From the NCBI GenBank assembly GCA_019894715.1, contig JAGXOA010000008.1:6710-70709 (forward strand): a stretch of DNA of 64,000 nucleotides, given 5' to 3'. The translations under genes and the position numbers were made by a program. This document shows positions 1-64,000 of the stretch, piece after piece (positions within the stretch are counted from its first letter, which is position 1; every line of letters begins with the position of its first letter). The stretch comes from Promethearchaeota archaeon. GTDB lineage: Archaea; Asgardarchaeota; Lokiarchaeia; Sigyniarchaeales; SOKP01. The notes below the pieces were generated by a model, which saw nothing but the letters and a program-made list of their open reading frames with translations, was not told the DNA's origin and searched no databases.

Positions 1-106
1 TTGCTAATTTAGGATAAATTATAGTACCTGTAGTAATTGGAAGACTAGAAATATCTATTTTATCTAAATATTTCTCAACTGGATCAAATTTTTTGTTATT
101 TTCCAT
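1..106 (-). CDS. hypothetical protein, N-terminal part only (gene runs off the window start)
   Basis: Minus-strand ATG at 106-104 opens a frame reading MENNKKFDPVEKYLDKIDISSLPITTGTIIYPKLA... with no stop before position 1. The start overlaps the stop of the upstream 541-aa gene, an operon-like arrangement. No family recognised. Confidence 0.3.
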   Translation of the reverse strand, partial: MENNKKFDPVEKYLDKIDISSLPITTGTIIYPKLA

Positions 107-1721
107 CTAAATTTTCCCCTAGTATTTTAAATATATCTTTTTTATCAATTTTTTTTACTGGAAAATTAGTATACAAACTATCTCCTCTTAATTCATCATA
201 TTTGATTGTCGAACTAATTGGAAAAAATCCAGAATTATTTCCAATAATAGATCCTGGAAGTGCTGCTGTCTGAGCTTCAAAAGTCACATTATCTCCCATT
301 GTAGTTTCAAAATATGTTAAATTTTCTTCTCCATATACTCCATCAACTACATGATTTGTTATGTGAGAAAAAGTTCCCAAATAGCAATTTTTACCAGTAT
401 TTACATTACTATGCAAGAACGTTTCTTCAATTATTGTTCCCTTTCCTATTTTATTAGATCCAAGAAATCTAAGTTCCCAATTTATCAACCAAGGAAATGG
501 TGAACGTATAAATGCAAAAATAGGATATTTAAATAGAAAAGATTTAAAATGATAATAAAACAATGCTTTGGCATCATTATCTAGATTTCTATCAAAAATT
601 CCTTGATTAGGACCTCTTTTTTTAACATACTTATAAATAAATCTAGTATTGCAGGCTACAAAAAATAAATGTAAAAGATACATCCCAATAAATACAAGAG
701 GCAAAGTTAACAAAATTAAAATAATTTTTATGTTTAAAAAAAAGTCTAATTTAATAGAAATTAATAATAAATTAGGTTCTAAAAATCCATGAAAATATGA
801 AAAGAATAAAATACCAGGAAGGAAAAAAGAAAATCCACAAATTATCCAACCAGAAGCTATATAAATATGAAAAGCAATTCCTAATTCTTTATTTTCATCT
901 TGAAAATTATCTTTTTCTTTGATTTTTGGTTCAATTTCATTTTTAATCACTTCTTCAAAAAATATTTTTTTATTCTGAATAATTGATTTTTTATTTATTT
1001 TTTTACAAGGGCTTCCTCTGTATATACTTTCAGTTTCTAAAATTTGATTTATTTTAGTTGATGAATTGGCATCGATTATTGTATTCTTTTTTATTTTAGT
1101 ACCTGGAAGAATAACAGAATGTATTCCAATAATTACATTATCATCTATCTTAACTTTTTTTAAAATTAATTTATCTTGAATTATCATACTTGATAAAATT
1201 AAACTACCTTGTCCTAGTTTAACATTGTTTCCAATCTCTATAAATTCAGTATCAATCCATCCTTCATGGAGAGATACTTTCCCTTTTATATTAAGTCCAA
1301 ATACTTTTAGAATATATATTTCAAAACATGGAATTGAAATTTGTCTTCCAATCCAAATGGGCCATTTTTTAATAATTGCTCTAATACTCCAATAACAATA
1401 ATCCTTATCTTTCTTATTTCTATAAAAAACACCTTCTCTTGGTTTGTGCATTAAATTGGCTAGAGATAAAAATATTTTTGATATAAAGAGACTGCTAAAA
1501 AGAAGTATAATAATACCTACTACAAAGATAAAAGGAAAGAATATATAAAATTGAATTGATTCGGTTGGAAGTAATTGCCAATATCCCCAGAACATCCAAA
1601 TAGAAGGTTGAGCACCTAAAATCATAATTAATAAATATAAAATTAAATAACGGTTTTTTACAAGAGTATTTGTTGTTCTAGGACCTTGTCTCAAGGATGA
1701 TGGCGTAGAAATAGGGATCAC
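96..1721 (-). CDS. polytopic membrane protein with two hexapeptide-repeat (left-handed beta-helix, acyltransferase-like) domains
   Basis: 541-aa ORF. Hydrophobic helices (YLILYLLIMILGAQPSIWMFWGYW, FYIFFPFIFVVGIIILLFSSLFI, GWIICGFSFFLPGILFF, ILILLTLPLVFIGMYLLHLFFV) alternate with two hexapeptide-like blocks (IEIGNNVKLGQGSLI..VKIDDNVIIGIHSVILPGTKI and TMGDNVTFEAQTAALPGSIIGNNS). Confidence 0.6.
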   Translation of the reverse strand: MIPISTPSSLRQGPRTTNTLVKNRYLILYLLIMILGAQPSIWMFWGYWQLLPTESIQFYIFFPFIFVVGIIILLFSSLFISKIFLSLANLMHKPREGVFYRNKKDKDYCYWSIRAIIKKWPIWIGRQISIPCFEIYILKVFGLNIKGKVSLHEGWIDTEFIEIGNNVKLGQGSLILSSMIIQDKLILKKVKIDDNVIIGIHSVILPGTKIKKNTIIDANSSTKINQILETESIYRGSPCKKINKKSIIQNKKIFFEEVIKNEIEPKIKEKDNFQDENKELGIAFHIYIASGWIICGFSFFLPGILFFSYFHGFLEPNLLLISIKLDFFLNIKIILILLTLPLVFIGMYLLHLFFVACNTRFIYKYVKKRGPNQGIFDRNLDNDAKALFYYHFKSFLFKYPIFAFIRSPFPWLINWELRFLGSNKIGKGTIIEETFLHSNVNTGKNCYLGTFSHITNHVVDGVYGEENLTYFETTMGDNVTFEAQTAALPGSIIGNNSGFFPISSTIKYDELRGDSLYTNFPVKKIDKKDIFKILGENLDGK

Positions 1722-1831
1722 ATCAATAGTTAAATATTAAATATAATTCTCTATATATGTTTTATATTATAAAAGAGAATGAAATTAAATTTTAGTAATT
1801 CAACATAATTCAAAAAATCATTTTAAAATTC

Positions 1832-2194
1832 TCAATCAAATTCATTTTTAAAATTTTTAATTGTTTCTATATTGTTATCAGAATCTATGGTTATTGCTAA
1901 AATACTGAGCTCTTCTTCATCTTTATGTTCAGGATCCTCCATTAGAAAATAAAATTTATTTTTCTCACTATTATATCCTAATTCCATTTCACCACAATTT
2001 TTTGGTAAGATCTTTTTTAATTCTTGGGGTGCGGTTTCTACTAAAATCTTAAAAATAGAGTCTTCTATATTTCTTTGTTTTTCCCGAAACTCTCTTAACG
2101 TTGGAAAGTCAAACTCTTGAAATGAATCACCAACTTGATTATTTAGTTCATTCCATTGATTGAATAACTCTTTTAATTTACGAATTTTTGACAT
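1832..2194 (-). CDS. hypothetical acidic 120-aa protein
   Basis: Clean ORF in an otherwise stop-dense AT-rich background. No recognisable motif. Confidence 0.45.
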   Translation of the reverse strand: MSKIRKLKELFNQWNELNNQVGDSFQEFDFPTLREFREKQRNIEDSIFKILVETAPQELKKILPKNCGEMELGYNSEKNKFYFLMEDPEHKDEEELSILAITIDSDNNIETIKNFKNEFD

Positions 2195-2305
2195 GATTAT
2201 TTAATTATCACTTAAAAATTAAAATTATCTATTTATTATCACACGATATTGAGAAATTATTAAAAATAAAGTATTCTTAAATTGGATAATCGATAATTTA
2301 ATCTG

Positions 2306-2890
2306 GTGATAAAAATAAATATAAAACTTTCCAAACCTACTTTAAAAGGTTTAAAAAGCCTCGAAGAATGCATATATTACCGAAAAAGTATAAGAAATTT
2401 TAAACAGAAGGATGTAGATATCGATAAAATATCCCAAATTTTATGGGTTGCTCAAGGTTATAATAATAGCAAAAGAACAATACCTTCAGCAGGTGCTACT
2501 TATCCTTTAGAAATATATTTAACATACAAAAATAAAGGATTTTTTTATTATAATCTAATGAAAAACATATTAGAACTAAAAATAAATAAAGATTTATCTT
2601 ATGAAATAGCGAAATATGCACATTCTCAAGTATATCTTTATACTGCTCCAATAAATGTAATAATTTGTGCTGATTATTCAAGAACATGTGTAAGATATAA
2701 AGAGAAAGGAATAAGATATGTACATTTTGAAGCAGGTCATTGTGCTCAAAATATTCATTTACAAGCAGTAGCTTTAGGATTAGGTTCTGTACCTATTGGT
2801 GCATTTATTGATTATAATATAAAAGAAATATTAAGACTACCCGAAAATCTTACTCCACTTTATATAATATGTATAGGCTATCCAGAATAA
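2306..2890 (+). CDS. nitroreductase-family / SagB-type dehydrogenase domain protein
   Basis: GTG start. Motifs RKSIRNF, LWVAQGYN, RTIPSAGATYPLEIY and HFEAGHCAQNIHLQAVALGLGSVPIGAF are typical of the nitroreductase fold. Confidence 0.7.
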   Translation: MIKINIKLSKPTLKGLKSLEECIYYRKSIRNFKQKDVDIDKISQILWVAQGYNNSKRTIPSAGATYPLEIYLTYKNKGFFYYNLMKNILELKINKDLSYEIAKYAHSQVYLYTAPINVIICADYSRTCVRYKEKGIRYVHFEAGHCAQNIHLQAVALGLGSVPIGAFIDYNIKEILRLPENLTPLYIICIGYPE

Positions 2891-2942
2891 TCTAAATACA
2901 TTAATATAAAAGTAATAATTTCACTTCCTATAGTAGATAATA

Positions 2943-3683
2943 ATGTCCATCATAAAGAATATTAAAAACCAACTGAAAAAGAAAACTATTGAAGAAATAA
3001 ATAGTTTAATTATAGATTTATCAAAAAATCCAAATGAAAAGTCCAAATTTATTATAGAATATCTTATCAATAATCTTTCTCGAGAAGAATTTAACAGAAT
3101 AAAAATAAATCTATTTTATTTTATAGGTAGACTATCTAAAACAGAAAAAATTGAGAATATATTAATAGAATTTTTAATAGATCAATTCCAAATATCAGAC
3201 CAATGGGAAAGAAGGGAAATTACTAAATCACTTAGAATTATTTCTAAAAATCAACAATTAAATGAAGGAATTATCAATCAATTGGTGATATCTCTGAAAG
3301 AAGATTATATACCAATTATAAAAAATATATTGGAAATCATTCTAAATATTCAAAGTTTAAATCAAAATATGATCAATGATATTTTATTATTATCTGATCA
3401 TAGAGATCGAGATATATCGATACTAAAAAAGAAAATATTTCTAAAGTTTATACATAATGAAAAAGAACTCTTTAAATTGCTCGATAACATGGATTTTTAT
3501 GAAAAACTAAGTGAAAGAAGCTTTAGAAAAATAATTGTATCATATTTTAGCCAATTAATTGAATTAAAGCCCTTTAGAATTAGAATTGAAAATTCAAATT
3601 GGAAGGAAAGAAAAAAAGAAAATTTTCTTAAAGAATTAGACACTTTTCAAAAAATATTATCAAAGGCACCTAAATTTAGTTAA
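2943..3683 (+). CDS. hypothetical helical-repeat protein
   Basis: 246-aa ORF, Leu/Ile/Lys-rich and predicted all-helical. No specific family recognised. Confidence 0.45.
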   Translation: MSIIKNIKNQLKKKTIEEINSLIIDLSKNPNEKSKFIIEYLINNLSREEFNRIKINLFYFIGRLSKTEKIENILIEFLIDQFQISDQWERREITKSLRIISKNQQLNEGIINQLVISLKEDYIPIIKNILEIILNIQSLNQNMINDILLLSDHRDRDISILKKKIFLKFIHNEKELFKLLDNMDFYEKLSERSFRKIIVSYFSQLIELKPFRIRIENSNWKERKKENFLKELDTFQKILSKAPKFS

Positions 3684-3963
3684 ATATCATCAAAAAAAAT
3701 AATAAAAATATAAATATTTGTTATAAATTTTTATTAATAATTCTTAACACACCATCTCTTTAATAATCTCTCTTTTCTATATCTCTAATAAAACATCATA
3801 TTCAAGGTATATAAAAAAGAGATTATTAAAGAGATCAATAAAGATTAGCATTGGAATTTTGATATTATTATGAGATGATTTCCCTCATTTATGGAATAAT
3901 ATTCTCATTTCGAGAAAAATGATCATGAGCCTTCATCTATCATAGTTAGACTAAGACGACCTC

Positions 3964-4101
3964 ATGAATGGTAAAGTAGTCGGAGATGATTCCTTTGGGA
4001 ATTTATTCGATAGAGGTAACTGGTTTTGGCCTGTACGAATAAGGGATAAGATCCAAACTTCGTATGAACAAATTGTAGTAAAAAATGTTAATATTATTTA
4101 A
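3964..4101 (+). other. 45-codon micro-ORF inside Family-A copy 1 (coding status unproven)
   Basis: ATG 3964, TAA 4099-4101, reading [45 protein letters not shown]. The same frame is open with identical length in copy 2 (27016-27153). No Shine-Dalgarno-like sequence upstream. Confidence 0.3.
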
Positions 4102-4117
4102 CATTTTTACTATTTTT
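4078..4117 (+). terminator. hairpin plus T-tract at the 3' end of Family-A copy 1
   Basis: gtaaaaaatgttaa / tatta / ttaacatttttac forms a 13-bp stem with one bulged A, followed by tattttt. The identical structure occurs at 27130-27169. Confidence 0.55.
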
Positions 4118-4124
4118 GATAACC

Positions 4125-5321
4125 TTATTCTTGATTAATTTTATCATAATAAATAATATCATTAAAAATCTTTATTAATATCTTTATAATGTTTCTGGGA
4201 TTACCTTCTGACTTATTATAGATCTTCTTTAAAATACTTTTACTTAGAGGATAATATGGATTTTTGAAATCAGATAATATTTCGGAGGAATTGATTGATT
4301 TAAGAAATTTATCGATCGTAAGTTTATAGAATTTATAGATATCTTCTTCCTTAAAATTAGATAAAAATAATGGTTCTTTTAGATTATTTGATAGTTCTAT
4401 ATTCTCTTGTTTAAATAACTTTTTTATTTCATCTAAAGAATTTTTAGAATTCAAAGTAATAATTTTCTTTAAATTCTTGATATTTTGCAATTCAGAAATT
4501 TTACCTAAGATATTTTTTGCAACAATATTATCAGAAGACTCTTCTGCACCATAATACCAGCTAGAATCAAAAAAGGTTTCAATTTCTTCTTCTTCCTTCA
4601 TTAGAGTAATAATTTTATCAAAATCATCAATAAAAATAATAGTGCCTAGCTTAGAATTTTCTATCAATACTTTTAACATAGTAAAGGCATTTTTTTTATT
4701 TCTTAGATCATTCTCGACATCTAATAGGGCAAGTTCTCTTATATTCATAAGTTCTCCTAATAAATAATCTTCAGCATCTATTCTTTTATATGGATCTAGT
4801 TGATGTGAGGTTATAACATTTATAATATCATTTAAAGAATTTTTATCCCCAAAATCATCTTTCCATTTATTAAGCGCGTTACTTCTTGCTTTTTGGATAT
4901 CAGGTATCGGAAAGAATCCATACTTCTTTTCCAGACCACTCCAATTATTGCACAATTCTTGTGTAATCATTCTAAGGTTTTCTATTCCTAATTCTTCAAT
5001 AAATTCAGAATATAAGTTAAAATAGAATTTTCTGTAAATATTATCTAAGGATATATAGATAATATTAAACTTATCTTTAAGATTCATTTTAAGAGACCAA
5101 AATAAATGGGTTTTACCAACACCAATATCTCCAAGAATAGGTAAAATAAAACCCTCATTTTCAGTTACAAATTTTATTAAAGAATTTAAAAAATGTCTTC
5201 TTGAATCGACAAAATCTAATAATTCCTCTATTTCACCTGTAGCTACAAAATTATTAAATGGATTTATTTTTATTTTTAATAATTTTAAGAATTTGAGTTT
5301 TAGGTTTTCCCACAGAAGCAA
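4125..5321 (-). CDS. AAA+/ORC-Cdc6-like P-loop ATPase (archaeal-ATPase type)
   Basis: Walker A ILGDIGVGKTHLFW, Walker B IIFIDDFDKI, and a C-terminal lid-like SEGNPRNIIKILIKIF resembling the GxxR lid motif of Cdc6-like AAA+ proteins. Confidence 0.65.
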   Translation of the reverse strand: MLLWENLKLKFLKLLKIKINPFNNFVATGEIEELLDFVDSRRHFLNSLIKFVTENEGFILPILGDIGVGKTHLFWSLKMNLKDKFNIIYISLDNIYRKFYFNLYSEFIEELGIENLRMITQELCNNWSGLEKKYGFFPIPDIQKARSNALNKWKDDFGDKNSLNDIINVITSHQLDPYKRIDAEDYLLGELMNIRELALLDVENDLRNKKNAFTMLKVLIENSKLGTIIFIDDFDKIITLMKEEEEIETFFDSSWYYGAEESSDNIVAKNILGKISELQNIKNLKKIITLNSKNSLDEIKKLFKQENIELSNNLKEPLFLSNFKEEDIYKFYKLTIDKFLKSINSSEILSDFKNPYYPLSKSILKKIYNKSEGNPRNIIKILIKIFNDIIYYDKINQE

Positions 5322-5331
5322 TATAAATACC

Positions 5332-5958
5332 TCATTCTTTTATTGTCTCTATACCTATTATAATAATATATCTAATTAACTTATCTGAAACATTGACAAT
5401 GGATTCATAACTTATAGATAGATTTTCTTTTTTATTTCTTCCTATAATTAGTGTTCCATAAAAAATAGGATTACTAGATTCATCAATAACAACTCTATCT
5501 GCCACACATATTCCATTATGAATTAATGCGATAGGATTTTTCAATATTTCTCCTTTAAAAAAATCTAAATGATTCATTCCTAAATGATTTTCGTTTAATA
5601 ATAATCCTGCTGAATGAAGTAAATTAATAGTATAAGGAAAAGCATCTGAAAATCTCTCTTTATCAAATTTCTCAACTAAATCCTCTGGTATTAACACAGA
5701 ATAATCAATAGTATCTTCATCTAAATTAAATCGAAAATTCGAACTTATTGAAAATGCTTCTTTTTTATTTGCTAAAATGGATTCAAAACCTACCATTAAA
5801 CCTTTATTGATTTCAATAATATTATCATAATAAACCAATGAATCCGTAAGAATAATATTTTCATTTTTACACATAACTATTATCGAACCATTAAATTTTC
5901 CATGAGTTCTGATATTTTTAACAGAGTCATATATTATATTTTTTGTATCGAGATTCAT
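5332..5958 (-). CDS. hypothetical 208-aa protein, apparently co-transcribed with the ATPase
   Basis: Only a 10-nt gap to the downstream ATPase gene on the same strand. No motif recognised. Confidence 0.5.
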   Translation of the reverse strand: MNLDTKNIIYDSVKNIRTHGKFNGSIIVMCKNENIILTDSLVYYDNIIEINKGLMVGFESILANKKEAFSISSNFRFNLDEDTIDYSVLIPEDLVEKFDKERFSDAFPYTINLLHSAGLLLNENHLGMNHLDFFKGEILKNPIALIHNGICVADRVVIDESSNPIFYGTLIIGRNKKENLSISYESIVNVSDKLIRYIIIIGIETIKE

Positions 5959-6093
5959 TTTCAGGGTTTTTAATTTAATCGTATTTTTTTTATTTAAATA
6001 ATTCTCTAGCTTTCTGACATTAACATTTTATACTATTATTTGATATACTAGATTATTAATTATAATTTTGGTTTATAAATAATATTATCAATC

Positions 6094-7317
6094 ATGGTAA
6101 AACGAGTTCTTGATTTATCTAAATTAGACCTTTTAGAAAGAGCCTCTCAATTCATTTATTCCACAGGATTAAATGATGGTACTTCTGAATTATGTAGGAA
6201 TAACATGAAATATGGTCTAGCTCAAATGCATTTGATTCAAGAAAAATATGGATTTGATCCTACAGCAACATTTATTTCCTCTCCTGATGAAACTATTTCA
6301 AGAAATAAATTAAGATGGGATTCTGGTTATGGTTATGGAGGAAAAATCGTATGGGGTTCAGGTAAGGATAAAATTGTCTTTTTAAATACAAAACCAAATC
6401 AATGTGGTATTTTAGTAGGTGGAATAAATGAAATTATTGATCCTTATACCATTATAAAGAAAATTAACGAAATAAACCAAAAGAAAATATATCATAATGA
6501 TATTTTGTTAGATTGGGATTATGGAATAAGTAATCATTTTATTAGTTTATTTGAAACAAAATACTTATCAGATATTGAATTTCCCCCTTATATTTTTTTG
6601 ATTCATGGTTCTGCTCCTGAAATTCGAGGAGATAAATATGGTATAGGTATTTATATAGATAAATCTAAAAATCTAAAAAATATGGCAATAAAAGAATCAA
6701 CAGTGTTTGGAGATCAATATATATTGGTAGATTCAAATGCTGATAAATATTTAGAATTAAATAACAAAGCATTGGATTTTTCAAAAGATAAAAGAGAGAT
6801 CATAGCGAAAGAATTATTTGAAAATGATTTTAAAATTATATGCAATCAACATCATCAATTTTTAGAGAATTTAAATACAATTTATTTAGGTTCTAGTTGC
6901 ACAAATATAGATAGCAGGGCAGTAGAATCAAATATCTTTCCAATTGTTTTAAGAGCTGATCTCCCGGCATATCTATTTGAAGGAAAAAAAAATTTTTCAA
7001 TTACTACAATAAAAAATCAAGATTTTGTTGATAGAGCTGAGAAATATAACGTTTTAGATAGACTTCAAAATGCGAATATTTTACCTCATGGAGCAGGATA
7101 TGCTTTCCCAGATATTAAGCACGTGACTGAAGTTATAGAATATAAGGAACAAAGATATTTTGTTTTGTCTTGTAATAATAAAGCAAAAAAGATAATTCGA
7201 GACCCAAATAACGTGCAATTTGAATATCGAGGAAGGGTTATTATTCTTAAAACACTTCAATTAGATTTAGGAGGAATTATTGCAAAATTAAATCCAATAT
7301 TTAGTTTAAAATTATAG
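6094..7317 (+). CDS. divergent RtcB-like protein (RNA 3'-phosphate ligase family)
   Basis: The RtcB motif order is recognisable: WDSGYGYGGKIV (cf PDxHxGxGxxIG), KPNQCGILVGG (cf DIGCG), ISNHFISLFE (cf GNHFIE), LIHGSAPEIRG (cf HSGSRG), CNQHHQF (cf NCHHNY) and LPHGAGYAF (cf HGAGR). At 407 aa it is shorter than canonical archaeal RtcB. Confidence 0.6.
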   Translation: MVKRVLDLSKLDLLERASQFIYSTGLNDGTSELCRNNMKYGLAQMHLIQEKYGFDPTATFISSPDETISRNKLRWDSGYGYGGKIVWGSGKDKIVFLNTKPNQCGILVGGINEIIDPYTIIKKINEINQKKIYHNDILLDWDYGISNHFISLFETKYLSDIEFPPYIFLIHGSAPEIRGDKYGIGIYIDKSKNLKNMAIKESTVFGDQYILVDSNADKYLELNNKALDFSKDKREIIAKELFENDFKIICNQHHQFLENLNTIYLGSSCTNIDSRAVESNIFPIVLRADLPAYLFEGKKNFSITTIKNQDFVDRAEKYNVLDRLQNANILPHGAGYAFPDIKHVTEVIEYKEQRYFVLSCNNKAKKIIRDPNNVQFEYRGRVIILKTLQLDLGGIIAKLNPIFSLKL

Positions 7318-7374
7318 TTTGAATATTTTATTATAATATAATTCTATTTTGTGACTTTTACTAATACAAATAAT

Positions 7375-8556
7375 TTAGGAATCAAAAATTATTTGGTTCC
7401 CACAGTATCTACACGCTTTTATTTCTTTATACATTTTCTCAAGACATGGTTTATGATAATATGAATTACAATTTTCACATTGAAAAACATCATAATCTCC
7501 TAAAAATATACTATGACAATATGAACAAGACGCATCTATATTTGTGATTTTTTCTTTCCTGACAAAAATCATTTTAGTATTATTATCCTCAAGATCTTCA
7601 ATTATCTTAATTTTTTGTGTATTTTTTTCGTATTCACTAATAATTTTTACCATCGATATTGGAACTCTCAATAGAAAATAACAAAAAGGACATCGGAATA
7701 CATTATTTTTAAACTCTGTTTTTCTAGCCCATAATGCAGCGCAAGATAGATGCATAGGATGTTCACATGATGGACAATATCGTCCTTCAGAGAAGAAATC
7801 CGCAGATGTTAAAGGGGATTTATTGGAATGACATATTTGACATTTTTCTTGCACTGATCTTTGATTAGTTATCATTATTCTTATTTCCATTATGGTAGGG
7901 CGCCTAAGAGGTAATGAAATTTCGTTAAGAAGTGGAGGAATTTCTTTCTTTTTATTAGGTGAAAAGTAATCTGAAGTTTTTTTAAGATTTTTCTTAGAAG
8001 CAAATGCTTTTCCTGCATTTATTATTGCTTTAACATTACTGAAAAATCCAAATTCTCCTCCGGTGATTTTTGAAATTTTTCTCAATATGTTGTTTTGAAA
8101 ATTTTTTGATAGTCCAATTTGACAAGTATCAACAACAATACCTAATCCCTTGGCAATATCAATAATTCTATCTATTTTTTTACTTGCTTCTATTTTATTA
8201 TCACTTATAATTATAATTCTAGAAACTTTTCCGCCAATCTTTCGCATTTCTTCTACTAAAATTTGTAGAGCAAACGATATGGCATCGTGTAAAACACCAT
8301 TTCCAGAAATATGGATCTTATCTAAAGCTTTTAATAGTAATGTAGCATTGTTGGAAAAAGGGCTTAACTTTTGAGTTATCTTTCCAAAACATAAAACTGA
8401 AATCCTATCTTTTGGATCTATCAAGAACTTGTTTTGTATCAGATTTGAAACCATTTTTTTGGCGATTGATAATCTATTTGGTTTAAAATCGCTTCTTAAC
8501 ATTGATCTTGAAGAATCTATTAGTATAACTGTATCTTCTATTTTAATTTCTTCCAA
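7375..8556 (-). CDS. vWA-domain protein with two C-terminal Cys/His zinc modules (TFIIH p44/Ssl1-like architecture)
   Basis: N-terminal MIDAS VILIDSSRSMLRSDFKPNRL (the DxSxS...D-x-KPNRL signature of Ssl1/p44 and Rpn10-type vWA domains), then ITGGEF. Zn modules are CQICHS..CPSCEHPMHLSC..FRCPFC and CSYCHS..FQCENCNSYYHKPC..CRYCGN. Confidence 0.7.
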   Translation of the reverse strand: MEEIKIEDTVILIDSSRSMLRSDFKPNRLSIAKKMVSNLIQNKFLIDPKDRISVLCFGKITQKLSPFSNNATLLLKALDKIHISGNGVLHDAISFALQILVEEMRKIGGKVSRIIIISDNKIEASKKIDRIIDIAKGLGIVVDTCQIGLSKNFQNNILRKISKITGGEFGFFSNVKAIINAGKAFASKKNLKKTSDYFSPNKKKEIPPLLNEISLPLRRPTIMEIRIMITNQRSVQEKCQICHSNKSPLTSADFFSEGRYCPSCEHPMHLSCAALWARKTEFKNNVFRCPFCYFLLRVPISMVKIISEYEKNTQKIKIIEDLEDNNTKMIFVRKEKITNIDASCSYCHSIFLGDYDVFQCENCNSYYHKPCLEKMYKEIKACRYCGNQIIFDS

Positions 8557-8663
8557 TTTTTTTCTTGCCTTAAAATTTGTTTATATATGGGAGGAGGATA
8601 ATTATTATTGTTTCTATTGGTTTATATTTATTAATAAATCTCTATAAATTTTTGTATAATTCA

Positions 8664-8835
8664 AAAAAGAATTTTACTATTTAGATGAATGACATAGTTA
8701 TTCTATAAACTAACAACCTCCTATTATTTATATCTCTATAATTTCAATAAAAACATAGGTTGAAGAACCATCTTGTATTCTCTAATATCATATTAGGGAG
8801 TACGAATCTACTACCTTTAGGTAGTGATAGTTCAA
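8664..8835 (-). repeat. Family-B hairpin-ended repeat, copy B-8
   Basis: The reverse complement reads TTGAACTATCACTACCTAAAGGTAGTAGATTCGTACTCCCTAATATGATATTAGAGAATAC...GATATAAATAATAGGAGG. It is colinear with 48684-48830. It lies about 70 nt past the stop of the co-oriented peptidase gene. Confidence 0.75.
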
Positions 8836-8907
8836 ATGTTATTTTAAATATATCTTGATCTACTATGATTTAAAACTTATTTATAGAATAAAGATAAATT
8901 GATTCTA

Positions 8908-10290
8908 CTACAATATATTTTCTTTTTTTTTTAGAAAATTATATGCAAATAAAGCATATACTTTTATTGAATTTATAAAATCATTCAATTCAATTGATTC
9001 ATTACTAGCATGAGCTAATGACGCGTTACCTGGCCCAAATAAGATCGTTTTTTCACAATAATTAGAATTCCTATAGTACACAGCATCTGAACAAGCAGGA
9101 AAAAGAAAATAATATGGTTTTTGTAAATATATCTTATTGACGATGTTATAAAATAGTTTTATTTCTTCAGAATCTCTCCAATTTTTCCAATAAGATGCTT
9201 CTTTGTCTAAAAGAATATCATAATCAAAAAAGATATCATTCTCACCTTCTATTTGATCTTTCATTTTATATCCACATTCATTAATTATTCTTCTTATAGC
9301 ACTAATAATATCTTCAGTTTTTTGTAAAGGTAATAATCTAAAATCCATAGTTATCTCACATATATTAGGTATCACGTTGTCTTTTATTCCACCTTTTATG
9401 ATGGTTACGCTTTTAGTAAGTGTTGTAAATACTTTTATAAAATTTTGTATTAGAGGTTGTTCATTATAAAATTTTATAAAAGCTTGTTCATCTGGAAATG
9501 TTACCGAAACTAATTGTTTTAATTCATCTAGTGTTATTGGCGGATTTACTTTTGGGATATAGTCATCTATTTTATCAATATTATTAATAAGATCATTTAT
9601 CATATATATTGCATTCTTTCCCATAGCAGGGAAGGAAGAATGGGATGAAATACCATTAGCAATAATTCTTATCTGTAAATGGCCTCTTTCTCCAAAAATT
9701 ATTGATTTTGGAAGAGGTTTAAAGCCAGTTGGCTCTCCAATTACAGTAAAATTACAATCTATGGAATTAGAGATATTTTTAATAATCCATTCTGTACCCT
9801 CATCTCCTATTGTTTCTTCATCTGCTACACTATGTAATATTAGATTTCCATCTAATTTTATATTTAAAGATTTCAAAACCTTTAGAGAAATAATCATTGC
9901 TGCTAAACCACCTTTCATATCAGTAGATCCTCTACCATAAATATATTTGTTCCTTTTTATTTCTCCAGAGAGAGGATGATATTTCCATTCTGAAACATTT
10001 CCAGATGGTACAACGTCCATATGCCCATTAAAAATAAGATTTTTGAATTTAAAATTATTGTTTAGATAGGCTACTAGATTGGCTCGATTGTTACCGAATT
10101 TAAATATTTCATTTTTAATACCATCCTTATCTAAATAATTTTTTATTATTTTTGCTAGATTTAATTCATTTCCAGGAGGATTATAAGAATCTGTTTGTAT
10201 TAAATTTACTAAAAAATCAATAAATTCTTCTCTTTTATCGTCTATATATTCTTTTATTAATTCTTCTGTCATTTCTCTAGGATTCAACAT
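8908..10290 (-). CDS. M20-family metallopeptidase (ArgE/DapE/acetylornithine deacetylase-like)
   Basis: Motifs FNGHMDVVP, GRGSTDMKGG, HSVADEETIG and ERGH. Confidence 0.8.
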   Translation of the reverse strand: MLNPREMTEELIKEYIDDKREEFIDFLVNLIQTDSYNPPGNELNLAKIIKNYLDKDGIKNEIFKFGNNRANLVAYLNNNFKFKNLIFNGHMDVVPSGNVSEWKYHPLSGEIKRNKYIYGRGSTDMKGGLAAMIISLKVLKSLNIKLDGNLILHSVADEETIGDEGTEWIIKNISNSIDCNFTVIGEPTGFKPLPKSIIFGERGHLQIRIIANGISSHSSFPAMGKNAIYMINDLINNIDKIDDYIPKVNPPITLDELKQLVSVTFPDEQAFIKFYNEQPLIQNFIKVFTTLTKSVTIIKGGIKDNVIPNICEITMDFRLLPLQKTEDIISAIRRIINECGYKMKDQIEGENDIFFDYDILLDKEASYWKNWRDSEEIKLFYNIVNKIYLQKPYYFLFPACSDAVYYRNSNYCEKTILFGPGNASLAHASNESIELNDFINSIKVYALFAYNFLKKKENIL

Positions 10291-10439
10291 TATATCAATC
10301 TTATTTTATTTATATCAATTGATTATTTTTAAAAATTCTCTTAGGAATGTATATTTTTAATAAATTTAAAAAATTTAGGAAATTTTAATATTATTAAATT
10401 ATTTAATTAATAAAAAATAAGCTACAAATGGTTATTTGA

Positions 10440-13400
10440 TTGCTTTATCACAAAAAACAACTAAGAAATAAAATAGTTACTTGTATCGTTATTTCTATTT
10501 TTCTGATATCCAGTTTCTCAATTTTTAATTTTTCAGGAACTAATATAGAGAATAATGTTGATAGCGAAATTGATGGGCCTAATAATATATTATCTAGTGC
10601 TGCTTTTGATATTCCATTTATAGGAAGTGGAGATGATCAAGAAGGAAGACTTTATTTTGAAGAAAATTCTTCTTCATTAGGCAATAATAATGGACAATTC
10701 AATATTCCAGCGCCTGCGACAAATACATTTCTTGATTATGGAGATATGTATTTTGAATATGATGAAGATTATACAACAGAACATATAATAGAAGATCATG
10801 ATGCCTTAGGATTACCATTAGAAGATCAAATCAATTTTGGATGTACTAAACAAGGATCTGAGATGATAATAAACACTGGTACTATAGTTGGTGATTTTAA
10901 AAATGATTTATTTGGATTTGATAATAATTCATACGTAACTATTACATCAGATGGTGCAGGTGAGATTGATTTTACAATAGATTCAGACTTTTTCGGCACA
11001 TCTTTTGAAACAATAAATTACGGGACAAAGGACTTTGTTAAGGAAGAAATACTGGGATTTATTATGATTTTATCATATAATCTAACTGCTAATGCGGATT
11101 TAACAATTTCTATGTATGATGATTCTAATTCAAAATGGGTAAATGTAGTTAATCAACTTAGTCTATTAGCAGGTGGTCCAGATGAAATAAATAGATTAGT
11201 AGAAAGAATAGTAAACACAAATCTTAAATTTATTAATGGATCGGATTACAGCAATATTAATTTTCTATTTGAAGGCACTGGTACATATGATATTAGTTTA
11301 CATGAATTCAGTGTAAATGCGACTTATGCTTTTCAAGCTGATTTAGATTACCAATATCCATTAGCTTTAGAACTTGATATTAGAGGAAATAATACTCTTT
11401 TAAATGGATTTTATGCATGGATTAGAACTGTAAATTACTCTGCAGCAGAAACAACAGAATTAAACATAACACTTTATAAGTCAAATAAAAAAGTCATAAA
11501 TAGAAATAATCTTAATGCAGATGATGATGCGATTCCTAATACGCTTATATCAGATTATTCAATCTCATATGTAAACTACACAGAAGATAAAATAGATTAT
11601 TTTAAATTTGAAACAACTTTGAGATTAGATTTATATAATTATTTTATAAGAATAGATGTAAATAACTCTGATGTATATAAATTAGTTACTCTGGATTCTG
11701 ATGATGAAAGTTATGGAGACGATGAAGAAGATCATATTCTTAAAAGATATACAGGTACTTATTGGGAAAGAGTAAGAATAAATATAAATCCTGGTGTGAC
11801 ACCTTATACTACTGGATTTTTAGATGCAAGTAGTTTTAAACTTAATATAACCAGAGGTTATATGCCATCTGATTTTATTTATGATGATGTTCAAACTCAA
11901 AAAATAGATGGAATATCAGTTGAAGGTACAAATGATCCATATTTTGATTATAGTGTTGCTGATGGATATCAATGGGGCCTTGGAAAATGGAACAATACAT
12001 TTAATAATGCTATAACTAATGGAGGAAGTTCAGATTTTACTGTGACACTAACATGGAACAATAGTGAAATCATTGATTTTTACTTTGATGTCTTTTATTA
12101 TGTCAGAGCTTATTCAAAACATAATGTTGGTGCCCTTTATTCAACCTATTATAACGAAATCTCTGAATGGGCTTTCACTTTTACTGCTTCATTTAGTGGT
12201 TATACATGGGATTTTGTAGATTTATGGTTTGTCTATAATAAAAATTTTGAAAGCACATCTCTCTATACCCCACTTAATGGTACTGTAAATGCTTTAGAAG
12301 ACACTAATGGAGAACAAATTTTAAATAGCACTCATGACAAATTGATTCTTCCATATGAAATGGTAGAAGAAATTGATGGCGTCTACGAACTTAATACAAC
12401 GAGTTATAATGCTATTGATAAAGTTTATAGTTATCTTGATTATAGTGGCAATTTATGGGAAAACCAAGGTTTTATGAATGGAGATGTTATGAAAATAGGA
12501 GCGGACATAAGAGGAGATGAAAGAATAGCACCTAATAATGGTGATATTAATGCTACATTGTATTTTCCTGATGGATCTATCTATATTTATGATTTAGATT
12601 TGACAGGAACATTATCAAGTAATGGAGAAATTCTTTCATATACCTTCAATAATGACGTTTTTCTAAATGTAGATCATCCAACAACTCATAGTGGAACATA
12701 TAATCTTGGTATGATATGGAATAATGGAACCTCAATTGGATGTAAAAGTATCCCTATTTATTTTGATGAATACAATATTACCTTTGGAGATTTAACATTT
12801 AATCAAGATTTAGATTATAATCTACTAAGTCTTGAAGAAATTTCAAAAATTACAGATTTGGATTCAAGAGATCCGCAAGAATATGATTTATATCTTGCTT
12901 CAATAAATCAGACATCTAGTTTTCCTGCAGATTTCTATGCAATAAATAATTCAGAAATTAATCAAGAATATATTTATGAGAGTTATATTGGCGACTTAAC
13001 AATTAATCTTCAATCATTTTTACAAAACGAGTCAATAATAAATCCTGATGAAAATATCAAATTCAAAATTACATTAGAAAATCGGGATCCTATTATAGAT
13101 ATAAATCTTAAGGTATCAGTCGAACTTGTCTCATTATTAAATAATCAATGGATTATTGCTAATGATACTTCTCCAACTCAAGTTTTAAAACAATCTGGAG
13201 ATCCAAATGGTGATAATATCAAAGATTTTATGATAGATTTTAATATACCTATAATACAAGCAGGGGGAATTTGGGATGGCGTTAATGCACCTATCCGAAT
13301 GGGTGGTGCTAAAGCTATTGTAAAGATTTTTCTAGATGATGAAATAATTGGAATATATGAATGTCCTGATTATGCTTTACTTGTTGAAGAAACTGAGGAC

Positions 13401-14534
13401 CTTTTTGAAGGTTATATTATTTCATTAAAAAGTTCTTTATCATCTAAAGCTATAGCATTTGAAAAGATTTTTAATAGAGAAGATTGCACATATAATCCAC
13501 AAAATACTGTTATTTTATTAAATATCATAGACAAAAATTCTTTAAGCTCTTACAGCCCATTTTTATTGAATCAAACGTTAAATGAAGCAAGTAAATTTAC
13601 AGAAGTCACAATTACTCCAGAATTACCTACAAAAGGAAATGAATTTAATATCAGTTCTATTCTTACCTCTGAATTTGGTACACCTATTAGTGGTGTAGAA
13701 ATAATATGTCAATATAATAATTCAGGAATATGGACAAATATAACAGACTCACCAAAAACATCTGATTCTATAGGTTATACTAAATTTACAATAGATACAG
13801 AAGGATTGGGTATTGGAGAAAATAACATAACTATCAAACTAAAGTGGCAAGGCACAAGTCTTTATTTAAACGAAACACATGAATTAACAATAGATTTCTT
13901 TTCATTTACAGATTTACTTTTAGTTAGAGCAGGAATTCAAGGATCTACCATCGTTAGAAATAAAAAAAATTATTTACAAATAGAATTTACTAATATTGGA
14001 GATTCTATACTAAATATAACAGATATAACCCTTGATTTTACTGACTCTGGAATTATACCACCATACGAAATAGTTGAACAAAATCTAAATTTACTTTATG
14101 AACTTAGATCAGGTGAATCTACATTAGTAACGATTGAGATTGCATTTCAAAATATAGCAACTGATATATTATCTTTTAATATTTCAATTACAACTAAAAA
14201 TATTGAGACTGATTTAGAATATAGTAATAACTTGACTATAATAGCAGCTGTTTTAGACAAATCTGTATTTGAAGATATAATCAAGCTAATAATGATCCCT
14301 ATTATACTTCTTATTGGATTAATATGGGTTGCTGGATTATTATATTCATTCCGCCTAAAGAAGAAAATTGAAAAACCTGTCGAGAAAGAAGATAAAAGGA
14401 AGCCACGAAAAGGTAGGTATGTAAAAGTTTCTGAAATATCTAAGAAAACACCTCAAAAAGAAGAAAAGACACCAGAAAAGAAGAAAACTACGGACTTAGA
14501 CTCATTACTAGAAGAAGAAGGATTAGAAGATTAA
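10440..14534 (+). CDS. giant secreted/surface protein with N-terminal signal anchor and C-terminal TM anchor plus Lys-rich tail
   Basis: 1364 aa. N-terminal IVTCIVISIFLISSFSIFNF. C-terminal IKLIMIPIILLIGLIWVAGLLYSF followed by RLKKKIEKPVEKEDKRKPRKGR. Many N-x-S/T sequons. Confidence 0.7.
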   Translation: MLYHKKQLRNKIVTCIVISIFLISSFSIFNFSGTNIENNVDSEIDGPNNILSSAAFDIPFIGSGDDQEGRLYFEENSSSLGNNNGQFNIPAPATNTFLDYGDMYFEYDEDYTTEHIIEDHDALGLPLEDQINFGCTKQGSEMIINTGTIVGDFKNDLFGFDNNSYVTITSDGAGEIDFTIDSDFFGTSFETINYGTKDFVKEEILGFIMILSYNLTANADLTISMYDDSNSKWVNVVNQLSLLAGGPDEINRLVERIVNTNLKFINGSDYSNINFLFEGTGTYDISLHEFSVNATYAFQADLDYQYPLALELDIRGNNTLLNGFYAWIRTVNYSAAETTELNITLYKSNKKVINRNNLNADDDAIPNTLISDYSISYVNYTEDKIDYFKFETTLRLDLYNYFIRIDVNNSDVYKLVTLDSDDESYGDDEEDHILKRYTGTYWERVRININPGVTPYTTGFLDASSFKLNITRGYMPSDFIYDDVQTQKIDGISVEGTNDPYFDYSVADGYQWGLGKWNNTFNNAITNGGSSDFTVTLTWNNSEIIDFYFDVFYYVRAYSKHNVGALYSTYYNEISEWAFTFTASFSGYTWDFVDLWFVYNKNFESTSLYTPLNGTVNALEDTNGEQILNSTHDKLILPYEMVEEIDGVYELNTTSYNAIDKVYSYLDYSGNLWENQGFMNGDVMKIGADIRGDERIAPNNGDINATLYFPDGSIYIYDLDLTGTLSSNGEILSYTFNNDVFLNVDHPTTHSGTYNLGMIWNNGTSIGCKSIPIYFDEYNITFGDLTFNQDLDYNLLSLEEISKITDLDSRDPQEYDLYLASINQTSSFPADFYAINNSEINQEYIYESYIGDLTINLQSFLQNESIINPDENIKFKITLENRDPIIDINLKVSVELVSLLNNQWIIANDTSPTQVLKQSGDPNGDNIKDFMIDFNIPIIQAGGIWDGVNAPIRMGGAKAIVKIFLDDEIIGIYECPDYALLVEETEDLFEGYIISLKSSLSSKAIAFEKIFNREDCTYNPQNTVILLNIIDKNSLSSYSPFLLNQTLNEASKFTEVTITPELPTKGNEFNISSILTSEFGTPISGVEIICQYNNSGIWTNITDSPKTSDSIGYTKFTIDTEGLGIGENNITIKLKWQGTSLYLNETHELTIDFFSFTDLLLVRAGIQGSTIVRNKKNYLQIEFTNIGDSILNITDITLDFTDSGIIPPYEIVEQNLNLLYELRSGESTLVTIEIAFQNIATDILSFNISITTKNIETDLEYSNNLTIIAAVLDKSVFEDIIKLIMIPIILLIGLIWVAGLLYSFRLKKKIEKPVEKEDKRKPRKGRYVKVSEISKKTPQKEEKTPEKKKTTDLDSLLEEEGLED

Positions 14535-14701
14535 TCCTAATTTTTCAATTTTAACTTTATTTTTATTATTATTATTTTTTCAAAAATCTTATTTTATAGA
14601 TATTACATTAAAAAATAATTATTATTGAAATTCTCTGAATGAAATGAATTTTCTACATTATAAAATACTTTGAAATTCCGTAAAAAATAGAAAAATAAAA
14701 A

Positions 14702-15061
14702 TTATAATTTTGAAATTGATGTTAAATTTCTCTTAAGTAGACCCAAAGATGCTCTACCATCAACACCTGCAAGAGCGACCAATACAAGTTTTTTAGATCC
14801 TACTAAAACAGCAAAACCCTCTTCTAATTCAATAGTAGTGTTTTTAATTATACCTTTTTTAATATCATTCCCTAAAACATTAGAATCATTTAAAATTTGG
14901 GTACAAGCTTTTGCTATTTTTGAGTGATTCATATCTGTAAGAGTTTGTCCTATAATCACTTTTCCACTGGGATCAGCAGCTATTAATCCTTCACATTCTG
15001 GAACTAAATCCATTAATTCTGCTAATTTTTGTTCAATTACTTGTTTACTCATAATTCTCAA
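14702..15061 (-). CDS. Roadblock/LC7 (MglB-like) domain protein
   Basis: 119 aa. Family-typical pattern ..CEGLIAADPSGKVIIGQTL...GFAVLVGSKKLVLVALAG. Confidence 0.65.
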   Translation of the reverse strand: MRIMSKQVIEQKLAELMDLVPECEGLIAADPSGKVIIGQTLTDMNHSKIAKACTQILNDSNVLGNDIKKGIIKNTTIELEEGFAVLVGSKKLVLVALAGVDGRASLGLLKRNLTSISKL

Positions 15062-15211
15062 GTATCCTTTTTAGAAATTTAAAATAGTAATTTATTTAAC
15101 TTAATTATATATATCACCATAAAAAATATTAAATTTATTAAATCTTGCTAAAAAATAGGATTCAAATATTTACTGTATTTTTTATAAAACATTGATACAA
15201 TTAATTCCAAA

Positions 15212-15510
15212 TTGAACTACCACTCCCTAAAGGGGGATGGATTCCTTCTTGCTTGAAAATTATCCAAAAAGATTCTGAAGAATCTCTTTAGGTCTTACAT
15301 TATCTCCAAAAGCGTGGTTTCCCGTTGTCCCAACGATAGATGTATCATCATGTATGATTGTGTGATATATCTCTCTTTTTGCAATATTCTAATTCCTTCC
15401 TCAATTAGATTAAGGGAAGTATTTTCATCCTATCATTACAATGCTGTGTTTTTCTAATTTTTTTAAAATCATGCTTAATTCATAACTCCCATAAATGGAG
15501 GTGTTTTCTT
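15212..15510 (+). repeat. Family-B hairpin-ended repeat, copy B-15
   Basis: Starts TTGAACTACCACTCCCTAAAGGGGGATGGATTCC. Ends AACTCCCATAAATGGAGGTGTTTTCTT. The interior differs from other copies. Confidence 0.6.
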
Positions 15511-15602
15511 AAGCATTCATGATAAAAAAAAGACTTATTATTCATAATTAGGATTGATTTCTAACAAAAACAAAAAGAGCTTAAAAGAGAAAGATGAATG
15601 AA

Positions 15603-15887
15603 TTATTTTAAGATAATGAGAATCAAATTGGCTTCTAAAGCAATCATTATTTCTCCTTTTCCAGTTTCTAACCGAATGAACTTTAATGATCCTTCTTTTA
15701 AAGCTGTAACAACTTGCTTTCCTTTGCCTATTAAAGATGTAACAAAAGCAGATATTTCTTCAGTCACATCTATCTCAAGATTTGATTTAATAGGAAGACC
15801 ACTTGAATCGCAAATAATAACTCCTCGTACTCCTTCCTTATCTTCAAACCTTCGGATAATAGCCTTTACTTCATTAACATCAATCAA
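15603..15887 (-). CDS. Roadblock/LC7 domain protein
   Basis: 94 aa. VRGVIICDSSGLPIKSN...ISAFVTSLIGKGKQVV...IRLETGKGEIMIA is a classic Roadblock pattern. The overlapping plus-strand ORF 15598-15918 is its shadow. Confidence 0.75.
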   Translation of the reverse strand: MIDVNEVKAIIRRFEDKEGVRGVIICDSSGLPIKSNLEIDVTEEISAFVTSLIGKGKQVVTALKEGSLKFIRLETGKGEIMIALEANLILIILK

Positions 15888-16094
15888 TTTAATTTCTCAC
15901 AATATTGTAATTATTTAATAATAATAATAATAAATTCACTCTTTAAAAATTATTGTATAACTTATTGTTTATTATTTAATCAAAACAGAGAATATGACAT
16001 ATATTATCAAATATTTCAAATGGTATTATGTTTTATTTTATTAGTTAATCAAATACATATTTTTATGAGTTGAATCATGTATGATATTTCCGAT

Positions 16095-16727
16095 TCATAA
16101 AAAATATTTTCGAAATAAATTGAATTGTTTTTCTTCTCTGACACTTGTAGCCCCCATATGTCCTGGAAATATTATAAAATTATCTGTAATTTCAGGATTA
16201 TCAATTATTTTAGTTTTGATGCTCTTAAAAATTTGTACTTGATTACCTCCTTCTATATCTGTACGACCAATACTTCTTCGAAATAATAGATCTCCAGTAA
16301 ATAAAATCCCGTCAATTTTCACATTTTTATAGCTATTTACATCATTAGAATAGAAAGATAATGATCCGGGAGAATGTCCAGGTGTTTCCAATATTTTCAG
16401 ACTAATATTACCTATGTTTATTTTTTCATTGTCTTTCAACCATTGATCTGCCTTTTTTATATTAAAAAGTCCAGAATCATATTCCTTTTTACAATACATC
16501 AGAGGAATTTCAAATTCTTTCTTTATTTTATTAACTTTAAATATATGGTCAAAATGACCGTGAGTTAGTAATAATCCAATTGGTTTTAAATCTAGATTAT
16601 CAATCTTGTTAATTATTATTTTTGAATCTCCTCCAGGATCAATAATGATGACTTCTTTAGTTAAGTCACTTCCAAAAATATAACAATTAGTACCAAGGGG
16701 ACCTACAATAAGTTTCTCTAATACCAT
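16095..16727 (-). CDS. MBL-fold metallo-hydrolase (glyoxalase II-like)
   Basis: Motifs LLLTHGHFDH, TPGHSPGS, FTGDLLF and PGH. Confidence 0.8.
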   Translation of the reverse strand: MVLEKLIVGPLGTNCYIFGSDLTKEVIIIDPGGDSKIIINKIDNLDLKPIGLLLTHGHFDHIFKVNKIKKEFEIPLMYCKKEYDSGLFNIKKADQWLKDNEKINIGNISLKILETPGHSPGSLSFYSNDVNSYKNVKIDGILFTGDLLFRRSIGRTDIEGGNQVQIFKSIKTKIIDNPEITDNFIIFPGHMGATSVREEKQFNLFRKYFL

Positions 16728-16846
16728 GATAAATATTTATTTGAAAATTATATAACAATATCTTTAAAAAGTAATATAAAGAATAAAAATTATTGAATTA
16801 CAAGTTTAATAATTATAATTTCACATTTTACAATGTTATACAAATT

Positions 16847-17635
16847 ATGAATCTAAAAGTAGCTATTGCACAAATAAAAATTCAAGATGGTAATAAAGAG
16901 AAGAATTTAGACAACGCTTTGTCTATATTAAATTTTTTAAAAAACCAACAGATAATTCCCGATATAGTTTGTTTCCCAGAATTATTTACAACTGGTTATG
17001 ATTTAGAAAATTTAAAAATGCATGCAGAAGAATTCCCTGGTGAAACATTTCATAAAATTATATCAATTTCAAAAAATAATTTTATCGTAATAGGTTCGAT
17101 AATTGAATCTAAAAATAATAAATATTTTAATACTGCTTTTATTTTAGGAAAAAATGGTCAATTATTAGGTAAATATAGGAAAGTTCATCTTTTTTCACCA
17201 ATGTTTGAAAAAGATTTTCTAACTCAAGGAAATTCTATAGGTACTTTTAAAATTTTAGAATTAAAAAATATAAAAATAGGATTGGGGATATGTTATGATC
17301 TAAGATTCCCAGAAATTTTTAGAAAAATGGCTTTAAATGGAGCCAAATTAATTATTCTTCCTTCTGAGTTTCCAATACCTAAAAGTGAGATCTGGAAAAC
17401 TTTAATCAAAGCAAGAGCAATTGAAAATCAAATATATATGATTGGAGTTAATCGAGTAGGAAAAGGAAGATCAAATTCATTTTTTGGAAACTCTATGGTG
17501 ACTAATGGTAATACTCATCAAATCCTAGGATCAACAGAAGAAATAAGGATCTTTAATTTGGATTTAACCAGCCTAAAAGAAATAAGAGGAGAACTACCTT
17601 TATTAAACGATCGTAGAAAGGATTTATACGATTAA
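16847..17635 (+). CDS. carbon-nitrogen hydrolase (nitrilase superfamily)
   Basis: Preferred ATG at 16847 (MNLKVAIAQ); the track ORF opens at 16793. Catalytic-triad context: FPELF (Glu), YRKVHLF (Lys), GLGICYDLRFPE (Cys). Confidence 0.8.
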   Translation: MNLKVAIAQIKIQDGNKEKNLDNALSILNFLKNQQIIPDIVCFPELFTTGYDLENLKMHAEEFPGETFHKIISISKNNFIVIGSIIESKNNKYFNTAFILGKNGQLLGKYRKVHLFSPMFEKDFLTQGNSIGTFKILELKNIKIGLGICYDLRFPEIFRKMALNGAKLIILPSEFPIPKSEIWKTLIKARAIENQIYMIGVNRVGKGRSNSFFGNSMVTNGNTHQILGSTEEIRIFNLDLTSLKEIRGELPLLNDRRKDLYD

Positions 17636-17693
17636 AACAAGAATTTAATTCAGAAGGAACTAGATAATTAAAAAAAGGAAAAGATATTTAGAT

Positions 17694-19088
17694 TTAATTG
17701 ATTTTATATCGTGTTTTTTTTATTATTATTATAACAAAACTCATAGTAAAGATGCTAAATAATCCTATGATTATATATAGATCAAATCCAGGAATTCCGC
17801 CTGTTGAGTGAAAATACACCATATTAGAATCATATTTCAAAATAAATAGATTTCCAGCATTTTCTCGAGTAAGTTGTGTCAAACCTGTTAAATATATATT
17901 ATCTTGAGAATCTACTCCAATACCAAATGCTACATTAATAGAACCATCTCCTAAAATATCATACCATTGAAAAATTCCGGTTTGATTATATTTTAGTAAG
18001 AAAATATTTGTAGAACCTCCATAACTGTTTGTATATCCTGTCAGATAAATATTACCATTACCATCGATAATAAAGTCTTCAAGACTCTCCATCGAACTCC
18101 CTCCCCATGTAACATTCCACTCTATATTTCCAGATAAATCGCATTTATACAAGAATGTATCCACATTAACATTATCTACAATATAGAGATACCCTGCTAT
18201 ATATAAATTATTTAAAGTATCATTAGTCATAGAGGTTGGAAGATATCCGATTAGTTCATTCCATATTTTTATGGAAATCAAAGTTCCAGATGAGTTATAT
18301 TTTAGTAAATATGGATTTAATTCCTCACCAGAGGTTACATTTGTTGATCCAGTAAGGTATAAATCTCCTAATGAATCAAATATAATACCATTTCCACTAT
18401 CACTATTACTATTGTCCCAAATTTCATCCCATTGTAAATGACCAGTTGAGTTGTATTTTAATAAAAATGTATCCGTTTCATTATTAGCCCCATAACTTTT
18501 TGTATGCCCAGTTATATATATCTCATTTGTACCGTTAATAGCTATTTTTGTTGCAAGATCTGATTGAAGACCTCCCCAAATTTCATCCCATTGTAAATGA
18601 CCTGTTGAATTGTATTTTAGAATACAAACATCAAAATTATCTGAAGTATTATTATTTAAAAATCCTACAATGTAGGTATTATTGAGTTCATCAATAACAA
18701 TATCGAGTCCTCCGTTAGTTGTTAGATTACTCCATAATCTTTCCCAAATTAATGTTCCGTTTAAATTAAATTTTAAGAAACACAAGAATTTGGTAGAATT
18801 TTCATAATAACTTTGTGTCCCTACAACATAGCTATTTCCTGTTTCATCGTTTATTATATCAGTGCCTAATTCTCCAATAAGCTTGTTGGTATTCCCCCAT
18901 AGAGTAATCCAGCCAGAATTATTAGATTGAGATGTTTTTAATTGAGATTGGTTTTCTATATGTGTACTTTCAAGATCTTTTTCAATAATATTACTTGTAT
19001 AGAAATTTGCAGTATTAAAAATTAAAAGGCTACTGAATAAAACAATACAAAGTAATAGATAATTTATTTTTTTTTTGTTAAATTTCAT
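17694..19088 (-). CDS. secreted beta-propeller-repeat protein with C-terminal TM anchor
   Basis: N-terminal signal INYLLLCIVLFSSLLIF. Repeated blades of the type (L/F)LKYNS(T/S)G.L.W...W....D....I..D...N.Y.TG. C-terminal helix LYIIIGLFSIFTMSFVIIII. Confidence 0.65.
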   Translation of the reverse strand: MKFNKKKINYLLLCIVLFSSLLIFNTANFYTSNIIEKDLESTHIENQSQLKTSQSNNSGWITLWGNTNKLIGELGTDIINDETGNSYVVGTQSYYENSTKFLCFLKFNLNGTLIWERLWSNLTTNGGLDIVIDELNNTYIVGFLNNNTSDNFDVCILKYNSTGHLQWDEIWGGLQSDLATKIAINGTNEIYITGHTKSYGANNETDTFLLKYNSTGHLQWDEIWDNSNSDSGNGIIFDSLGDLYLTGSTNVTSGEELNPYLLKYNSSGTLISIKIWNELIGYLPTSMTNDTLNNLYIAGYLYIVDNVNVDTFLYKCDLSGNIEWNVTWGGSSMESLEDFIIDGNGNIYLTGYTNSYGGSTNIFLLKYNQTGIFQWYDILGDGSINVAFGIGVDSQDNIYLTGLTQLTRENAGNLFILKYDSNMVYFHSTGGIPGFDLYIIIGLFSIFTMSFVIIIIKKTRYKIN

Positions 19089-19419
19089 TGAATTATCCTT
19101 TCAGATTTGTTTTAGTAATATAATTTTTATTTGTTTAAAAAACAAATGGCATTGTTAAAACATAGTTTTATTTTTAAAAATAAAATTTATAAAAATTCAT
19201 TTGGTTTTTTGGATTTCTTATACATTAAAAGCAAAAATTTCTATAAAAAAAATATTCAATAAATCTGCTTAACTTTATTTTCAATAATATTAAAAAATGT
19301 GAAATATGTGGGAAAAATAAGGGAAAATTTTAAAGATAAATGGCTTTGAGATAAATTTAATATCTATAGATATTTTATTCATTTAAGATTTAATACATTT
19401 TATAATTTTAATTTTTATT

Positions 19420-20787
19420 ATGAAACAGATCTTCAAAGTATTGACAGATAATAAGGATTTTTATCCAAGATTATATAAAATAGCAATCCCCATAATTATT
19501 GATTTCTTAATCTCATCTTTGGTTAATTTACTAGATGTATTTATGGTTGGAAAGTTAGGAGAGCCTGCTTTAGCGGCGGTTGGTATTGGAAGTCGGTTCT
19601 TTTTTTTATCAATTTTATTAATGGTAGGAATTGGAAGTGGAGCTGCTGTATTTACAGCTCAATATTGGGGTAAAAAAGATATTAAGAAGATTAAACCAAT
19701 CCTAGGGATTTCTCTTACATTAACCACAATAGCATCAATAATATTTAGTTTAATATCATTAATCTTACCGGCAGAAATAATGGGGTTATTTACAAACGAT
19801 CCTATTGTTATAAATTTAGGTATAGATTATATTCGTATTTTAGGTATCGGTCAAATTTTCTTTGGAATTTCAATTTCATTTTTTTCAATACTGACAAGTA
19901 CAGAAAATGTAAAATTTACAATGTCATCAACAGCTTTGGCATTGATTTTTGATACAATCATAAGTTATTTATTGATATTTGGAATAGGTATATTCCCTGA
20001 ATTAGGTGTTATAGGCGTTGCTATCGGTACTTTTTTTGGGAGATTCTTTCAACTAATTTTAATTTTATTTTTTACCTACTTTTTTAAATTACCAGCTGCA
20101 GGAAAATTAAAAGAGTTATTTTCATTTTCTTGGAGTTTATTTAGAAAGTATCTTGATAAAGCAATTCCTGTTATATTGCAACATGTAATATGGGGTTTAG
20201 GATCAATAATGTTTGTTTATGTGTATGCACAATTAAGTACTGAATCAATAGCAGCATACCAAGCAGCTGCAACAATTGAGGAAATTTGTCTCCTTTTTTT
20301 TACAGGAATTGGAATATCTGCTTCTATAATGATAGGAAATAGAATAGGAGCTAACGAAGAGAAAAAATCAATTAATTACTCTGAGAAATTCTTAGTAATA
20401 ATATATATATTATCTTTTATAATAATGCTAATATTACTTTTGGTTAAAGATATAGTAGCAGGATTATTTAATGTATCTCCATTAAGTAAATCATATATCT
20501 CAAGTATAATATTTGTTTTGTCAATAGCAATTTGGGGAAAAGCATCAAATATACTTTTTTATACTGGTATTTTAAAAGGTGGCGGAGATACAAGGTTTTG
20601 TATGATACTTGATATAGGAGGTATGTGGTTAATTGGTGTCCCCATCGCATTTATAGCTGCTTTTACATTTAATTTTCCGATACATATAATTATAGCTCTT
20701 ATCTCAATAGATGAATTTATAAAAATGATAATAGGATATAAACGATTTTTATCCAGAAAATGGATACATAATTTAACCGAAAAATAA
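19420..20787 (+). CDS. MATE-family efflux transporter
   Basis: 455 aa with about 12 hydrophobic segments. N-terminal LYKIAIPIIIDFLISSLVNLLDVFMVGKLG is typical of MATE/NorM. Confidence 0.8.
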   Translation: MKQIFKVLTDNKDFYPRLYKIAIPIIIDFLISSLVNLLDVFMVGKLGEPALAAVGIGSRFFFLSILLMVGIGSGAAVFTAQYWGKKDIKKIKPILGISLTLTTIASIIFSLISLILPAEIMGLFTNDPIVINLGIDYIRILGIGQIFFGISISFFSILTSTENVKFTMSSTALALIFDTIISYLLIFGIGIFPELGVIGVAIGTFFGRFFQLILILFFTYFFKLPAAGKLKELFSFSWSLFRKYLDKAIPVILQHVIWGLGSIMFVYVYAQLSTESIAAYQAAATIEEICLLFFTGIGISASIMIGNRIGANEEKKSINYSEKFLVIIYILSFIIMLILLLVKDIVAGLFNVSPLSKSYISSIIFVLSIAIWGKASNILFYTGILKGGGDTRFCMILDIGGMWLIGVPIAFIAAFTFNFPIHIIIALISIDEFIKMIIGYKRFLSRKWIHNLTEK

Positions 20788-20858
20788 TCCATCTTCATTT
20801 TATTCTATTTTTTAATTTGTAGTCATATATGTATGCTCATTTTCAAAAAAAAAAAAAA

Positions 20859-21515
20859 TTAGTTCAGTGATTGTAACTTTGTCTTTTTTGTAATCCTAAT
20901 AAAAATAGCAAACATTGCTCCGGCAATAAAACCACCAATGTGAGCAAAATGAGCAGTACCAGACATTCCAAAAGTTGTTAATGCATAAATAAGTTCAGTT
21001 GTGAAATATATTATCATCAGATAGTATGCTTTAAGTATTCTGGGAATTCTATTTAAAATTAATTTTAATTTTATTTTTGGAAAAAGAATTCCATAGACAG
21101 CAATCAATCCAAAAACAGCTCCAGATGCACCTAATGAGGGAATATTATAGAAAACAGGAATGAATAGAGATGCTATAGCATGAAGTAATGTTCCTGCAAT
21201 ACCTGACAAAAAGTATATAATCAGAAACCAAAAATGGCCAAGAAAATTTTCACAATTATCAGCAATAACATAAAAAAACCACATATTCATTAGTATATGG
21301 ATAATATCACCATGCATAAACATTGAAGTTATTATTGTAAGTATTTTTTTACCTTCGAAAAATTCTTTTGGTACAAAGGCAGCCTCATAGATATACATAT
21401 TTCCTGTTGGATCTGTTAACTGTATTAGAAATATAATAATATTAAAAGCTAAGATAAACAAAGCAATATATTCTTTATAAAAAGGGATTTTATCATTTTC
21501 GACTTCAAAAACCAT
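20859..21515 (-). CDS. rhomboid-family intramembrane serine protease
   Basis: Motifs HGDIIHILMNM, GASGAVFGL (catalytic Ser) and HFAHIGGF (catalytic His). Confidence 0.8.
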   Translation of the reverse strand: MVFEVENDKIPFYKEYIALFILAFNIIIFLIQLTDPTGNMYIYEAAFVPKEFFEGKKILTIITSMFMHGDIIHILMNMWFFYVIADNCENFLGHFWFLIIYFLSGIAGTLLHAIASLFIPVFYNIPSLGASGAVFGLIAVYGILFPKIKLKLILNRIPRILKAYYLMIIYFTTELIYALTTFGMSGTAHFAHIGGFIAGAMFAIFIRITKKTKLQSLN

Positions 21516-21764
21516 ATTTAAACACTTTAGAAGTATTTATATATATTAATTTAAAATTATAAACTTATTACTATATCACTTTACTTTAGTACTTAAAAAA
21601 TCTTAGATTTTAATCGTTATCTTATATATAAAGTATTTATTTTTTTTTTTAGAACTATAGCTTTTTTAGTTAAGAAAAAAAATATAAAATATGCATCTTT
21701 TTATTTAACATAAGAATAATAAAATGATTAGTCATTTTCCTTAACTAAAGATAATTATTCTACA

Positions 21765-23219
21765 ATGACAAGTAATATTTTTGGTACATCAGGTATTAGA
21801 AAGGTCTTTGTAAGCTATAGTGAATCAGATCTGATGTTCACACCTCATATGGCTTTAGATGTTGGTTTAGCCTTAGGAACATATTTGCAAAAAAAAAATC
21901 TGAATAAGAATTTGGATGAATCCACTGTAGTTATAGGGAGAGATATTAGAACTTCTGCTTTACCAATTGAATATGCACTAATATCAGGATTAATTTGTGC
22001 AGGATGCGCTGTCAAAACATTAGGAATAGTCACAACACCTACACTCGCAATGTCACTGAATATTTTAAAAGCTAATGCCGGGTGTATGATAACAGCAAGT
22101 CATAATACACCAGAATATATTGGATTAAAAGTATGGAATCCTTCAGGTATGGGTTTTACCACTAAACAAGAAGAGATAATTTCAGAAATTTATGATAAAA
22201 AGGATTTTATAAAAACTAAATGGGATCAAATCGGAAAAGTAACTGAGATCAATGATTTTAATGATACTCATATTCAAGATATCACTGAAAGGATAAAATT
22301 TAATGGAGAGAATCTGAATGTTATCGCTGATCCTGGAAATGGTTCTAGTTGTGAGATTGTTCCAAAATTATTAAGCAAATATAATATCAATATAACAACC
22401 CTTAATTCCAATATGGATGGTAAATTTCCAGGTAGACTCAGTGAACCAAGTAAAGAAAATCTTAAAAAATTATCTAATTTTATTAAAGCATCAGATAATA
22501 CTGATATTGGAATAGCCCTTGACGGGGATGCCGATCGAGTAATATTTTTAGATGGAAATGGGGAACGTGTAGATCCAATTAGATTATTAGCTTTAATGGG
22601 TAAATATTATCTTGAGAGGCAAGGAAGCGATATTATAGATATAAAAAATAAGATTATTGTTACACCAATTAATTCATCTAGTTTATTAGAGGATGTACTT
22701 TCTCCACTTGGGTGCAAGATTAATCGATGTGAAGTAGGAGATATCAAAGTGGCTATTGCTTTAAAAGAAAATAATGGTTTTCTAGGAGGAGAGAACTCAG
22801 GAACATACATATGGCCGGATATTCATTATGGACCGGATTCAATAGCAACTATTGCAAGAATTTTAAAAATGATTGTAGAGTCTAAGAAGAATTTACAAGA
22901 ATTACTGAAAGATATTCCAAAGTATCCCTTTTATAGAAAGAATATTTCTCTCAAAGATGATATTCCTTTTACGAATAAAATCAACGAAGATATCATTAAT
23001 ATTATGAAAGAAACTTTTGAAGATTTAGGTAGAAAGATTTTAAACATAAATAAAATGGACGGTGTACGTTTTGATTATGATGAGGGGTGGATTCTAATTA
23101 GACGTTCTGGAACAAGTCCATATTTAAGAATTTCTGGTGAATCAAATATAAATATAGAAAAATCAAAAGAAATCAATGAGATAACACAAGAAAAAATGAA
23201 AATTCTTAATTTGATTTAA
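21765..23219 (+). CDS. glmM: phosphohexomutase (phosphoglucosamine/phosphomannomutase)
   Basis: FGTSGIRK, active-site loop ITASHNTPEYIGLK, metal loop ALDGDADR and GGENSG. Confidence 0.8.
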   Translation: MTSNIFGTSGIRKVFVSYSESDLMFTPHMALDVGLALGTYLQKKNLNKNLDESTVVIGRDIRTSALPIEYALISGLICAGCAVKTLGIVTTPTLAMSLNILKANAGCMITASHNTPEYIGLKVWNPSGMGFTTKQEEIISEIYDKKDFIKTKWDQIGKVTEINDFNDTHIQDITERIKFNGENLNVIADPGNGSSCEIVPKLLSKYNINITTLNSNMDGKFPGRLSEPSKENLKKLSNFIKASDNTDIGIALDGDADRVIFLDGNGERVDPIRLLALMGKYYLERQGSDIIDIKNKIIVTPINSSSLLEDVLSPLGCKINRCEVGDIKVAIALKENNGFLGGENSGTYIWPDIHYGPDSIATIARILKMIVESKKNLQELLKDIPKYPFYRKNISLKDDIPFTNKINEDIINIMKETFEDLGRKILNINKMDGVRFDYDEGWILIRRSGTSPYLRISGESNINIEKSKEINEITQEKMKILNLI

Positions 23220-23272
23220 AATTCGGTATTAAACATAATAAATTTAATAAAAATATTTAAAAAATGACTCTT

Positions 23273-24337
23273 TTATTTCAATAGAATATTCCAATTTATC
23301 TGTTTTTCTACTAAATTTAAAACCATTTCAATTTCTTCTTCTTGAATACCAGGTTCAATTCTTTCCACATTCTTTAAAGTTGTGTATGTATCAAACGGAC
23401 TTAAAATAATAGGAATATTCTTTTCATTAGCTACAGTGATGACAGAAGTATCAGGTTGAATAAATCCTGTTAATATTAGAACAGAAACATTTTCATTTAG
23501 AGCTGTTATTGCTAAATCTGCTCTATCCCCTCCTGTTATAAAGGCCGCTGACTTTACTTGTCTTAGATATTTTAGTGCAGATTGAGGCCCCATTGCTCCA
23601 ATTAAATATGTTTCTACTAGATTATTCATTTTAGGCGCAGTTCCTTCATTGATTAATATTCCCCCTATAGCTTCTTTAATTTCTGAAACCCTAGGTGACC
23701 ATAATTGTAAATTCTTACCTATAACACCAATAATTGGAATATTATATCTATTGATATGATTTTTCTCGAGTTCATGTATTCTAGCAAAATATTCATAATC
23801 AATTTCATTGAAAATTATCCCTTTCATTTTTATATTTCTGTATTTAAAATATCTATCTGTAAAAAATAAATTATCAATAGCTTTATCTGATGATAGAGAT
23901 TCAATGTATACTAATTCATTAATTCCAAGAGTTTTAGCTATAGAAACATCATCTACTCCCACTCTTACATATTGTTTTACACTTTGAGCACCTTCTATTA
24001 GAATATAGTCATAATCTTTTGACCATTCATCATATGTTTCTTTTATAAGTTGTAATAATTCTTCTTTTCTTTCAGCATCAATCATATCTATGTAATAACA
24101 ATCTGGTATAGATACAGGTGATAATAAATCATACGGTAGGTTGGAAATTTCCAAACAAGATTGTAAAAAATCAATGTCTGGATCTATTTTACTTGTTAAA
24201 GGCCCTTTTGGCGTACCAATGGGTTTAAAGTATCCTACTCTTTTTCCATCTTTATGTAATTTTTGAATTATTCCTACTGAAAGGAGTGTTTTTCCTACTT
24301 TTTCAGTTAAAGAACATAAATAAATTCCCTTTGCCAT
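23273..24337 (-). CDS. phosphotransacetylase-N-terminal-like protein (BioD/CobQ-like P-loop plus DRTGG domain)
   Basis: N-terminal LTEKVGKTLLSVGI and C-terminal FITGGDRADL (DRTGG-like). It sits directly downstream of acetyl-CoA synthetase on the same strand. Confidence 0.55.
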   Translation of the reverse strand: MAKGIYLCSLTEKVGKTLLSVGIIQKLHKDGKRVGYFKPIGTPKGPLTSKIDPDIDFLQSCLEISNLPYDLLSPVSIPDCYYIDMIDAERKEELLQLIKETYDEWSKDYDYILIEGAQSVKQYVRVGVDDVSIAKTLGINELVYIESLSSDKAIDNLFFTDRYFKYRNIKMKGIIFNEIDYEYFARIHELEKNHINRYNIPIIGVIGKNLQLWSPRVSEIKEAIGGILINEGTAPKMNNLVETYLIGAMGPQSALKYLRQVKSAAFITGGDRADLAITALNENVSVLILTGFIQPDTSVITVANEKNIPIILSPFDTYTTLKNVERIEPGIQEEEIEMVLNLVEKQINWNILLK

Positions 24338-24378
24338 TTTAATCCACTATAATTGATAATTAATATCTTTATTTTTTT

Positions 24379-26571
24379 TTATATTAAAGTTTTTGGTCTA
24401 ATTTTTTTTTTACTAATAGTTATTTTAATATCAACTGCACTATATCCTTTAACAAAAGAAAGTAAAGGATTTATATCTAATTCTACAATTTCAGGAAAAT
24501 CATTAACTAATTGGGATAATTTAAGCAATACATCGATAACTGCTTTGATATCTGAAGGCTTTTCACCTCGAACTCCTTGTAAAAGAATATAGGTTTTTGT
24601 TTTTTGTAACATTTTTTTTGCATTTTCTTCACTAAATTGATATGAAAGAGCAAAAGAAACATCTTTAAGGAAATTAGCATAGATCCCTCCAGCACCAATC
24701 ATTATTATTGGTCCAAATTGAGTATCTCGAGACATTCCTAATATTAATTCTGTTACTTTTTCTTGCTCTTTATAATTAATCATTTCTTGTATTTCAACAC
24801 CATAGATTCTAGCATTCTGTGGACCATATTTCTTACAATTATTTACTATTTGAATATAAGCCTTTGAAGCCTCTTCTGGTGTGGAAATATCTAATGCAAT
24901 TCCCCCAACATCGGTTTTATGAATTATTTGAGGACTTACAACTTTCATTACAGCATTTCCGATTTTTGGTTGTATTTCCATAGCTTGTCTAGGTGTTCTA
25001 GCCAATTTTGTTTTTGGAGCCTTAATTCCATAACATTCAAAGATTTTTACAGTTTCATAACTTAATAAAACTGTTCTTTTATCATTCCTAACTTTTTTAA
25101 TAATCCTTTTAACTCGATCTGTTTTACCTTCATATTTTTTTAAATTAGATGGTAATTCTGATTGTTGTTCTACAAAATAACTTCTTTTAATCATAGTTTT
25201 TAGAGTATGAGCAGCTCTATCAGGAAATTGATAACAAGGAATTTGGTTGTTCTTAAGAAATTGTCTTCCTTCTCTAATAGATATGTCACCTATAAATGAA
25301 CAAACAATAGTTTTATCTTTAAGATATTTCGAAATTGTTTTTTGAATAAACTTAGCAGCACGACTAGGATCTGTTTGAGCTTGAGGAGTTAAAATTATTA
25401 ATGCTCCATGAGTAGTAATTTCTTCTTCTTTTTCAAGAGTCTCTGAATCATCATCATTTATACCAAAAATAGTTTTTATAGCAAAAACATATCTTTCTGG
25501 AGGAGCATCTCCGACAATATCAACAGGATTAAAGATAGCTGCTTCAGCAGGTAAATTGTTCCGTAGTGTGTGTAGGATATGATCTGAAAATTCAGATAAA
25601 ATTAAACCTTCATTAGAAAATGCATCAGTAGCTACAATTCCAGGACCTCCTGCATTTGTTATTATAGCAAATGAGTTTTTTTTTGGAATAGGTTGATAAA
25701 GAAACACCTCAGCAAAATCGAATAAATCTTGTATTGAATTTGCTCTGATAACACCACATTTTTCAAATGCTAAATCATAAGCTGTATCTGACCCTGTAAG
25801 AGATCCAGTATGGCTAGATGCGGCTCTAGCCCCAGCTTCACTAATTCCTGATTTTAATATAATAATTGGTTTTCTTCTAGCTGCTTTTGGGACTACTTTT
25901 AAAAATCTTTTTCCATCATTAATACTTTCCAAATAGCAAATAATGACTTTTGTATTATCATCTTCTGCTAGATACTCAATGAAATCTACTGCTCCAAGAT
26001 CTGCTTTGTTACCTAAACTTATATTACAGGAAAAACCATAACTTTGTCCCAATGAATAATCCAACATACCCGTTAACATAGCTCCTGATTGGGAAATCAT
26101 AGCAATTTGACCTTTTTTAGGAGTTGCATGGGCAAATGACCCATTATAAGAACTACAAATAAAACCAAGACAATTTGGTCCAACAATTCTCATATTATAT
26201 TGTTTAGCCAATTGAATGATTTTATCTTCTCTCTCAACACCTTCCCCTCCTATTTCCTTGAATCCTGCCGTTATAATTATGATACCTTTAACGCCTTTCT
26301 TACCGCATTCTTCGACAACAGGCACTACAAATTTGCTTGGTATTACAAAGATAGCAATATCTATTTCTTCTGGGACATCTGAAATATTTTTATAAGCTTT
26401 TATACCTAGTATTTCATCGTCCCGTGGATTGATAGGATATACTTTTCCAGTATATTGAGAGTTTATAACGTTCTTTATAACGGAATTACCCACTTTTCCA
26501 TCCTTTGAGCTAGCACCAATTATTGCAATACTTTTTGGGTTAAAAAATTTCGAAATATCACTTTTTTCCAT
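24379..26571 (-). CDS. acd: ADP-forming acetyl-CoA synthetase (fused alpha-beta, NDP-forming acyl-CoA synthetase)
   Basis: CoA-binding N-terminus SIAIIGASSKDGKVGN. Ligase-CoA domain GPNCLGF, SQSGAM and phospho-His loop ASSHTGSLTG. C-terminal ATP-grasp KVVSPQIIHKTDVGG. Confidence 0.85.
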   Translation of the reverse strand: MEKSDISKFFNPKSIAIIGASSKDGKVGNSVIKNVINSQYTGKVYPINPRDDEILGIKAYKNISDVPEEIDIAIFVIPSKFVVPVVEECGKKGVKGIIIITAGFKEIGGEGVEREDKIIQLAKQYNMRIVGPNCLGFICSSYNGSFAHATPKKGQIAMISQSGAMLTGMLDYSLGQSYGFSCNISLGNKADLGAVDFIEYLAEDDNTKVIICYLESINDGKRFLKVVPKAARRKPIIILKSGISEAGARAASSHTGSLTGSDTAYDLAFEKCGVIRANSIQDLFDFAEVFLYQPIPKKNSFAIITNAGGPGIVATDAFSNEGLILSEFSDHILHTLRNNLPAEAAIFNPVDIVGDAPPERYVFAIKTIFGINDDDSETLEKEEEITTHGALIILTPQAQTDPSRAAKFIQKTISKYLKDKTIVCSFIGDISIREGRQFLKNNQIPCYQFPDRAAHTLKTMIKRSYFVEQQSELPSNLKKYEGKTDRVKRIIKKVRNDKRTVLLSYETVKIFECYGIKAPKTKLARTPRQAMEIQPKIGNAVMKVVSPQIIHKTDVGGIALDISTPEEASKAYIQIVNNCKKYGPQNARIYGVEIQEMINYKEQEKVTELILGMSRDTQFGPIIMIGAGGIYANFLKDVSFALSYQFSEENAKKMLQKTKTYILLQGVRGEKPSDIKAVIDVLLKLSQLVNDFPEIVELDINPLLSFVKGYSAVDIKITISKKKIRPKTLI

Positions 26572-27015
26572 GATGGAACAAGTTATTGAGATTAAATTGA
26601 TTTATAAAATAATTATATTTTAAGATATAATAGTTATAACTATCATATAATAAAAATCTTAAATATTATTGTTTGTATTATTTCTATTATTATTATTCAT
26701 TATGAACTTTTCTCACAATCATATCATCAAAAAAAATAATAAAAATATTAATATTTGTTATAAATTTTTATTAAAATTCATTCATCGTAATAAATAGACC
26801 AATAATTAAATTATTAATAATTCTTAACACACCATCTCTTTATATAAGATCTTTTCTCTTTTCTATCTCTCTAATAAATCATATCATTAATAAAGACTAG
26901 CATTGGAATTTTAATATTATTGTAAGAGGATTTCCCTCATTTGTGGAATAATATTCTCATTTCGAGAAAAATTATCATGATCTTTTATCTGTCATAGTTA
27001 GACTGAGACGACCTA

Positions 27016-27153
27016 ATGAATGCTAAAGTAGTCGAAAACGATTCTTTTTGGAATTTATTCGATAGAGGTAACTGGTTTTGGTCTGTACAAATAAGGGACA
27101 AGATCCAAACTTCGTATGAACAAATTATAGTAAAAAATGTTAATATTATTTAA
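27016..27153 (+). other. 45-codon micro-ORF inside Family-A copy 2 (coding status unproven)
   Basis: [45 protein letters not shown]. Same length and frame as copy 1. Confidence 0.3.
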
Positions 27154-27169
27154 CATTTTTACTTTTTTT
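27130..27169 (+). terminator. hairpin plus T-tract at the 3' end of Family-A copy 2
   Basis: Same stem-loop as 4078-4110, followed by ttttttt. Confidence 0.55.
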
Positions 27170-27223
27170 GATAACCTAATCAAAGCTTAATCTTATTAAA
27201 AAAAGCAAAATTTATCAAAATAT

Positions 27224-27700
27224 ATGACAATTATTAAGGTTGCAACAAACAAAGGAGATATAAATATTAATCTTTTTGATGAAGACGCTCCAATGACAGT
27301 AGCAAGTTTTCTTTTCTTATTAAGTAAAGAATTTTATAATGGGGTTATTTTCCACAGGGTTATTGATGATTTTATAATTCAAGGAGGTGATCCATTAGGA
27401 AGAGGAACTGGTGGACCAAAAGATAAAGGAATATCTTCATTTCCATATAAAGGAAAACAAATAAATTATCCTTTTCCTGACGAATTTCAATCAAGAAAAG
27501 TCTTTAATAAACAAGGTATTTTAGCTATGGCCAATTCTGGTTCAAATACAAATGGATCTCAATTCTTTATTACTCACCTACCAACCACATGGCTAAATAA
27601 TAAACATACAATCTTTGGTGAAGTTATAAATAATACAGATCAAGATATTGTAAACTCAATTAAAAAAGGAGATAAGATCAAAGAAATTACAGTTGTCTGA
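27224..27700 (+). CDS. ppiB: cyclophilin-type peptidyl-prolyl cis-trans isomerase
   Basis: Motifs FHRVIDDFIIQGGDP, GTGGP, LAMANSGSNTNGSQFFIT and HTIFGEV. Confidence 0.9.
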   Translation: MTIIKVATNKGDININLFDEDAPMTVASFLFLLSKEFYNGVIFHRVIDDFIIQGGDPLGRGTGGPKDKGISSFPYKGKQINYPFPDEFQSRKVFNKQGILAMANSGSNTNGSQFFITHLPTTWLNNKHTIFGEVINNTDQDIVNSIKKGDKIKEITVV

Positions 27701-27815
27701 TTTTTCTATTTTTCTTTTTATTACAAATTTTCAAATTTAAGTAATATTTTTTAAAGTGTGCTTTTGTATTTATTTTAGATATATATCTAAAATAAACACA
27801 AAAATTCTATTCATT

Positions 27816-29132
27816 ATGAACCAAAACACTAAGGATTTAATTGATATTGCTGAGGAGAAAAATAAGATTCACACACAATATGAAACTGTTATTTCTTCTC
27901 TTAGAGAAGAAATAAATAGATTAAAAAATATCATAAAAGAACAGAACATAGTAATAGAAACACAAAAAGTTAAGTCTATCGTAAAGAAAGATGATATCCC
28001 TTCTGATATTAAAATCCTAAAAGATTTAATTATCTCACAGAGAGAAGAATTAGTAGAAAAAGATAAGGAAATATTATTTCTACGGGAACAAATAGAAAAA
28101 TCAGATACTAAATTTTTAGATGGGAATAATCTCTCAACTAAAACTGCTTATCAGGAAGAATTATTTGGAGCAAATCAAGAAATTATGGAATTGTCTATTG
28201 ATATAGAAAATTATATTAAACAAATTGAAACTTTAAAGCAAATTATTGAAGAAAGAAACACAAATGAAGCATTAAATCAATTAACTGAAAAATTAGAATT
28301 AGTTACAAAAGAGAGAGAAAATTATAAGCTAATAAATGAAGATTTAGAAATTCATTTAAATTATATACAAAAAGAAATGGATAATCCAAATATTGAAATA
28401 AATGAAAATTCAAATAATTCCAGTGTTATTGATGAAATATTAAAAGATATAGAGGAAGAAAGAAAAATTGTTAGTGAAAAAATAGTTAATTATGAGGAAA
28501 AAATAAGTAATCTTCAAAATGATATAAATGACAGAGATAATCGATTAAATCAATTATCAGAACAATATGAAAATATAGAGAAAGAAAATAATCAATTAAA
28601 TAACCAAATTCAAGATATTCAAAAAGAAAGAAAATATGAAGAAAAAGATATATCTGAAGAAATAATTGGTCAATTAGAAAAAGAAATCAATGAGTTAAAA
28701 AATAGAATTACTCAAACAAGTTCTTCTATTAAACCAATTAACCATGATTTAATCAAATCAAAACATTTAGAGCTTGAAAATCTCCCTAAATATTATCAAT
28801 TACTCTTTTTAGAAACTCTTTTTTCAAATATAACTGAAAGTAATAGGAATGCAATTATAGATTCATTGGTAAGGAATTTAAGAAGTACTAATTCAGATAT
28901 TAGGAGATTCGCAATAAAGATTCTTAGAAATATAAAAACACAAAAAATCTTCGATGTTCTCAAAGATCTTGTTGATGATAAAGAATGGTTAATAAGATAT
29001 TATACAATAAAAGCATTAAGTGAATTTGAGCAAATTGAAAGTTTAGATAAAATCATGACGGAAATATTGAAAGATAATGATACTGATGTTAGACAATTAG
29101 CGAAAAATTATTTCATCAAAAACAATTCTTAA
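27816..29132 (+). CDS. coiled-coil protein with C-terminal HEAT/PBS-lyase-like repeats
   Basis: Preferred ATG at 27816 (MNQNTKDL). Long heptad-rich Glu/Lys/Asn region. C-terminus has NSDIRRFAIKILRNI..DKEWLIRYYTIKALSEF..DTDVRQLAKNYF. Confidence 0.6.
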   Translation: MNQNTKDLIDIAEEKNKIHTQYETVISSLREEINRLKNIIKEQNIVIETQKVKSIVKKDDIPSDIKILKDLIISQREELVEKDKEILFLREQIEKSDTKFLDGNNLSTKTAYQEELFGANQEIMELSIDIENYIKQIETLKQIIEERNTNEALNQLTEKLELVTKERENYKLINEDLEIHLNYIQKEMDNPNIEINENSNNSSVIDEILKDIEEERKIVSEKIVNYEEKISNLQNDINDRDNRLNQLSEQYENIEKENNQLNNQIQDIQKERKYEEKDISEEIIGQLEKEINELKNRITQTSSSIKPINHDLIKSKHLELENLPKYYQLLFLETLFSNITESNRNAIIDSLVRNLRSTNSDIRRFAIKILRNIKTQKIFDVLKDLVDDKEWLIRYYTIKALSEFEQIESLDKIMTEILKDNDTDVRQLAKNYFIKNNS

Positions 29133-29252
29133 ATTTATAATGTTTGCTATAAGGCTATTATTTATTCTTATTAATTATTTAAAAAAGTTTTTAAAATCAT
29201 CTTTTATTCAAATAGATTAATAAATTAGATTAATAATAATAAAATTTTTATC

Positions 29253-30056
29253 ATGAAAATTGCGGTTTCAGGCAAAGGGGGTGTAGGTAAGACCTTAGTA
29301 GCTGGTACTTTAGCAAGATTATTTGCTCAAGAAGGTTTTAAAGTTTTAGCAATAGATAATGATTCAGCTATGAACTTAAGTTATACATTGGGGATTAGTA
29401 AAGAGACAAGAGATAAAATTATTCCAATTTCTAAAATGAAGGAATTAATAAAAGAAAGAGTTACCATAGAAGGAGGTGGTCCGGGTATTTATAATATTAA
29501 TCCTAAAGTTGCCGATATCCCTGATCAATATAAAATAACTGGACCTGATGGTATTGAATTACTTGTTTTAGGTTCTATCGAAGATCCACTTACAGGTTGT
29601 CTGTGCCCTGAAAATGCTTTAATTAAATCATTATTACATAATCTACTAATAAAAAGAGATGAAATAGTTATTGTAGATTTTGAAGCAGGTTTAGAACATT
29701 TAGGTAGAGGAACCGCTAAAGGAATTGATTTAATGTTAGTTATAACTGAACCTACCCAAAAATCTCTAGAATTATCTTCAAAAATTATTGAGTTATCAAA
29801 AAAACTAGGTATCATTAATATATATCTAATAGCTAATAAAATAATTGATGATAATCAAATTACTGTAATAAATCAAAAAATGACTGATTGGGAAATACCT
29901 TTATATCATAAAATACCTTATGATAAAGAAATAGGAAAAGCAGATTTAGAAGGAATATCTCCTATAGACTTTAATCCAAATTCAAAATCTCTGAATGCAA
30001 TTAGAACTCTGTTTTATAACCTTTCCAAACTAAAAAAAGAAATATTTGATTTATAA
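29253..30056 (+). CDS. cooC: CooC-type (MinD/Mrp-class) nickel-insertion ATPase
   Basis: Deviant Walker A MKIAVSGKGGVGKT, the Cys-x-Cys metal motif TGCLCPENA, and VIVDFEAGLEHLGRG. Confidence 0.75.
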   Translation: MKIAVSGKGGVGKTLVAGTLARLFAQEGFKVLAIDNDSAMNLSYTLGISKETRDKIIPISKMKELIKERVTIEGGGPGIYNINPKVADIPDQYKITGPDGIELLVLGSIEDPLTGCLCPENALIKSLLHNLLIKRDEIVIVDFEAGLEHLGRGTAKGIDLMLVITEPTQKSLELSSKIIELSKKLGIINIYLIANKIIDDNQITVINQKMTDWEIPLYHKIPYDKEIGKADLEGISPIDFNPNSKSLNAIRTLFYNLSKLKKEIFDL

Positions 30057-30293
30057 CAAGTCTGAGATATCTAAATTTTGTTCTTTAGCAATCTGTTTCC
30101 ATTGATTAATAGAATCAATAGCATCATTTTCGTTCATGATTTCTATAGCATATCCAGCATGAACGATTACATATTTACCAACTTCTGGATCTTTAACTAA
30201 AGCAATAATTATTTTTTGATGAACTCCATCAAAATCAACTAGAGCAGAATTTCCTTCTATTTTTAAAATTTTACCAGGTATAGCTAAACACAT
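30051..30293 (-). CDS. hypC: hydrogenase maturation chaperone HypC/HupF
   Basis: 80 aa. N-terminal MCLAIPGKI with the essential Cys2, plus VHAGYAI. Confidence 0.85.
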   Translation of the reverse strand: MCLAIPGKILKIEGNSALVDFDGVHQKIIIALVKDPEVGKYVIVHAGYAIEIMNENDAIDSINQWKQIAKEQNLDISDLL

Positions 30294-30524
30294 TAATTTT
30301 CATAATCTTAAATTTAGTTATGGATAGAATAATATTTTCTTTTAAATAAAATTATTTTTCATAGAATAAAATGGCTAAAAGAATATATTTAAATCTTCTA
30401 TAATAGGTATTTAAAATTAATGATTTTATTATTTTTGAAATAATCAATACGACAAGTATCTCAAAATAACAATTTTTAAAATATAATTCTATTATATAAC
30501 TATAGGAAAGATTTTTATAAGAAT

Positions 30525-30932
30525 ATGCTAATTCACGAAGTAGGTATTTTAATAGAAAGTATACCAGTAATTTGTAGAAAATATACTAAAAGGGAAGATC
30601 CTGTGGGAATAACTAGCAAGAGCGCATTAATTTCAAGTTTAATTAATTTTGCGGAAAACTTAATATCTCCCCTTGAATATTTTGAGAGCAATAATTACAA
30701 TATTATTTTTAAAAAGAAAAAAGGGAATAATGAGCTAGAAGCCGATTTTTTTATTTATATTGTTACAAAGAAAATAAAAAATTTTGAGAAGAAATGGAAA
30801 AAAAAAATGATGATTTTACTCGAAGATATTTTAAATAAGTTTTATTCAAAATATAATATCAAAGATTATTATGAAGTATCAATTTTTTCGGATTTTAATA
30901 AGATTATTGATAATTTGATCAATAATCTTTGA
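30525..30932 (+). CDS. hypothetical 135-aa protein
   Basis: ORF upstream of the hydrogenase operon. No motif recognised. A longin/roadblock-like alpha-beta fold is only a guess. Confidence 0.4.
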   Translation: MLIHEVGILIESIPVICRKYTKREDPVGITSKSALISSLINFAENLISPLEYFESNNYNIIFKKKKGNNELEADFFIYIVTKKIKNFEKKWKKKMMILLEDILNKFYSKYNIKDYYEVSIFSDFNKIIDNLINNL

Positions 30933-31165
30933 TAAAGTAAATTCAAGAGTATAATTTTCATAATTTTACTTATTTTAATTGATTGTTTTGTTAAATTGTA
31001 ATCTATTGATTTTCTTAATACATTTATCAAATTGATCGATATTTATCATAATTATATTAAAACCTAATTTCTAAACCAATAATTTTTATTAGATGTAAAA
31101 GATACATTTTATTTAACTTATTTTTTTAAAAACAAATATTTTTTAGAAAAAAAGAAAGATGAAAA

Positions 31166-32530
31166 ATGATAAAAAATATAGAAGATAATGATAATATCGT
31201 TGAGTCTCGTGTTAAAGTTGCGTTTCTACAATCCAGTGATTGTTGGGGATGTCATCAAAGTCTTTTAAATGCACATTTAGGCCTATTACCCGTGCTTCCA
31301 GCATTAGAAATTGTCTATTGGCCATGTGTAGTTGATTTCAAATATGAATCCTTGGAAAAAAGAGAAGATGGAGAAATACTTGTAGGTTTTGTTGAAGGAA
31401 GTATGAGAACAAAACAAGATATTGAAGCCAGTAAACTAATGAGGAGAAAATGTCAGCTTATTATTGCTTTTGGTAGTTGTTCATGCTATGGAAATGTCCA
31501 TGGATTGGCAAATCAATTTAGTATAGATGATCTTAAAAATCGAAAATTCTTAGAAGTTGAGAGTATAGCAGACTATAGTAATAGAATTCCGGATGAACAT
31601 GTCCCTAGTTTTGAAAATAAAATAGTTCCTTTAGACAATGTAATAAAAGTAGACGCTTATATTTCAGGATGCCCTCCAAAACCAGAACAAATTATTAGTT
31701 CTGTATTATTTTTGTTGGGGCAGAAACCATTTCCTATGAATGTATCTGCCTTCTGTAATGAATGTTCATTAAATCAATCTGGATGTATATTAGATGAAGA
31801 AAAGATTTGTTTTGGAGCAATCACCAGTACAGGATGCACAATGAAATGTCCAGAAAATGGAAAAGCATGTGTAGGATGTATGGGTCCTGCTAGAAATGTA
31901 TCTTCAAAGATTGATAAATTAAATAAAATTACTGATGATTTGAATTCCATTAGCTCAGGAGATAAAAAAAATTTATATGAATTTTTAACATTATTCTTGA
32001 ATATTCCTCTAATGGCTGGATTTGATTTAGCTGGAGATATTTTAAAACAGATTAAAAACAAAGGAAAGGTGTCCACTCCATTAACAAATCTTCCATCAGC
32101 CATAGAAGAAGTCACTTCTAAATTATTGCAATATCTAAGAGATAATAAAAATTTCCATGAAATTTCAAATGTATGTGATACATGCTCCAGGATAATAGGA
32201 AGTAGATCGACAATGACCAAGGTAAAAAGGGATTATGAAGGTCTACCAAATTTAGAAGAATGTTTAATTGAGCAAGGATATATTTGTATGGGGCCTGTGA
32301 CTAATGCAGGATGTGGAGCTATGTGTATTAATGTTAATGCTCCCTGTTCAGGATGTTATGGACAGACTAAATGGGATGTTAATCAATCTGAAAGATTTGC
32401 TGATACAATACTCAAAAGTTTTAATGTAAGTATTTCAAAAGAAGAATTACTATCACAAGTAAAAGATCACATTGGTACTTTTGAAAAGTTTACATTAGCA
32501 TCAAATAAAGGATATAAAGGAGGAGAATAA
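31166..32530 (+). CDS. vhuG: [NiFe]-hydrogenase small subunit, group-3 (MvhG/VhuG-like), with an extra Cys-rich module
   Basis: N-terminal domain SDCWGCHQS, FGSCSCYGNVHG and SGCPP. C-terminal part has two successive 8-Cys blocks, CNEC..GC..ICFGAITSTGCTMKCPENGKACVGCMGP and CDTC..EC..YICMGPVTNAGCGAMCINVNAPCSGCYG. Confidence 0.8.
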   Translation: MIKNIEDNDNIVESRVKVAFLQSSDCWGCHQSLLNAHLGLLPVLPALEIVYWPCVVDFKYESLEKREDGEILVGFVEGSMRTKQDIEASKLMRRKCQLIIAFGSCSCYGNVHGLANQFSIDDLKNRKFLEVESIADYSNRIPDEHVPSFENKIVPLDNVIKVDAYISGCPPKPEQIISSVLFLLGQKPFPMNVSAFCNECSLNQSGCILDEEKICFGAITSTGCTMKCPENGKACVGCMGPARNVSSKIDKLNKITDDLNSISSGDKKNLYEFLTLFLNIPLMAGFDLAGDILKQIKNKGKVSTPLTNLPSAIEEVTSKLLQYLRDNKNFHEISNVCDTCSRIIGSRSTMTKVKRDYEGLPNLEECLIEQGYICMGPVTNAGCGAMCINVNAPCSGCYGQTKWDVNQSERFADTILKSFNVSISKEELLSQVKDHIGTFEKFTLASNKGYKGGE

Positions 32531-32532
32531 TA

Positions 32533-33837
32533 ATGGTTAAAGAGATAGAAGTTGAACCAATTACTAGATTAGAAGGTCATGGAGGTCTTAGAGTAGTTTT
32601 AGGAGATGATGGAAAAGTACAAGATGTTCAATTTAATATAACTTCTACAAGATTTTTTGAGAAATTTTGTGAAGGACGTTATTGTGAACATATACCAAGA
32701 ATAACAACAAGAATTTGTGGTATTTGTCCAATTCCCCATCATCTAACGCCAACTAAAGCTGTAGAAGATGCTTGGGGTGTAAAAATACCTACTCCTGCAT
32801 TAAAATTAAGACAGCTTTTAATGAATGCAAAGCAATATAGCTCCCATGTTTTACATTTCTACGCTTTAGCTGCACCTGATTTTCTATTAGGTCCTATGGC
32901 AGATCCAGCATTAAGAAATGTAGTTCATGTTATAAATAAAATGCCAGATGTGGGTGCAATGGCATTAAAAATGATGGATTTTGGTCAAAAATTATGTGCC
33001 GCTATAGGTGGAAAATCTATCCATCCCATTTCTGCAATTGTTGGTGGTATGAAGAAACCTTTAGATGAAGAAATCCGTGATAAATTTCTAAAAGAAATAG
33101 ATGAACAAATAGAATTTACAAAAAAGACTGTGGATATTGGACTAAAAATTGTAGAAGATTATTGGGATGTTGTTGCGAATGTTGGTGTAGTTCCTACATA
33201 TTATCTTGGATTAACAAAAAATGGTGTCCATGATATCTATGAAGGAGATATTCGAATTGTGAATCCAGAAGGGAATAAGATTGATTATAATGCACATAAG
33301 TATCTTGATGTTTTAGGAGAACATATACCAAAACATTCTTATGCGACTCATATGTATTATAAACCAGCAGGATATCCAGAGGGAATTTACAGAGCTAATT
33401 GCTTAGGTATGATAAATGCTGCTGATAAAATGGCAACACCATTAGCAGATGAAGCCTTAAAGGCTTTTAGAGATAAAGTAGGACCAGTCTCTCATCATAC
33501 ATTTGCTTATCATTGGGCCCGAATAATTGAAACAGTTGAGGCTATTGAACTTATAAAAAAATATCTTGAAGATCCAGATATATGTAATCCAGATTGCAAA
33601 ACACTAGATATAGAACCTAGAGAAGGTCAAGGAATAGGTGTAACAGAAGCCCCACGTGGAGTTCTTTTATATCATATATGGTCTGATGCGGAAGGAATAT
33701 GTAAAAAATTAAATTTACTTGTAGCAACAAATCATAATATAGCAGGTATAGAAAAATCTCTAATGCATGTCGCAAAACAAGTATTTGAAGATAAAATTTT
33801 AGAAAGATTAAAATTACCAGACCCTTGGATAAAATAA
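32533..33837 (+). CDS. vhuA: [NiFe(Se)]-hydrogenase large subunit lacking the C-terminal Ni-binding motif (VhuA-like)
   Basis: N-terminal ITRLEGHG and the L1 motif RICGICPIPHH. The ORF ends ...LPDPWIK without a DPCxxCxxH motif, which is supplied by the next mini-gene. Confidence 0.85.
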   Translation: MVKEIEVEPITRLEGHGGLRVVLGDDGKVQDVQFNITSTRFFEKFCEGRYCEHIPRITTRICGICPIPHHLTPTKAVEDAWGVKIPTPALKLRQLLMNAKQYSSHVLHFYALAAPDFLLGPMADPALRNVVHVINKMPDVGAMALKMMDFGQKLCAAIGGKSIHPISAIVGGMKKPLDEEIRDKFLKEIDEQIEFTKKTVDIGLKIVEDYWDVVANVGVVPTYYLGLTKNGVHDIYEGDIRIVNPEGNKIDYNAHKYLDVLGEHIPKHSYATHMYYKPAGYPEGIYRANCLGMINAADKMATPLADEALKAFRDKVGPVSHHTFAYHWARIIETVEAIELIKKYLEDPDICNPDCKTLDIEPREGQGIGVTEAPRGVLLYHIWSDAEGICKKLNLLVATNHNIAGIEKSLMHVAKQVFEDKILERLKLPDPWIK

Positions 33838-33885
33838 CTTAAATAAATAAAAAATTTTAAAAAAATTAAAAAAGTGAAATATCAA

Positions 33886-34035
33886 ATGAGTGATATACCA
33901 GAAGGAGTAATAAATCTCTTAGAAATGGTAGTTCGCTGTTATGATTGCTGACTATCGTGTGCCGCCCACATTACAGTAGTTGATGAGGATGGTAAAGAAA
34001 TTTATACTCGTAAGCTAAATGTTGGCTTAGGATGA
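33886..34035 (+). CDS. vhuU: VhuU-like selenocysteine-containing C-terminal fragment of the hydrogenase large subunit (in-frame UGA at 33949-33951)
   Basis: ATG 33886, preceded by gtga. Reads MSDIPEGVINLLEMVVRCYDC-TGA-LSCAAHITVVDEDGKEIYTRKLNVGLG, stop TGA 34033-34035. The UGA occupies the first Cys of the canonical R.YDPC.SCA.H motif. Not in the ORF track because of the UGA. Confidence 0.75.
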
Positions 34036-34054
34036 TTGTCCAATAAAAAAAATA

Positions 34055-34093
34055 GATTGGACATAACTAACCTCGCATGGGTTATAGCCAATA
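34055..34093 (+). promoter_or_regulatory. candidate SECIS stem-loop in the vhuU 3' UTR
   Basis: ATTGG-AC-ATAAC-taa-CC-tcgcat-GG-GTTAT-AG-CCAAT. Two 5-bp helices are separated by an AC/AG internal loop, with a TAA bulge, a 2-bp GC clamp and a 6-nt apical loop. It starts about 20 nt after the stop. Confidence 0.4.
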
Positions 34094-34150
34094 TAAAAAA
34101 GATTAAATAGAGAAAATAGAAAATAACAATCTAAGATGTGAAAATAAATT

Positions 34151-34660
34151 ATGATAGATTTTGAATTTAGAAAACAAGTTATGGATTACCATATGGGTTC
34201 TAATATTATCAAATATTGTTATCAATGTAGTAGATGTACAGATTATTGCCCTGTATCAAAAGTAACAAAAGATTTTTATGGTACTACTGGATATGATCCA
34301 AGACATAATATCTTAAATGCATTATTAGGATACAAAGAAGCTATTTTTTCTTCTGATCCATTAACAATCTGGGGTTGTACTGTTTGTGACACTTGTGATG
34401 AACTCTGCCCTCAAAATATAGAATTAACAGAAATATTTACTTTCTTAAAAAATGAAAGTATTACTAAAGGAGAAGGTCCTGACTATTTATATAGTCAAGC
34501 AAAAGCAATTTTTGAAAATGCAAAAGCAATACCATCACAATCCGCAATAGAAAGAAGAAGACAACAATTAGGATTGCCGGCTGTTGCTACTCCTAATGTT
34601 AAAGAAATACAAACTTTACTAAGGAATATTGGATCAGATAAAAAACTGAAAGAGGAGTAA
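34151..34660 (+). CDS. hdrC: HdrC-like 2x[4Fe-4S] ferredoxin-domain protein
   Basis: Two cluster motifs, CYQCSRCTDYCP and CTVCDTCDELCP. Immediately upstream of an HdrB-like gene. Confidence 0.7.
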   Translation: MIDFEFRKQVMDYHMGSNIIKYCYQCSRCTDYCPVSKVTKDFYGTTGYDPRHNILNALLGYKEAIFSSDPLTIWGCTVCDTCDELCPQNIELTEIFTFLKNESITKGEGPDYLYSQAKAIFENAKAIPSQSAIERRRQQLGLPAVATPNVKEIQTLLRNIGSDKKLKEE

Positions 34661-34665
34661 AAAAA

Positions 34666-35538
34666 ATGACCGAATATAAAATGTTTGAGGGTTGTACGAT
34701 TGGAAATAGAATACCATTCGTAGAAGCTGCATCCAGAAAAGTTTTTGAGATTTTAAATATTCAAACATCTCAAGCTCCTTTTTCATGTTGTCCAGATCCA
34801 ACAGGAATGAAGAGTTTTGATAATAATGCTTGGCTTACTATAGGAGCAAGGAACTTGAGCTTAGCAGAAGAAGAAGATAAGAATATTATTTCTTTATGTA
34901 ATGGATGCACTAATACATTAAGAGGTGTAAAACATCAATTAAAACATGATTCTTCTAGGAAAGAGAAAGTAAATGCAGAATTAGCTAAAATTGGGAAGGA
35001 ATATAAAGGATCTATTGATGTTAGACATTTTGTTGATGTATTAAAAGAAAAATCAGATGATATAAAAAATGCAATAACAAAGCAATTAAGCAATTTGAAG
35101 GTTGCATGTCATCCAGGATGTCATTATATGCGACCTTCTGAATGGATGGAATCTGATGATCCTATGCATCCAACGACATTAAAAGAAATAGTAACAATCT
35201 CAGGAGCAAATATAGTTGATTATGGTGTTGAAGCTCTTTGTTGTGGCTCAGCTGTTCATAATGCTTATGAAGAACATGGACTTCAGATATTAAAGGAAAA
35301 ATTAGATGCTGTTAAAAAATCAGGAGCAGATGTTATCTGCGTAAATTGTCCAGCATGTTTCCAACAATTTGATACATTACAGAGAAACGTTTCAAAGAAA
35401 TTTGAAAAAGAATATAATATTCCTATTTTATATCTCACAGAATTATTAGCTTTAGCAATGGGAATAACACCTGATGAAATTGGTTTAAAATTTCATAGAA
35501 TTCGTCTTAAATCTGTAATTGAAAAATTAGAATTGTAA
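34666..35538 (+). CDS. hdrB: HdrB-like protein with two CCG (Cys-rich) domains
   Basis: First CCG domain FSCCPDPTG..LCNGCTN. Second ACHPGCH..ALCCGSAV..VNCPACFQQF. Confidence 0.75.
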   Translation: MTEYKMFEGCTIGNRIPFVEAASRKVFEILNIQTSQAPFSCCPDPTGMKSFDNNAWLTIGARNLSLAEEEDKNIISLCNGCTNTLRGVKHQLKHDSSRKEKVNAELAKIGKEYKGSIDVRHFVDVLKEKSDDIKNAITKQLSNLKVACHPGCHYMRPSEWMESDDPMHPTTLKEIVTISGANIVDYGVEALCCGSAVHNAYEEHGLQILKEKLDAVKKSGADVICVNCPACFQQFDTLQRNVSKKFEKEYNIPILYLTELLALAMGITPDEIGLKFHRIRLKSVIEKLEL

Positions 35539-35576
35539 TATAGTAATTAAATAATATTTTATTATTTTTTTTTATT

Positions 35577-36671
35577 TTATTTCTTATAATATTTATAATA
35601 AATGTTACAATTGCCTTCTCTTGAGATCATACATGGACCTATTGGGTTTATTGGATTACATTTCTTTCTAAAAAGTTTACATTCATTTGGTTTTAATTTA
35701 CCAATCATAATTAAATGACATGAACATCCAGGAGGGATATCCCGTGATACCTCTATTTCTATTTCAAATTTCTTTTCAGCATCAAACTCATGATATTTTT
35801 CCTTTATTGCTAATCCACCATCATAAATCCTTCCTATACCACGCCAAGGAGACGATATTGAATCAAATACGTCAGAAATAATTTCTTGAGCAATGAGATT
35901 TCCTTCTGGTTTGACAACTCGAGAATATTCATTAAGAACATTATATTTTTTCTCTTTTTTCTCATTTAAAAGTAATAAAATAGCTAAAAGAACGTCATTA
36001 GGTTCAAAACCAGTTATCACATTGGGAATGTGATACCCTTGTGAGAAAATATTGTATGGTTTTAGACCAATAATAGCACTTACATGACCAGGTGATATAA
36101 ATCCATCTAAATTTAACTGAGATTGGCTAATTAATAACTCTAATGCAGCAGGTATTAGTTTATGAGCACATATTACAGAAAAATTTGATGGAGGTCCAGA
36201 TTGAATTTCATATCCGATTAAAGGAGCAGTTGTTTCAAAACCTATAGCAAAGAAAATTACTTCTTTTTTTGGATTTTCTTTAGCAATTTTAACGGCATCA
36301 TTAGGTCCATATATTATTCGAATATCTGCTCCTTTAGCTTTTAATTCTGCTAATGAAATGTTTGTCCCTGGTACTCGTATCATATCACCAAAAGTTGTAA
36401 TGATTGTATCTTTCTTCTTCGCTAATTCAATTATTTTATCTATATCCGCAGCGGGACAAACACATACAGGACATCCAGGACCACTTATAATTTCAATATT
36501 TGAGGGGAGGATAGATCTTAAACCATACTTAGAGATAGTATGTTCATGAGTTCCACATACATGCATAAATTTTACAGGTCTATCAATGTCGTTTATTATA
36601 TTATTTATTGAATTAAGTAATTTGTTTGTGAATTTTTTACTTCTTAGTATATTAATATTAGGTATATCCAT
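35577..36671 (-). CDS. hypD: hydrogenase maturation protein HypD
   Basis: Motifs MHVCGTHEH, GPGCPVCV, FAIGFETT and PGHVS, plus a C-terminal Cys cluster. Confidence 0.9.
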   Translation of the reverse strand: MDIPNINILRSKKFTNKLLNSINNIINDIDRPVKFMHVCGTHEHTISKYGLRSILPSNIEIISGPGCPVCVCPAADIDKIIELAKKKDTIITTFGDMIRVPGTNISLAELKAKGADIRIIYGPNDAVKIAKENPKKEVIFFAIGFETTAPLIGYEIQSGPPSNFSVICAHKLIPAALELLISQSQLNLDGFISPGHVSAIIGLKPYNIFSQGYHIPNVITGFEPNDVLLAILLLLNEKKEKKYNVLNEYSRVVKPEGNLIAQEIISDVFDSISSPWRGIGRIYDGGLAIKEKYHEFDAEKKFEIEIEVSRDIPPGCSCHLIMIGKLKPNECKLFRKKCNPINPIGPCMISREGNCNIYYKYYKK

Positions 36672-36695
36672 AATTTTTTTCTCCTTTAGATTATA

Positions 36696-37745
36696 TTAAC
36701 AGATTCTTGGAATGGGTTCTCCAATAGGCATATCTATATATCTAGTTCCGCCTACAATTGTTTTCAATAATACATTTTTAGGATTGTCTACTTTTACGAC
36801 ACCAATTATTTCCGCCTCGTTACCTATTTTTGTTTCTTTTATCTTTTCTAATATCCTTTCAGAATGATTAGAATCTACTGCTAAAAGAGCTCTTCCTTCA
36901 CATGCTATATTATAAGGATCTAGTCCAAGCATATCACAAATTGCTTGAACTTGTCTTTTAATTGGTATTTTTTCTTCTTCAATATGTATGCTAAGATTAT
37001 TTTTTTTTGCCCAATCATTTAGAGCACCAGCAATTCCTCCTCTTGTTGGGTCCTTCATAGAATGTACATAATTATTTTGAATTTCATTTTTTATTGAATC
37101 TATTATTGGAGATAACAAAGCTATATCTGATTGAAGATCCGTTGATATATCAAATCCTTCTCTTGTTGCCATGAGAGCTGTTCCATGATCCCCAATGGAT
37201 CCTGTTAATATGATTTTATCACCTACTTTAAGATTCTTATCCTCAATTTTTATACTTTTATTTCTTATTCCTATTCCTGTTGTGGTTATTATTATTTCGT
37301 TTAATGTTCCTCGAGGCATAACTTTTGTATCCCCGGCTATTATAGCAATATTAGCTCTTGCTGCTGTTTTATTAAAAGAATTAACAATTTTATCTAATTT
37401 TTGTAATTCAAATCCTTCTTCAATAATATAGCATGAAGTTAATGCTATGGGTTTCCCACCCATCATTAGAATATCATTTACAGTACCACATATACTTAAT
37501 TGTCCTAAGTCTCCCCCTGGGAAAAAAATAGGAGAAATAGTATGACCATCTGATGTGATAATTAATTCTTTATCATAATTCTCCAAAGGGATTGTAGCAC
37601 CATCATCTAATTCTCCTACACCTATTCCATTATTTATATTTTTAAGGGATATATTTTGAGTTATAAAATTAATTAGTTCTTCTTGTAATATACCACCAGC
37701 TCCATGAGCTAATCTAATAACTTTTAAACTCTCTTTTTCACTCAT
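36696..37745 (-). CDS. hypE: hydrogenase maturation protein HypE
   Basis: PurM-like fold. HGAGG, DPTRGG and the C-terminal PRIC motif. Confidence 0.9.
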   Translation of the reverse strand: MSEKESLKVIRLAHGAGGILQEELINFITQNISLKNINNGIGVGELDDGATIPLENYDKELIITSDGHTISPIFFPGGDLGQLSICGTVNDILMMGGKPIALTSCYIIEEGFELQKLDKIVNSFNKTAARANIAIIAGDTKVMPRGTLNEIIITTTGIGIRNKSIKIEDKNLKVGDKIILTGSIGDHGTALMATREGFDISTDLQSDIALLSPIIDSIKNEIQNNYVHSMKDPTRGGIAGALNDWAKKNNLSIHIEEEKIPIKRQVQAICDMLGLDPYNIACEGRALLAVDSNHSERILEKIKETKIGNEAEIIGVVKVDNPKNVLLKTIVGGTRYIDMPIGEPIPRIC

Positions 37746-37925
37746 AATTAATTGTAAGTAAAAAAATTTAAAAGAATTTAGGAAATAATTTATTTATACC
37801 TAGTTAAAAAAGAAAAGATTTTTATCGATCTCATAATAAAAATTTAGATCTTATTTTAATGTAATATGATTTGTTATTGGTTAAAATAAATTTATTTTAA
37901 TAGTTTAAGAATTTTTTATATTTGA

Positions 37926-40325
37926 ATGAGAAACAAAACAATTGAAATTAATATAATAGGAATCGTTCAAGGAGTAGGATTTCGTCCTCTTTTATTTAAT
38001 TTAGCTAGAGAGCTTAATTTAATGGGATTTATCCAAAATAATGGAAATCTTGGAGTTAAATTAGTATTACAAGGAAAACATCAGAGTTTAAATGAATTTT
38101 TTAAACTATTAAAAGAGAGAAAACCAGAAATCTCTTATATCGAAAAAATAATACAAAATGAATTGGATACTGATATCATTTATAATGATTTAAAGATAAA
38201 AGAAAGCCAGAAGAAAAGTGGATTGAGTTTAACTCTTCCTCCAGATATTTCTATATGTAGGAAATGTTTAGAGGAAATCCAAAATAATAAATTTGAAAGG
38301 TACTATAATTATCCATTTATAGCTTGTTCTAAATGTGGACCTCGATATTCCACAGTGATAGAACTTCCCTATGATAGAGAACGCACTACTATGAATTACT
38401 TCCCTTTTTGTAATTCATGTTATAGAGAGTATAAGGATCCTAACAATCGTCGATTTCATGCTCAAACTTTTGCTTGTAAGATATGTGGTCCAAATTATAA
38501 GCTCTATAATGATGAATTTGAAATTATACAAGAAAGTTCAATTGAGAAAATATTATATGAAACTGCTAAAAGGCTAAAATTAGGTCAAATAGGTGCTATA
38601 AAAGGGATTGGTGGAGTTCATCTTATAGCTCTTGCAAATAATGATGAAATAGTCACTAAATTACGGAAAAGAAAAGTAAAACGTAAGAATAAGCCATTTG
38701 CATTAATGATTCCAGACATAAATATAATTGATGAAGATTTTATAGTTTCTCAAAAGGAAAAGGAAATTATTGAATCATTTAGGCGACCAATAGTACTTTT
38801 AAAAAATAAGCAAAATATCTCTCATCATAATATTAGCGAAAAAGTTGCTCCAGGACTGAATAACATAGGATTCATGCTCCCTTATATGGGGATTCATTAT
38901 CTTCTTTTTAATTTCATAGGAAGAATACCAATTATATACACGAGTGGAAATCCAACAGATATTCCTATGGGTATAAACAACGAAGATATATTTGGTCAAC
39001 TTCATGGAATTGCGGACTTCTTTTTACTACATAATAGAGATATAAATCAGCGTATAGATGATAGTGTACTAAGAATTCATAATAATAAAGTAAAATTAAT
39101 AAGAAGATCAAGAGGGTATGTTCCAGAATATATTACTATGCCTTTTAAATCAAATATTACTGGAGCTCTTGCTACGGGTCCCGAATTAGGAGTATCAGGA
39201 GCTATTCTAAGATTAAATCGTATATTCCCCACTCAATATATTGGAAATATAAAAAATTTAGAAACATTCAATTTTTTAGAAGAATCTCTTTTTCATATGA
39301 AAAAATTACTTCAAATTAAGGATAAAGAACTAAAATTCATTGTTTCAGATGCCCATCCAAATTTTATAACTACAAATTATGCCCAAAAATTATCTGATCA
39401 ATTTTCTATTCCTTTATATAAAATTCAACATCATTATGCCCATATACTAAGTTTAATGATAGAAAATAGGATTAACTGTAATGAAAGAATTATAGGTATT
39501 AGTACTGATGGTATTGGTTATGGAGATGATGGAAATATATGGGGTGGAGAAATATTATCATGCACTTATAATGATTATATTAGATTAGGACACTTAGAAT
39601 ATCAACCTATGATTGGAGGAGATAGATGTACTAAATTTCCTGGAAGAATGGCAGCTTCTATTATTTTAAAAAATTATGAAATAACCGATGCAAAAAGGAT
39701 TTTTAAAAAGATTAATTTAGCGAAGGATTTAGAATATAAGGAAACAGAGTTAAATACTTTAATTTCCCAATTTGAGAAAGAAGATTTTTCATTTTCTAAA
39801 AAACATATTCCATTAACAAGTTCAACAGGTAGAATATTTGATACCGTGTCCTACTTATTAGGTGCTTGTTTTATTAAAACTTATAGAGGGGAACCAGCTA
39901 TGAGATTAGAAAGTCTTGCTTCTAAAGGTAATCCAAAAAATATAGATCTTTCTATCAGTTATGAAAATAAAAATAAATTAACAATAATAAACACGTCTCA
40001 ACTCATTGCTGATATAATTAGTCTTGTAGAAAATAATATTGGTCGAAAAAAGGACATAGCTGCTAAATTTCAAACCACTCTAGCTGATATTTTTGCAGAG
40101 ATTGCAATTAATAAAGCAGAGAAATTAAATATAAAAAAAGTAGGTTTATCAGGAGGAGTTGCATATAATTATAATTTTAATCAAGTCCTTAAGAAAAGGA
40201 TTAGTGATGCTGGATTAGAATACTTAGAACACAATATAATTCCTCCTGGAGATGGAGGTATTAGCATTGGTCAATTAGTAGGAGGTTTGGCAAAACATTT
40301 AGACAAAGGATCGAAAGATAATTAG
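37926..40325 (+). CDS. hypF: carbamoyltransferase HypF
   Basis: Acylphosphatase VQGVGFRP. Two Zn-finger pairs, CRKC..CSKCGPRYS and CNSC..CKICGPNY. YrdC-like KGIGGVHL. Kae1-like C-terminus ending GGISIGQ. Confidence 0.9.
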   Translation: MRNKTIEINIIGIVQGVGFRPLLFNLARELNLMGFIQNNGNLGVKLVLQGKHQSLNEFFKLLKERKPEISYIEKIIQNELDTDIIYNDLKIKESQKKSGLSLTLPPDISICRKCLEEIQNNKFERYYNYPFIACSKCGPRYSTVIELPYDRERTTMNYFPFCNSCYREYKDPNNRRFHAQTFACKICGPNYKLYNDEFEIIQESSIEKILYETAKRLKLGQIGAIKGIGGVHLIALANNDEIVTKLRKRKVKRKNKPFALMIPDINIIDEDFIVSQKEKEIIESFRRPIVLLKNKQNISHHNISEKVAPGLNNIGFMLPYMGIHYLLFNFIGRIPIIYTSGNPTDIPMGINNEDIFGQLHGIADFFLLHNRDINQRIDDSVLRIHNNKVKLIRRSRGYVPEYITMPFKSNITGALATGPELGVSGAILRLNRIFPTQYIGNIKNLETFNFLEESLFHMKKLLQIKDKELKFIVSDAHPNFITTNYAQKLSDQFSIPLYKIQHHYAHILSLMIENRINCNERIIGISTDGIGYGDDGNIWGGEILSCTYNDYIRLGHLEYQPMIGGDRCTKFPGRMAASIILKNYEITDAKRIFKKINLAKDLEYKETELNTLISQFEKEDFSFSKKHIPLTSSTGRIFDTVSYLLGACFIKTYRGEPAMRLESLASKGNPKNIDLSISYENKNKLTIINTSQLIADIISLVENNIGRKKDIAAKFQTTLADIFAEIAINKAEKLNIKKVGLSGGVAYNYNFNQVLKKRISDAGLEYLEHNIIPPGDGGISIGQLVGGLAKHLDKGSKDN

Positions 40326-40342
40326 TGCGTACAAGCCATTCT

Positions 40343-40666
40343 CTAATGGAAAAAAAAAGGATATTGGATTGCACAGCGCATAATCCGTTCCTTGAGCATA
40401 GTCTTGGCAGGGTGAGTGCTATATATCTCATTAAGCTTCAATTTGTTGTAAATATTCCGTTTCACGTGCGCTTTGGACTCTCTTGAAAAATCTAACAAGG
40501 ATAACTGACCAGTACTTAGTTTATCAAGAAACAGAGTAAGGTAGGTATTTTCCAGCTCTCGAAAGGCAATCATTCGCTCCTTGATACGTTGGTATATACC
40601 ATTCTTATCCAGATTGTTTGGAATCAACGATACGGTTCGAGTAATGATAGGTGGGGCAGACGTCAT
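40343..40666 (-). pseudogene. tnpB: truncated tnpB (only ~107 N-terminal codons; RuvC-like part and omega-RNA region absent)
   Basis: MTSAPPIITRTVSLIPNNLDKNGIYQRIKERMIAFRELENTYL... resembles TnpB/OrfB N-termini. The ORF ends right after an A9 run, 18 nt from the hypF stop codon. Confidence 0.55.
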
Positions 40667-40776
40667 CGGGAAAAGATAGAAGAATTTTTATATATATAAA
40701 ACAATGGACATGAATCTATTTAAACCATGGGAAGGTCAAGATTTTTTAAATTTCATAATGTTGAGATTTGTAAGAT

Positions 40777-41373
40777 TCAAGCGTCCTTCATTAATTTTTT
40801 TCCCGAGCACCTCATTCGATACAATTTCCCACTAAATGGATGGATGATGGCCACCAAGTCATCTACCATCTCACTTTCTGGACTTTTTTTATCCAATTCA
40901 TGCAAGTAATTGACAGAGACGTTAAATTCTGCTAAATAATTTTGCAAATATTCAAATCCAAACCTAGTGAGCCAGTCCTTATACGTCAGCAGGACATGCG
41001 AAAAACAATTTTTTCTCGCATCTCGCACCATTTTCCACAGATTTTTCCGGCGGATATTCAATCCTGAAGCTACGTCCTTGTAAACATGATTTACCTTTAG
41101 ACCGATTTTTTTTGCATGCTCTTTGAGTTGTTCCACTTGCCGTTCCAAGTCACCTCGCTTGGATTGTTTGTGTGAGGAAACTCTTTCATAAATGACGCAG
41201 GTGTTTTTAAAACTTGAATGAGGATGAGATATTTCTTGTTTATAGGAATTCTTAAGTATTAATCGCTTGATTTCGAGAACAGGAAATCGTCGATGACCTC
41301 CCAGAGTTCTTACGCAAGTAATTTTTCGCTTTTTTTCCCATCGACGTAGAGTCTTGATGCACACTCCAAGCAT
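40777..41373 (-). CDS. tnpA: IS607-type serine recombinase transposase (MerR-like HTH plus resolvase catalytic domain)
   Basis: HTH LGVCIKTLRRWEKKRKI and catalytic VIYERVSSHKQ..DLERQ. The homologous frame continues upstream (..YIIGITAL before the first Met) without a canonical start codon. Confidence 0.8.
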   Translation of the reverse strand: MLGVCIKTLRRWEKKRKITCVRTLGGHRRFPVLEIKRLILKNSYKQEISHPHSSFKNTCVIYERVSSHKQSKRGDLERQVEQLKEHAKKIGLKVNHVYKDVASGLNIRRKNLWKMVRDARKNCFSHVLLTYKDWLTRFGFEYLQNYLAEFNVSVNYLHELDKKSPESEMVDDLVAIIHPFSGKLYRMRCSGKKLMKDA

Positions 41374-41771
41374 GAGGGCTGTAATTCCAATGATATATAT
41401 AAAGAAAAAGATTTAATAAGAAGATTTAAAGTTTTGAATTATCTGCGTCGTATATCCATTTAAATAGTGTCCAGATTCGTCTATAATTTCGGAAACTATG
41501 ATTTACCCAGCTTCTTGGACTATATCATTTAAAAAAGCATTTGAAGTGCTTTATTATTTTTTTGAGAAAGGAGATAAAGCTCCATGGATCACATGGCAGG
41601 AAAATTGATTACTACCAAAATAATTTGAAGATTTCATCAATTTATGTTTCTTAAAGTAGTTTTATTGTATAATAAAATATCATGGGTTCAAAAGCTTTAT
41701 TTTAAAAATCAAAAAAATAAAATCTTTTGAAAAATTATAAATAATAAAAAATAATAAGAAGGTATTTATTT

Positions 41772-42593
41772 TTGACATTAACAAAGCGTATTATTCCTTG
41801 CCTAGATGTCACAAAAGGAAGGGTTGTAAAAGGAATTAAATTTCTTGAATTAAAAGATGCTGGAGATGCTGTACAATTAGGAAAATTTTATGATGAACAG
41901 GGTGCAGATGAACTTGTATTTTTAGATATCACTGCTTCTTCTGATAAACGAAAAATCTTAATAGATTTGGTAGAAAGAACTAGTGAACAAGTTTTTATTC
42001 CTTTTACTGTTGGAGGAGGCATACGTACTGTTAAAGATATAAAAGAAATTTTACGAGCAGGGGCAGATAAAGTCTCTCTAAACACATCTGCTGTCAAGAA
42101 TCCCAATGTTATTAGAGAAGGTGCAAAAATATTTGGATCTCAATGTATTGTAACTGCAATTGATGCAAAAAGAGTATATATTAATTCTCCTGAAGAAGCA
42201 AAAGATAAAATAATTATAAAATTACAAAATAAAGAAAAATATTGTTATTGGGAAGTATACATACACGGAGGAAGAACTCCTACAGGAAAAGATGCAATTC
42301 AATGGGGAATAGATGCTCAGAATTTAGGCAGTGGTGAGATATTACTAACTTCAATGGATATGGATGGAGTAAAAGAAGGTTATGATTTAGAACTTACAAA
42401 AGCATTTAATGAAAAATTAAGTGTACCAATCATAGCATCAGGAGGTGCAGGGAACCCTCAACATATAATAGAGGCTTTTACAAAAGGAAAAGCCGATGCT
42501 GCATTAGCGGCTTCTATATTTCACTTTGGAGAATATACAATTGAAGAAGTTAAAAATTTATGTCAAAAAGAAGGAATTCCTATGAGGATATAA
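41772..42593 (+). CDS. hisF: imidazole glycerol phosphate synthase cyclase subunit HisF
   Basis: TTG start. Motifs [26 protein letters not shown] and ASGGAG. Confidence 0.9.
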
Positions 42594-42596
42594 AAT

Positions 42597-43226
42597 ATGA
42601 CATTCTATATTGCGATAATTGATTATGAAATGGGTAATCTGAAGAGTATTACTAAATTAATACAACATTTAGGAGCTAAAAGCATTATTACATCAAATCA
42701 TAAGGAGATTTTTAACGCTAATGGAGTAATATTACCTGGTGTAGGTGCATTTGGAGACGCTATGGAGCAATTAAGAAAGAAAAATCTTATTTCTGCTATT
42801 AATCGTTTAAAGGAAGATAATAAACCTCTATTTGGAATATGTCTTGGTCAGCAACTATTATTTTCAAAAAGTCTAGAAATGGGTGAACATGAAGGATTGG
42901 ATCTGATAAAAGGTTCAGTTATACCTTTTGATCTGAAAAAGGTAGATAAAGTTCCTCAAATTGGCTGGAATTCTGTTAATTTTATAAATAATGATCATTA
43001 TCTAACAAAAAATATTCCTAATAATTCCTATTTTTATTTTGTCCATAGTTTTTATGTAAATCCAGAGAATAGAAATGATATAATAGGAATTACTAAATAT
43101 GGCGAAATTGAGTTTAGTTCTATAGTATTTAAAGATAATATTGTTGCGACACAATTCCATCCAGAAAAATCTAGTAAACATGGAATAATGATGTATCAGA
43201 ATTTTATAGATTATTGTAAGAAATAG
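42597..43226 (+). CDS. hisH: imidazole glycerol phosphate synthase glutaminase subunit HisH
   Basis: IAIIDYEMGNLKS, the nucleophile-elbow GICLGQQLL, and QFHPEKS. Confidence 0.9.
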   Translation: MTFYIAIIDYEMGNLKSITKLIQHLGAKSIITSNHKEIFNANGVILPGVGAFGDAMEQLRKKNLISAINRLKEDNKPLFGICLGQQLLFSKSLEMGEHEGLDLIKGSVIPFDLKKVDKVPQIGWNSVNFINNDHYLTKNIPNNSYFYFVHSFYVNPENRNDIIGITKYGEIEFSSIVFKDNIVATQFHPEKSSKHGIMMYQNFIDYCKK

Positions 43227-43321
43227 ACTATTTTTTTCCTTGTTTTTCAAACCTATTAACATGTAAGAAATAAAATTCAAAATCTGGATTATTTGAATAT
43301 TAATTATTAATAAGAAATCTA

Positions 43322-44842
43322 CTAAGTACGGGAAGTCTTAATTGAATTTTCCAAATTACTCAATTTATTTATTGATTTTAATGGATAGATTCCATTTAAA
43401 CAAGCTTTACATAATCCTGTATTAAGATTTATTGCTTTCTCTAAATCTTCAATAGTTTGATATAGTAAGGAATCTGCACCTATAATTTCTTTAATTTTTT
43501 CTACATATTCAGTTATACCATACTGTTTTAAACATCTTCCAGCAATAAGTTCATCACATGTTGGAAAATCTATACCCATATAACATGCACTAACAACAGG
43601 AGGGCAACTAATTCTAACATTAACAGATTTTGCACCTGCATCTTTGATTAAGGAAATGATTTGTTTTGTAGTTGTGCCTCTTACTATTGAATCATCTATT
43701 AAAATTACATCTTTTCCTTCAATTACACTTCTAATAGGATTTAATTTCTCATGTACAGCTGTGTTTCTTTTTTTCTGACCAGGCATTATAAAGGTTCGCC
43801 ATACATATCTATTTTTCATTAATCCTTCCACATATGGGATTCCTGCTTGTTTTGAATATCCGACAGCAGAACTTCTTCCGGAATCAGGCACAGGTACAAT
43901 TATGGCATTTTCTTTAAATTGAAGATTTTTTAAAAGTGGATCTTGTCTTGCTAGATTTTGTCCCATTCTATATCTTGCTTTAGCGACCGAGATCCCATCA
44001 ATTACTGAATCCGGTCGAGCAAAATAAACAAATTCAAATTGACATAGAGCTGTTTTTTCTGAATAAATTTGTAATTCTGAATGTATATCTTTTTGATGAC
44101 TCAGATGAACAATTTCCCCAGGTTTCACATCCCTCAGAAAGGTAGCACCAACAGCATCGAGAGCACATGATTCTGACGCAATAAAATAAAGGTTGCGTTT
44201 TTCAGTTTTTTTCTCTCCAATACAAAGAGGTTTAAATCCTAAAGGATCTCTAATAGCATAAATATCTCCCTCAGAAGTTAAAATTATAAATGAATATGAA
44301 CCATCTAAGAATTTACTTGCTGTTTTTATAATTTCTGGCCAGCTTTCTGTACCTAAAGATATAGAAGCCATTAATTGTGCAATAACTTCCGTATCAGTAT
44401 TGGTAATAAAAATTCTCCCCATATCTTCCATTTCTTTTTTTATTTCTTCAAAATTTGGAATAGTTCCATTAAAGGCAAATGAGAATTCAATTTCATTATT
44501 TTTAAAATGATAAGGTTGAATATAATTTTGAGATGAAAAGCCTTCAGAGCCAGTTGTAGCATATCTATTATGACCGATTCCTATATTTCCCCAATATCGA
44601 GAAAGAATCTTATCGTTTAAAACTTTAGATACTAAACCCTTCCTTTTATATGTATTAATCTTTCCTCCGGTTTTGAGAATTGATATTCCAGATGATTCCT
44701 GTCCACGATGTTGGAGTGCAATTAGTCCAGTATAAAGGATCTGGGAAACAGAGAATCCTATATCATCACAAGTTACACCAAAAACAGCACAATGCTCTTT
44801 TGGTTTATCAATTTTAGTTTTTCTACTTATAATTGGGACCAT
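43322..44842 (-). CDS. purF: amidophosphoribosyltransferase PurF
   Basis: Ntn Cys EHCAVFGV, RGQESSGI, the PRPP loop VILIDDSIVRGTT, and C-terminal Cys residues. Confidence 0.9.
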   Translation of the reverse strand: MVPIISRKTKIDKPKEHCAVFGVTCDDIGFSVSQILYTGLIALQHRGQESSGISILKTGGKINTYKRKGLVSKVLNDKILSRYWGNIGIGHNRYATTGSEGFSSQNYIQPYHFKNNEIEFSFAFNGTIPNFEEIKKEMEDMGRIFITNTDTEVIAQLMASISLGTESWPEIIKTASKFLDGSYSFIILTSEGDIYAIRDPLGFKPLCIGEKKTEKRNLYFIASESCALDAVGATFLRDVKPGEIVHLSHQKDIHSELQIYSEKTALCQFEFVYFARPDSVIDGISVAKARYRMGQNLARQDPLLKNLQFKENAIIVPVPDSGRSSAVGYSKQAGIPYVEGLMKNRYVWRTFIMPGQKKRNTAVHEKLNPIRSVIEGKDVILIDDSIVRGTTTKQIISLIKDAGAKSVNVRISCPPVVSACYMGIDFPTCDELIAGRCLKQYGITEYVEKIKEIIGADSLLYQTIEDLEKAINLNTGLCKACLNGIYPLKSINKLSNLENSIKTSRT

Positions 44843-44952
44843 TTTAGTTATCCAAAAATTAGAAAATTTACTTTAATTTCAATTTATTAAAATAATTTAT
44901 AATTTTAAAAATTAGCTTAATATTTTATTAATAACTTTTCAGTTTAAAGTGA

Positions 44953-45627
44953 TTAAATATAACAAATAATAATAAAACGCTTGCTTTTGTAATTCTTATA
45001 GGAGGAAAAAGCAATCGATTTGGTAGTGATAAAGGATTATATGAAATAAATAAAAAGTCTATTATATCATACCAATTAGATATTTTAGAAGAATTTAATC
45101 ATAATATTTTTTTAGGAGCACATTCTTTCAAACAAGTCCAAAATTATATAGATAAAATAAGTTATGGAAAACTGACAGGATTCATTCTAGATGATTATCA
45201 AATAACTCCAGATAAAAAATTAAGAACTCCAATGATAGGATTATATTCTAGTTTAAAAGAATTAAATAAATTAGGATATAAACGTCAATTCACTATTTCA
45301 TGTGATATGCCCTTTATTAAACCTAAAGTAATTAGATATATGAGTTTTAATTTTAAAGAATATGATTATGTCATACCACAATGGAATAATGGCTATATAG
45401 AACCATTATTTGCTATTTATCCAATAAAAGCAACATTAAAAATGGTAGTTAATTGTTTAGAGTCAAAAAAACTAAAATTAACAAACCTATTGGACAAAAA
45501 ATCAACCAAACGATTCATATCAATAGAAAATGAGATAATTAAATATGATAATGACCTAAATACATTTATTAACATTAATAAAAAACAAGATGTTCAAATA
45601 GCGAAGAAAAAAATAAAAAAAAAATGA
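44953..45627 (+). CDS. mobA: MobA-like molybdenum cofactor guanylyltransferase; true start unclear
   Basis: The track ORF (45232-45627) holds only the C-terminal half (SCDMPFI). The same frame is open upstream to 44953 and encodes AFVILIGGKSNRFGSDKGL, the LAGGxSxRMG-type nucleotide loop. There is no ATG/GTG/TTG in that stretch. Confidence 0.55.
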   Translation, partial: LNITNNNKTLAFVILIGGKSNRFGSDKGLYEINKKSIISYQLDILEEFNHNIFLGAHSFKQVQNYIDKISYGKLTGFILDDYQITPDKKLRTPMIGLYSSLKELNKLGYKRQFTISCDMPFIKPKVIRYMSFNFKEYDYVIPQWNNGYIEPLFAIYPIKATLKMVVNCLESKKLKLTNLLDKKSTKRFISIENEIIKYDNDLNTFININKKQDVQIAKKKIKKK

Positions 45628-45629
45628 TT

Positions 45630-46139
45630 TTAATATGTCTCTTCTCTTGGAAGGACAGCACTAATTATTCCAACAGCTCCACCTGCTACTACTAAAATTA
45701 CCCCTAATCCTAAATCACCTATATTAAGGAGATATGGAAAAGTATCTTCTATAAGTGGACTATCAGACAATACAGCCATCATATAATTTATATAGATATT
45801 AGAAATAGGAATAGTAATTGCCATTAACATAATTGTACCAATTACTAATGGAAATAGAGAGAAAATAAAAATTCCTGCTCTGCTTTTTATTCCTATTAGT
45901 TGAACAAATCCAGATATAGCAAAAATTATCATAAGAATAATGACAATATAGACAACCCAAACGCCACCCATAGCCGATCCATATGAGTCTGCGCTTTCAA
46001 AAGTTTGACCTATATCTTCAAAAACACCAAGTGCTGATGCTACTGTATTAGGAGCTGTTCCGGGAAACATAGCGAAAACATATGACCCTAAGATTGTCAA
46101 TATAGCAGCTATTATTGCTAAATATTTACCTGCGCCCAA
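45630..46139 (-). CDS. small polytopic membrane protein, paralogue 1
   Basis: TTG start. 169 aa with about 5 hydrophobic segments. C-terminus GLGVILVVAGGAVGIISAVLPREETY. Paralogous to 46926-47375. Confidence 0.6.
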   Translation of the reverse strand: MGAGKYLAIIAAILTILGSYVFAMFPGTAPNTVASALGVFEDIGQTFESADSYGSAMGGVWVVYIVIILMIIFAISGFVQLIGIKSRAGIFIFSLFPLVIGTIMLMAITIPISNIYINYMMAVLSDSPLIEDTFPYLLNIGDLGLGVILVVAGGAVGIISAVLPREETY

Positions 46140-46255
46140 AATTTTTTACCTTATTAATATTGAATTATTATTAATTTATATCAAATATGTTCAATTATAA
46201 AGTTTGCTAAAAATTCTCTCTTAAAACTAAATCTAATAATTTATCATAATAACAA

Positions 46256-46845
46256 AAGAAAGCCCATTCCTTTAGGGAGGAGACAAATTTTGTTATAAAA
46301 ATTATTGCAAAAATCACTAATCGATATCATACCTTATTCTTAAATATAGGAAAATATTGATAATATCAGGGTTGATCATAGCTTACAAAAATCTTGACAA
46401 ATATCTGGACATTTTTTAAATTATTATTAGATTAGAAGGTTTTTTTATAATTTTATATATAGAAAAAAATCTATACTCATTTTATATATAAAATTTAGAA
46501 AATCAAGCTCGACTTTTTCTTTATATATGAATGTATATTATGAAGATAGCAAAAAAAAAAAATAGAATTGATAATATAAGAAAGAAATTATTATATTTTT
46601 CTCATTGGAATTAAAAATAAAGTGAAAGAGGATTTCCTTCAAATCGAGAAGAAATTATAAATTCTTTGGCTATGTCTATATGGTGTAGTCATGATCGTCC
46701 GTTGCCGATCCCTCAGGAGGTCATTTATTGATGTCCATAAATGTCCAGATTTTTTGCAACGGTAGAGAACAATTCTATAGTGTCTAAGATTCTCATTGAG
46801 GTTTAGGGACTGCAAATCCACTTCATTTAGGTATTGGTAGTTCAA
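46256..46845 (-). repeat. Family-B hairpin-ended repeat, long copy B-46 (~590 bp, with internal cargo)
   Basis: The reverse complement starts TTGAACTACCAATACCTAAATGAAGTGGATTTGCAGTCCCTAA and ends TCTCCTCCCTAAAGGAATGGGCTTTCTT. Both termini are colinear with the ~194-bp copy at 58521-58714, and about 380 bp of extra sequence lies between them. Confidence 0.7.
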
Positions 46846-46925
46846 ATTCTATTATTTCAATGAATTATATATAACTTTTTATTTAAATCAATATAAAATC
46901 CTAAAATAAAAAAAAAAATTAAAGA

Positions 46926-47375
46926 TTAATACATATCTTCTCTTGGAAGTGCAGCTGCAATAATTCCAAGGACAGCACCACCAACTATTAAGAAAAGACC
47001 TAACCCATAATCTCCAATATTTACTACAACTGGAAAAACATCTCCTATTTGGGTTTCTGACATCATAAAAATCATTGTGAGGGCAAGTTGATCCATTATT
47101 GCTATATCAGAAGCGATTCCTAATATAAAAATTATACCAACAATAAGAGGAGCAATTGCTCCAAATATGCTAGCAACTCTATATTTCATTCCTATTAATA
47201 AGAAGATTCCAGAAATTACAAAAAGCAAAGATATTATTAGCACATTATATCTCCAAAAGCCTTCTAATCCCACAAATAGAGCCATATCAGAAGTATATTG
47301 GAAATTATCACCTATATTTTGAAAAAATCCTACGCCTGAGACCGCTGTTCCTCCACCACCTAACAAAGCGAACAA
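46926..47375 (-). CDS. small polytopic membrane protein, paralogue 2 (5' end apparently degraded)
   Basis: C-terminus GLGLFLIVGGAVLGIIAAALPREDMY matches paralogue 1. Sequence homologous to paralogue 1's first helix (IISAILTILGTF) lies upstream of the TTG start, behind an in-frame TAA. Confidence 0.5.
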   Translation of the reverse strand: MFALLGGGGTAVSGVGFFQNIGDNFQYTSDMALFVGLEGFWRYNVLIISLLFVISGIFLLIGMKYRVASIFGAIAPLIVGIIFILGIASDIAIMDQLALTMIFMMSETQIGDVFPVVVNIGDYGLGLFLIVGGAVLGIIAAALPREDMY

Positions 47376-47541
47376 AAATGTTCCTAATATTGTTAAAATA
47401 GCAGAAATAATTTATTAATGTTAACCTATAATTATGTATAATTTTGCCCTAATTCAACGAAAGTAATCTTTATATATATGTTTGATTTAAATAATACATA
47501 TCACAATGACCCATGTGAAAATAAAAAAAAGATAGATCAAT

Positions 47542-48045
47542 ATGGAAAGTAATAAGTTATTGAAAAGTTTAGGAATAGGAATTATTGTTTTTATGGCACT
47601 AAATTTTATATTGCAATTAGTTTCAGCTGCTGTTGATGGCAATTTAACTCCATGGTTTGAATCATTAGATAATGCATATTCTATATTATATGCATTGTTT
47701 GGATATGTTGTTAATACTCCTACCATAGCTATATTAAATGCAGGAGTTCCCAGTATAGCACCTTTAGAGATTTTAGCATACGTAGTTTTTCCAATCATGG
47801 CAGCTGTAATAGCAGCCATAATAACAGGAAGATTTGCAGAAGAAAAGTCAACAGCGTTTGTCGCTTGGTTTTTTGTTGCTTTAATATCAGGAATAATTCT
47901 CTTTATAGGAGTTATTATTGAGATTGAGGGTGATTTTAGTGTATTATCCAACATGGATTATATAATGTTTTTAGGTTTTCCTATGATTGTGGGATTTGCC
48001 TATTCATTCATTGCAATATTCTCAAGTGAAACAAGTGTTTTTTAA
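47542..48045 (+). CDS. polytopic membrane protein
   Basis: 167 aa with 4-5 hydrophobic helices, followed by a ~15-nt T-tract at 48053-48067. Preferred over the overlapping antisense ORF 47487-47954. Confidence 0.55.
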   Translation: MESNKLLKSLGIGIIVFMALNFILQLVSAAVDGNLTPWFESLDNAYSILYALFGYVVNTPTIAILNAGVPSIAPLEILAYVVFPIMAAVIAAIITGRFAEEKSTAFVAWFFVALISGIILFIGVIIEIEGDFSVLSNMDYIMFLGFPMIVGFAYSFIAIFSSETSVF

Positions 48046-48159
48046 TTTTTTCTTTTTTTTTTTTTTTATAGAATTATTTAATATATATTCTATTATTGTT
48101 AGTTCTCTAAAATAATAATATTAAATAACCAGAAATAATAATTGAACTTGTGTAAATTT

Positions 48160-48687
48160 ATGGAATTAGAGAAAAATATAAAAATACTGATACACGAAAG
48201 AAATATTCAAAAAACTATAAAAGAAATAGCTCAAATTATAAATAAAGATTATCGAACTAAAAATCCCATATTAATATGTGTTTTAAAAGGCGCATGTATT
48301 TTTTTTGTTGATTTAATTCGTTATTTAAATATAGAAATTGAAATTGAGTTTATTGAATTATCCAGTTATGGAGCAAATATTGAAAGTTCAGAAAAAGTTA
48401 AAATAATTAAATGGTTAACATCAGATATAGAGAACAGAGAAATAATCATCATAGAGGATATTGTTGATACAGGGATTACTATAGATTTTCTCATTAACAA
48501 ACTTAGTGAATGTAATCCTTTATCTATTAAATTATGTTCATTAACAAGTAAACCAACCAAACGAAAAAAAAAAATAAAAATAGATTATATAGGATTTGAA
48601 ATTCCAGATAAATTTATTATTGGTTATGGGTTTGATTTGAATGAAAAGTATAGAAATTTAAGAGATATTTATTATATTGATGATTGA
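48160..48687 (+). CDS. hpt: hypoxanthine/guanine phosphoribosyltransferase
   Basis: Preferred ATG at 48160 (MELEKN). Motifs ILICVLKGACIFFVDL, the PRPP loop IIIIEDIVDTGITI, and IGYGFD. Confidence 0.85.
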   Translation: MELEKNIKILIHERNIQKTIKEIAQIINKDYRTKNPILICVLKGACIFFVDLIRYLNIEIEIEFIELSSYGANIESSEKVKIIKWLTSDIENREIIIIEDIVDTGITIDFLINKLSECNPLSIKLCSLTSKPTKRKKKIKIDYIGFEIPDKFIIGYGFDLNEKYRNLRDIYYIDD

Positions 48688-48880
48688 ACTACCTCTACCT
48701 AAAGGAAGTGGATTCGAACTCCCTAATATAATATTAGACAATACTGGATGGTTCTCCAACCTATGTATTTATTGGAATTATAGAGATATAAATGATAGGA
48801 GGGTGTTAATTTATAGAAGAATTATGTAATTCATCCACTCCTTAAAATAAGTGGCTTTCTTGCATATAAATGGTAAAAAG
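48684..48880 (+). repeat. Family-B hairpin-ended repeat, reference copy B-48
   Basis: TTGAAC (48684-48689) overlaps the hpt stop codon. Hairpin 1 is CTACCTCTACCTAAAGGAAGTGG and hairpin 2 is CCACTCCTTAAAATAAGTGG, followed by CTTTCTTGCATATAAATGGTAAAAAG. Confidence 0.75.
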
Positions 48881-49031
48881 AGACTTAATATCAATTTTTT
48901 GTTTCTTAATGAATTTGTTTTGAAATTTAAGACATTTATTTTTATATTATGATTCTTTCCTTAAATAGAATTAATTAGATCTAATAATTTAAAATTATAT
49001 CAATATATTAGCTTTTTATTTGGAATTCAAG

Positions 49032-50753
49032 ATGAATAATTCAATTACAATTAAAAATGGTCTTGTTTATGATCCTTTAAATGATATAAATGGCGAAAAA
49101 AAGGATATTTACATTGTTGGGGGCAAAATATCTGAAAAACTTAGCACAAACGCGAAGGTTATTGATGCTACAGGTATGATCATCTTCCCTGGAGGGGTGG
49201 ATATACATTCCCATATTGCAGGTGCAAAAGTCAACAGTGGAAGAGCTTTTAGGCCTGAGGATCATATAATAGATCCTGTCCCCAAAACAAAAACTTCTCG
49301 ATCTGGTGTAGGGTATTCTGTACCTTCAACATGGGTAACAGGATATCGTTACGCTAAATTAGGATATACTACAGTTGTAGAACCCGCAATGCCCTTATTA
49401 CAAGCTCGGCATACACATGAAGAATTCCTCTCAACACCAATAATAGATAAAGCCGCATTCCCTCTCTTTGGTAATAATTGGTATGTTATGGAATTTATTA
49501 AAGATAAAGATTGGGAAAGGTTGGCAGGGTATGTAGCTTGGATTTTAAAAGCTACTAAAGGATATGGTGTAAAAATTGTCAATCCAGGAGGAGTAGAAAA
49601 TTGGGCTTGGGGAAAAAATGTTGATACTCTTGATGATCATGTACTTCATTTTGAAGTAAGTCCTAGAGAAATACTTGAAGGATTGGGAAAAGTAAACGAA
49701 TTATTAGAGTTACCTCATCCAATCCACGTTCATGGGAATAATTTAGGACATCCCGGAAATTATAACTATAGTCTAGATATTTTTAAAGAGATGGAAAAAT
49801 TAAAAGCTAAACACGGACGTGATAATGTATTACACTATACACATTGCCAGTTTAATGCATATGGGGGATCTAATTGGAAGGATTTTTGTTCAGGTGCAAC
49901 AGAGATTGCAAAATACATTAATTCTCATCAGCATATAACAATGGATATGGGGCAAATCGTATTTGCTAAAGCAGCAACTACAACTATGACAGCTGACGGC
50001 CCATGGGAATTTGCATTACATCATATAAGTGGAATGAGCGGATGGGGCGCTAAACCCGGTGTAAAATGGATAAACGGACAAGTAGAAGGAGAATCTGGTT
50101 CAGGATTAGTACCATATTTCTTTGATCCTAAAATAGGTGTTAATGCCATTCAATGGGCAATAGGATTAGAATTAGCATTATTAATAGAGAATCCGTGGCA
50201 AATATATATGACAACAGATCATCCTAATGGAGGCCCATTTATCTATTATCCTAAAATTATTAGATGGTTAATGGATAAAAAAACAAGGGAGGATATGCTT
50301 AATAACCAAATATCTAAAAAAGCCAGTTCTCAAACTACTTTACCTAATATTGAACGAGAGTTATCTCTTAATGATATTTGTATAATGACTCGAGCAGGTC
50401 CAGCAAAATGTTTAGGTATGGAAGATCGAGGACATTTAGGATTTGACGCAATAGGAGATATATCAATATTCAAGCTTGATTTAAATGATTTAAATGGATA
50501 TAATATCGAAAAAGCTTTTTCAAACACCGAATTTACAATAAAAGACGGTCAAATAGTAGTTTATAAAGGTGATATTATTTCTAGCCCAATTGGAACAACT
50601 CTAATTTCCGAGGGAAAAATTGAAGATGAACTTTTAGATGCTACGGTAAAAGAAATTAAAAATCATTGGAGAGATCATTATAGCATTAATTTTAACAATT
50701 ATGAAATAGGAAAATACTATACTCCAAAAAGTAAAATAATAAATAATATATAA
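49032..50753 (+). CDS. fwdA: formylmethanofuran dehydrogenase subunit A (amidohydrolase-type)
   Basis: IKNGLVYDPLNDINGEKKDIYI, PGGVDIHSHIAGAKVN and HVHGNNLG. The track ORF opens at TTG 49020 and the first ATG is at 49032. Confidence 0.85.
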   Translation: MNNSITIKNGLVYDPLNDINGEKKDIYIVGGKISEKLSTNAKVIDATGMIIFPGGVDIHSHIAGAKVNSGRAFRPEDHIIDPVPKTKTSRSGVGYSVPSTWVTGYRYAKLGYTTVVEPAMPLLQARHTHEEFLSTPIIDKAAFPLFGNNWYVMEFIKDKDWERLAGYVAWILKATKGYGVKIVNPGGVENWAWGKNVDTLDDHVLHFEVSPREILEGLGKVNELLELPHPIHVHGNNLGHPGNYNYSLDIFKEMEKLKAKHGRDNVLHYTHCQFNAYGGSNWKDFCSGATEIAKYINSHQHITMDMGQIVFAKAATTTMTADGPWEFALHHISGMSGWGAKPGVKWINGQVEGESGSGLVPYFFDPKIGVNAIQWAIGLELALLIENPWQIYMTTDHPNGGPFIYYPKIIRWLMDKKTREDMLNNQISKKASSQTTLPNIERELSLNDICIMTRAGPAKCLGMEDRGHLGFDAIGDISIFKLDLNDLNGYNIEKAFSNTEFTIKDGQIVVYKGDIISSPIGTTLISEGKIEDELLDATVKEIKNHWRDHYSINFNNYEIGKYYTPKSKIINNI

Positions 50754-51002
50754 TTTTACTTAAAAAATTCAGTTACTTAGATAAATACTACTTAAATGAT
50801 AAGGATTTTATATTATTCAATCAAGAATATTATAGATATCTATATATAATGGAATTTTTTAATTGTAATAATTTATTAAATTGTAAAAAAATATTAGTTA
50901 TTTTTAATGAAAATAAATACCCAAAAATAATTTGTATTCAATAATTATTTTTTTATCAGAAGGACAAAGAAATTACAAATAAAATTATAAAATAGAGAAT
51001 TC

Positions 51003-54000
51003 ATGAAATCAAATAATATAGAAACTAATAAATCAGAGGAAATTTATCAATTAATTTTAGATAATATTGATGAATTAATTGGAATTCTTAATCCTTATAA
51101 AAAATTTAACTTCGAATTTATTAATGAAAATGTTTTTGAAAAAATTCTTAAATACACCAAGAAAGATCTTATTGGTAGATCTTTTTTCGATATTATTCAT
51201 CCAAATGATGTAAATAAAATCGAGACACTTCTGTACCAAAAAAAAGCTCTAACAAAAGAATCATTAGAAATCATATTAATTGATAATTCTAAAAAAGAAA
51301 AATGGTTTAGGATTAAAATAAGACATTTCAAAAATAAAAAAAAACAAAAAAGAACTTTTGTAAATCTTAAATCTATAGAAAAACAAAAAGATTTAGAGAA
51401 AATATTAGATGAGAGTAAAGACTCTCTAAAGGTAATAACTAATAAAATACCTGAAATTCGTTTTTGGAAATTATTTAGCCCTGAAAATTTTGAAGACGCC
51501 TTATATAGCTCATATGAAATGCTTCAAATTTTTATAGAAAATATTCCCCAATATATTTTCTGGAAAGATAAAAATCTAAACTATTTAGGATGTAATTATC
51601 ATTATGCAAAATTAATTGGAATAGATATCCCAGAAAATATTATAGGTAAAAAAGACAAAGATCTAATCTCTAATCATGATAAATTAAAAATTTTAGAAAT
51701 TAATGAAAAGAAAGTATTAGAGTCAGGAAATGCACAATCTAATGAACTAATAAAATGGAGAATAGGAACAAAAGACTCACTTTTAAAAATAAATAGAATA
51801 CCTTTATATGATTCTAATAATATTCCTGTGGGTTTATTAGTAACCTATGATGATATTACAGAATTGATTTCTAAAGAGGAGAAAATCCGTAGAGAAAGAG
51901 ATATCTTAGAAGGGTTTATGGAAACTAGTCCAGTAGGCATTATAATTATAAATAGAAATGGAATTATAACTTTCATTAATAATCAAGCCGAAAAGGTATT
52001 TAATATTAAAAAAAGTAAGGTTCTCCTAACAAATTTAAATGATCATATTTGGAGAATGTTAGATATAAATGGAAATAAGATTCCTGAAGAAAAAGAATTA
52101 TTTAATATTGTTAAAAAAACAAAATCCTCTGCATTTGATTTAAAATTTTTAATCAAGGATTATAAAAATAAAGATATTTTGATATCAGTAAATTCATCTC
52201 CTCTCTTTAATGATTCTGGAGAGTTTAATGGTTTAATTGCTACAATTGAAGATATTACAGAAAAGCAGAAAGCAAAACAAGAATTAATAGAATCTGAACA
52301 AAAATTTAGAACTATTTCTGAACAATCATTAATGGGAATAGCAATTATTCAAGAAGGTCAAATTAAATATTTAAACAAACAATTAGTTAATATCACAGGA
52401 TATAAATCTGAAGAACTAAAAAAATTAAAAAAATTTGAGTATCTTGAAATTATTCATCCAGAAGATAAGGAATTTGTTCTCAAAAAGCTAGATAGTATCC
52501 TAAATAAAGAATTAGGCGAATATCATTTCCAATTTCGAATGTATAATAATTTAAATATAATTAGATGGGTTGATAATTTTTCTACAAGAATTATTTATCA
52601 AGGAAAACCAGCAATTTTATCGACAATTATAGATTTTACGGAAAAAAAGATAGCAGAAATAAAATTAAAAGAATCTGGAGAAAAGTATAAAAATTTATTT
52701 GAAAATTCTCCAAATATGATAGCCTTATTGGATATAGAAGGTAATTTTTTAACCGCTAATGCAAAATTATTGAATTTTTTTAATTTTAAAAAAGAATATC
52801 TTGTAAATAAGAATCTTCAAACTCTTCAAAATTATATTCCTGATCACTTTGATGATTTAATTAGTAAATTTAAATTAGTGCTAAGAGAAAAATCTTTTAA
52901 TCCTTTTGATATCAGAATACAGTTAGAAAATAATAAAACTCATTGGTTAAGTATCCAAGCAAATTTAACTGACATAGAAGGGAAAAAAATAGTTCAAATT
53001 ATTATGCGAAATATTGATAATTATAAAAATTCGATAAATATCATTCATCTCAATGAACTTAGATTAGAAACTCTAAGTATTCTAAATCAAATGACAAAAG
53101 CATCTGATAAAAATTTAGTAGAATACGCACTTAATAAAGCCGTAGAACTTACTAAAAGTATTTTCGGCATATTAATCTTTCCTAAAAAAAAAGAAAATGA
53201 AATATATTTTTCTAAGATATTAAATGATGCAGATCCAAATCATTTAAACTCAAATGGCTATGATACCAAAATTCTTAAAAATATGTTAAAAGCTAAAGAT
53301 ATTATTATCAAAAATCAAGTAGATGATGATTTCTCGGTATTTGGTGATAATAATCATTTACCTTACTTAAAGATAGAGAGATTTATGATTATTCCCATCA
53401 AGGAAGAAGGAAAAACTGTAGCAATAACATGTGTGATTAACAAATCAAGAGAATATACAAACTTAGACATTAGTCAATTAACACTATTGATAGATGGTGT
53501 TTGGAAGACAATACAAAAAAAAAAATCAGAAGAAGCATTAAGACTCAGTGAAAAAAGATATCGAAGTTTACTTAATTCATCTTCAATGGGTATTATAGAA
53601 ATTAATTTACTTACTGATGATATTACTTTCATCAATCCTAGCTTATTAAAAATGCTGGGATATGAGAAGGAACACATTTCTAAAAAATTTATATTTAAGA
53701 AAATTTATTCTGAAGATATAGGGAATTTATTTAAAGATTCAGAAGAAAAAGAATTAGAATTTCGAGTCTATGATAATAAAGGAAAATTAAAATGGTTGGC
53801 GGGAAAAAGAACAAATCAATTTAATCAAAATGGTGATTTAGTTAGTTTTAGATTATGGTTAGATGATGTTACTGAAAAGAAAATGTATGAAAAACTTATA
53901 ACAGAATTAAATATCAATTTTCTTAATTTTACAACCGATATACAAGCTAATATTCAATTACTACTTGGTACTTGTGTTAATTTGTTAGGCGGAATATTAG

Positions 54001-55112
54001 CAATTCATGTTAATAAAAATGAAAAAGAAAAGAAATTCAGAATAAAAACAAATGATAATAGAACATTTTATTATTATGATTTTGAAAAATATGATAAAGA
54101 TTTATTTGTTTTTGAGTTTTTTAAGGGAGAACATGATTTTCCCCAAACAATTTTAGATATTGACAAGAGTTTATATGCAGATACAGATCCTATTATGCTA
54201 AATTATAATATAAAGAGTGGATATGGAAAATTAATTAAATCTGAGGATAAATTTAATAATGCTGTTTGTGTTTTCTTTGATCATAATCCAAATATAACTC
54301 ATGATTTTCAACTAATACTTTTTTTAATTGCAGATGCTATAGCGATAGAGCAAAGTAGATGGAAAGTTAAACAGAATCTAAAAAATCAAAATAAAATGCT
54401 TAATGAAATGAATAAGCTTAAAGTTGAATTATTTTCTAGAACATCACATGAATTAAAAACACCCCTTATATCTATTAAAGGTTTTACAGAACTTCTTTTA
54501 AAAATTCATAAATCAAAAATGGATTCTGATATGATTTCCATTATAGAGGAGATTATGGATGGGGCAAAACGCCTTGAGAAGATAATAAATATGCTTTTAG
54601 AGAGCTCGAAATTAGATCAAAATCTTCTAATTCTTAATAAAAAAGAGGATGATTTAATATTCTTATTAAGGTTTTGTGTTAATGAACTTCAAAGTTTAGC
54701 AAATCTAAGAAATCAAAAAATAAATTTAGAATTAGATGATAAACTTGTAGTAAAATTTGACAAAGAAAGAATATATGAGGTTGTATCCAATCTTCTTGTA
54801 AATGCTATAAAATATACCCCTCCAAATGGAACTATAAATGTAAAATCTGAAAGAATTAAAAATGATTATGTAATCTCGATTTCAGATACGGGAGTAGGTC
54901 TTACAGATATAGAAAAAAAACAATTATTTAAACAATTTGGTAAAATAGAAAGATATGGTCATGGTTGGGATCTTGGAATTGAAGGTACAGGATTAGGATT
55001 ATATATTTCAAAAAAAATAATTGATTTACATAATGGAAAGATATGGGCGGAATCTGAGGGAAGAAATAAGGGAAGTATTTTCAGTTTTTCTCTTCCTTAC
55101 TCAAATGATTAA
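51003..55112 (+). CDS. multi-PAS (plus GAF-like) sensor histidine kinase
   Basis: 1369 aa. Repeated PAS-type blocks (..DITE(K/L)...E..L..SE.K(F/Y)R..). HisKA H-box FSRTSHELKTPL. HATPase_c N/G boxes LLVNAIKYTP, DTGVGL and GTGLGLYISKKI. Confidence 0.85.
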   Translation: MKSNNIETNKSEEIYQLILDNIDELIGILNPYKKFNFEFINENVFEKILKYTKKDLIGRSFFDIIHPNDVNKIETLLYQKKALTKESLEIILIDNSKKEKWFRIKIRHFKNKKKQKRTFVNLKSIEKQKDLEKILDESKDSLKVITNKIPEIRFWKLFSPENFEDALYSSYEMLQIFIENIPQYIFWKDKNLNYLGCNYHYAKLIGIDIPENIIGKKDKDLISNHDKLKILEINEKKVLESGNAQSNELIKWRIGTKDSLLKINRIPLYDSNNIPVGLLVTYDDITELISKEEKIRRERDILEGFMETSPVGIIIINRNGIITFINNQAEKVFNIKKSKVLLTNLNDHIWRMLDINGNKIPEEKELFNIVKKTKSSAFDLKFLIKDYKNKDILISVNSSPLFNDSGEFNGLIATIEDITEKQKAKQELIESEQKFRTISEQSLMGIAIIQEGQIKYLNKQLVNITGYKSEELKKLKKFEYLEIIHPEDKEFVLKKLDSILNKELGEYHFQFRMYNNLNIIRWVDNFSTRIIYQGKPAILSTIIDFTEKKIAEIKLKESGEKYKNLFENSPNMIALLDIEGNFLTANAKLLNFFNFKKEYLVNKNLQTLQNYIPDHFDDLISKFKLVLREKSFNPFDIRIQLENNKTHWLSIQANLTDIEGKKIVQIIMRNIDNYKNSINIIHLNELRLETLSILNQMTKASDKNLVEYALNKAVELTKSIFGILIFPKKKENEIYFSKILNDADPNHLNSNGYDTKILKNMLKAKDIIIKNQVDDDFSVFGDNNHLPYLKIERFMIIPIKEEGKTVAITCVINKSREYTNLDISQLTLLIDGVWKTIQKKKSEEALRLSEKRYRSLLNSSSMGIIEINLLTDDITFINPSLLKMLGYEKEHISKKFIFKKIYSEDIGNLFKDSEEKELEFRVYDNKGKLKWLAGKRTNQFNQNGDLVSFRLWLDDVTEKKMYEKLITELNINFLNFTTDIQANIQLLLGTCVNLLGGILAIHVNKNEKEKKFRIKTNDNRTFYYYDFEKYDKDLFVFEFFKGEHDFPQTILDIDKSLYADTDPIMLNYNIKSGYGKLIKSEDKFNNAVCVFFDHNPNITHDFQLILFLIADAIAIEQSRWKVKQNLKNQNKMLNEMNKLKVELFSRTSHELKTPLISIKGFTELLLKIHKSKMDSDMISIIEEIMDGAKRLEKIINMLLESSKLDQNLLILNKKEDDLIFLLRFCVNELQSLANLRNQKINLELDDKLVVKFDKERIYEVVSNLLVNAIKYTPPNGTINVKSERIKNDYVISISDTGVGLTDIEKKQLFKQFGKIERYGHGWDLGIEGTGLGLYISKKIIDLHNGKIWAESEGRNKGSIFSFSLPYSND

Positions 55113-55135
55113 AAATTATTATCTTAATAATCTTT

Positions 55136-55864
55136 TCATTTTACTGGTCTTAAATTTTTACCCACACCATAATAAATGAGAAATGCAGAAACCACTAGTA
55201 GAAAAGAAGTAATCCCGCTCCATATAATCCTAAAGAGAGGATTATGCCAACTATTATAAAGAATAGCCCCATATAGATCCAAGTATTTAACTATTAATCC
55301 AATTGTGAACAATTTGTATTTTTTTTTCAAAGATGGGTGTGTTATTTTATCTTTATTTTTCAATGAAAAATAAAAACTTGGAATAATTATTGAAATAAAG
55401 ATAAAAATATACGAAGAAATCATTAAATTTGTATTAAAGTAAATAGTATAATTTTCATCTATAAATTCAATTCCTCCTGGTTGACATACGATAAGAAAAG
55501 AGGAAATGCCATATATTATCAAAATAGAAGCAATAATTTTTGAATTTGTTAAAGTATTAACAGAAGATATACTCATTATGAAAAGAACTAAAAAGATGAA
55601 ACTGAATAAGATTAAATAAAAAACAGTATAATAGAATACTTTAATCAAATTTCCAACCAATATTTCTAATGAAATTAAAGATAGAGAAATTAAATTAATT
55701 ATAAATCCAATAACCATACAAATATAAAAGGAACTTAATAACAGAGATGTTTTATCTTTTCTTCTTGAAAGAATCTTGTAAGCAATAAATGCAAACGATA
55801 AAATTGTAATCGTTTGGGGGATTAAAACGATGAATAATCTTGTCCCATCCATATAAAAACCCAT
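55136..55864 (-). CDS. polytopic membrane protein (about 7 TM)
   Basis: 242 aa, almost entirely hydrophobic segments. No family recognised. Confidence 0.5.
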   Translation of the reverse strand: MGFYMDGTRLFIVLIPQTITILSFAFIAYKILSRRKDKTSLLLSSFYICMVIGFIINLISLSLISLEILVGNLIKVFYYTVFYLILFSFIFLVLFIMSISSVNTLTNSKIIASILIIYGISSFLIVCQPGGIEFIDENYTIYFNTNLMISSYIFIFISIIIPSFYFSLKNKDKITHPSLKKKYKLFTIGLIVKYLDLYGAILYNSWHNPLFRIIWSGITSFLLVVSAFLIYYGVGKNLRPVK

Positions 55865-55992
55865 TTTCTTTTAATTCCAAATAATACTTTTATAATTTAA
55901 ATCTATCCTAGGAATTATTAATTATAAAATATAAAGATTTATTAATTCCTTTATCAAATTGTTCATAATAAAAACTAATTTATTTTAAAATA

Positions 55993-57231
55993 ATGAAACA
56001 GATTTCTGATAAAATTTATAAGAAATTTACTACAATAGATGATTTTATAGAAAAATATCATTATATTTCATTAGCAAATATTAGAAATGGGATATCACTT
56101 GATTTTAGTTTAGGTCTTGGAAACAGATCTTGTAAAATAATTCCAATACTACAATTAGCAACTCCAAAACACGCAAATATAATTAGTAATTTATTTAAAG
56201 ATGTTTATAATGGCTCATACCCATATAAGCAAATGGAGGATAAAAAACAAATAGAAAATATGATTAAAAGTGAGAATTATTTATGGTTTGTATTTAAAAC
56301 AAAAGAAAATCAATATGTCGGTTGTATAGGAATTGAATTAAATTTTGATATCAAGAAAGGATATATATTTGGATTAGTTATAAAAAAACAATTTCAAGGT
56401 ATACTTGATACTTTTACAATATGGTTGTTATTTATCTATTATATTTGGTTTTCTTATAAAAATATCATACTTATTTGGACAAGTGAGATAAGGACATTTA
56501 TTAAAAAAATCCAATTTGCTACATCTTTAATTGGATTAATACCAATTGCTTTTCTACCAAATAAGGATATATTCAATAATAAAGTGGAATCTGAATTCTT
56601 AAATATTATTTATGATAAAAAGGTTTTCAATAGATATCGAAGCAAGAGAACAATAAATATTATTAAAGAAGTAGTTTTTTATTTTGAATATTCAAAAAAG
56701 AAATACAACTTAGAATCTCCAAAAATAGAAAATCCAAAATTAAATTTAGATAAAAAGAAGATTTTAAAATTAAAAGATAAAATAACATTAAACCAATTCA
56801 TTGGTGATTATGAGATTAAAAAAATAAGAATTTCACTTATAGACAATGAGTCTTATTTTGAATTCAAATATAATTTAATAAGCAATACTATTGAAAAATT
56901 GGATTATTATGTTACTGGATTAGAACTTTTGATTTTATTGCTTAGAAAATTAAAAATGTTTATCAAAAATAATAATATTCGTTATGCTGAATGTTTTGTT
57001 TCTGCATATAATTCTATATATCAAAAAATCTTCCTCAAAGCGGGATTTGAACCAAAAGGTTACATTCCATGCTTTCTTTATAATAAAAAAAAAGATAATT
57101 TTGAAGATACTATATTATTTATTTACAATAGAGATCCAATTGACCCGTATTTAGAAAAGAGTCTAATCTATGAAACAAAAAAATTATATAAAATATCTCA
57201 AAAATGCAGTATTATTGAAATTTTAAAATAA
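55993..57231 (+). CDS. hypothetical protein with GNAT-like acetyltransferase segments
   Basis: VGCIGIELNF..GYIFGLVIKKQFQG and the C-terminal AECFVSAYNSIYQKIFLKAGFEPKG are weak GNAT-like patterns. Confidence 0.4.
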   Translation: MKQISDKIYKKFTTIDDFIEKYHYISLANIRNGISLDFSLGLGNRSCKIIPILQLATPKHANIISNLFKDVYNGSYPYKQMEDKKQIENMIKSENYLWFVFKTKENQYVGCIGIELNFDIKKGYIFGLVIKKQFQGILDTFTIWLLFIYYIWFSYKNIILIWTSEIRTFIKKIQFATSLIGLIPIAFLPNKDIFNNKVESEFLNIIYDKKVFNRYRSKRTINIIKEVVFYFEYSKKKYNLESPKIENPKLNLDKKKILKLKDKITLNQFIGDYEIKKIRISLIDNESYFEFKYNLISNTIEKLDYYVTGLELLILLLRKLKMFIKNNNIRYAECFVSAYNSIYQKIFLKAGFEPKGYIPCFLYNKKKDNFEDTILFIYNRDPIDPYLEKSLIYETKKLYKISQKCSIIEILK

Positions 57232-57284
57232 AAGATTTTTTAAATTACTTAAAAAATTAATAAGGATATTTAAAAGAAGAATAT

Positions 57285-58334
57285 TCAAATCTTATATTCA
57301 AACACAAAATATCTTCGTCTTTTTAATGCATTTAAATATTTTTTACAAAAATTAATCATTTTTTTATTATTATATTCAATGGACATCATACCATTGAGAA
57401 TTTTAAATTTATCATATTTCAATAGGTGATTCATAATTTTAAAGGACATAAATATTGCTAATCCTTTTCCTTGGTAACTTTTTTTAATGATAAACTGTTC
57501 AAAACTAATTATATCTTTAGTGATAGGATCTGTTACTGAATATCCACATCCTATAATATCATTTGAAGATTTATGTTTTATAATCCAAATATTACATGAT
57601 TCAATATTATCTATTAAATAATTATAAATTAATTGTGCATTTTTTTGAGGATTTGGAGTTATTTGAGTAAAATTAGGCATATTTGACAAATGAAGTAGTA
57701 ATATTTTTTCTCTATATAGAGATAATTCATTTTCTCTTAAATTTAGAAATTTATATTCTCTAAAATCATAATCTAAACAATTTAAATCTATTTTTATAAG
57801 GCGAAAAAAGTATGTATCCAATCTATGTTTTGGATAAAATCTATTATCCATAAATTTCTTGTAATAGTTTAAAGAATTTATAGGCCTACCAATATATGAT
57901 TTCGTATCTTCTGATTTTGCTAAAAAACCAAAACCAAAGATAATAGGAGGTATATTTATTGGTCCTTTGATAAATTTAAAATTATTTTTTTTTCCATATT
58001 TTTTTAGATTATTTATTAAAAATTGAATTCTGTTAGGGGTGTGCGTTTCAACCCCAAAAAAACCAAAATATAAATTTTCAAAATCAACATTAAAAATTAT
58101 TGTAATTCCAATGATTTTTTCATTAATTTTAAGTAAAATAGCTTTAATATTGTATTGTTTAAATGCAGCATAAAGATAGTCCCGAAATATAGAAGATTTA
58201 GAATTTTTAAATGTAAAATTTTCTGATATTGGAATACTTGTTCCTAGTTGTATTTTTTCCATGATTCTATCAACATCTTCAATAATCTCTACCTCTATTA
58301 ATGATTCTTCAATACAGCTTTCCAATATGATCAC
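57285..58334 (-). CDS. GNAT-family acetyltransferase-like protein
   Basis: The C-terminal domain has IIGCGYSV..FEQFIIKKSYQGKGLAIFM, a motif-A-like Q-x-x-G-x-G/A. Confidence 0.5.
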   Translation of the reverse strand: MIILESCIEESLIEVEIIEDVDRIMEKIQLGTSIPISENFTFKNSKSSIFRDYLYAAFKQYNIKAILLKINEKIIGITIIFNVDFENLYFGFFGVETHTPNRIQFLINNLKKYGKKNNFKFIKGPINIPPIIFGFGFLAKSEDTKSYIGRPINSLNYYKKFMDNRFYPKHRLDTYFFRLIKIDLNCLDYDFREYKFLNLRENELSLYREKILLLHLSNMPNFTQITPNPQKNAQLIYNYLIDNIESCNIWIIKHKSSNDIIGCGYSVTDPITKDIISFEQFIIKKSYQGKGLAIFMSFKIMNHLLKYDKFKILNGMMSIEYNNKKMINFCKKYLNALKRRRYFVFEYKI

Positions 58335-58520
58335 TTTGGTTTTTATTTAGATGTATTAAACTCAAATTTATATCAACTATGTATAATTATTCCTAATTTA
58401 TTTAATGAAAAATTAGACAATATAAAGAATATTTTCTGATAATATTTTAGTTTTTTTTTTAATAATAAAATATTACTAATAACCTATTGATAAAGTAGGC
58501 AAATTTTTCTCTAATAATAA

Positions 58521-58714
58521 AAGAAATTCCCTTCTTTTAGGGATGGGATGAATTTAAAAAAAAGAAATATTGTAAAAATCCTTAATTGATATCACAACCA
58601 ATTCTTAAATAGAGAAAAACATTAATTAGGGTAGAGAAATATCCTGTAGTGTCTAAGATTCTCATTAAGGTTTAGAAACTTAAAATACACTTCCTTTAGG
58701 TAGTGGTAGTTCAA
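58521..58714 (-). repeat. Family-B hairpin-ended repeat, copy B-58
   Basis: The reverse complement starts TTGAACTACCACTACCTAAAGGAAGTG..AACCTTAATGAGAATCTTAGACACTACAGG and ends CATCCCATCCCTAAAAGAAGGGAATTTCTT. It is colinear with both ends of B-46. Confidence 0.75.
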
Positions 58715-58748
58715 CAAGGAATTAAGATGGTTCTATGAAGAGCTTAAT

Positions 58749-58934
58749 ATGATATTTGGGAATAGTCAAAATAAATATTGTAAGAAAGATTATATGTTAG
58801 CTAATAGAATTCTAAATATTATGTCTGAGACATTAAGAAAGTCAGAATTTGATGATTTTCTCTTTCTCCTTACAGATACGATTAGTAAAATTGAAAATAA
58901 ATATCCTAATCTATTTAAAGAGGCTATTATATGA
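58749..58934 (+). CDS. hypothetical 61-aa protein
   Basis: ORF only. No support beyond length. Confidence 0.25.
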   Translation: MIFGNSQNKYCKKDYMLANRILNIMSETLRKSEFDDFLFLLTDTISKIENKYPNLFKEAII

Positions 58935-59031
58935 TTGAAATAATTATCTAAATAAATTATTATTGGTCTACAATTTATTTTTTATATAGAAATAACTCGT
59001 TTATATAAAGAATGGAAAAAAATGATATATA

Positions 59032-59265
59032 TTGAATTCGGTAAATAATGATAATGAAGATTTTGAAAAGCTAAAGGTTATAAAAACATATTTTTCAAAA
59101 TATTTTAGTGTACTTTCTGAAGAAATGAGAGAGAAACTACTTAAATTAAAAATTACTAAGGAAGACCTAAAATGTATTCTAAAAAGGATAGCTTTTTTGC
59201 CTGAAGATAAACAAAAAATGTTTATTGAAGAATTATCTATGGATAATGAAGAAAATGATATTTGA
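59032..59265 (+). CDS. hypothetical 77-aa acidic protein
   Basis: ORF with TTG start. No motif. Confidence 0.3.
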   Translation: MNSVNNDNEDFEKLKVIKTYFSKYFSVLSEEMREKLLKLKITKEDLKCILKRIAFLPEDKQKMFIEELSMDNEENDI

Positions 59266-59295
59266 AGTATTATATATATATGTAGAAAAATAAAT

Positions 59296-60246
59296 TTAAA
59301 TTCTTCTTTTAATATCTTTAGCTCGGCTTCTTAATGTTACTTCTGTACATTTGGCAATTTCTGCAATTTCAGCTTGAGTTTTACGCTCATTTGTTTCTTT
59401 AGCAGCCATGTAGATTACAGATGCCGCCATACCTTTTGGATCTTTTCCTGTTCTTATAAGCCCATTTTTAGTTGCAGTTATTAACATATCTACAGCTCTT
59501 TTTTGAGTTTTCATAGTTAAACCTAAATCATTTCCAAATCTATAAACAAGTTGTACTGCTGTTATTGGTTGATATTTAAGTTTCAAAATAGGTAAAATTT
59601 CTTTTACAATCATTCCAAGTGAACGTATTACTGTTCTCCTTGAGGTCATTGAAGCATCACTTACCTCTTCAAGTAGCCTAGGAAATTCATGAACTCTTAT
59701 AGCCGCATACAAGGATGCTGCGATAAATCCATCAATAGATCTACCCATTGTTAGTTTTCTCTTTGCAACTTCAGAATAGATTTTCCATGCTGTATCTCTA
59801 ATATATTCTGGTATGTTCATTTTAGAGCATAACATTTTTAATTTTGGTTTTGCCTCCCAAAAGTTCCTTTCAATACTTGATATTAATGATTGCTGAATTT
59901 TGGATAATCTTAAAAATAAGGTTTTTCCTTTTGCTCCTAATGCTTTTCCTTTTGAATCTGTTTTAGTATTAGCTATTGTCGTTCTTGGACCAAATTCTCT
60001 CCAACGAGGTTCAGTCCTCTTTCTTTTTTCAATTTCTTCAATAGTATATGCCCTTCTTTCATTTCCTACGAGATCGCGTCCCAATACCATCCCACAATTT
60101 ATACAGACAGAATCTCCATCTCTTATTTCAATTAAGGGATTATTACAACATTTTTGAGTGGCAATTTCTTCTTCCATCTTTACTTTTTTTTCGCGTAACT
60201 TTTCTCTGTAATTAGAACTCATTTCATTCATGATAAAAACCTTCAT
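59296..60246 (-). CDS. tfb: transcription initiation factor IIB (TFB)
   Basis: N-terminal Zn ribbon CCNNPLIEIRDGDSVCINCGMV, B-reader/linker and two cyclin-like repeats (..GRSIDGFIAASLYAAIR.., ..GKDPKGMAASVIYMAAK..). The start may be Met6 (MNEMSS). Confidence 0.9.
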   Translation of the reverse strand: MKVFIMNEMSSNYREKLREKKVKMEEEIATQKCCNNPLIEIRDGDSVCINCGMVLGRDLVGNERRAYTIEEIEKRKRTEPRWREFGPRTTIANTKTDSKGKALGAKGKTLFLRLSKIQQSLISSIERNFWEAKPKLKMLCSKMNIPEYIRDTAWKIYSEVAKRKLTMGRSIDGFIAASLYAAIRVHEFPRLLEEVSDASMTSRRTVIRSLGMIVKEILPILKLKYQPITAVQLVYRFGNDLGLTMKTQKRAVDMLITATKNGLIRTGKDPKGMAASVIYMAAKETNERKTQAEIAEIAKCTEVTLRSRAKDIKRRI

Positions 60247-60457
60247 TTGCTAACAATAGGATATTGTCGAATTAACAATAAAAAATTAGGAAATCAAAAA
60301 ATCTTTTATTTTTTTCCCACTAAATTCCCACTAGGATGTAAAATTATTTAGTATGATTATATATGTTCTTAGGTATTTATATCTATCTTTAAAAATTTTG
60401 TGAATTTATGGCAACTAGTTTCATGCTAAACATAAATAGATAAAGATAATAGAAGGA

Positions 60458-61813
60458 TTATTTAAGGCCAATTGTTTTAAAATTTAATTTTTTATTAAAA
60501 TCAATATAATCGTAGATTTTTCTTCCATCTATAACATTAGGAGTTTTCATGTGTTTTATAAAGAATTCAGGAGATAAATTTTTAAATTCTTCCCATTCAG
60601 TTAAAATAAACACACATTCAGAATCTTTTAATGCATCTTTAGTAGAGTTAACATAAACTATAGAATCTTTTAAATATTCCTTTGCCTCATTTATTGCCTT
60701 GGGATCATATCCTACTATATTTCCAACATTTCTTTTTATTAATTCCTTTATAACCCTAATACTTGGAGCCTCTCGCATATCACTTGTTCCAGCTTTAAAT
60801 GAAAGACCTAAAATTGTTATTTTCTTTTTAGTCAAGTCTTTAAGTAATTTTTCAGCAATATTAACGATGTGAATTGCTTGATCATCATTAATTTCTAAAA
60901 CAGCTTTTAAAATTTTTGAGTCATAATTATTTTGACTTGCCCAATTTTTTATCGCATTAACATCTTTACTAAAGCAACTTCCCCCAAATCCGGCACCAGC
61001 CCCTAAGAACCTTGAGTTTATTCGATAATCTAACCCGATTCCCTCCATAACTTGTTTTATATCTACATTAGGTATTAATTCAGCAAAATTAGCAAACTCA
61101 TTAGCAAAACTTACTTTTGTAGCTAAAAAGCAATTATTTGCATATTTTACTAGTTCTGCACTTTCTAATGATATTCTATGAATAGGACATTCATTCTGAG
61201 AAAAGTATTCTTTATAAAAAAGTTGATATGTATTTTCTAATGTATCTCCGCTTTTCTTATCATATTCGCCTATTATTATTCTATCAGGATAAAAAGTATT
61301 TTCTACTGATTTTCCTTCAGCGAGAAATTCGGGTTGCATGCATAATCCAAAATCTTTACCTATACTTTTCCCACTATTTTCGACTAAATTTACTCCAATT
61401 AGATTTCTTGATGTTCCAGGCAGAATTGTACTTCTATCTACTATCAGATGATAAGACTCTTTATCTTTTAAGGCTTTTCCTAATTGTTTTGATACATTAT
61501 CAATGTAACTTAAATCTATGCTTTTATCTTCTTTCATAGGTGTACCAACAGATATAAATGTTATATCTGTATTTTGAACTGCTTCATAATTGTCAGCTGT
61601 AACTCTTAAATTTTTTAATTCATGAGCTTTCTTTAATATTTCATCAAGACCATTTTCATAAAATGGGGACTGCCCAGAATTGATTAAATTAGCTTCTTTT
61701 TTATTAATAGTTGTTGCAATAACATTAAACCCTCTACTAGCAAAAGCAGCAGCACTTACTAATCCAACAAAGCCACATCCAGCTATTGATATCCTTGGTT
61801 TATCCATAATCAT
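60458..61813 (-). CDS. nucleotide-sugar (UDP-glucose/GDP-mannose) 6-dehydrogenase
   Basis: Rossmann ISIAGCGFVGLVSAAAFA and the catalytic Cys motif GAGFGGSCFSKD. Confidence 0.85.
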   Translation of the reverse strand: MIMDKPRISIAGCGFVGLVSAAAFASRGFNVIATTINKKEANLINSGQSPFYENGLDEILKKAHELKNLRVTADNYEAVQNTDITFISVGTPMKEDKSIDLSYIDNVSKQLGKALKDKESYHLIVDRSTILPGTSRNLIGVNLVENSGKSIGKDFGLCMQPEFLAEGKSVENTFYPDRIIIGEYDKKSGDTLENTYQLFYKEYFSQNECPIHRISLESAELVKYANNCFLATKVSFANEFANFAELIPNVDIKQVMEGIGLDYRINSRFLGAGAGFGGSCFSKDVNAIKNWASQNNYDSKILKAVLEINDDQAIHIVNIAEKLLKDLTKKKITILGLSFKAGTSDMREAPSIRVIKELIKRNVGNIVGYDPKAINEAKEYLKDSIVYVNSTKDALKDSECVFILTEWEEFKNLSPEFFIKHMKTPNVIDGRKIYDYIDFNKKLNFKTIGLK

Positions 61814-62064
61814 ATGAATATATTCTAAAAATAAAATCTTTTGAAAATATAATTAGAAATTTTAATTATATCTTTAATCAAAAAAGATCATTTTTTATCT
61901 TACAAATTTATGGTTTGATAATATAATCTTAAAAATCTATTATTTTATTAGTTAAAATTTCGTTTTTATTAATGTCTGATAACCTTAACTTTGATATTAT
62001 GGATTTCTCTTTATTTTAATAGAATAATAAAATATATTTTATATTAAATTCGGATTAACATTAT

Positions 62065-62625
62065 ATGAATGTAAAAGAAGCTATAGAAAAAAGAAGAGCA
62101 TATCGATCATTAGAACCAATACAGATTTCAGAGGATATTATAACCTCCTTTAAGGAATTAGTTCAGCTTGCTCCATCTTGTATGAATAATCAACCATGGA
62201 AATTTGTGTTTATTCAAGATAAGTCTATACTGAACCAAATTTTTACTACATTATCTCCAGGAAATAAATGGGTAGAAAATGCCTCTTTGATGATAGGTGT
62301 TTTAAGCAAACCTGAAGATGATTGTATTATAGGGAAGAGATATTATTATTTATTTGATACAGGAATTGCCACTGCCTACATTATCTTAAGAGCAACAGAA
62401 TTAGGGCTAGTAGCACATCCTATAGCAGGATTTAATGAAGAAAAAGCAAAAAACATACTCAAAGCACCTAAAGATATGAGATTAATAACGCTTATTAATA
62501 TTGGAAAAAAATCTATTAATATAAATCCTATTCTTTCCGAATCAATGAAGATGGGAGAAAATAAAAGACCTCCGAGAAAGTCACTAGATGAGATTTCTTT
62601 TAGAAATCAATATGGAAAGAATTAA
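62065..62625 (+). CDS. nitroreductase-family protein
   Basis: Motifs KRRAYRSL, APSCMNNQPWKFV and GLVAHPIAGF. Confidence 0.8.
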   Translation: MNVKEAIEKRRAYRSLEPIQISEDIITSFKELVQLAPSCMNNQPWKFVFIQDKSILNQIFTTLSPGNKWVENASLMIGVLSKPEDDCIIGKRYYYLFDTGIATAYIILRATELGLVAHPIAGFNEEKAKNILKAPKDMRLITLINIGKKSININPILSESMKMGENKRPPRKSLDEISFRNQYGKN

Positions 62626-62628
62626 AAA

Positions 62629-62680
62629 TTGAACTACCAACACCTAAAGGTAGTGGCCTTCTCGCATATAAATGGTAAAA
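62629..62680 (+). repeat. Family-B minimal copy B-62 (the two ends only)
   Basis: TTGAACTACCAACACCTAAAGGTAGTGG is joined directly to CCTTCTCGCATATAAATGGTAAAAAAA. This equals the first ~28 nt and last ~27 nt of B-48 with the ~140-nt interior missing. Confidence 0.7.
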
Positions 62681-62685
62681 AAATT

Positions 62686-64000
62686 ATGTCAAGTAAAAAA
62701 TATAATAATCTTATTAGTGAGAAAAGCCCATACTTGCTCCAACATTCAGAAAATCCTGTTAATTGGTATCCATGGGGGGACAAAGCATTTTCTAAAGCTA
62801 AAAAAGAGAATAAGCCAATCTTTCTTTCAATAGGGTATTCTACATGTCACTGGTGTCATGTTATGGCTCATGAATGTTTTGAAGATCAAGAAATGGCTAA
62901 ATTAATTAATGAAAACTTTATTTCTATAAAAGTTGATAGAGAAGAAAGACCAGATATAGATAAAATCTACATGTTAGTTTGTCAAATGTTAACTGGCTCT
63001 GGAGGATGGCCTTTAACAATAATAATGACTCCTGAAAAAAAACCATTTTTTGCAGGAACTTACTTTCCTAAGTACTCTAAATATGGACATATCGGTTTAA
63101 TGGATTTAATTCCACGAATAAATATGATCTGGCAACATCAAAAAGAAGATATCAACTTATCAATAGAGAAAATAACTAAAGCGCTTCAAAAAAATCTTAA
63201 AGAGATTCCTTCTGAAAAATTAACAAAAAATGTACTTAATACTGCATATAATCATCTTAAAAGTATTTTTGACAATGATAATGGTGGATTTGGGATAGCA
63301 CCAAAATTTCCTAGCCCTCATAATATCATATTTCTTTTACGATATTGGAATAGGACAGGAAAAAAAGAAGCATTAGATATGGTTAAAAAATCACTTGATA
63401 AGATGAAAATGGGGGGGATTTACGATCATATTGGATTTGGGTTTCATAGGTATTCAACAGATCAATATTGGCATGTTCCTCATTTCGAAAAAATGCTTTA
63501 TGATCAAGCATTAATGGCTTTAGCATATTTAGAGACATATCAAGCGACTAAGGATGAAGAATATGCTAAGATAGCAAGGGAGATATTCACATATATAGAG
63601 AGAGATATGATTTCTATAAATGGTGGATTTTTTTCTGCTGAAGATGCTGATAGCGAAGGTATTGAAGGAAAATATTATTTATGGACCAAAGAAGAAATTG
63701 ATAAAAATTTCAATAATGAAGAGATAAGGTTAATATCTGAAATATTTAATGTTAAATATGAAGGAAATTATTTAGATGAGGTATCAAGTAAGAAAAATAA
63801 GAAAAATATACTTTTCCAAAAATTTTCTATTTCAAAATTAACAAGTAAACTAAATATAGATTTAAAAGAATTTAAAACGAAATTAGAAGAAATTAGAATT
63901 AAATTATTCATGATTCGAAATAAAAGGATAAAACCATTTAGGGATGATAAAATTCTTACAGATTGGAATGGATTAGTAATAGTAGCCTTAGCGAGAGGAG
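62686..64000 (+). CDS. thioredoxin-domain protein of the DUF255/YyaL (SPATA20-like) family, 3'-partial
   Basis: ATG 62686. [33 protein letters not shown] and [11 protein letters not shown]. The frame is open to the window end. It is absent from the track because it has no stop. Confidence 0.8.

Follow-up and report, generated by a model that had tools for sequence, protein, structure and literature searches.

The hydrogenase operon described here raises the question of how a [NiFe] enzyme whose large subunit ends short of its C-terminal metal ligands could assemble a complete active site, and whether an in-frame UGA in the DNA that follows encodes the missing part. We analysed 64,000 nucleotides of contig JAGXOA010000008.1 from a Promethearchaeota archaeon, in the following called the window. 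The large-subunit ORF carries the N-terminal RxCGxCxxxH motif in the form RICGICPIPH and ends in LPDPWIK directly before its stop codon, without the C-terminal DPCxxCxxH. Its top matches in the PDB were 9sfi_g (418 aa, E 6e-123), MvhA 5odc_F and 9sw2_F, and its top NCBIfam match was NF041785 VhuA with 466 bits over model positions 3–417 of 418, a score below the equivalog cut-off. The N-terminal motif together with MvhA and VhuA as nearest relatives places the protein with the group 3c Mvh/Vhu-type enzymes, and the best 120 database homologues were all 433–435 aa in length. A protein of an NCBI 'Candidatus Lokiarchaeota archaeon' MAG is 100% identical to it, in support of a Lokiarchaeota MAG as the source of the window.

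Likewise, the small subunit showed NF045875 VhuG as its top NCBIfam match (228 bits, below the 450-bit cut-off), and for the hdrC-like and hdrB-like genes these were TIGR03290 and TIGR03288, each below its own cut-off. The latter two genes lie 3′ of the mini-gene vhuU on the same strand and probably form one operon with it, the order being vhuG-like, vhuA-like, vhuU, hdrC-like and hdrB-like with hypC, hypD, hypE and hypF in the flanks. An AIRS-domain protein at 36696–37745 ends in PRIC, which we take to be a HypE trait, and neighbours hypD; it was therefore read as HypE and not as SelD. Among the part of the window ORFs that was scanned, no MvhD/VhuD or HdrA gene was found beside the operon, only the hdrC-like and hdrB-like genes; a relative of the Cys type (L082) has an HdrA-like gene and FlpD/MvhD adjacent.

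Table 1 Features of the hydrogenase locus and of the RNA element, in window coordinates.
Feature	Position	Strand	Remark
VhuG-like [NiFe] hydrogenase small subunit, 454 aa	31166–32530	+	Pfam Oxidored_q6; extra sequence relative to VhuG
VhuA-like [NiFe(Se)] large subunit, 434 aa	32533–33837	+	RICGICPIPH near the N-terminus; lacks C-terminal DPCxxCxxH
vhuU-type selenoprotein mini-gene (predicted), 49 codons and stop	33886–34035	+	Start MS[DE] conserved; kept in 79 related loci
UGA, predicted to be read as selenocysteine, residue 22	33949–33951	+	Supplies the first of the C-terminal Ni ligands
SECIS helix I, 5′ strand AUGUUGGCU	34019–34027	+	Inside the CDS, codons Asn-Val-Gly-Leu; pairs with 34086–34094
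AUGA of the kink-turn-type SECIS core	34032–34035	+	Its UGA is the vhuU stop; ATGA in nearly all loci
SECIS helix II and apical loop	34036–34064	+	Arms 34036–34044 and 34056–34064; loop AAAAAAAAUAG at 34045–34055
AA, 3′ half of the SECIS core (AUGA_AA variant)	34065–34066	+	Roughly every second relative has GA
Helix III, GC-clamped mini-hairpin	34068–34084	+	UAACCU-CGCAU-GGGUUA here; conserved GC in the loop
SECIS helix I, 3′ strand AGCCAAUAU	34086–34094	+	Fits the frhA lower-stem signature [U/C]GG_C[C/U][A/G] (PMC11227280)
Originally predicted hairpin, not conserved as drawn	34055–34093	+	Overlaps helix II 3′ arm, helix III and helix I 3′ strand
HdrC-like (34151–34660) and HdrB-like (34666–35538) proteins	34151–35538	+	Pfam Fer4 and CCG domains

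The missing ligands are found 48 nt 3′ of the large-subunit ORF, where an ATG opens a frame reading MSDIPEGVINLLEMVVRCYDC, an internal TGA and LSCAAHITVVDEDGKEIYTRKLNVGLG, whose tail ends in NVGLG before a terminal TGA at 34033–34035. As for VhuU, this is a separate ORF of about 45–50 codons that shares its strand with a large subunit devoid of the C-terminal Ni-ligand motif. On a public ENA contig encoding an identical large subunit, the interval from this subunit to the next gene is left without a gene call, as gene callers overlook vhuU by taking its UGA for a stop. The original prediction had described the large subunit with its N-terminal but without its C-terminal motif, the frame 48 nt downstream that continues from the UGA into LSCAAH, and a gene invisible to ORF calling, and all of these points were borne out.

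Of 81 related loci that were fetched, 79 contain a mini-ORF in which TGA occupies this very codon, the motif not being found in the other two, and the TGA was invariant in all 73 distinct complete sequences. The nucleotide diversity at the three codon positions was 0.11/0.03/0.34 before the TGA and 0.12/0.03/0.41 after it, a normal coding pattern on both sides that indicates purifying selection also past the UGA, and the other two frames of the region are full of stops. The codon following the UGA was CTA in 76 of 77 sequences, compared with 11% CTA among the Leu codons of the neighbouring genes. Furthermore, vhuU adjoins the large subunit in 59 loci, while in 10 loci it is located about 1.5 kb off, past hdrC and hdrB, and is therefore an autonomous gene.

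The motif D20-C21-U22-L23-S24-C25-A-A-H28 (33943–33969) places the UGA on the first Cys of D-P-C-x-x-C-x-x-H. Large subunit and vhuU together are colinear with MvhA 5odc_F, with U on the first Cys of DPCLSCATH, and the top PDB match of vhuU was the solved 27-aa VhuU chain 9sfi_M (...RAYDPXYSCAAHM), in which U aligns with X (Sec). With C in place of U, the top NCBIfam match was NF041786 VhuU, an equivalog model with a strict cut-off, over positions 4–42 of 45 with 57.6 bits compared with a cut-off of 70, a score that argues for a VhuU homologue and not for a strict equivalog. On comparative evidence, namely the codon-position diversity after the UGA and the closure of the other frames, translation is taken to run through the UGA. 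The split into A and U chains also occurs in a Cys form, as well as in the solved Vhu structure 9sfi.

These data agree with what had been proposed from the sequence beforehand, namely a UGA on the first ligand Cys that is very unlikely to be an accidental stop, and a detached, Sec-containing VhuU-like C-terminus. The usage of Sec in Lokiarchaeota, to which the original prediction referred, is documented: Sec-VhuU and the eukaryote-like 'lokiSECIS' were published in 2016 (Mariotti et al., PMC4989117) and surveyed in 2024 under the names FrhA/MvhA/VhuU (Huang et al., PMC11227280). The cited papers on Asgard selenoproteins report no experimental Se incorporation for any Asgard protein. The claim that DCU is unusual holds relative to Mvh and Vhu (DPC/DPU) but not within the Asgard clade, where DCU is the norm, with DFU in one locus and DCC in the separate Cys-type mini-proteins. 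Thus, the mini-gene is real, ordinary for its clade and of a kind already published.

Inspection of the 3′ end of vhuU revealed a SECIS element at 34019–34094 with the published lokiSECIS anatomy. The AUGA lies 5′ of the upper stem and the AA, where lokiSECIS has (G/A)A, 3′ of it. This core has been described before: AUGA overlapping the UGA stop for Loki VhuU.1 and 'AA in VhuU' (both PMC4989117), and AUGA_AA in Lokiarchaeia frhA (PMC11227280). A conserved UAGG (34028–34031) directly precedes the AUGA, which is replaced by UUGA in two loci. Helix II, nine positions long, is formed by the arms UUGUCCAAU and AUUGGACAU, with a U·U mismatch at the first position followed by eight Watson-Crick pairs, and encloses an A-rich 11-nt loop that starts with five A and ends in AG, as in the published lokiSECIS. 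It showed changes on both sides for seven of its nine pairs, with 95% of cells paired. In the lower helix, UGG (34023–34025) pairs with CCA (34088–34090) and covariation is found at two flanking pairs, the synonymous sites of the coding strand changing together with the 3′ UTR (GUU/GUA with AAC/UAC and GGC/GGU with GCC/ACC). The third helix, in relatives usually UGCCC-UUGCAU-GGGU, was present in all 78 distinct sequences with 97% of cells paired and two pairs with changes on both sides. As it is mostly conserved rather than covarying, its pairing is supported largely by conservation and thermodynamics.

For the whole element, 89–91% of cells were paired, and 10–12 pairs and 79–87 cells carried changes on both sides, values reached by 0–1 of 500 shuffles, whereas slid controls fell to 26–47% paired. 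RNAalifold recovered the three helices, and the single-sequence minimum free energy (MFE) fold was the same junction with −21.9 kcal/mol (z = −4.0), a value that none of 200 shuffles attained. A covariance model yielded exactly one match per locus and no second copy in 611,725 bases (the window and loci L001–L081). A structural pattern scan of the window found all lokiSECIS features at the 34032 site only, and a strict regular expression, applied to all loci, matched 56 vhuU sites as well as two positions within CDS, the latter two resembling chance matches. Cys-type mini-genes (L082 and L083/L084) lack the element, while L085/L086, which have TGC, keep a decaying copy of it. Based on this co-occurrence with the TGA and its absence from L082–L084, the element would direct Sec insertion.

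Together, we consider it highly probable that the locus is a split VhuA-like/vhuU operon in which UGA stands for Sec, with a lokiSECIS in the shape of a three-way junction and a cleaved tail. The VhuA-like protein would supply the N-terminal Cys pair of the active site and the vhuU product the C-terminal pair, Sec22 and Cys25 of DCULSCAAH. The UGA would be decoded by Sec-tRNA(Sec), brought by the archaeal Sec-specific elongation factor as in the known archaeal and eukaryotic pathway, so that residue 22 is expected to contain Se. Recoding would be directed by the eukaryote-like lokiSECIS starting 83 nt downstream and presumably recognised by a binding factor, folded such that the Asn-Val-Gly-Leu codons pair with the 3′ UTR in helix I, with the AUGA/AA core and helix II above and with the GC mini-hairpin separating the core from the 3′ strand of helix I. 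The UGA of the AUGA would serve as true stop and would not be recoded because it is inside the element. On the model of VhuU and other large subunits, maturation would remove the tail past His28, which would explain why RNA constraints can shape it.

Within this mechanism, the role of the GC mini-hairpin allows two readings. We tentatively propose that the Lokiarchaeia vhuU SECIS folds as a three-way junction instead of the simple stem-loop described in the literature, the mini-hairpin being its second functional module; we regard this as possible but doubtful, and the junction shape may be a new detail. In such a junction the lower helix is written into the last codons of vhuU, whose tail, as in related systems, is probably cleaved off. 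The mini-hairpin with its invariant loop GC could be the docking site of an archaeal SECIS-binding factor or the counterpart of the GC-clamped Methanococcus SECIS. Alternatively, and in our view unlikely, the mini-hairpin lies outside the SECIS and is an independent element that acts in RNA processing or stability or regulates hdrC, in line with its position in the vhuU–hdrC intergenic region, its greater conservation than covariation, and its absence from the published lokiSECIS description (9-bp stem and 11-nt loop). However, the covarying helix I encloses the mini-hairpin, which is therefore topologically inside the element. The mini-hairpin also accompanies vhuU in operons that end with this gene, where a T-rich run takes the place of hdrC, and it is still present in the decayed SECIS of L085.

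If the junction with its second module is correct, the vhuU SECIS would link the two archaeal SECIS types as a physical intermediate. This could also account for the failure of a Loki vhuU SECIS, introduced by an exchange of the 3′ UTR, to work in Methanococcus maripaludis (PMC11881835): the AUGA and the 5′ strand of helix I may have been missing from the construct, the boundaries of which are not given in the accessible text of that paper.

The original prediction had placed the SECIS differently, in a Methanococcus-like two-helix hairpin at 34055–34093 with ATTGG/CCAAT as outer and ATAAC/GUUAU as inner helix, a UAA bulge and a CC/GG clamp. We consider this very unlikely. The segments are indeed complementary in this sequence and take in two parts of the real element, the GC mini-hairpin, which is truly conserved, and the 3′ strand of helix I, and a fold started at 34030 includes part of the pairing in its MFE structure; that fold is misleading, however, because the 5′ strand of the lower helix is cut off. 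Across 78 distinct sequences the hairpin showed only one pair and two cells with changes on both sides, and on four of five measures its observed value was reached by many of 500 shuffles; its covariation score was rarely reached (3 of 500 shuffles), yet one slid control scored higher. Column 57–82 was unpaired in 73 sequences and column 52–87 in 16, the latter being the column at which the covariation of CCAAT is with the Val-Gly codons. A change of CCAAU to CCUAC is accompanied by GUUGG to GUAGG in the coding sequence and not by a change in AUUGG, while AUUGG to ACUGG is compensated in the 5′ arm (CCAAU to CCAGU). Furthermore, a conserved GAA_A bulge is absent, the UAA of this sequence being replaced by UG(C) in most relatives. 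The proposed segments are thus present, but covariation contradicts the outer helix, and the hairpin was rejected as SECIS on this ground.

We find it hardly credible that the UGA is read as Trp or Cys, by code reassignment or near-cognate read-through, in an ordinary [NiFe] subunit that is not a selenoprotein. Some public gene calls do render the TGA of orthologues as W (DCWLSCAAH...GLGW...), and stop-codon recoding has been reported for some Asgard lineages (PMC9723677). Sec machinery was also not seen in the window: Pfam scans, covering 20 further ORFs, found no PSTK, SepSecS, SPS or EFSec, and ARAGORN found no tRNA of any kind, tRNA-Sec included. According to published surveys, however, about 86% of Lokiarchaeia/Helarchaeales genomes possess the full machinery (PMC11227280). 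TGA ends 7 of the 41 long ORFs in the window, among them a full-length cyclophilin and a phosphoribosyltransferase, and genome-wide reassignment was rejected on this stop-codon usage. The W-translations are artefacts because they also pass the true stop of vhuU into non-conserved sequence. Moreover, the position of residue 22 is a Ni-ligand Cys or Sec in every homologue, and a conserved SECIS accompanies the UGA but is missing from the Cys-type loci L082–L084.

Finally, a broken gene, in which an accidental stop, a frameshift or an assembly error left the downstream frame as a relic, would fit the truncated large subunit without downstream gene that standard gene callers show, but has next to no probability and is refuted by the comparative data, with the same split and the same TGA in 79 loci of independent assemblies and samples, a conserved ATG after the 48-nt spacer, vhuU displaced past hdrC and hdrB in the 10 loci, strong purifying selection on large subunit and vhuU alike, and split A and U chains known in Cys form and in 9sfi.

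For the published biology of Asgard selenoproteins the locus holds no surprise, and its relevance is one of annotation and of practical use. This MAG and essentially all public Lokiarchaeia genomes are without an annotated gene that completes the Vhu/Mvh-type active site, and some databases carry wrong TGA=Trp translations of vhuU. In a metabolic reconstruction that scores 'large subunit lacks C-terminal ligands', the hydrogenase would be mistaken for an inactive enzyme. The exact boundaries of the vhuU SECIS, including coding sequence, stop codon and nested mini-hairpin, are needed for reporter tests of Asgard SECIS elements.

Compared with known systems, the element differs from the eukaryotic type I SECIS by its shorter upper helix (9 compared with about 12–14 positions), its overlap with CDS and stop codon, and the extra hairpin in the internal loop. 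No Rfam SECIS model matches it: the whole window gave no match to Rfam families at gathering thresholds, and permissive thresholds at 33800–34200 yielded chance-level matches only (E of at least 2). No SBP2 is known in archaea (PMC4989117). With respect to MvhA of the MvhAGD-HdrABC complex (group 3c, 5odc_F), VhuA and VhuU align to one chain through DPCLSCATH; MvhA is one polypeptide with Cys, whereas here two polypeptides and Sec are found, and both enzymes are linked to Hdr-type subunits.

The Methanococcales VhuA/VhuU (NF041785/NF041786; 9sfi_g, 9sfi_M) show the same split into an A chain of about 420 aa and a tiny U peptide, with Sec-x-x-Cys-x-x-His and a VhuG-like small subunit in common, although the NCBIfam scores here are below the equivalog cut-offs. 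Their VhuU has DPU and RAYD where DCU and RC[YF]D are found here, and their SECIS is of the GAA_A type, in contrast to the kink-turn AUGA type of vhuU. Across the relatives, no conserved GAA_A internal loop with G-C clamps was found, the sequence 5′ of the GC stem being (G/A)ACUG in most of them and AACUAA here, with UUAAA on the 3′ side. Furthermore, the neighbours are hdrC/hdrB-like genes instead of vhuD, and the host is not a methanogen.

Closest are the VhuU and lokiSECIS of Lokiarchaeota from the same phylum. Three details are not in the main texts of PMC4989117 and PMC11227280: the lower helix built from Val-Gly codons with synonymous-site covariation, the conserved GC mini-hairpin in the 3′ side of the internal loop, and the two operon arrangements of vhuU. 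Shared are the single-Sec VhuU of about 50 aa, the AUGA, the 9-bp stem, the 11-nt loop AAAAA...AG, AA in place of GA, the overlap with the stop codon and the lower-stem UGG_CCA; nothing essential differs, and the locus is another instance of this system.

Translation of the large-subunit ORF revealed that the DPCxxCxxH motif is absent from the [NiFe] hydrogenase large subunit, and an A/T-rich spacer of 48 nt separates it from a mini-gene frame containing an internal TGA, bearing out the original observation of a split large subunit followed by such a frame. A protein of an NCBI 'Candidatus Lokiarchaeota archaeon' MAG matches the large subunit at 100% identity, and the window has a G+C content of ~27%. 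On the public ENA contig encoding the identical large subunit, no gene is called in the interval separating the large subunit from the gene that follows it, leaving the mini-gene in practice unannotated. As all of the best 120 database homologues are 433–435 aa long, the truncated large subunit is the norm of the clade.

Coordinates of the features in the window
Feature	Position	Strand	Description
458-aa protein	27756–29132		long coiled-coil, low-complexity N-terminal part; HEAT repeats C-terminal
P-loop ATPase	29253–30056		CooC/ParA-type
135-aa ORF	30525–30932		between hypC and hydrogenase operon
Small subunit	31166–32530		454 aa
[NiFe] hydrogenase large subunit	32533–33837		434 aa; RICGICPIPH near N-terminus; end ...KLPDPWIK*
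Mini-gene (vhuU)	33886–34035	+	ATG 33886 onward; reads MSDIPEGVINLLEMVVRCYDC-TGA-LSCAAHITVVDEDGKEIYTRKLNVGLG-TGA
Two extra cysteines	33937–33948		beside active-site Sec
Internal TGA	33949–33951		Sec codon, residue 22
Codon 3' of Sec UGA	33952–33954		Leu
SECIS element	34019–34094		three helices
Helix I (lower)	34019–34027/34086–34094		
AUGA to AA	34032–34066		core and upper stem
Terminal TGA	34033–34035		
Helix II (upper)	34036–34044/34056–34064		
Rejected hairpin	34055–34093		outer helix ATTGG/CCAAT
Helix III	34068–34084		GC mini-hairpin
Serine recombinase	40777–41373	-	resolvase domain; MerR/HTH N-terminus
hisF/hisH-like genes	41772–43226		

Scanning one genome per GTDB species yielded 80 loci, labeled mostly Promethearchaeota/Promethearchaeia and in some cases Odin-, Hod-, Hermod- or Thorarchaeota, which together with the ENA contig (L001) gave 81 related loci. 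The mini-ORF with a TGA at the same codon was present in 79/81, and a motif search of the other two found no motif. Around the TGA, RC[YF]DC-TGA-LSCAAH is invariant in the 79 loci with the single exception of DF-TGA in locus L078, and their C-terminal tail ...NVGLG* is conserved. The internal TGA is unchanged in 73/73 distinct complete sequences, for which the nucleotide diversity per codon position was 0.11/0.03/0.34 upstream and 0.12/0.03/0.41 downstream of the TGA. This pattern, together with the closure of both alternative frames, indicates that the post-UGA sequence evolves as protein-coding in the mini-gene frame. TGA is otherwise an ordinary stop in this genome, ending 7 of the 41 long ORFs of the window.

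Concatenated, large subunit and mini-protein align as one colinear unit with Methanothermococcus thermolithotrophicus MvhA (5odc_F), with vinllemvvrcydcClscaahi opposite MvhA vlnymemliraydpClscathi, so that the UGA coincides with the leading Cys of the C-terminal Ni-ligand motif. Among solved structures, the large subunit matched 9sfi_g best (418-aa chain, E 6e-123), and the best PDB match of the mini-protein was 9sfi_M, a 'F420 non-reducing hydrogenase subunit' of 27 residues (...LRAYDPXYSCAAHM) with its X opposite the UGA; both are chains of one PDB entry. The best NCBIfam matches were VhuA (466 bits), VhuU (57.6 bits) and VhuG (228 bits), each under the strict equivalog cut-off. These three lines of evidence identify the gene pair as a split [NiFeSe] large subunit of the VhuA/VhuU type, its proteins being homologues of the methanococcal ones, but without strict equivalog status. 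The main interpretation originally proposed, a detached Sec-containing VhuU-like C-terminus, is thus right by the alignment to 5odc_F, 9sfi_M and NCBIfam VhuU. The small subunit exceeds the 286-position VhuG model by ~170 aa and matches it in three separate stretches, indicating inserted or extra Cys-rich sequence.

Sec-containing vhuU genes with a lokiSECIS have already been described from this same clade: VhuU is one of five Lokiarchaeota selenoprotein families (Mariotti et al. 2016, PMC4989117), and 68% of the Asgard genomes that use Sec contain it (Huang et al. 2024, PMC11227280). The lokiSECIS is defined by a 9-bp stem with AUGA immediately 5' and an 11-nt apical loop, with mostly A in its first five positions and an ultraconserved final G that usually follows an A (PMC4989117); for Lokiarchaeia AUGA_AA is described, with a lower stem [U/C]GG_C[C/U][A/G] for frhA-type genes (PMC11227280). 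The segment 34032–34066, comprising AUGA, UUGUCCAAU, AAAAAAAAUAG, AUUGGACAU and AA, fits all listed features and is the only site with every one of them on either strand of the 64-kb window. This correct SECIS overlaps the vhuU stop codon, and in Lokiarchaeota VhuU.1 the AUGA likewise serves as stop codon (PMC4989117).

The upper stem covaries among 78 distinct orthologous sequences (for example, UUGUCCAAU/AUUGGACAU, AUAUCCAAU/AUUGGAUAU, UUAAUCAGU/ACUGAUUAU, UUGUUCAAU/AUUGAACAU). In the alignment of orthologues, the lower helix joins the Val-Gly codons to the 3' UTR (GUUGGC/GCCAAY, GUUGGU/ACCAAC, GUAGGC/GCCUAC, GUAGGU/ACCUAC, GUCGGC/GCUGAC), so that synonymous third codon positions covary with the UTR. 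Every sequence also contains a GC-clamped mini-hairpin, located after the core and ahead of this helix's 3' strand; it usually reads UGCCC-UUGCAU-GGGU and in the window UAACCU-CGCAU-GGGUUA. Individual loci deviate: UUGA replaces the core AUGA in L005 and L009, a G-to-U change disrupts one stem pair in L001 (3021–3107; identical large subunit, different sample), and in L032 and L057 the gene ends with UAG two bases ahead of an intact AUGA, giving a stop that does not overlap the SECIS core.

For the three-helix model, 89% of cells were paired in a MAFFT alignment and 91% in a model-guided one, with both-side changes at 10 pairs (79 cells) and 12 pairs (87 cells), and shuffles reaching the observed values in 0–1/500 and 0/500 cases, respectively. 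Slid controls reduced pairing to 26–47%, and in the model-guided alignment helix I was 96–100% paired at its seven core pairs (columns 7–13). RNAalifold recovered the same three helices without structural input, and the minimum free energy fold of 34015–34100 alone is the same three-way junction (−21.9 kcal/mol, z = −4.0, 0/200 shuffles match). The hairpin originally put forward as SECIS had 79% of cells paired, with shuffles reaching the observed values in 127–468/500 cases (3/500 for the covariation score). It was rejected, as both sides changed at only 1 pair (2 cells) and 16 sequences leave its outer helix unpaired, exactly at the column covarying with the Val codon. Two of its pieces, the mini-hairpin and the lower-helix 3' strand, are real, but the strands had been mis-paired and the AUGA/AA core missed.

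RNA constraint also extends into the coding sequence. The codon 3' of the Sec UGA is CUA in 76/77 sequences, compared to 11% of Leu codons in neighboring genes, and selection appears to act on the UGA-C context. Leu+26 is UUA in 71 and Gly+27 GGA in 73 vhuU sequences, together forming the invariant UUAGGAUGA, the 5' half of the core region; this codon usage indicates that the ...NVGLG tail is at least partly an RNA constraint, which fits the different C-terminal ends of several SECIS-less Cys-type proteins.

Public-database mini-proteins are of two kinds. Entries P0121–P0128, P0130 and P0139 (ENA/JGI/NCBI/Logan) translate TGA as Trp (DCWLSCAAH...GLGW...) and, reading past the true stop as well as the Sec codon, are annotation artefacts from a wrong genetic code. 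True Cys forms (DCCLSCAAH) stem from genomes labeled Thor- or Sigynarchaeota and others. Downstream of the Cys-type mini-genes of two lineages, L082 (adjoining HdrA-like and MvhD/FlpD genes) and L083/L084, the SECIS model search gave no match. A further Cys-type lineage (L085 2501–2720, L086 608–827; DCCLSCASH, TGT-TGC, tail NVKQE*) still holds a 67-bit SECIS copy by the vhuU SECIS covariance model (R1) with a decayed 5' strand of the lower helix, and looks like a recent Sec-to-Cys conversion. The element, missing in the former and decaying in the latter, hence tracks the UGA. The operon order is G-A-hdrC-hdrB-U (G, small subunit; A, large subunit; U, vhuU) in about 10 loci (listed: L006 (4362–5994), L010, L016, L025, L028, L029, L036, L050, L061, L073, L077) and G-A-U-hdrC-hdrB elsewhere. 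The SECIS including the mini-hairpin accompanies vhuU in both orders, followed by a T-rich run where vhuU is last, which speaks for the mini-hairpin being part of vhuU rather than of hdrC.

In the neighborhood, the 135-aa ORF has no Pfam or NCBIfam match, and the surroundings of the operon showed no recognizable gene for a maturation endopeptidase. The gene for the 458-aa protein lies upstream of the P-loop ATPase and hypC, and the serine recombinase directly downstream of hypF, adjoining the hisF/hisH-like genes.

The analysis establishes the gene and its reading frame, shows U to be homologous to the Ni ligand, and demonstrates a conserved RNA fold. By analogy to the archaeal/eukaryotic pathway and the VhuU literature, Sec-tRNA(Sec) and a Sec-specific elongation factor would decode the internal UGA, directed by the SECIS element, and the terminal UGA, embedded in its core, would act as stop. 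VhuU would join VhuA, Sec22 and Cys25 completing the Ni-Fe site with VhuA Cys62 and Cys65, and the 21-residue tail beyond His28 would be removed. The core of the element is kink-turn-like; archaea have no known SBP2 (PMC4989117). No Sec machinery was found within the 64-kb window, and the Asgard selenoprotein literature cited contains no experimental demonstration of Se in an Asgard protein. A Loki vhuU SECIS was inactive in M. maripaludis (PMC11881835); with the lower-helix 5' strand and AUGA inside the coding sequence, a construct with just the 3' UTR exchanged may have been incomplete.

Only the fine anatomy of the vhuU SECIS, namely the three-way junction, the lower helix in the coding sequence and the conserved mini-hairpin, and its decay after Sec-to-Cys conversion are possibly new. 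The two extra cysteines are invariant in the clade in Sec and Cys forms, DFU in L078 (4346–4459) being the sole departure, and a selenenyl-sulfide partner is one possible role for them. In contrast to the RAYDPU/C of Vhu/Mvh, this clade carries RC[YF]DCU.

Follow-up and report, generated by a model that had tools for sequence, protein, structure and literature searches.

Our analysis indicates that the repeat copy B46 (46245-46845, +), found in a 64,000-nt stretch of DNA from a Lokiarchaeon (an Asgard archaeon) that we refer to as the window, is very probably composed of two non-autonomous transposons, an IS607-type element nested in an IS200/IS605-type element, each of which would have reached its present place by transposition. 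B46 does not represent a new kind of element or a common functional module. Proteins of the window are listed at NCBI under Candidatus Lokiarchaeota archaeon, with KGD63_ locus tags. A sequence-only reading of the window, which is densely coding and has a G+C content of 26%, had described B46 as a long copy of one repeat family (Family B) with about 380 bp of cargo, part of which resembles the core of a second repeat family (Family A). Foreign DNA does lie between the two Family-B blocks and measures 391 nt (46372-46762), and the term cargo does not suit it; since it possesses the left and right ends of an IS607-type element and has its own GG junctions, we consider it to be an independent element inserted into a Family-B copy. 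The positions of both elements, of their constituent parts and of related repeats are given in Table 1.

Table 1. Components of B46 and related features of the window.
Feature	Position	Strand	Remarks
TTTAT flank directly 5' of the outer element	46240-46244	+	TAM- or target-like (TTTAY); putative role
Outer Family-B element, left part	46245-46371	+	75% identity to B58; left ends of the tnpB-carrying L004, L007 and L025 are alike
Left GG junction, putative serine-recombinase crossover core	46370-46371	.	G-run, position ambiguous by 1 nt
Nested, probably non-autonomous IS607-family element, 391 nt including the right GG	46372-46762	+	IS607-type ends; removal restores colinearity with B58
Inner left end, T[T/A][G/A]ATCATAG...ATCTGGACA...TTTAAAT	46372-46423	+	nhmmer, IS607 profile
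Inverted repeat, left arm	46394-46414	+	22 nt inside the left end
CTTTTTCTTTATATAT, TATA-box-like block	46512-46527	+	same as the block 5' of IS607 tnpA, 41395-41410 (-); possible promoter role
Family-A-like module	46603-46660	+	46603-46612 (CATTGGAATT) corresponds to IS607 tnpA codons 3-6
68-codon ORF, TTG start	46639-46845	-	spurious; antisense across both right ends
Inner right end, ...CGTCCGTTGCCG...AAATGTCCAGATTTTTTGCAAC+GG	46661-46762	+	counterpart of the region 3' of the tnpB stop in IS607-type copies
Inverted repeat, right arm	46739-46759	+	1-3 nt inside the right end
Outer Family-B element, right part	46763-46845	+	86% identity to B58
B58, short Family-B reference copy	58509-58714	+	left end, then the final 85 nt of the right end
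Right-end motif ACTNCNTTTAGGNNNNGRTAGTTCAA, sites	8810; 15212 (-); 46820; 48684 (-); 58689; 62629 (-)		
Family A copies	3684-4125; 26721-27177	+	
Truncated IS607-type element	40306-41508	-	left end, tnpA and the first 105 codons of a large tnpB-like orfB (40352-40666)

Judged by its ends, Family B, which is PATE/MITE-like and contains no gene, derives from a tnpB-only insertion sequence (IS) of the IS200/IS605 family. The window has six occurrences of the right-end motif ACTNCNTTTAGGNNNNGRTAGTTCAA (zero expected), and a scan of species-representative genomes with this motif led to Promethearchaeota contigs in which it lies just 3' of a 423-aa gene. The L004 protein contains the Pfam domains HTH_OrfB_IS605, OrfB_IS605 and Cas12f1-like_TNB, which identifies this gene as tnpB. 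Among public loci taken from the metagenome scan and the representative-genome matches, tnpB ends about 11 nt before the end of the motif in 13 of 25. The right boundary falls exactly 3' of TTCAA in eight aligned full-length ISs, and outside TTCAA the flanks of the full-length ISs diverge at once, while the left end of eight full-length ISs, (TTTTAC)CACTAGAAGCAAAAGAAAGCCCACTCCTTTAGGTGTGGGATGAAT..., is also the left terminus of Family B. The termini of the family are in this way identical or homologous to the ends of full-length TnpB-encoding elements. Full-length ISs with both the left and the right B end occur in other Loki- and Hel-archaeal contigs, TnpB relatives of Family B number in the thousands in Loki- and Hel-archaeota, and a 190-nt equivalent, complete with left end, interior and right end, is present in another organism with 36% G+C (L024). 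TTTAC or TTTAT stands 5' of the left end in most of the copies read, and these include no clean empty site that would fix the left boundary. Imperfect palindromes lie in a subterminal position at both ends of Family B (CCACTnCCTTTAGGnAGTGG on the right, with a similar one on the left), without terminal inverted repeats and without target-site duplication. As for coding capacity, Family B has only short, frame-inconsistent ORFs, and no similarity to TnpB was found in B46, B58, B8 or B48.

The presence of both Family-B termini in B46 and their colinearity with the short copy B58, as first noticed by eye, were borne out by alignment, with 75% identity on the left (46238-46361 against 58502-58626) and 86% on the right (46761-46845 against 58630-58714). 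The outer left part contains a subterminal palindrome that is degenerate in this copy (at about 46262-46281), together with the former tnpB promoter region, and has the GGG target as its 3' limit. The outer right part begins with TAGAGAAC, has the palindrome CCACTTCATTTAGGTATTGG inside and TAGTTCAA as its last bases (46845). The outer element would be a PATE-like element of about 210 nt, in which the left end of a tnpB-only IS is joined to the final 85 nt of its right end, and would have moved as a single strand (peel-and-paste) by means of a Y1 TnpA acting in trans. Neither B48 nor B46 is present at the syntenic sites of two contigs from related MAGs (L042 and L043, with 70-79% identity in nucleotide sequence), a comparison that involves fairly distant relatives and sites adjoining an inversion, and that speaks for presence versus absence of the elements and not for a clean excision or insertion event of B46.

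The derivatives of Family B range in size from 45 nt to 600 nt, and in the 111 kb of the genome examined B-type elements have a density of about one per 10 kb. In B58, B8 and B48 nothing remains except the left end and the final ~85 nt. Longer copies retain pieces of tnpB, namely the first ~65 codons in L037 (225-629) and the last ~100 codons in L039 (8750-9175), and B15 (15212-15435, -) is a 3' fragment that matches the last 210 nt of full-length ISs (E=1e-22) and contains a relic of the tnpB C-terminus. The smallest of the family, B62 (62629-62673, -), is a 45-nt mini-element with one hairpin; L035, L005 and L023 are one-hairpin mini-elements of the same kind elsewhere. One B-type element provides the stop codon of hpt, another adjoins a gene inversion, and the metagenome contigs L002, L009 and L013 are broken at B-type elements.

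The assignment of the inner element to the IS607 family is based on its two ends and on the sequence that follows the left one. An nhmmer profile of IS607 left ends, built from L044, the copy at 41.5 kb of the window and L045, with B46 left out, matches B46 at 46369-46423 (E=3.5e-4). The right end of L045 matches 46661-46766 (nhmmer E=1.7e-9), with a strict local score of 66.6 against a null maximum of 22.8, and the right end of L046 matches the inner right end with E=3e-4. The insert is also colinear with 41510-41371(-), the stretch immediately upstream of the tnpA gene at 40777-41373(-), with a chain score of 51.9 against a null maximum of 44.7-45.2 (all sequence from the genome queried). 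An exact TTTCTTTATATAT is found at two sites only in the window, which are the TATA-like blocks of these two elements. Overall, left-end homology of the insert reaches 46613 and right-end homology resumes from 46661; the AT-rich portion 46424-46602 has no significant counterpart in the IS607 copies compared. The two arms of the inverted repeat are complementary at 18 of 21 positions, a score that was equalled or beaten by 0 of 2000 shuffles and by 1 of 649 real segment pairs.

The junctions of the inner element point in the same direction. With a slash at each boundary, they read ...ATCAGG/GTTGATCATAG... on the left and ...TTTTTTGCAAC/GG/TAGAGAAC on the right, that is, ...ATCAGG/G-T...insert...CAAC-GG/TAGAGAA, with GG on both sides and without target duplication. 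Deletion of 46372-46762 in silico yields ...ATCAGGGTAGAGAAC..., which aligns gap-free with B58 (...TTAGGGTAGAGAAA...) and L039 and gives back AGGGTAGAGAA as it occurs in both of these copies; the homology between B46, B58 and L039 ends at one identical base, GGTAGAGAA. The insert displays all four traits established experimentally for the IS607 family: a target of the form (G)GG, termini that both carry GG, absence of target duplication and an imperfect inverted repeat that is offset, i.e. unequally spaced from the two ends (PMC6188088). We propose that an internally deleted IS607-family element, which would have kept its left end, the tnpA promoter region, the first tnpA codons and the right end normally located 3' of the tnpB-like gene, was inserted at the (G)GG of ...ATCAGGG/TAGAGAAC... 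within a copy resembling B58. Such an integration would fit the serine-recombinase mechanism, with a crossover over a GG that occurs both at the element ends and in the target, and without duplication, and uninterrupted B copies would be expected to carry AGGGTAGAGAAC.

The inner element encodes neither tnpA nor tnpB. Since all that is recognisable of tnpA is CATTGGAATT (codons 3-6), we class it as a deletion derivative and not as an IS. No second copy was seen in the ~111 kb of the genome, and its description as a member of a repeated mobile family is founded on the homology of its ends and not on copy number. More complete relatives are available for comparison both in the window and outside it. 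The tnpA gene of the truncated element in the window encodes a serine recombinase with a Pfam Resolvase domain (6.5e-17) and a MerR HTH, is named 'IS607 family transposase' by NCBI and has lost its start codon, 17 codons upstream. The orfB fragment of this element is 80% identical to the orfB of L044, which consists of the left end, tnpA and the large orfB; L045, which comes from the same ENA sample, comprises tnpA, a relic of the tnpB C-terminus and the right end. L046, which matches the truncated element with E=3e-126, is full length and encodes a 215-aa TnpA and a 731-aa protein with a Cas12f1-like_TNB (TnpB) domain.

The Family-A-like string seen in the sequence-only reading is indeed present in the insert: 46603-46641 is identical to 26901-26939 of Family A at 30 of 39 positions, and 3' of a 20-nt gap, AATCGAGAAGAAATTAT in B46 aligns opposite TTTCGAGAAAAATTAT in Family A. 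The origin of its first 10 nt can be read from L045, where TTTATGTATTCCATTGGAATTACAGCC (ATG TAT TCC ATT GGA ATT ACA...) translates as M-Y-S-I-G-I-T-A, and CATTGGAATT therefore corresponds to tnpA codons 3-6. We rejected CATTGGAATT as a general promoter motif because it is not enriched when up to one mismatch is allowed (17 sites observed versus 14.9 expected). Outside Family A, no significant counterpart exists for the remainder of the module, 46614-46660. The second and third parts of the module may, with modest support, represent an internally deleted form of the region around tnpA codons 40-55, where GACGATTTCCTGTTCTCGAAATCAAG can be compared with GAGGATTTCCTTCAAATCGAG; for B46, 11 of 1923 null tiles reach an equal or higher score (p ~0.006), and the same test is not significant for Family A, nor against L044. 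In our model, the module would lie where the inner element was internally deleted, with 47 nt left between the left-end and right-end homologies. A relic of the 3' end of an IS200/IS605 tnpB (from CTCATTGG in L039) was also considered as its source and rejected for lack of significant DNA similarity. A public metagenome scan with the A-module pattern gave 0 matches, and a scan of viral contigs with the inverted-repeat arm gave one 28-nt match, in a contig of 55% G+C, which is probably due to chance.

How much weight the likeness to Family A can bear depends on the null model. Using a composition-aware local score, the match reaches 31.9 bits, more than any of 316 window tiles (maximum 27.0) or 1000 dinucleotide shuffles (maximum 26.9), and under chain-friendly scoring the module and its extension reach 50.8 against a null maximum of 44.7 (968 tiles). 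On the other side, with the insert as query, the highest score of an otherwise unsupported match in 111 kb of this genome is 29.75 and belongs to an unrelated coding region, and an nhmmer profile of the four A copies retrieves 46603-46641 with E=1.3 only. This last value is for the short match alone, and a formal alignment of the kind was what the sequence-only reading had named as able to refute its claim of a shared module. We conclude that the similarity between Family A and B46, which beats the local nulls, appears real in sequence and is statistically borderline.

What sharing there is links Family A with the nested IS607-type element and not with Family B. The module was found in no other B copy examined, contrary to the idea that it is common to the two families and might recur as cargo of Family B, and the long copies L039 and L037 carry tnpB relics. 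Nor is the module antisense to the Family-B element, as had been proposed. When orientation is set by the parent transposons, from left end to right end and in the sense of tnpB, B46, the insert and the module are all on the + strand, as are the Family A copies of the window.

Family A itself was read as DNA in four copies, which show 84-92% mutual identity, and ORF proxies point to at least seven copies in the MAG. Its conserved core of 290 nt contains a hairpin and a T-run at its end. Changes on one side only that preserve G-U pairing on the + strand are a weak hint that Family A may act as an RNA; no pair has changes on both sides, as the four copies are too similar for covariation. We rejected Family A as a protein gene, the differences between copies in its 45-aa ORF being mostly non-synonymous. 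Family A and the insert have in common CATTGGAATT, a spacer of equal length (15 nt), AGAGGATTTCC.TCA and TCGAGAARAAATTAT, and our preferred reading, which we hold tentatively and to which we give a little under an even chance, is that both descend from one IS607 deletion derivative. There is nonetheless an appreciable, if lesser than even, possibility that the likeness is coincidental, or amounts to the 10-nt tnpA relic plus AT-rich noise, and that Family A is related neither to IS607 nor to B46. Besides the nhmmer value and the score of the unrelated coding region, a coincidence would account for the fact that Family A is matched neither by the IS607 left-end and right-end profiles nor by L046, and that its comparison with the tnpA 5' region is not significant. 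It would account less well for the 30/39 identity, which includes the G+C-containing CATTGGAATT and AGAGGATTTCC.TCA, for the equal spacing of these two stretches in Family A and B46, for the second colinear block, TCGAGAARAAATTAT, and for a chain score and a strict score that both lie above their nulls. The termini of Family A also look IS607-like by eye (ATCATATCATCAAAAA vs ATCATAGTTTCCAAAAA and TTTTTGATAACC vs TTTTTTGYAACGG); in chain scoring of its right end against IS607-type elements, 3-73 of 701 null tiles were equal or better.

We consider it very unlikely that B46 is a Family-B element with a captured passenger, in which the A-like module was exchanged between families and the 600 nt form one mobile unit. 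B46 does have both B termini, colinear with B58, the A-like string does exceed all local nulls, and PATE-type ends can in principle enclose anything (PMC10055086). However, a passenger would not be expected to bring IS607-type ends that fall exactly at the limits of the insert, together with GG junctions and an offset inverted repeat, its removal precisely restores the Family-B sequence, and the module is confined to B46 among the B copies examined. It is scarcely credible that B46 is an intermediate deletion derivative whose extra 390 nt are its own decayed tnpB and omega-RNA region, because even though the insert sits exactly at the place of tnpB, and L039 and L037, in which relics of tnpB can be recognised, are intermediates of this sort, a tblastn search with ~120 homologues of TnpB found no match in 46372-46762, the insert is not significantly similar in DNA sequence to the tnpB relic of L039 (which belongs to the same B subfamily) or to the 3' part of L004, an nhmmer profile of the IS 3' ends matches B15 only, and the ends of the insert match IS607.

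Some further identities were tried and set aside. The insert shows no similarity to the intergenic regions of L042, as ancestral intergenic DNA might have done. Rfam searches, with gathering thresholds on the window and with E up to 10 on the two repeat loci, returned nothing relevant, and ARAGORN finds no tRNA in the window, although GGATTCGAAC looks like part of one.

The ORF on the minus strand of B46 lies wholly within the repeat, as had been pointed out from the sequence, and is spurious repeat sequence. Its exact sequence is absent from the protein collection, ENA contig L001 has no gene call at 46639-46845(-), and the reading frames differ in the other B copies. Nothing points to a host function of B46. 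KGD63_00545, KGD63_00350, KGD63_00435 and similar ORFs in copies of Families A and B are likewise derived from repeats and should not be treated as genes.

Each of the two components of B46 has a counterpart among known systems. PATEs are gene-less derivatives of IS200/IS605 elements (PMC10055086), and the outer element resembles them in having the ends of tnpB-carrying IS200/IS605 elements, subterminal palindromes and no coding capacity, in retaining the stretch proximal to the right end, which is part of the TnpB guide RNA in full elements, and in belonging to a family with copies of many sizes. Family B differs from PATEs in that its host is an Asgard archaeon, in that its left and right palindromes are so alike that 45-nt mini-elements with one hairpin exist (B62, L035), and in that no Y1 tnpA was identified for it in the ~111 kb examined. 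The IS607 family (IS607, IS1535, ISC1926) combines a serine-recombinase TnpA, which has an N-terminal MerR-like HTH, with TnpB (PMC6188088, PMC4058570). The inner element resembles this family both in its (G)GG target, junctions, lack of duplication and inverted repeat, as set out above, and in the homology of its ends to elements encoding a MerR-HTH and Resolvase TnpA and a TnpB-domain protein. Unlike members of the family, the copy in B46 encodes neither protein, with about four tnpA codons recognisable, and its autonomous relatives encode a TnpB-like protein that is unusually long (731 aa).

The third comparison is with the tnpB-only elements of the IS1341 type, which give rise to 3' sense-overlapping RNAs or TnpB guide RNAs (PMC4615843, PMC8612924). 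The parents of Family B (L004 and others) are organised in the same way, with a left end, tnpB and a right end, without tnpA, and their tnpB frame continues into the palindrome of the right end. Folding of the 3' 220 nt of L004 is stronger than that of shuffled sequences (z=-3.4), compared with z=-1.5 for 46600-46865 of B46. In contrast to these parents, B46 and B58 keep the last 85 nt only, which makes a complete guide-RNA scaffold doubtful. In the autonomous relatives of the inner element, the right end may form the 3' part of a TnpB guide RNA, and in B46 this end abuts Family-B sequence (TAGAGAACAATTCTATAG...). It is possible, but in our opinion unlikely, that an RNA from the inner right end of B46, loaded in trans by the 731-aa nuclease, serves as a guide directed at Family B and, relatedly, that Family A is a guide-RNA-like gene. 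If this were true, one transposon family would be programmed to cut, or to home into, uninterrupted copies of another. Family A, with its copies (at least seven) and its 290-nt core, could then be a domesticated or stand-alone guide-RNA-like gene that arose from the same IS607 deletion derivative.

PATE-like elements, the mechanics of IS607 and Asgard TnpBs are all already in the literature, our literature searches returned nothing that makes the nesting in B46 unusual, and B46 is an ordinary pile-up of selfish DNA, built from the remnants of two known transposon families. A single window of a Lokiarchaeon nevertheless contains two TnpB-associated transposon families, one of the IS200/IS605 type and one of the IS607 type, both with gene-less derivatives, and provides research on TnpB and Fanzor with useful raw material rather than with a new principle.

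Two of the gene-less IS200/IS605-type derivatives of Family B lie next to genes of the window. The right end of B48 adjoins the 3' end of hpt (48142-48687) at 48684-48690, and the TGA stop codon of this gene comes from the terminal TTGAA of the element; in the related Lokiarchaeota contig L042, which has no element at that site, the gene terminates ...LID-TAA. The second case is B46, which is positioned at one edge of an inverted segment carrying the gene for a 149-aa membrane protein (46901-47405). The orientation of this gene is inverted relative to its counterpart in L042 (5954-6469), and the inversion holds against two related Lokiarchaeota contigs, L042 and L043. The opposite edge of the segment (47376-47541) showed no repeat.

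The smallest B-type sequences are mini-elements with one hairpin, in which a single palindrome stands between the first ~20 nt of the left terminus of B and a terminal TAGTTCAA (see table). This structure would be the expected product of a deletion between the closely similar palindromes of the left and right ends.

Coordinates of mini-elements, Family A copies and IS607-type features
Feature	Location	Strand	Remarks
One-hairpin mini-elements	window 62629-62673	-	45-50 nt; others in L035, L005 and L023
Family A copies	window 3684-4125 and 26721-27177	+	
Family A copies outside the window	L037 9559-10056; L039 9680-10160		contigs of the same genome
Truncated IS607-type element	window 40306-41508	-	left end, serine-recombinase tnpA and 5' part of large orfB
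orfB of Asgard IS607-type elements	L046 1234-3429; L044 844-2622		

The MAG holds at least seven copies of the second repeat family, Family A, whose members are intergenic and 440-500 nt long. The left 180 nt vary between copies, with many indels, and are followed by a 290-nt core that is conserved at ~90-95% and has a hairpin and a T-run at its end. The termini are imperfectly inverted, and a target duplication is not obvious. The annotation lists the 45-59-aa ORFs of Family A as hypothetical proteins (KGD63_00350, _00435, _06895, _08670 and _15170). On L039, a B-type fragment (10290-10447, + strand), made up of a tnpB 3' relic and a right end of the subfamily of L004, a full-length tnpB-carrying parent of Family B, lies 130 nt downstream of the Family A copy; in the window, B15 lies ~50 nt from a stretch resembling the Family A left end (15111-15164). 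Remnants of the two families tend to be found together in the same intergenic regions.

Four contigs of short-read assemblies from other samples of the same population (L002, L009, L010 and L013) break at, or within ~100 nt of, A and B copies, and these repeats therefore fragment Lokiarchaeota MAGs.

The truncated IS607-type element stops exactly at the 3' end of hypF (40325) and retains only the first 105 codons of its large orfB. Its tnpA has lost the start codon, with ATA replacing the expected ATG 17 codons upstream, so that the first HTH helix is missing from the 198-aa protein as annotated. As for the nested IS607-type insert of B46, the left arm of its inverted repeat (AAAATCATTGACAAATATCTGGACATTT) matches positions 704-731 of an unrelated IMG/VR viral contig (L041, 55% G+C) at 27/28 nt, where a coding region ends; after selection on 21 nt, this match is probably due to chance. 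The orfB product of the Asgard IS607-type elements has 731 aa, with no Pfam match in residues 1 to ~590 and a TnpB-domain match (Cas12f1-like_TNB) confined to the C-terminal part; for a TnpB, the protein is unusually long.

Follow-up and report, generated by a model that had tools for sequence, protein, structure and literature searches.

The six repeats scattered across the window, i.e., the entire 64-kb stretch of DNA analyzed here, are, with high confidence, palindrome-associated transposable elements (PATEs): non-autonomous deletion derivatives of IS608-like IS200/IS605 elements, residing in a Lokiarchaeota genome. They are a known kind of mobile-element debris and do not constitute a new system. 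IS200/IS605 elements are common in Asgard genomes. The initial annotation had already proposed that these repeats derive from IS200/IS605 (HUH/Y1) elements, and this reading is now borne out by the IS608 recognition code at their ends, by the existence of tnpB-bearing relatives with the same ends, and by empty sites at orthologous positions (all discussed below).

All six copies that had been reported were recovered at their respective positions. The exact motif TTGAACTAYC was found six times in the window, compared to 0.39 ± 0.53 occurrences expected on the basis of dinucleotide-preserving shuffles, none of which (0/100) attained six matches. Similarly, a covariance model of the motif-hairpin end (R1), the seed loci of which came from other genomes only, retrieved just these six copies, with scores ranging from 51 down to 27 bits (E values, 1e-7 to 4.5e-3). 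Since the best R1 score elsewhere in the window was only 14 bits, we consider the census of the window complete. The hairpin thought to lie beside the motif is real as well: in 39 independent sequences, 90.7% of the cells were paired, and four of the eight pairs displayed compensatory changes (56 cells, versus 21.6 in shuffles). A second model (R2), describing the hairpin at the other end and seeded without copy 5, found this end in copies 2 to 6, but the corresponding hairpin in copy 1 has decayed and was not matched. The claim of a second hairpin end therefore stands for five of the six copies, although the boundary originally assigned to it fell about 20 nt short: the far end lies some 10 to 20 nt past those coordinates, at TTAC or TTAT.

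The models of the two ends are distinct and both match copies 2 to 6, and the ends are thus asymmetric, as is typical of IS200/IS605 elements. While conserved, asymmetric ends had been correctly recognized in the initial annotation, the polarity assigned to them had to be reversed, since the presumed 5' end is in fact the right end. More specifically, reverse-complementing TTGAACTACC plus hairpin yields the right end of the transposon (GAAT-hairpin-TAGTTCAA/, where the slash indicates the end of the element), and the hairpin followed by CTTTCTT represents the left end, which extends roughly 20 nt further, to the TTAC or TTAT target. AAGAAAG, into which the conserved CTTTCTT turns on the opposite strand, includes the tetranucleotide of the left guide, AAAG. 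When the reverse complement of the original orientation is taken as the top strand, the layout reads as follows: a TTAC or TTAT target, followed by a spacer of about 18 nt ending in a guide (AAAG or AAAA), the left imperfect hairpin, GATGAAT, a variable core, a GAAT guide, the right imperfect hairpin, and, finally, TAGTTCAA/. The features of the individual copies are listed in the table.

Table. Repeat copies in the 64-kb window and their component features, with scores for the right-end (R1) and left-end (R2) models
Feature	Position	Strand	Description	R1 (bits)	R2 (bits)
Copy 1	8646..8835	+	PATE, subfamily a	48.9	no match
Copy 1, right end	8796-8835		Intact		
Copy 2	15212..15521	-	310-nt internally deleted TnpB element, clade 1	51.2	70.8
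Copy 2, tnpB remnant	15230-15429		Last ~65 codons; expected guide-RNA scaffold region		
Copy 3	46245..46845	+	PATE, subfamily b, with nested 399-nt foreign insert	26.8	63.2
Copy 3, nested insert	46362..46760	.	21-nt inverted repeats at 46394-46414 and 46739-46759		
Copy 4	48684..48872	-	189-nt PATE, subfamily a	43.7	63.9
Copy 4, right end	48684-48723		GAAT guide, hairpin, TAGTTCAA		
Copy 4, left end	48822-48872				
Copy 4, target	48873-48876	-	TTAC, immediately outside the element		
Copy 5	58510..58714	+	205-nt PATE, subfamily b	32.3	42.0
Copy 6	62629..62674	-	46-nt single-hairpin "terminal-only" form	30.0	22.5
Copy 6, target	62675-62678	-	TTAC		

Next to the hairpins, the ends carry the recognition code of Helicobacter pylori IS608, an element encoding a Y1 TnpA and TnpB, for which left and right cleavage sites (CL, TTAC; CR, TCAA) and guides (GL, AAAG; GR, GAAT) have been published; all four tetranucleotides are identical to those of the Asgard family. 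On the right side, GAAT-hairpin-TAGTTCAA, and thereby GR (GAAT) and CR (TCAA), was present in 39/39 diverse sequences, GAAT having been absent from the search pattern by which these were collected. On the left side, the target is located 18 nt 5' of the hairpin foot and the guide directly 5' of that foot. TTAC or TTAT directly precedes the left end in 17 elements from outside the window and in four window copies, and target and guide covary: TTAC is accompanied by AAAG in nine elements, TTAT by AAAA in seven, and TTCC by AAGG in L024, the exceptions to this match being the decayed copies 3 and 5.

As previously described, the interiors of the repeats are variable and only partly homologous; they fall into three lineages. 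With lengths of 46 to 601 nt, the window copies are too short for a transposase, and the only similarity to TnpA or TnpB found in them is a 65-codon remnant in copy 2. In agreement with the earlier statement that a cognate transposase is lacking, no tnpA, tnpB, or any Y1 or RAYT gene was identified within the 64-kb window. Copy 2 retains approximately 90 nt of the left end and 225 nt adjoining the right end, matches both ends of the 1,422-nt L021 element, with approximately 1.1 kb missing (blastn), and contains a remnant with 77% identity to residues 360 to 425 of the L021 TnpB (tblastn). Its target, TTAT, is paired with left guide AAAA, and both of its ends look intact. Copies 1 and 4 share 85% identity over 165 nt (pairwise alignment); because of its decayed left-end hairpin, the left boundary of copy 1 is approximate, and this copy is probably immobile. 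Subfamily b is based on the alignment of copies 3 and 5, which both match the two ends of the L050 TnpB element (blastn; for copy 5, 89% over 38 nt at the left end and 77% over 87 nt at the right end). In copy 3, the right guide is AAAT instead of GAAT, the right-end hairpin contains three mismatches, and the TTAT target does not match left guide AAAG. Its nested insert lies outside the PATE family itself, and one end of this insert resembles the region upstream of an IS607-type serine recombinase gene (41458-41508). Since the recognition features of copy 5 (right guide, AAAT; left guide, AAAT; target, TTTC) are all off consensus, this copy is probably immobile, too. Finally, copy 6, located in the short spacer between a nitroreductase gene and a thioredoxin-like gene, consists of the left spacer of subfamily a (CATTTATATGCGAGAAGG), one hairpin, and the right tail, TAGTTCAA. 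Copies 1, 3, 4, and 5 descend from a second TnpB clade and copy 2 from clade 1. Recognition features are intact in copies 2 and 4 and lost in copies 1, 3, and 5, the latter being fossils. This degradation, in combination with the identity of only 85% between copies 1 and 4, leads us to doubt that the elements are currently mobile.

A search for full-length elements between the same ends, as suggested in the initial annotation, was successful outside the window. When 185,579 genomes were scanned for the motif, the matches listed came mainly from Asgard metagenome-assembled genomes (MAGs), and TnpB-sized open reading frames (ORFs) were seen to extend into this right end at 10 or more Asgard loci. 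In L006, L011, L013, L021, L024, L049, L060, and L067, an ORF of 395 to 440 amino acids runs into this end, and the same layout is seen for a second clade in L016 and L050. The left end was found upstream of the genes in the full-length relatives. The products of the four ORFs scanned (those of L013, L021, L050, and L016) match Pfam families OrfB_IS605 and Cas12f1-like_TNB. Additionally, a gene encoding a Y1 transposase (tnpA) is present upstream in L013, where it was assigned by reading its translation, and in L067, where the protein matches Pfam family Y1_Tnp at 1e-35. The terminal code is common to TnpB clades with 22 to 39% identity and occurs in Asgard archaea and a Bacteriovoracaceae bacterium. 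Among the TnpB homologues retrieved, none could be assigned to the same genome; the nearest of those whose source labels match (P0265 and P0266) stem from other samples. The loci with identical TnpB sequences (L111 to L117) represent one locus in several samples and hence provide no boundary information.

By analogy with the biochemistry of IS608, a Y1 (HUH) TnpA supplied in trans would bind both hairpins on single-stranded DNA, and the cleavage sites, TTAC/ and TCAA/, would be chosen not by the protein but by pairing with the guide tetranucleotides. The element would then exit as a single-stranded circle, with a predicted junction between right and left ends of TAGTTCAA/CATTTATATGC, and insert 3' of another TTAC or TTAT, generating neither target duplications nor inverted repeats; an example of a predicted empty junction is TATATTGATGA/GTAAAAAGAGAC. 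What points to such a single-strand "peel and paste" process by TnpA is solely the conserved recognition code. Size variants result from deletions in the core, and the 46-nt single-hairpin form probably results from recombination between the two similar hairpins.

Single-hairpin minis of 46 to 48 nt with precise ends are not limited to copy 6 but were also found in L047, L061, L064, L073, and L081, with L047/L064 and L061/L073 each representing unrelated loci within one genome. Such a distribution could also reflect a REP/RAYT-type system, in which single palindromes are spread or kept by a domesticated REP-associated tyrosine transposase and no IS transposase is involved. RAYTs are related to Y1 TnpA. 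Nevertheless, we consider this scenario highly unlikely, since the two ends differ from each other in five of the six window copies, which show the asymmetry and spacing typical of IS608, since the 64-kb window contains no Y1 or RAYT gene, and since the Y1 genes of related loci are located inside IS elements, beside tnpB. Moreover, the minis retain the left-end spacer and the right-end tail, as core-deleted PATEs would; the 52-bp terminal-only forms of Haloquadratum arise when a repeat-mediated deletion removes the core (PMC3119063). The terminal-only minis (copy 6, L047/L064, and L061/L073) might themselves be mobile units that are cut and pasted by an IS608-type TnpA, a speculation to which we assign a rather low probability. 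If they are mobile, Asgard archaea would hold REP-like minimal single-strand transposons, in which IS ends are becoming genome-wide hairpin repeats.

The initial annotation offered, as an alternative, that the repeats are host 3'-untranslated-region (3'-UTR) or terminator-associated RNA modules belonging to particular genes. Indeed, the motif does lie, as it observed, right at or beside a stop codon in two cases (copies 4 and 6), copies 1 and 3 are situated 73 and 81 nt past the stop of a convergent gene, and the T-rich CTTTCTT following the left-end hairpin (in the originally used orientation) could incidentally favor archaeal termination. The comparison of filled and empty sites, however, speaks against such modules. 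Related Lokiarchaeota do not have copies 3, 4, and 6 at their syntenic loci, albeit at a between-species distance, the element-free loci belonging to related species in which neighboring proteins are 62 to 72% identical. In the case of copy 4, the final hpt codon owes its last base, and the gene its present stop codon (TGA, 48685-48687), to the terminal TTGA of the element, and the rebuilt empty site, GATGA/GTAAAAAG, aligns with element-free loci L104 and L105, with the rebuilt hpt stop codon coinciding with that of the orthologs. For copy 3, the orthologous spacer in L107 measures 203 nt, compared to 786 nt in the window (junction, TTTTAT/ATTCC), and for copy 6, the spacer in the syntenic ortholog (L108/L109) is 24 nt long, without an R1 match above background. 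Neither R1 nor R2 had a match in L104 to L107, and R1, the sole model run on L108 to L110, yielded nothing above background there. Alignments of the empty sites run through the junction without any duplication, which agrees with the earlier remark, upheld for all window copies, that terminal inverted repeats and target duplications are not found. Exact-protein look-ups with Hpt returned only contigs of the same population, all with the element; since the hpt cluster has a single member, the database holds no strain-level empty site. In the JGI metagenomes, a collection without this population, both filled and empty hpt junctions had zero matches.

Orthologs of hpt, of the nitroreductase gene, and of the gene pair encoding proteins of 149 and 169 amino acids thus do without the sequence in related Lokiarchaeota. 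In addition, the same ends flank tnpB and tnpA elsewhere, copy 2 contains decayed TnpB codons and is positioned between divergent gene starts rather than at a 3' end, and the RNA-like strand is antisense to the neighboring gene at both hpt and the nitroreductase gene. The target accounts for the positions at stop codons: with GTAA as the complement of TTAC, TAA stops followed by A-runs are natural targets, so that copies come to lie at gene ends. In our view, the 3'-UTR or terminator reading, the probability of which we place marginally below that of a REP/RAYT-type system, has already been largely refuted.

In IS200/IS605 elements, the region comprising the 3' end of tnpB and the right end encodes the guide RNA of TnpB (omega RNA). 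The 90 to 225 nt kept next to the right end in the PATEs are homologous to this region, and the copies therefore probably once specified omega RNAs, which TnpB could have used in trans, with flanking DNA as the guide. Non-coding PATE cores retain GGTAGAGAAC..ATCC..TGTCTAA-stem-TTAGGGA, and this block is common to the L050 and L040 elements, being coding sequence in L050. Although the right-end-proximal core has a consensus fold with nine compensatory pairs (six sequences), single-sequence folding of the right-end-proximal regions was not better than that of shuffles for four of the five copies (z scores, -0.9 to -1.6) and was significantly supported for copy 1 only. The 3' region of the L021 TnpB gene matched H. 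pylori small RNA family HPnc0580 with 33.8 bits (E value, 0.0019), below the gathering score of 37. When Rfam was searched with an E-value threshold, copy 2 had weak matches only (HPnc0580, E value of 0.24, again below the gathering score; STnc300, E value of 0.5), and copies 3 and 4 had none. In view of the mostly nonsignificant folding and the HPnc0580 score below the gathering score, the argument for an omega-RNA function is one of homology. The notion that the repeats are domesticated guide-RNA genes, whose omega-RNA-like transcripts regulate host genes via TnpB or a nuclease-dead TnpB-like protein, would fit the conserved right-end-proximal block in non-coding copies and the guide positions of copies 4 and 6, which would be antisense to hpt and the nitroreductase gene at their 3' ends, but we deem it just as improbable as 3'-UTR modules, since related species do not conserve the sites, decay is evident in several copies, the 64-kb window contains no TnpB-like gene, and the only match for a guide from the right-end flank is the empty donor site beside TTAC, which is the logic of selfish homing rather than of regulation. 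Rfam at gathering thresholds and a tRNA search on the window returned nothing. A tRNA-like reading of GGATTCGAAC was dropped after the empty tRNA search; integron attC, CRISPR-like, and C/D-box readings were dropped because the ends match the left and right ends of IS608.

While the identification of these PATEs leaves current understanding unchanged, the elements do explain several intergenic oddities in the Lokiarchaeota MAG, including the present stop codon of hpt. They also mislead gene callers: a 49-amino-acid ORF was called within copy 4 and the start of the thioredoxin-like gene within copy 6. Furthermore, the sequences of this family naturally display, in the form of covariation, the IS608 rule that an element's own guide tetranucleotide picks its target.

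Among known systems, bacterial REP/RAYT systems share short extragenic hairpins and a Y1/HUH enzyme with the elements described here, and the 46-nt form resembles a REP. Unlike the window copies, however, REPs are tied to a single domesticated RAYT gene and lack the IS-derived left spacer with target and the right tail. Another parallel is provided by the PATE-like elements of Geobacillus stearothermophilus (PMC10055086), which are likewise gene-less, have the same ends as resident TnpB/IscB IS elements, and have been proposed to be mobilized by TnpA in trans and to provide omega RNAs for TnpB in trans; omega RNAs that are put to use in trans are frequently encoded by PATEs (Meers et al. 2023, PMC10055086). 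Whereas the Geobacillus work put the cognate TnpA, TnpB, guide RNAs, and homing to experimental test, in the Asgard case we infer everything beyond the sequence anatomy. Haloarchaeal PATEs, together with terminal-only forms and nested insertions, have been known since 2011 (Dyall-Smith et al., PMC3119063). Those elements, found in Haloquadratum walsbyi and Natronomonas, also have near-terminal palindromes without inverted terminal repeats or target duplication, are too short to include a transposase, and originate from IS605-type elements by core deletion; moreover, they have single-palindrome terminal-only versions of about 50 bp at several loci and serve as insertion sites for other small mobile elements, as seen here for copy 3. 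In contrast to the haloarchaeal PATEs, the present ones belong to another phylum and sequence family, their end motifs match IS608 itself, and their copy number is small (six in 64 kb).

IS608, for which biochemistry is available, is likewise a close match. Both IS608 and the Asgard family have asymmetric ends with subterminal imperfect hairpins, a TTTA hairpin loop, and neither inverted repeats nor target duplication, and full-length Asgard relatives encode tnpA and tnpB, with the TnpB 3' region of one relative showing near-threshold similarity to HPnc0580. The spacings are nearly the same as the published ones: the target is 18 nt from the left hairpin (19 nt in IS608), and the cleavage site is 8 nt 3' of the right hairpin (10 nt in IS608). 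Unlike IS608, the Asgard family resides in an archaeal host and is represented in the window by gene-less copies, many of its members use TTAT with AAAA, and at least two TnpB clades, with a mutual identity of 22 to 26%, share the same terminal ~35 nt.

All six positions at which the initial annotation had placed hairpin-ended repeats were borne out, with six exact matches to TTGAACTAYC in the window against 0.39 ± 0.53 in dinucleotide-preserving shuffles, none of 100 of which reached six. Repeat finding grouped copies 1 and 4 (85% identity across 165 nt) and likewise copies 3 and 5, which have in common both flanks of an insert of about 400 nt; copy 2 remained ungrouped, and copy 6 represents a short, single-hairpin form. 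The hpt locus was also assembled independently in three short contigs of the window population (L101, L102, and L103; Logan and ENA), each of which breaks 95 to 111 nt into copy 4; such breaks are typical of a repeat and hint that the genome has more, closer copies elsewhere.

A scan for the pattern TTGAACTAYC-N4-CCTAAAGG in 185,579 genomes, one per species, matched at least 95 stretches. Among the matches listed, most came from Asgard MAGs (Promethearchaeota/Loki-, Hel-, Borr-, Sif-, Odin-, and Heimdallarchaeota), with similarity extending well past the motif in most of these, and one Bacteriovoracaceae MAG carried many copies; the few scattered bacterial matches look like chance. On the opposite strand at Asgard matches, an ORF of 395 to 440 aa runs into the motif. 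Because four representatives matched Pfam OrfB_IS605 and the Cas12f1-like TNB domain (with HTH_OrfB_IS605 in one clade), these were identified as TnpB, and an IS200-type Y1 transposase gene was located upstream in L013 (Loki) and L067 (Heimdall), the latter product matching Y1_Tnp with an E value of 1e-35. Full-length elements with tnpA or tnpB between such ends, for which a search had been proposed, are thus present in Asgard MAGs. Since the TnpB ORFs enter the motif from the opposite strand, what had been described as the 5′ end is really the reverse complement of the transposon right end.

On the transposon strand, this right end reads …GAAT-CC(N)NNNCC-TTTA-GGNNN(N)GG-TAGTTCAA/ (where the slash, here and below, marks the element boundary). 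Across 39 right ends from outside the window, 90.7% of hairpin cells are paired, and four of the eight pairs show compensatory change (56 cells, versus 21.6 ± 3.8 in shuffles, with slid controls all far lower), the outer columns being set by the search pattern and hence uninformative and the four central pairs being free to vary. A covariance model built from these 39 distinct sequences (R1) recovered the six window copies at 51.2, 48.9, 43.7, 32.3, 30.0, and 26.8 bits, with the next match at 14 bits. Separately, the Bacteriovoracaceae MAG CBDCYX01 harbors an element whose right-end terminus, GAAGCAAGAATC-hairpin-TAGTTCAA, is the same and which is present in more than 25 copies (L005, L007, L019, L022, L027, L028, L031, L038, L041, L051, L052, L055, L057, L069, L072, and other loci). 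Its TnpB is 34 to 39% identical to Asgard clade-1 TnpBs, and the Asgard left-end model gave no match to its left end; given the shared right-end sequence, the right-end code is conserved across domains.

The second hairpin, previously taken for the 3′ end, precedes the tnpB or tnpA gene, in reverse complement, in full-length elements and represents the left end, with the layout TTAC/CATTTATATGCAAGAAAG-hairpin-GATGAATT; the conserved CTTTCTT reported beside it is the complement of AAGAAAG. The outer boundary, which had been drawn just past this hairpin, had to be moved, as full-length elements place the left end about 20 nt farther out (see the table). The left-end model (R2), the seed of which includes copies 2, 3, and 4, matched these copies and also copy 5, which is not a seed member, at 42 bits and copy 6 at 22.5 bits. 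Copy 1 was not matched by R2 in the window; alignment with copy 4 showed its left hairpin to be decayed. In a Promethearchaeia MAG (L061, 1959-2080), a mini element of 47 nt is followed, about 10 nt past its right end, by a second, different left end, TTTTAAC…GCGAAAGAAGT-hairpin-GATGAATT, an arrangement that could reflect tandem or targeted insertion beside an existing element.

Corrected coordinates of the six copies (strand given for the transposon), with coordinates of other features in the window
Feature	Position	Strand	Length	Remarks
Copy 1	~8646-8835	+	~190 nt	
Copy 2	15212-15521	-	310 nt	
Copy 3	46245-46845	+	601 nt	
Nested insert in copy 3	46362-46760		399 nt	21-nt inverted repeats at 46394-46414 and 46739-46759, 86% complementary
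Copy 4	48684-48872	-	189 nt	
Copy 5	58510-58714	+	205 nt	
Copy 6	62629-62674	-	46 nt	
IS607-type TnpA	40777-41373	-		MerR-like HTH and serine-recombinase (Resolvase) domain
ORF adjoining IS607-type TnpA	40343-40666	-	107 aa	No Pfam match

The boundaries could be compared with element-free loci of related Lokiarchaeota. Homologues of hpt with 62 to 66% identity occur there in the same gene order (NTP-transferase, 169-aa gene, …, 167-aa gene, hpt, amidohydrolase, PAS kinase), and the hpt-amidohydrolase spacer measures 127 nt in L104, 126 nt in L105 and L106, and 92 nt in L107, four hpt loci that neither R1 nor R2 matched; the window population has 344 nt there. When joined at the inferred boundaries, the flanks of copy 4 (…ATTGATGA/GTAAAAAGAG…) align with the orthologous spacers and restore a GAG TAA stop, exactly at the stop of the orthologs, so that the terminal T-TGA of copy 4 now provides the last codon base and the stop of hpt (48682-48687; target at 48873-48876). 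The C terminus accordingly changed from …IDE* to …IDD*, with Glu replaced by Asp as the last residue. A boundary shifted one base outward would have made hpt 19 codons longer than any homologue, and the length of the reading frame supports a putative cleavage right after TTAC. At the copy 3 site, the spacer is 203 nt in L107 versus 786 nt in the window, and the joined flanks align across TTTTAT/ATTCC. For copy 6, syntenic loci from the same samples (L108 and L109; nitroreductase 72% identical) have a spacer of 24 nt, to which the window spacer becomes comparable once the 46 nt are taken out; R1, the sole model run on these two loci, found nothing above background. The suggested comparison of empty and filled sites was made between species, with copies 3, 4, and 6 absent at syntenic loci; no strain-level empty site was found. 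As the initial annotation had noted, there are no target-site duplications: none flanks any of the six copies, and the joined empty sites align.

Read on the other strand, the target TTAC or TTAT, together with the T-run that usually stands before it, becomes GTAA or ATAA plus downstream A's. Since a TAA stop with an A-rich spacer forms just such a target, an element inserted there is convergent with the gene, as at hpt. On these sequence grounds, placement at gene ends would follow from the target itself, making a host function unnecessary.

In Helicobacter pylori IS608, the left cleavage site (and target) is TTAC, the left guide AAAG, the right cleavage site TCAA, and the right guide GAAT; each guide is located on the 5′ side of its hairpin foot, the distance to the cleavage site is 19 nt (5′ of the hairpin) at the left end and 10 nt (3′ of the hairpin) at the right end, and an altered left guide leads to an altered target (PMC3201880, PMC5934647). 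All four tetranucleotides are likewise found in the Asgard/window family. GAAT, which is absent from the search pattern, lies 5′ of the right hairpin in 39 of 39 right ends, TCAA forms the terminus, and at the left end the hairpin foot has the guide directly 5′ of it and the target 18 nt away on that side. Across elements, the last target base covaries with the last guide base: TTAC occurs with AAAG (L006, L011, L012 at two sites, L013, L050, L066, L095, and copy 4), TTAT with AAAA (L016, L021, L026, L060, L061, L081, and copy 2), and TTCC with AAGG (L024). The rule is broken by the decayed window copies, copy 3 (TTAT with AAAG) and copy 5 (TTTC with AAAT), both with right guide AAAT. Such covariation is the footprint expected from transposon-directed target choice and the strongest argument for movement of the elements by a Y1 TnpA.

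A tblastn search with TnpA and four TnpBs found no intact transposase gene in the window, in agreement with the earlier reading. Copy 2 nevertheless retains residues 360 to 425 of a TnpB of the type in L021, a full-length reference element (70 to 77% identity, tblastn); blastn aligned copy 2 with some 90 nt at the left end of this 1,422-nt element and some 225 nt adjoining its right end, with about 1.1 kb absent between the two parts. With copies 3 and 5, blastn found matches at both ends of the L050 element (1.4 kb), whose TnpB belongs to a second clade, and copies 1 and 4 have a right-end-proximal block in common with L040, L037, and L026. In copy 6, a copy 4-type left spacer is joined through one hairpin to the right tail. 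Short elements also occur in other Asgard MAGs (L026, ~116 nt; L012, ~207 nt; L095, ~247 nt; L066, ~264 nt), as do single-hairpin minis (L047, L061, L064, L073, and L081). Within each of two mini pairs, L047/L064 and L061/L073, the core is shared and the flanks are unrelated, as would be expected whether the mini transposed or hairpin-to-hairpin deletion recurred. One end of the copy 3 insert is 75% identical over 53 nt to 41458-41508, immediately preceding the gene for the IS607-type serine recombinase, which suggests that the insert is an IS607-related miniature element inserted into a palindrome-associated transposable element (PATE). The IS607-type locus itself looks like a remnant, as no recognizable TnpB follows it.

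In this family, the guide RNA of TnpB (omega RNA) is encoded across the tnpB 3′ end and the transposon right end. PATEs reportedly often encode omega RNAs, usable only in trans (PMC10055086). The noncoding copies 1, 3, 4, and 5 retain a block, GGTAGAGAAC.ATCC…TGTCTAA, a size-variable stem, TTAGGGA, GAAT, and the hairpin, which in L050 is coding sequence. A consensus fold of six sequences contains three helices, with compensatory change in 9 of 33 pairs; folded singly, four of five copies were not significant. The L021 TnpB 3′ region (1600-1682, minus strand) scored 33.8 bits (E value of 0.0019; gathering score, 37) against Rfam RF02269, the H. pylori small RNA HPnc0580, and copy 2 (15256-15351, minus strand) scored a weaker 22 bits. 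It seems a reasonable inference that the copies retain an omega-RNA scaffold, and the same matches suggest that HPnc0580 serves an IS605/IS608-type element of H. pylori as its guide RNA.

The window is AT rich (21 to 33% G+C) and encodes an archaeal TFIIB, a Roadblock/LC7 protein, a VWA protein with a RING-like finger, NiFe-hydrogenase subunits, and HypF. Its hpt and nitroreductase products correspond to MBY9005229.1 and MBY9005240.1 (Candidatus Lokiarchaeota MAG), and several ENA and Logan assemblies contain nearly identical contigs. Neither Rfam, at gathering thresholds, nor ARAGORN gave a match in the window. Two public gene calls are misled by the copies: a 49-aa ORF is annotated within copy 4 (L099, 3521-3670; window ~48677-48826), and the annotated start of a 711-aa thioredoxin-like gene falls inside copy 6 (L001, 10589; window ~62653), its true ATG likely being at 62686. 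A second repeat family (3684-4133 and 26721-27185; ~450 to 465 nt each, 90 to 98% identity with small indels), probably the "Family A" of the initial annotation, has a 3′ half higher in G+C and a terminal hairpin, AAAAATGTTAATATTATTTAACATTTTT, followed by TTTTTGATAACC. It matched neither Rfam nor the PATE end models, and a 39-nt piece of it is similar to 46603-46641, within the copy 3 insert.

With the polarity reversed and the boundaries corrected, the main reading of the repeats as IS200/IS605 palindrome-associated derivatives stands. IS200/IS605 elements have been reported from over 65% of the genomes of Asgardarchaeota (PMC13343696), and public MAGs already contain Asgard proteins annotated as TnpB. 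The window copies belong to an already known kind of element: PATEs were defined as lacking inverted repeats and target duplication, having near-terminal palindromes, and being too short for a transposase, and were shown to be IS605-type elements that lost their core via repeat-mediated deletion, with 52-bp "terminal-only" forms at multiple sites, possibly mobilizable, and frequent insertions of other small elements (Dyall-Smith et al. 2011, PMC3119063). Every one of these features is mirrored in the window, where the 46-nt copy 6 resembles the terminal-only form and the nested insert of copy 3 resembles the insertions in haloarchaeal PATEs.
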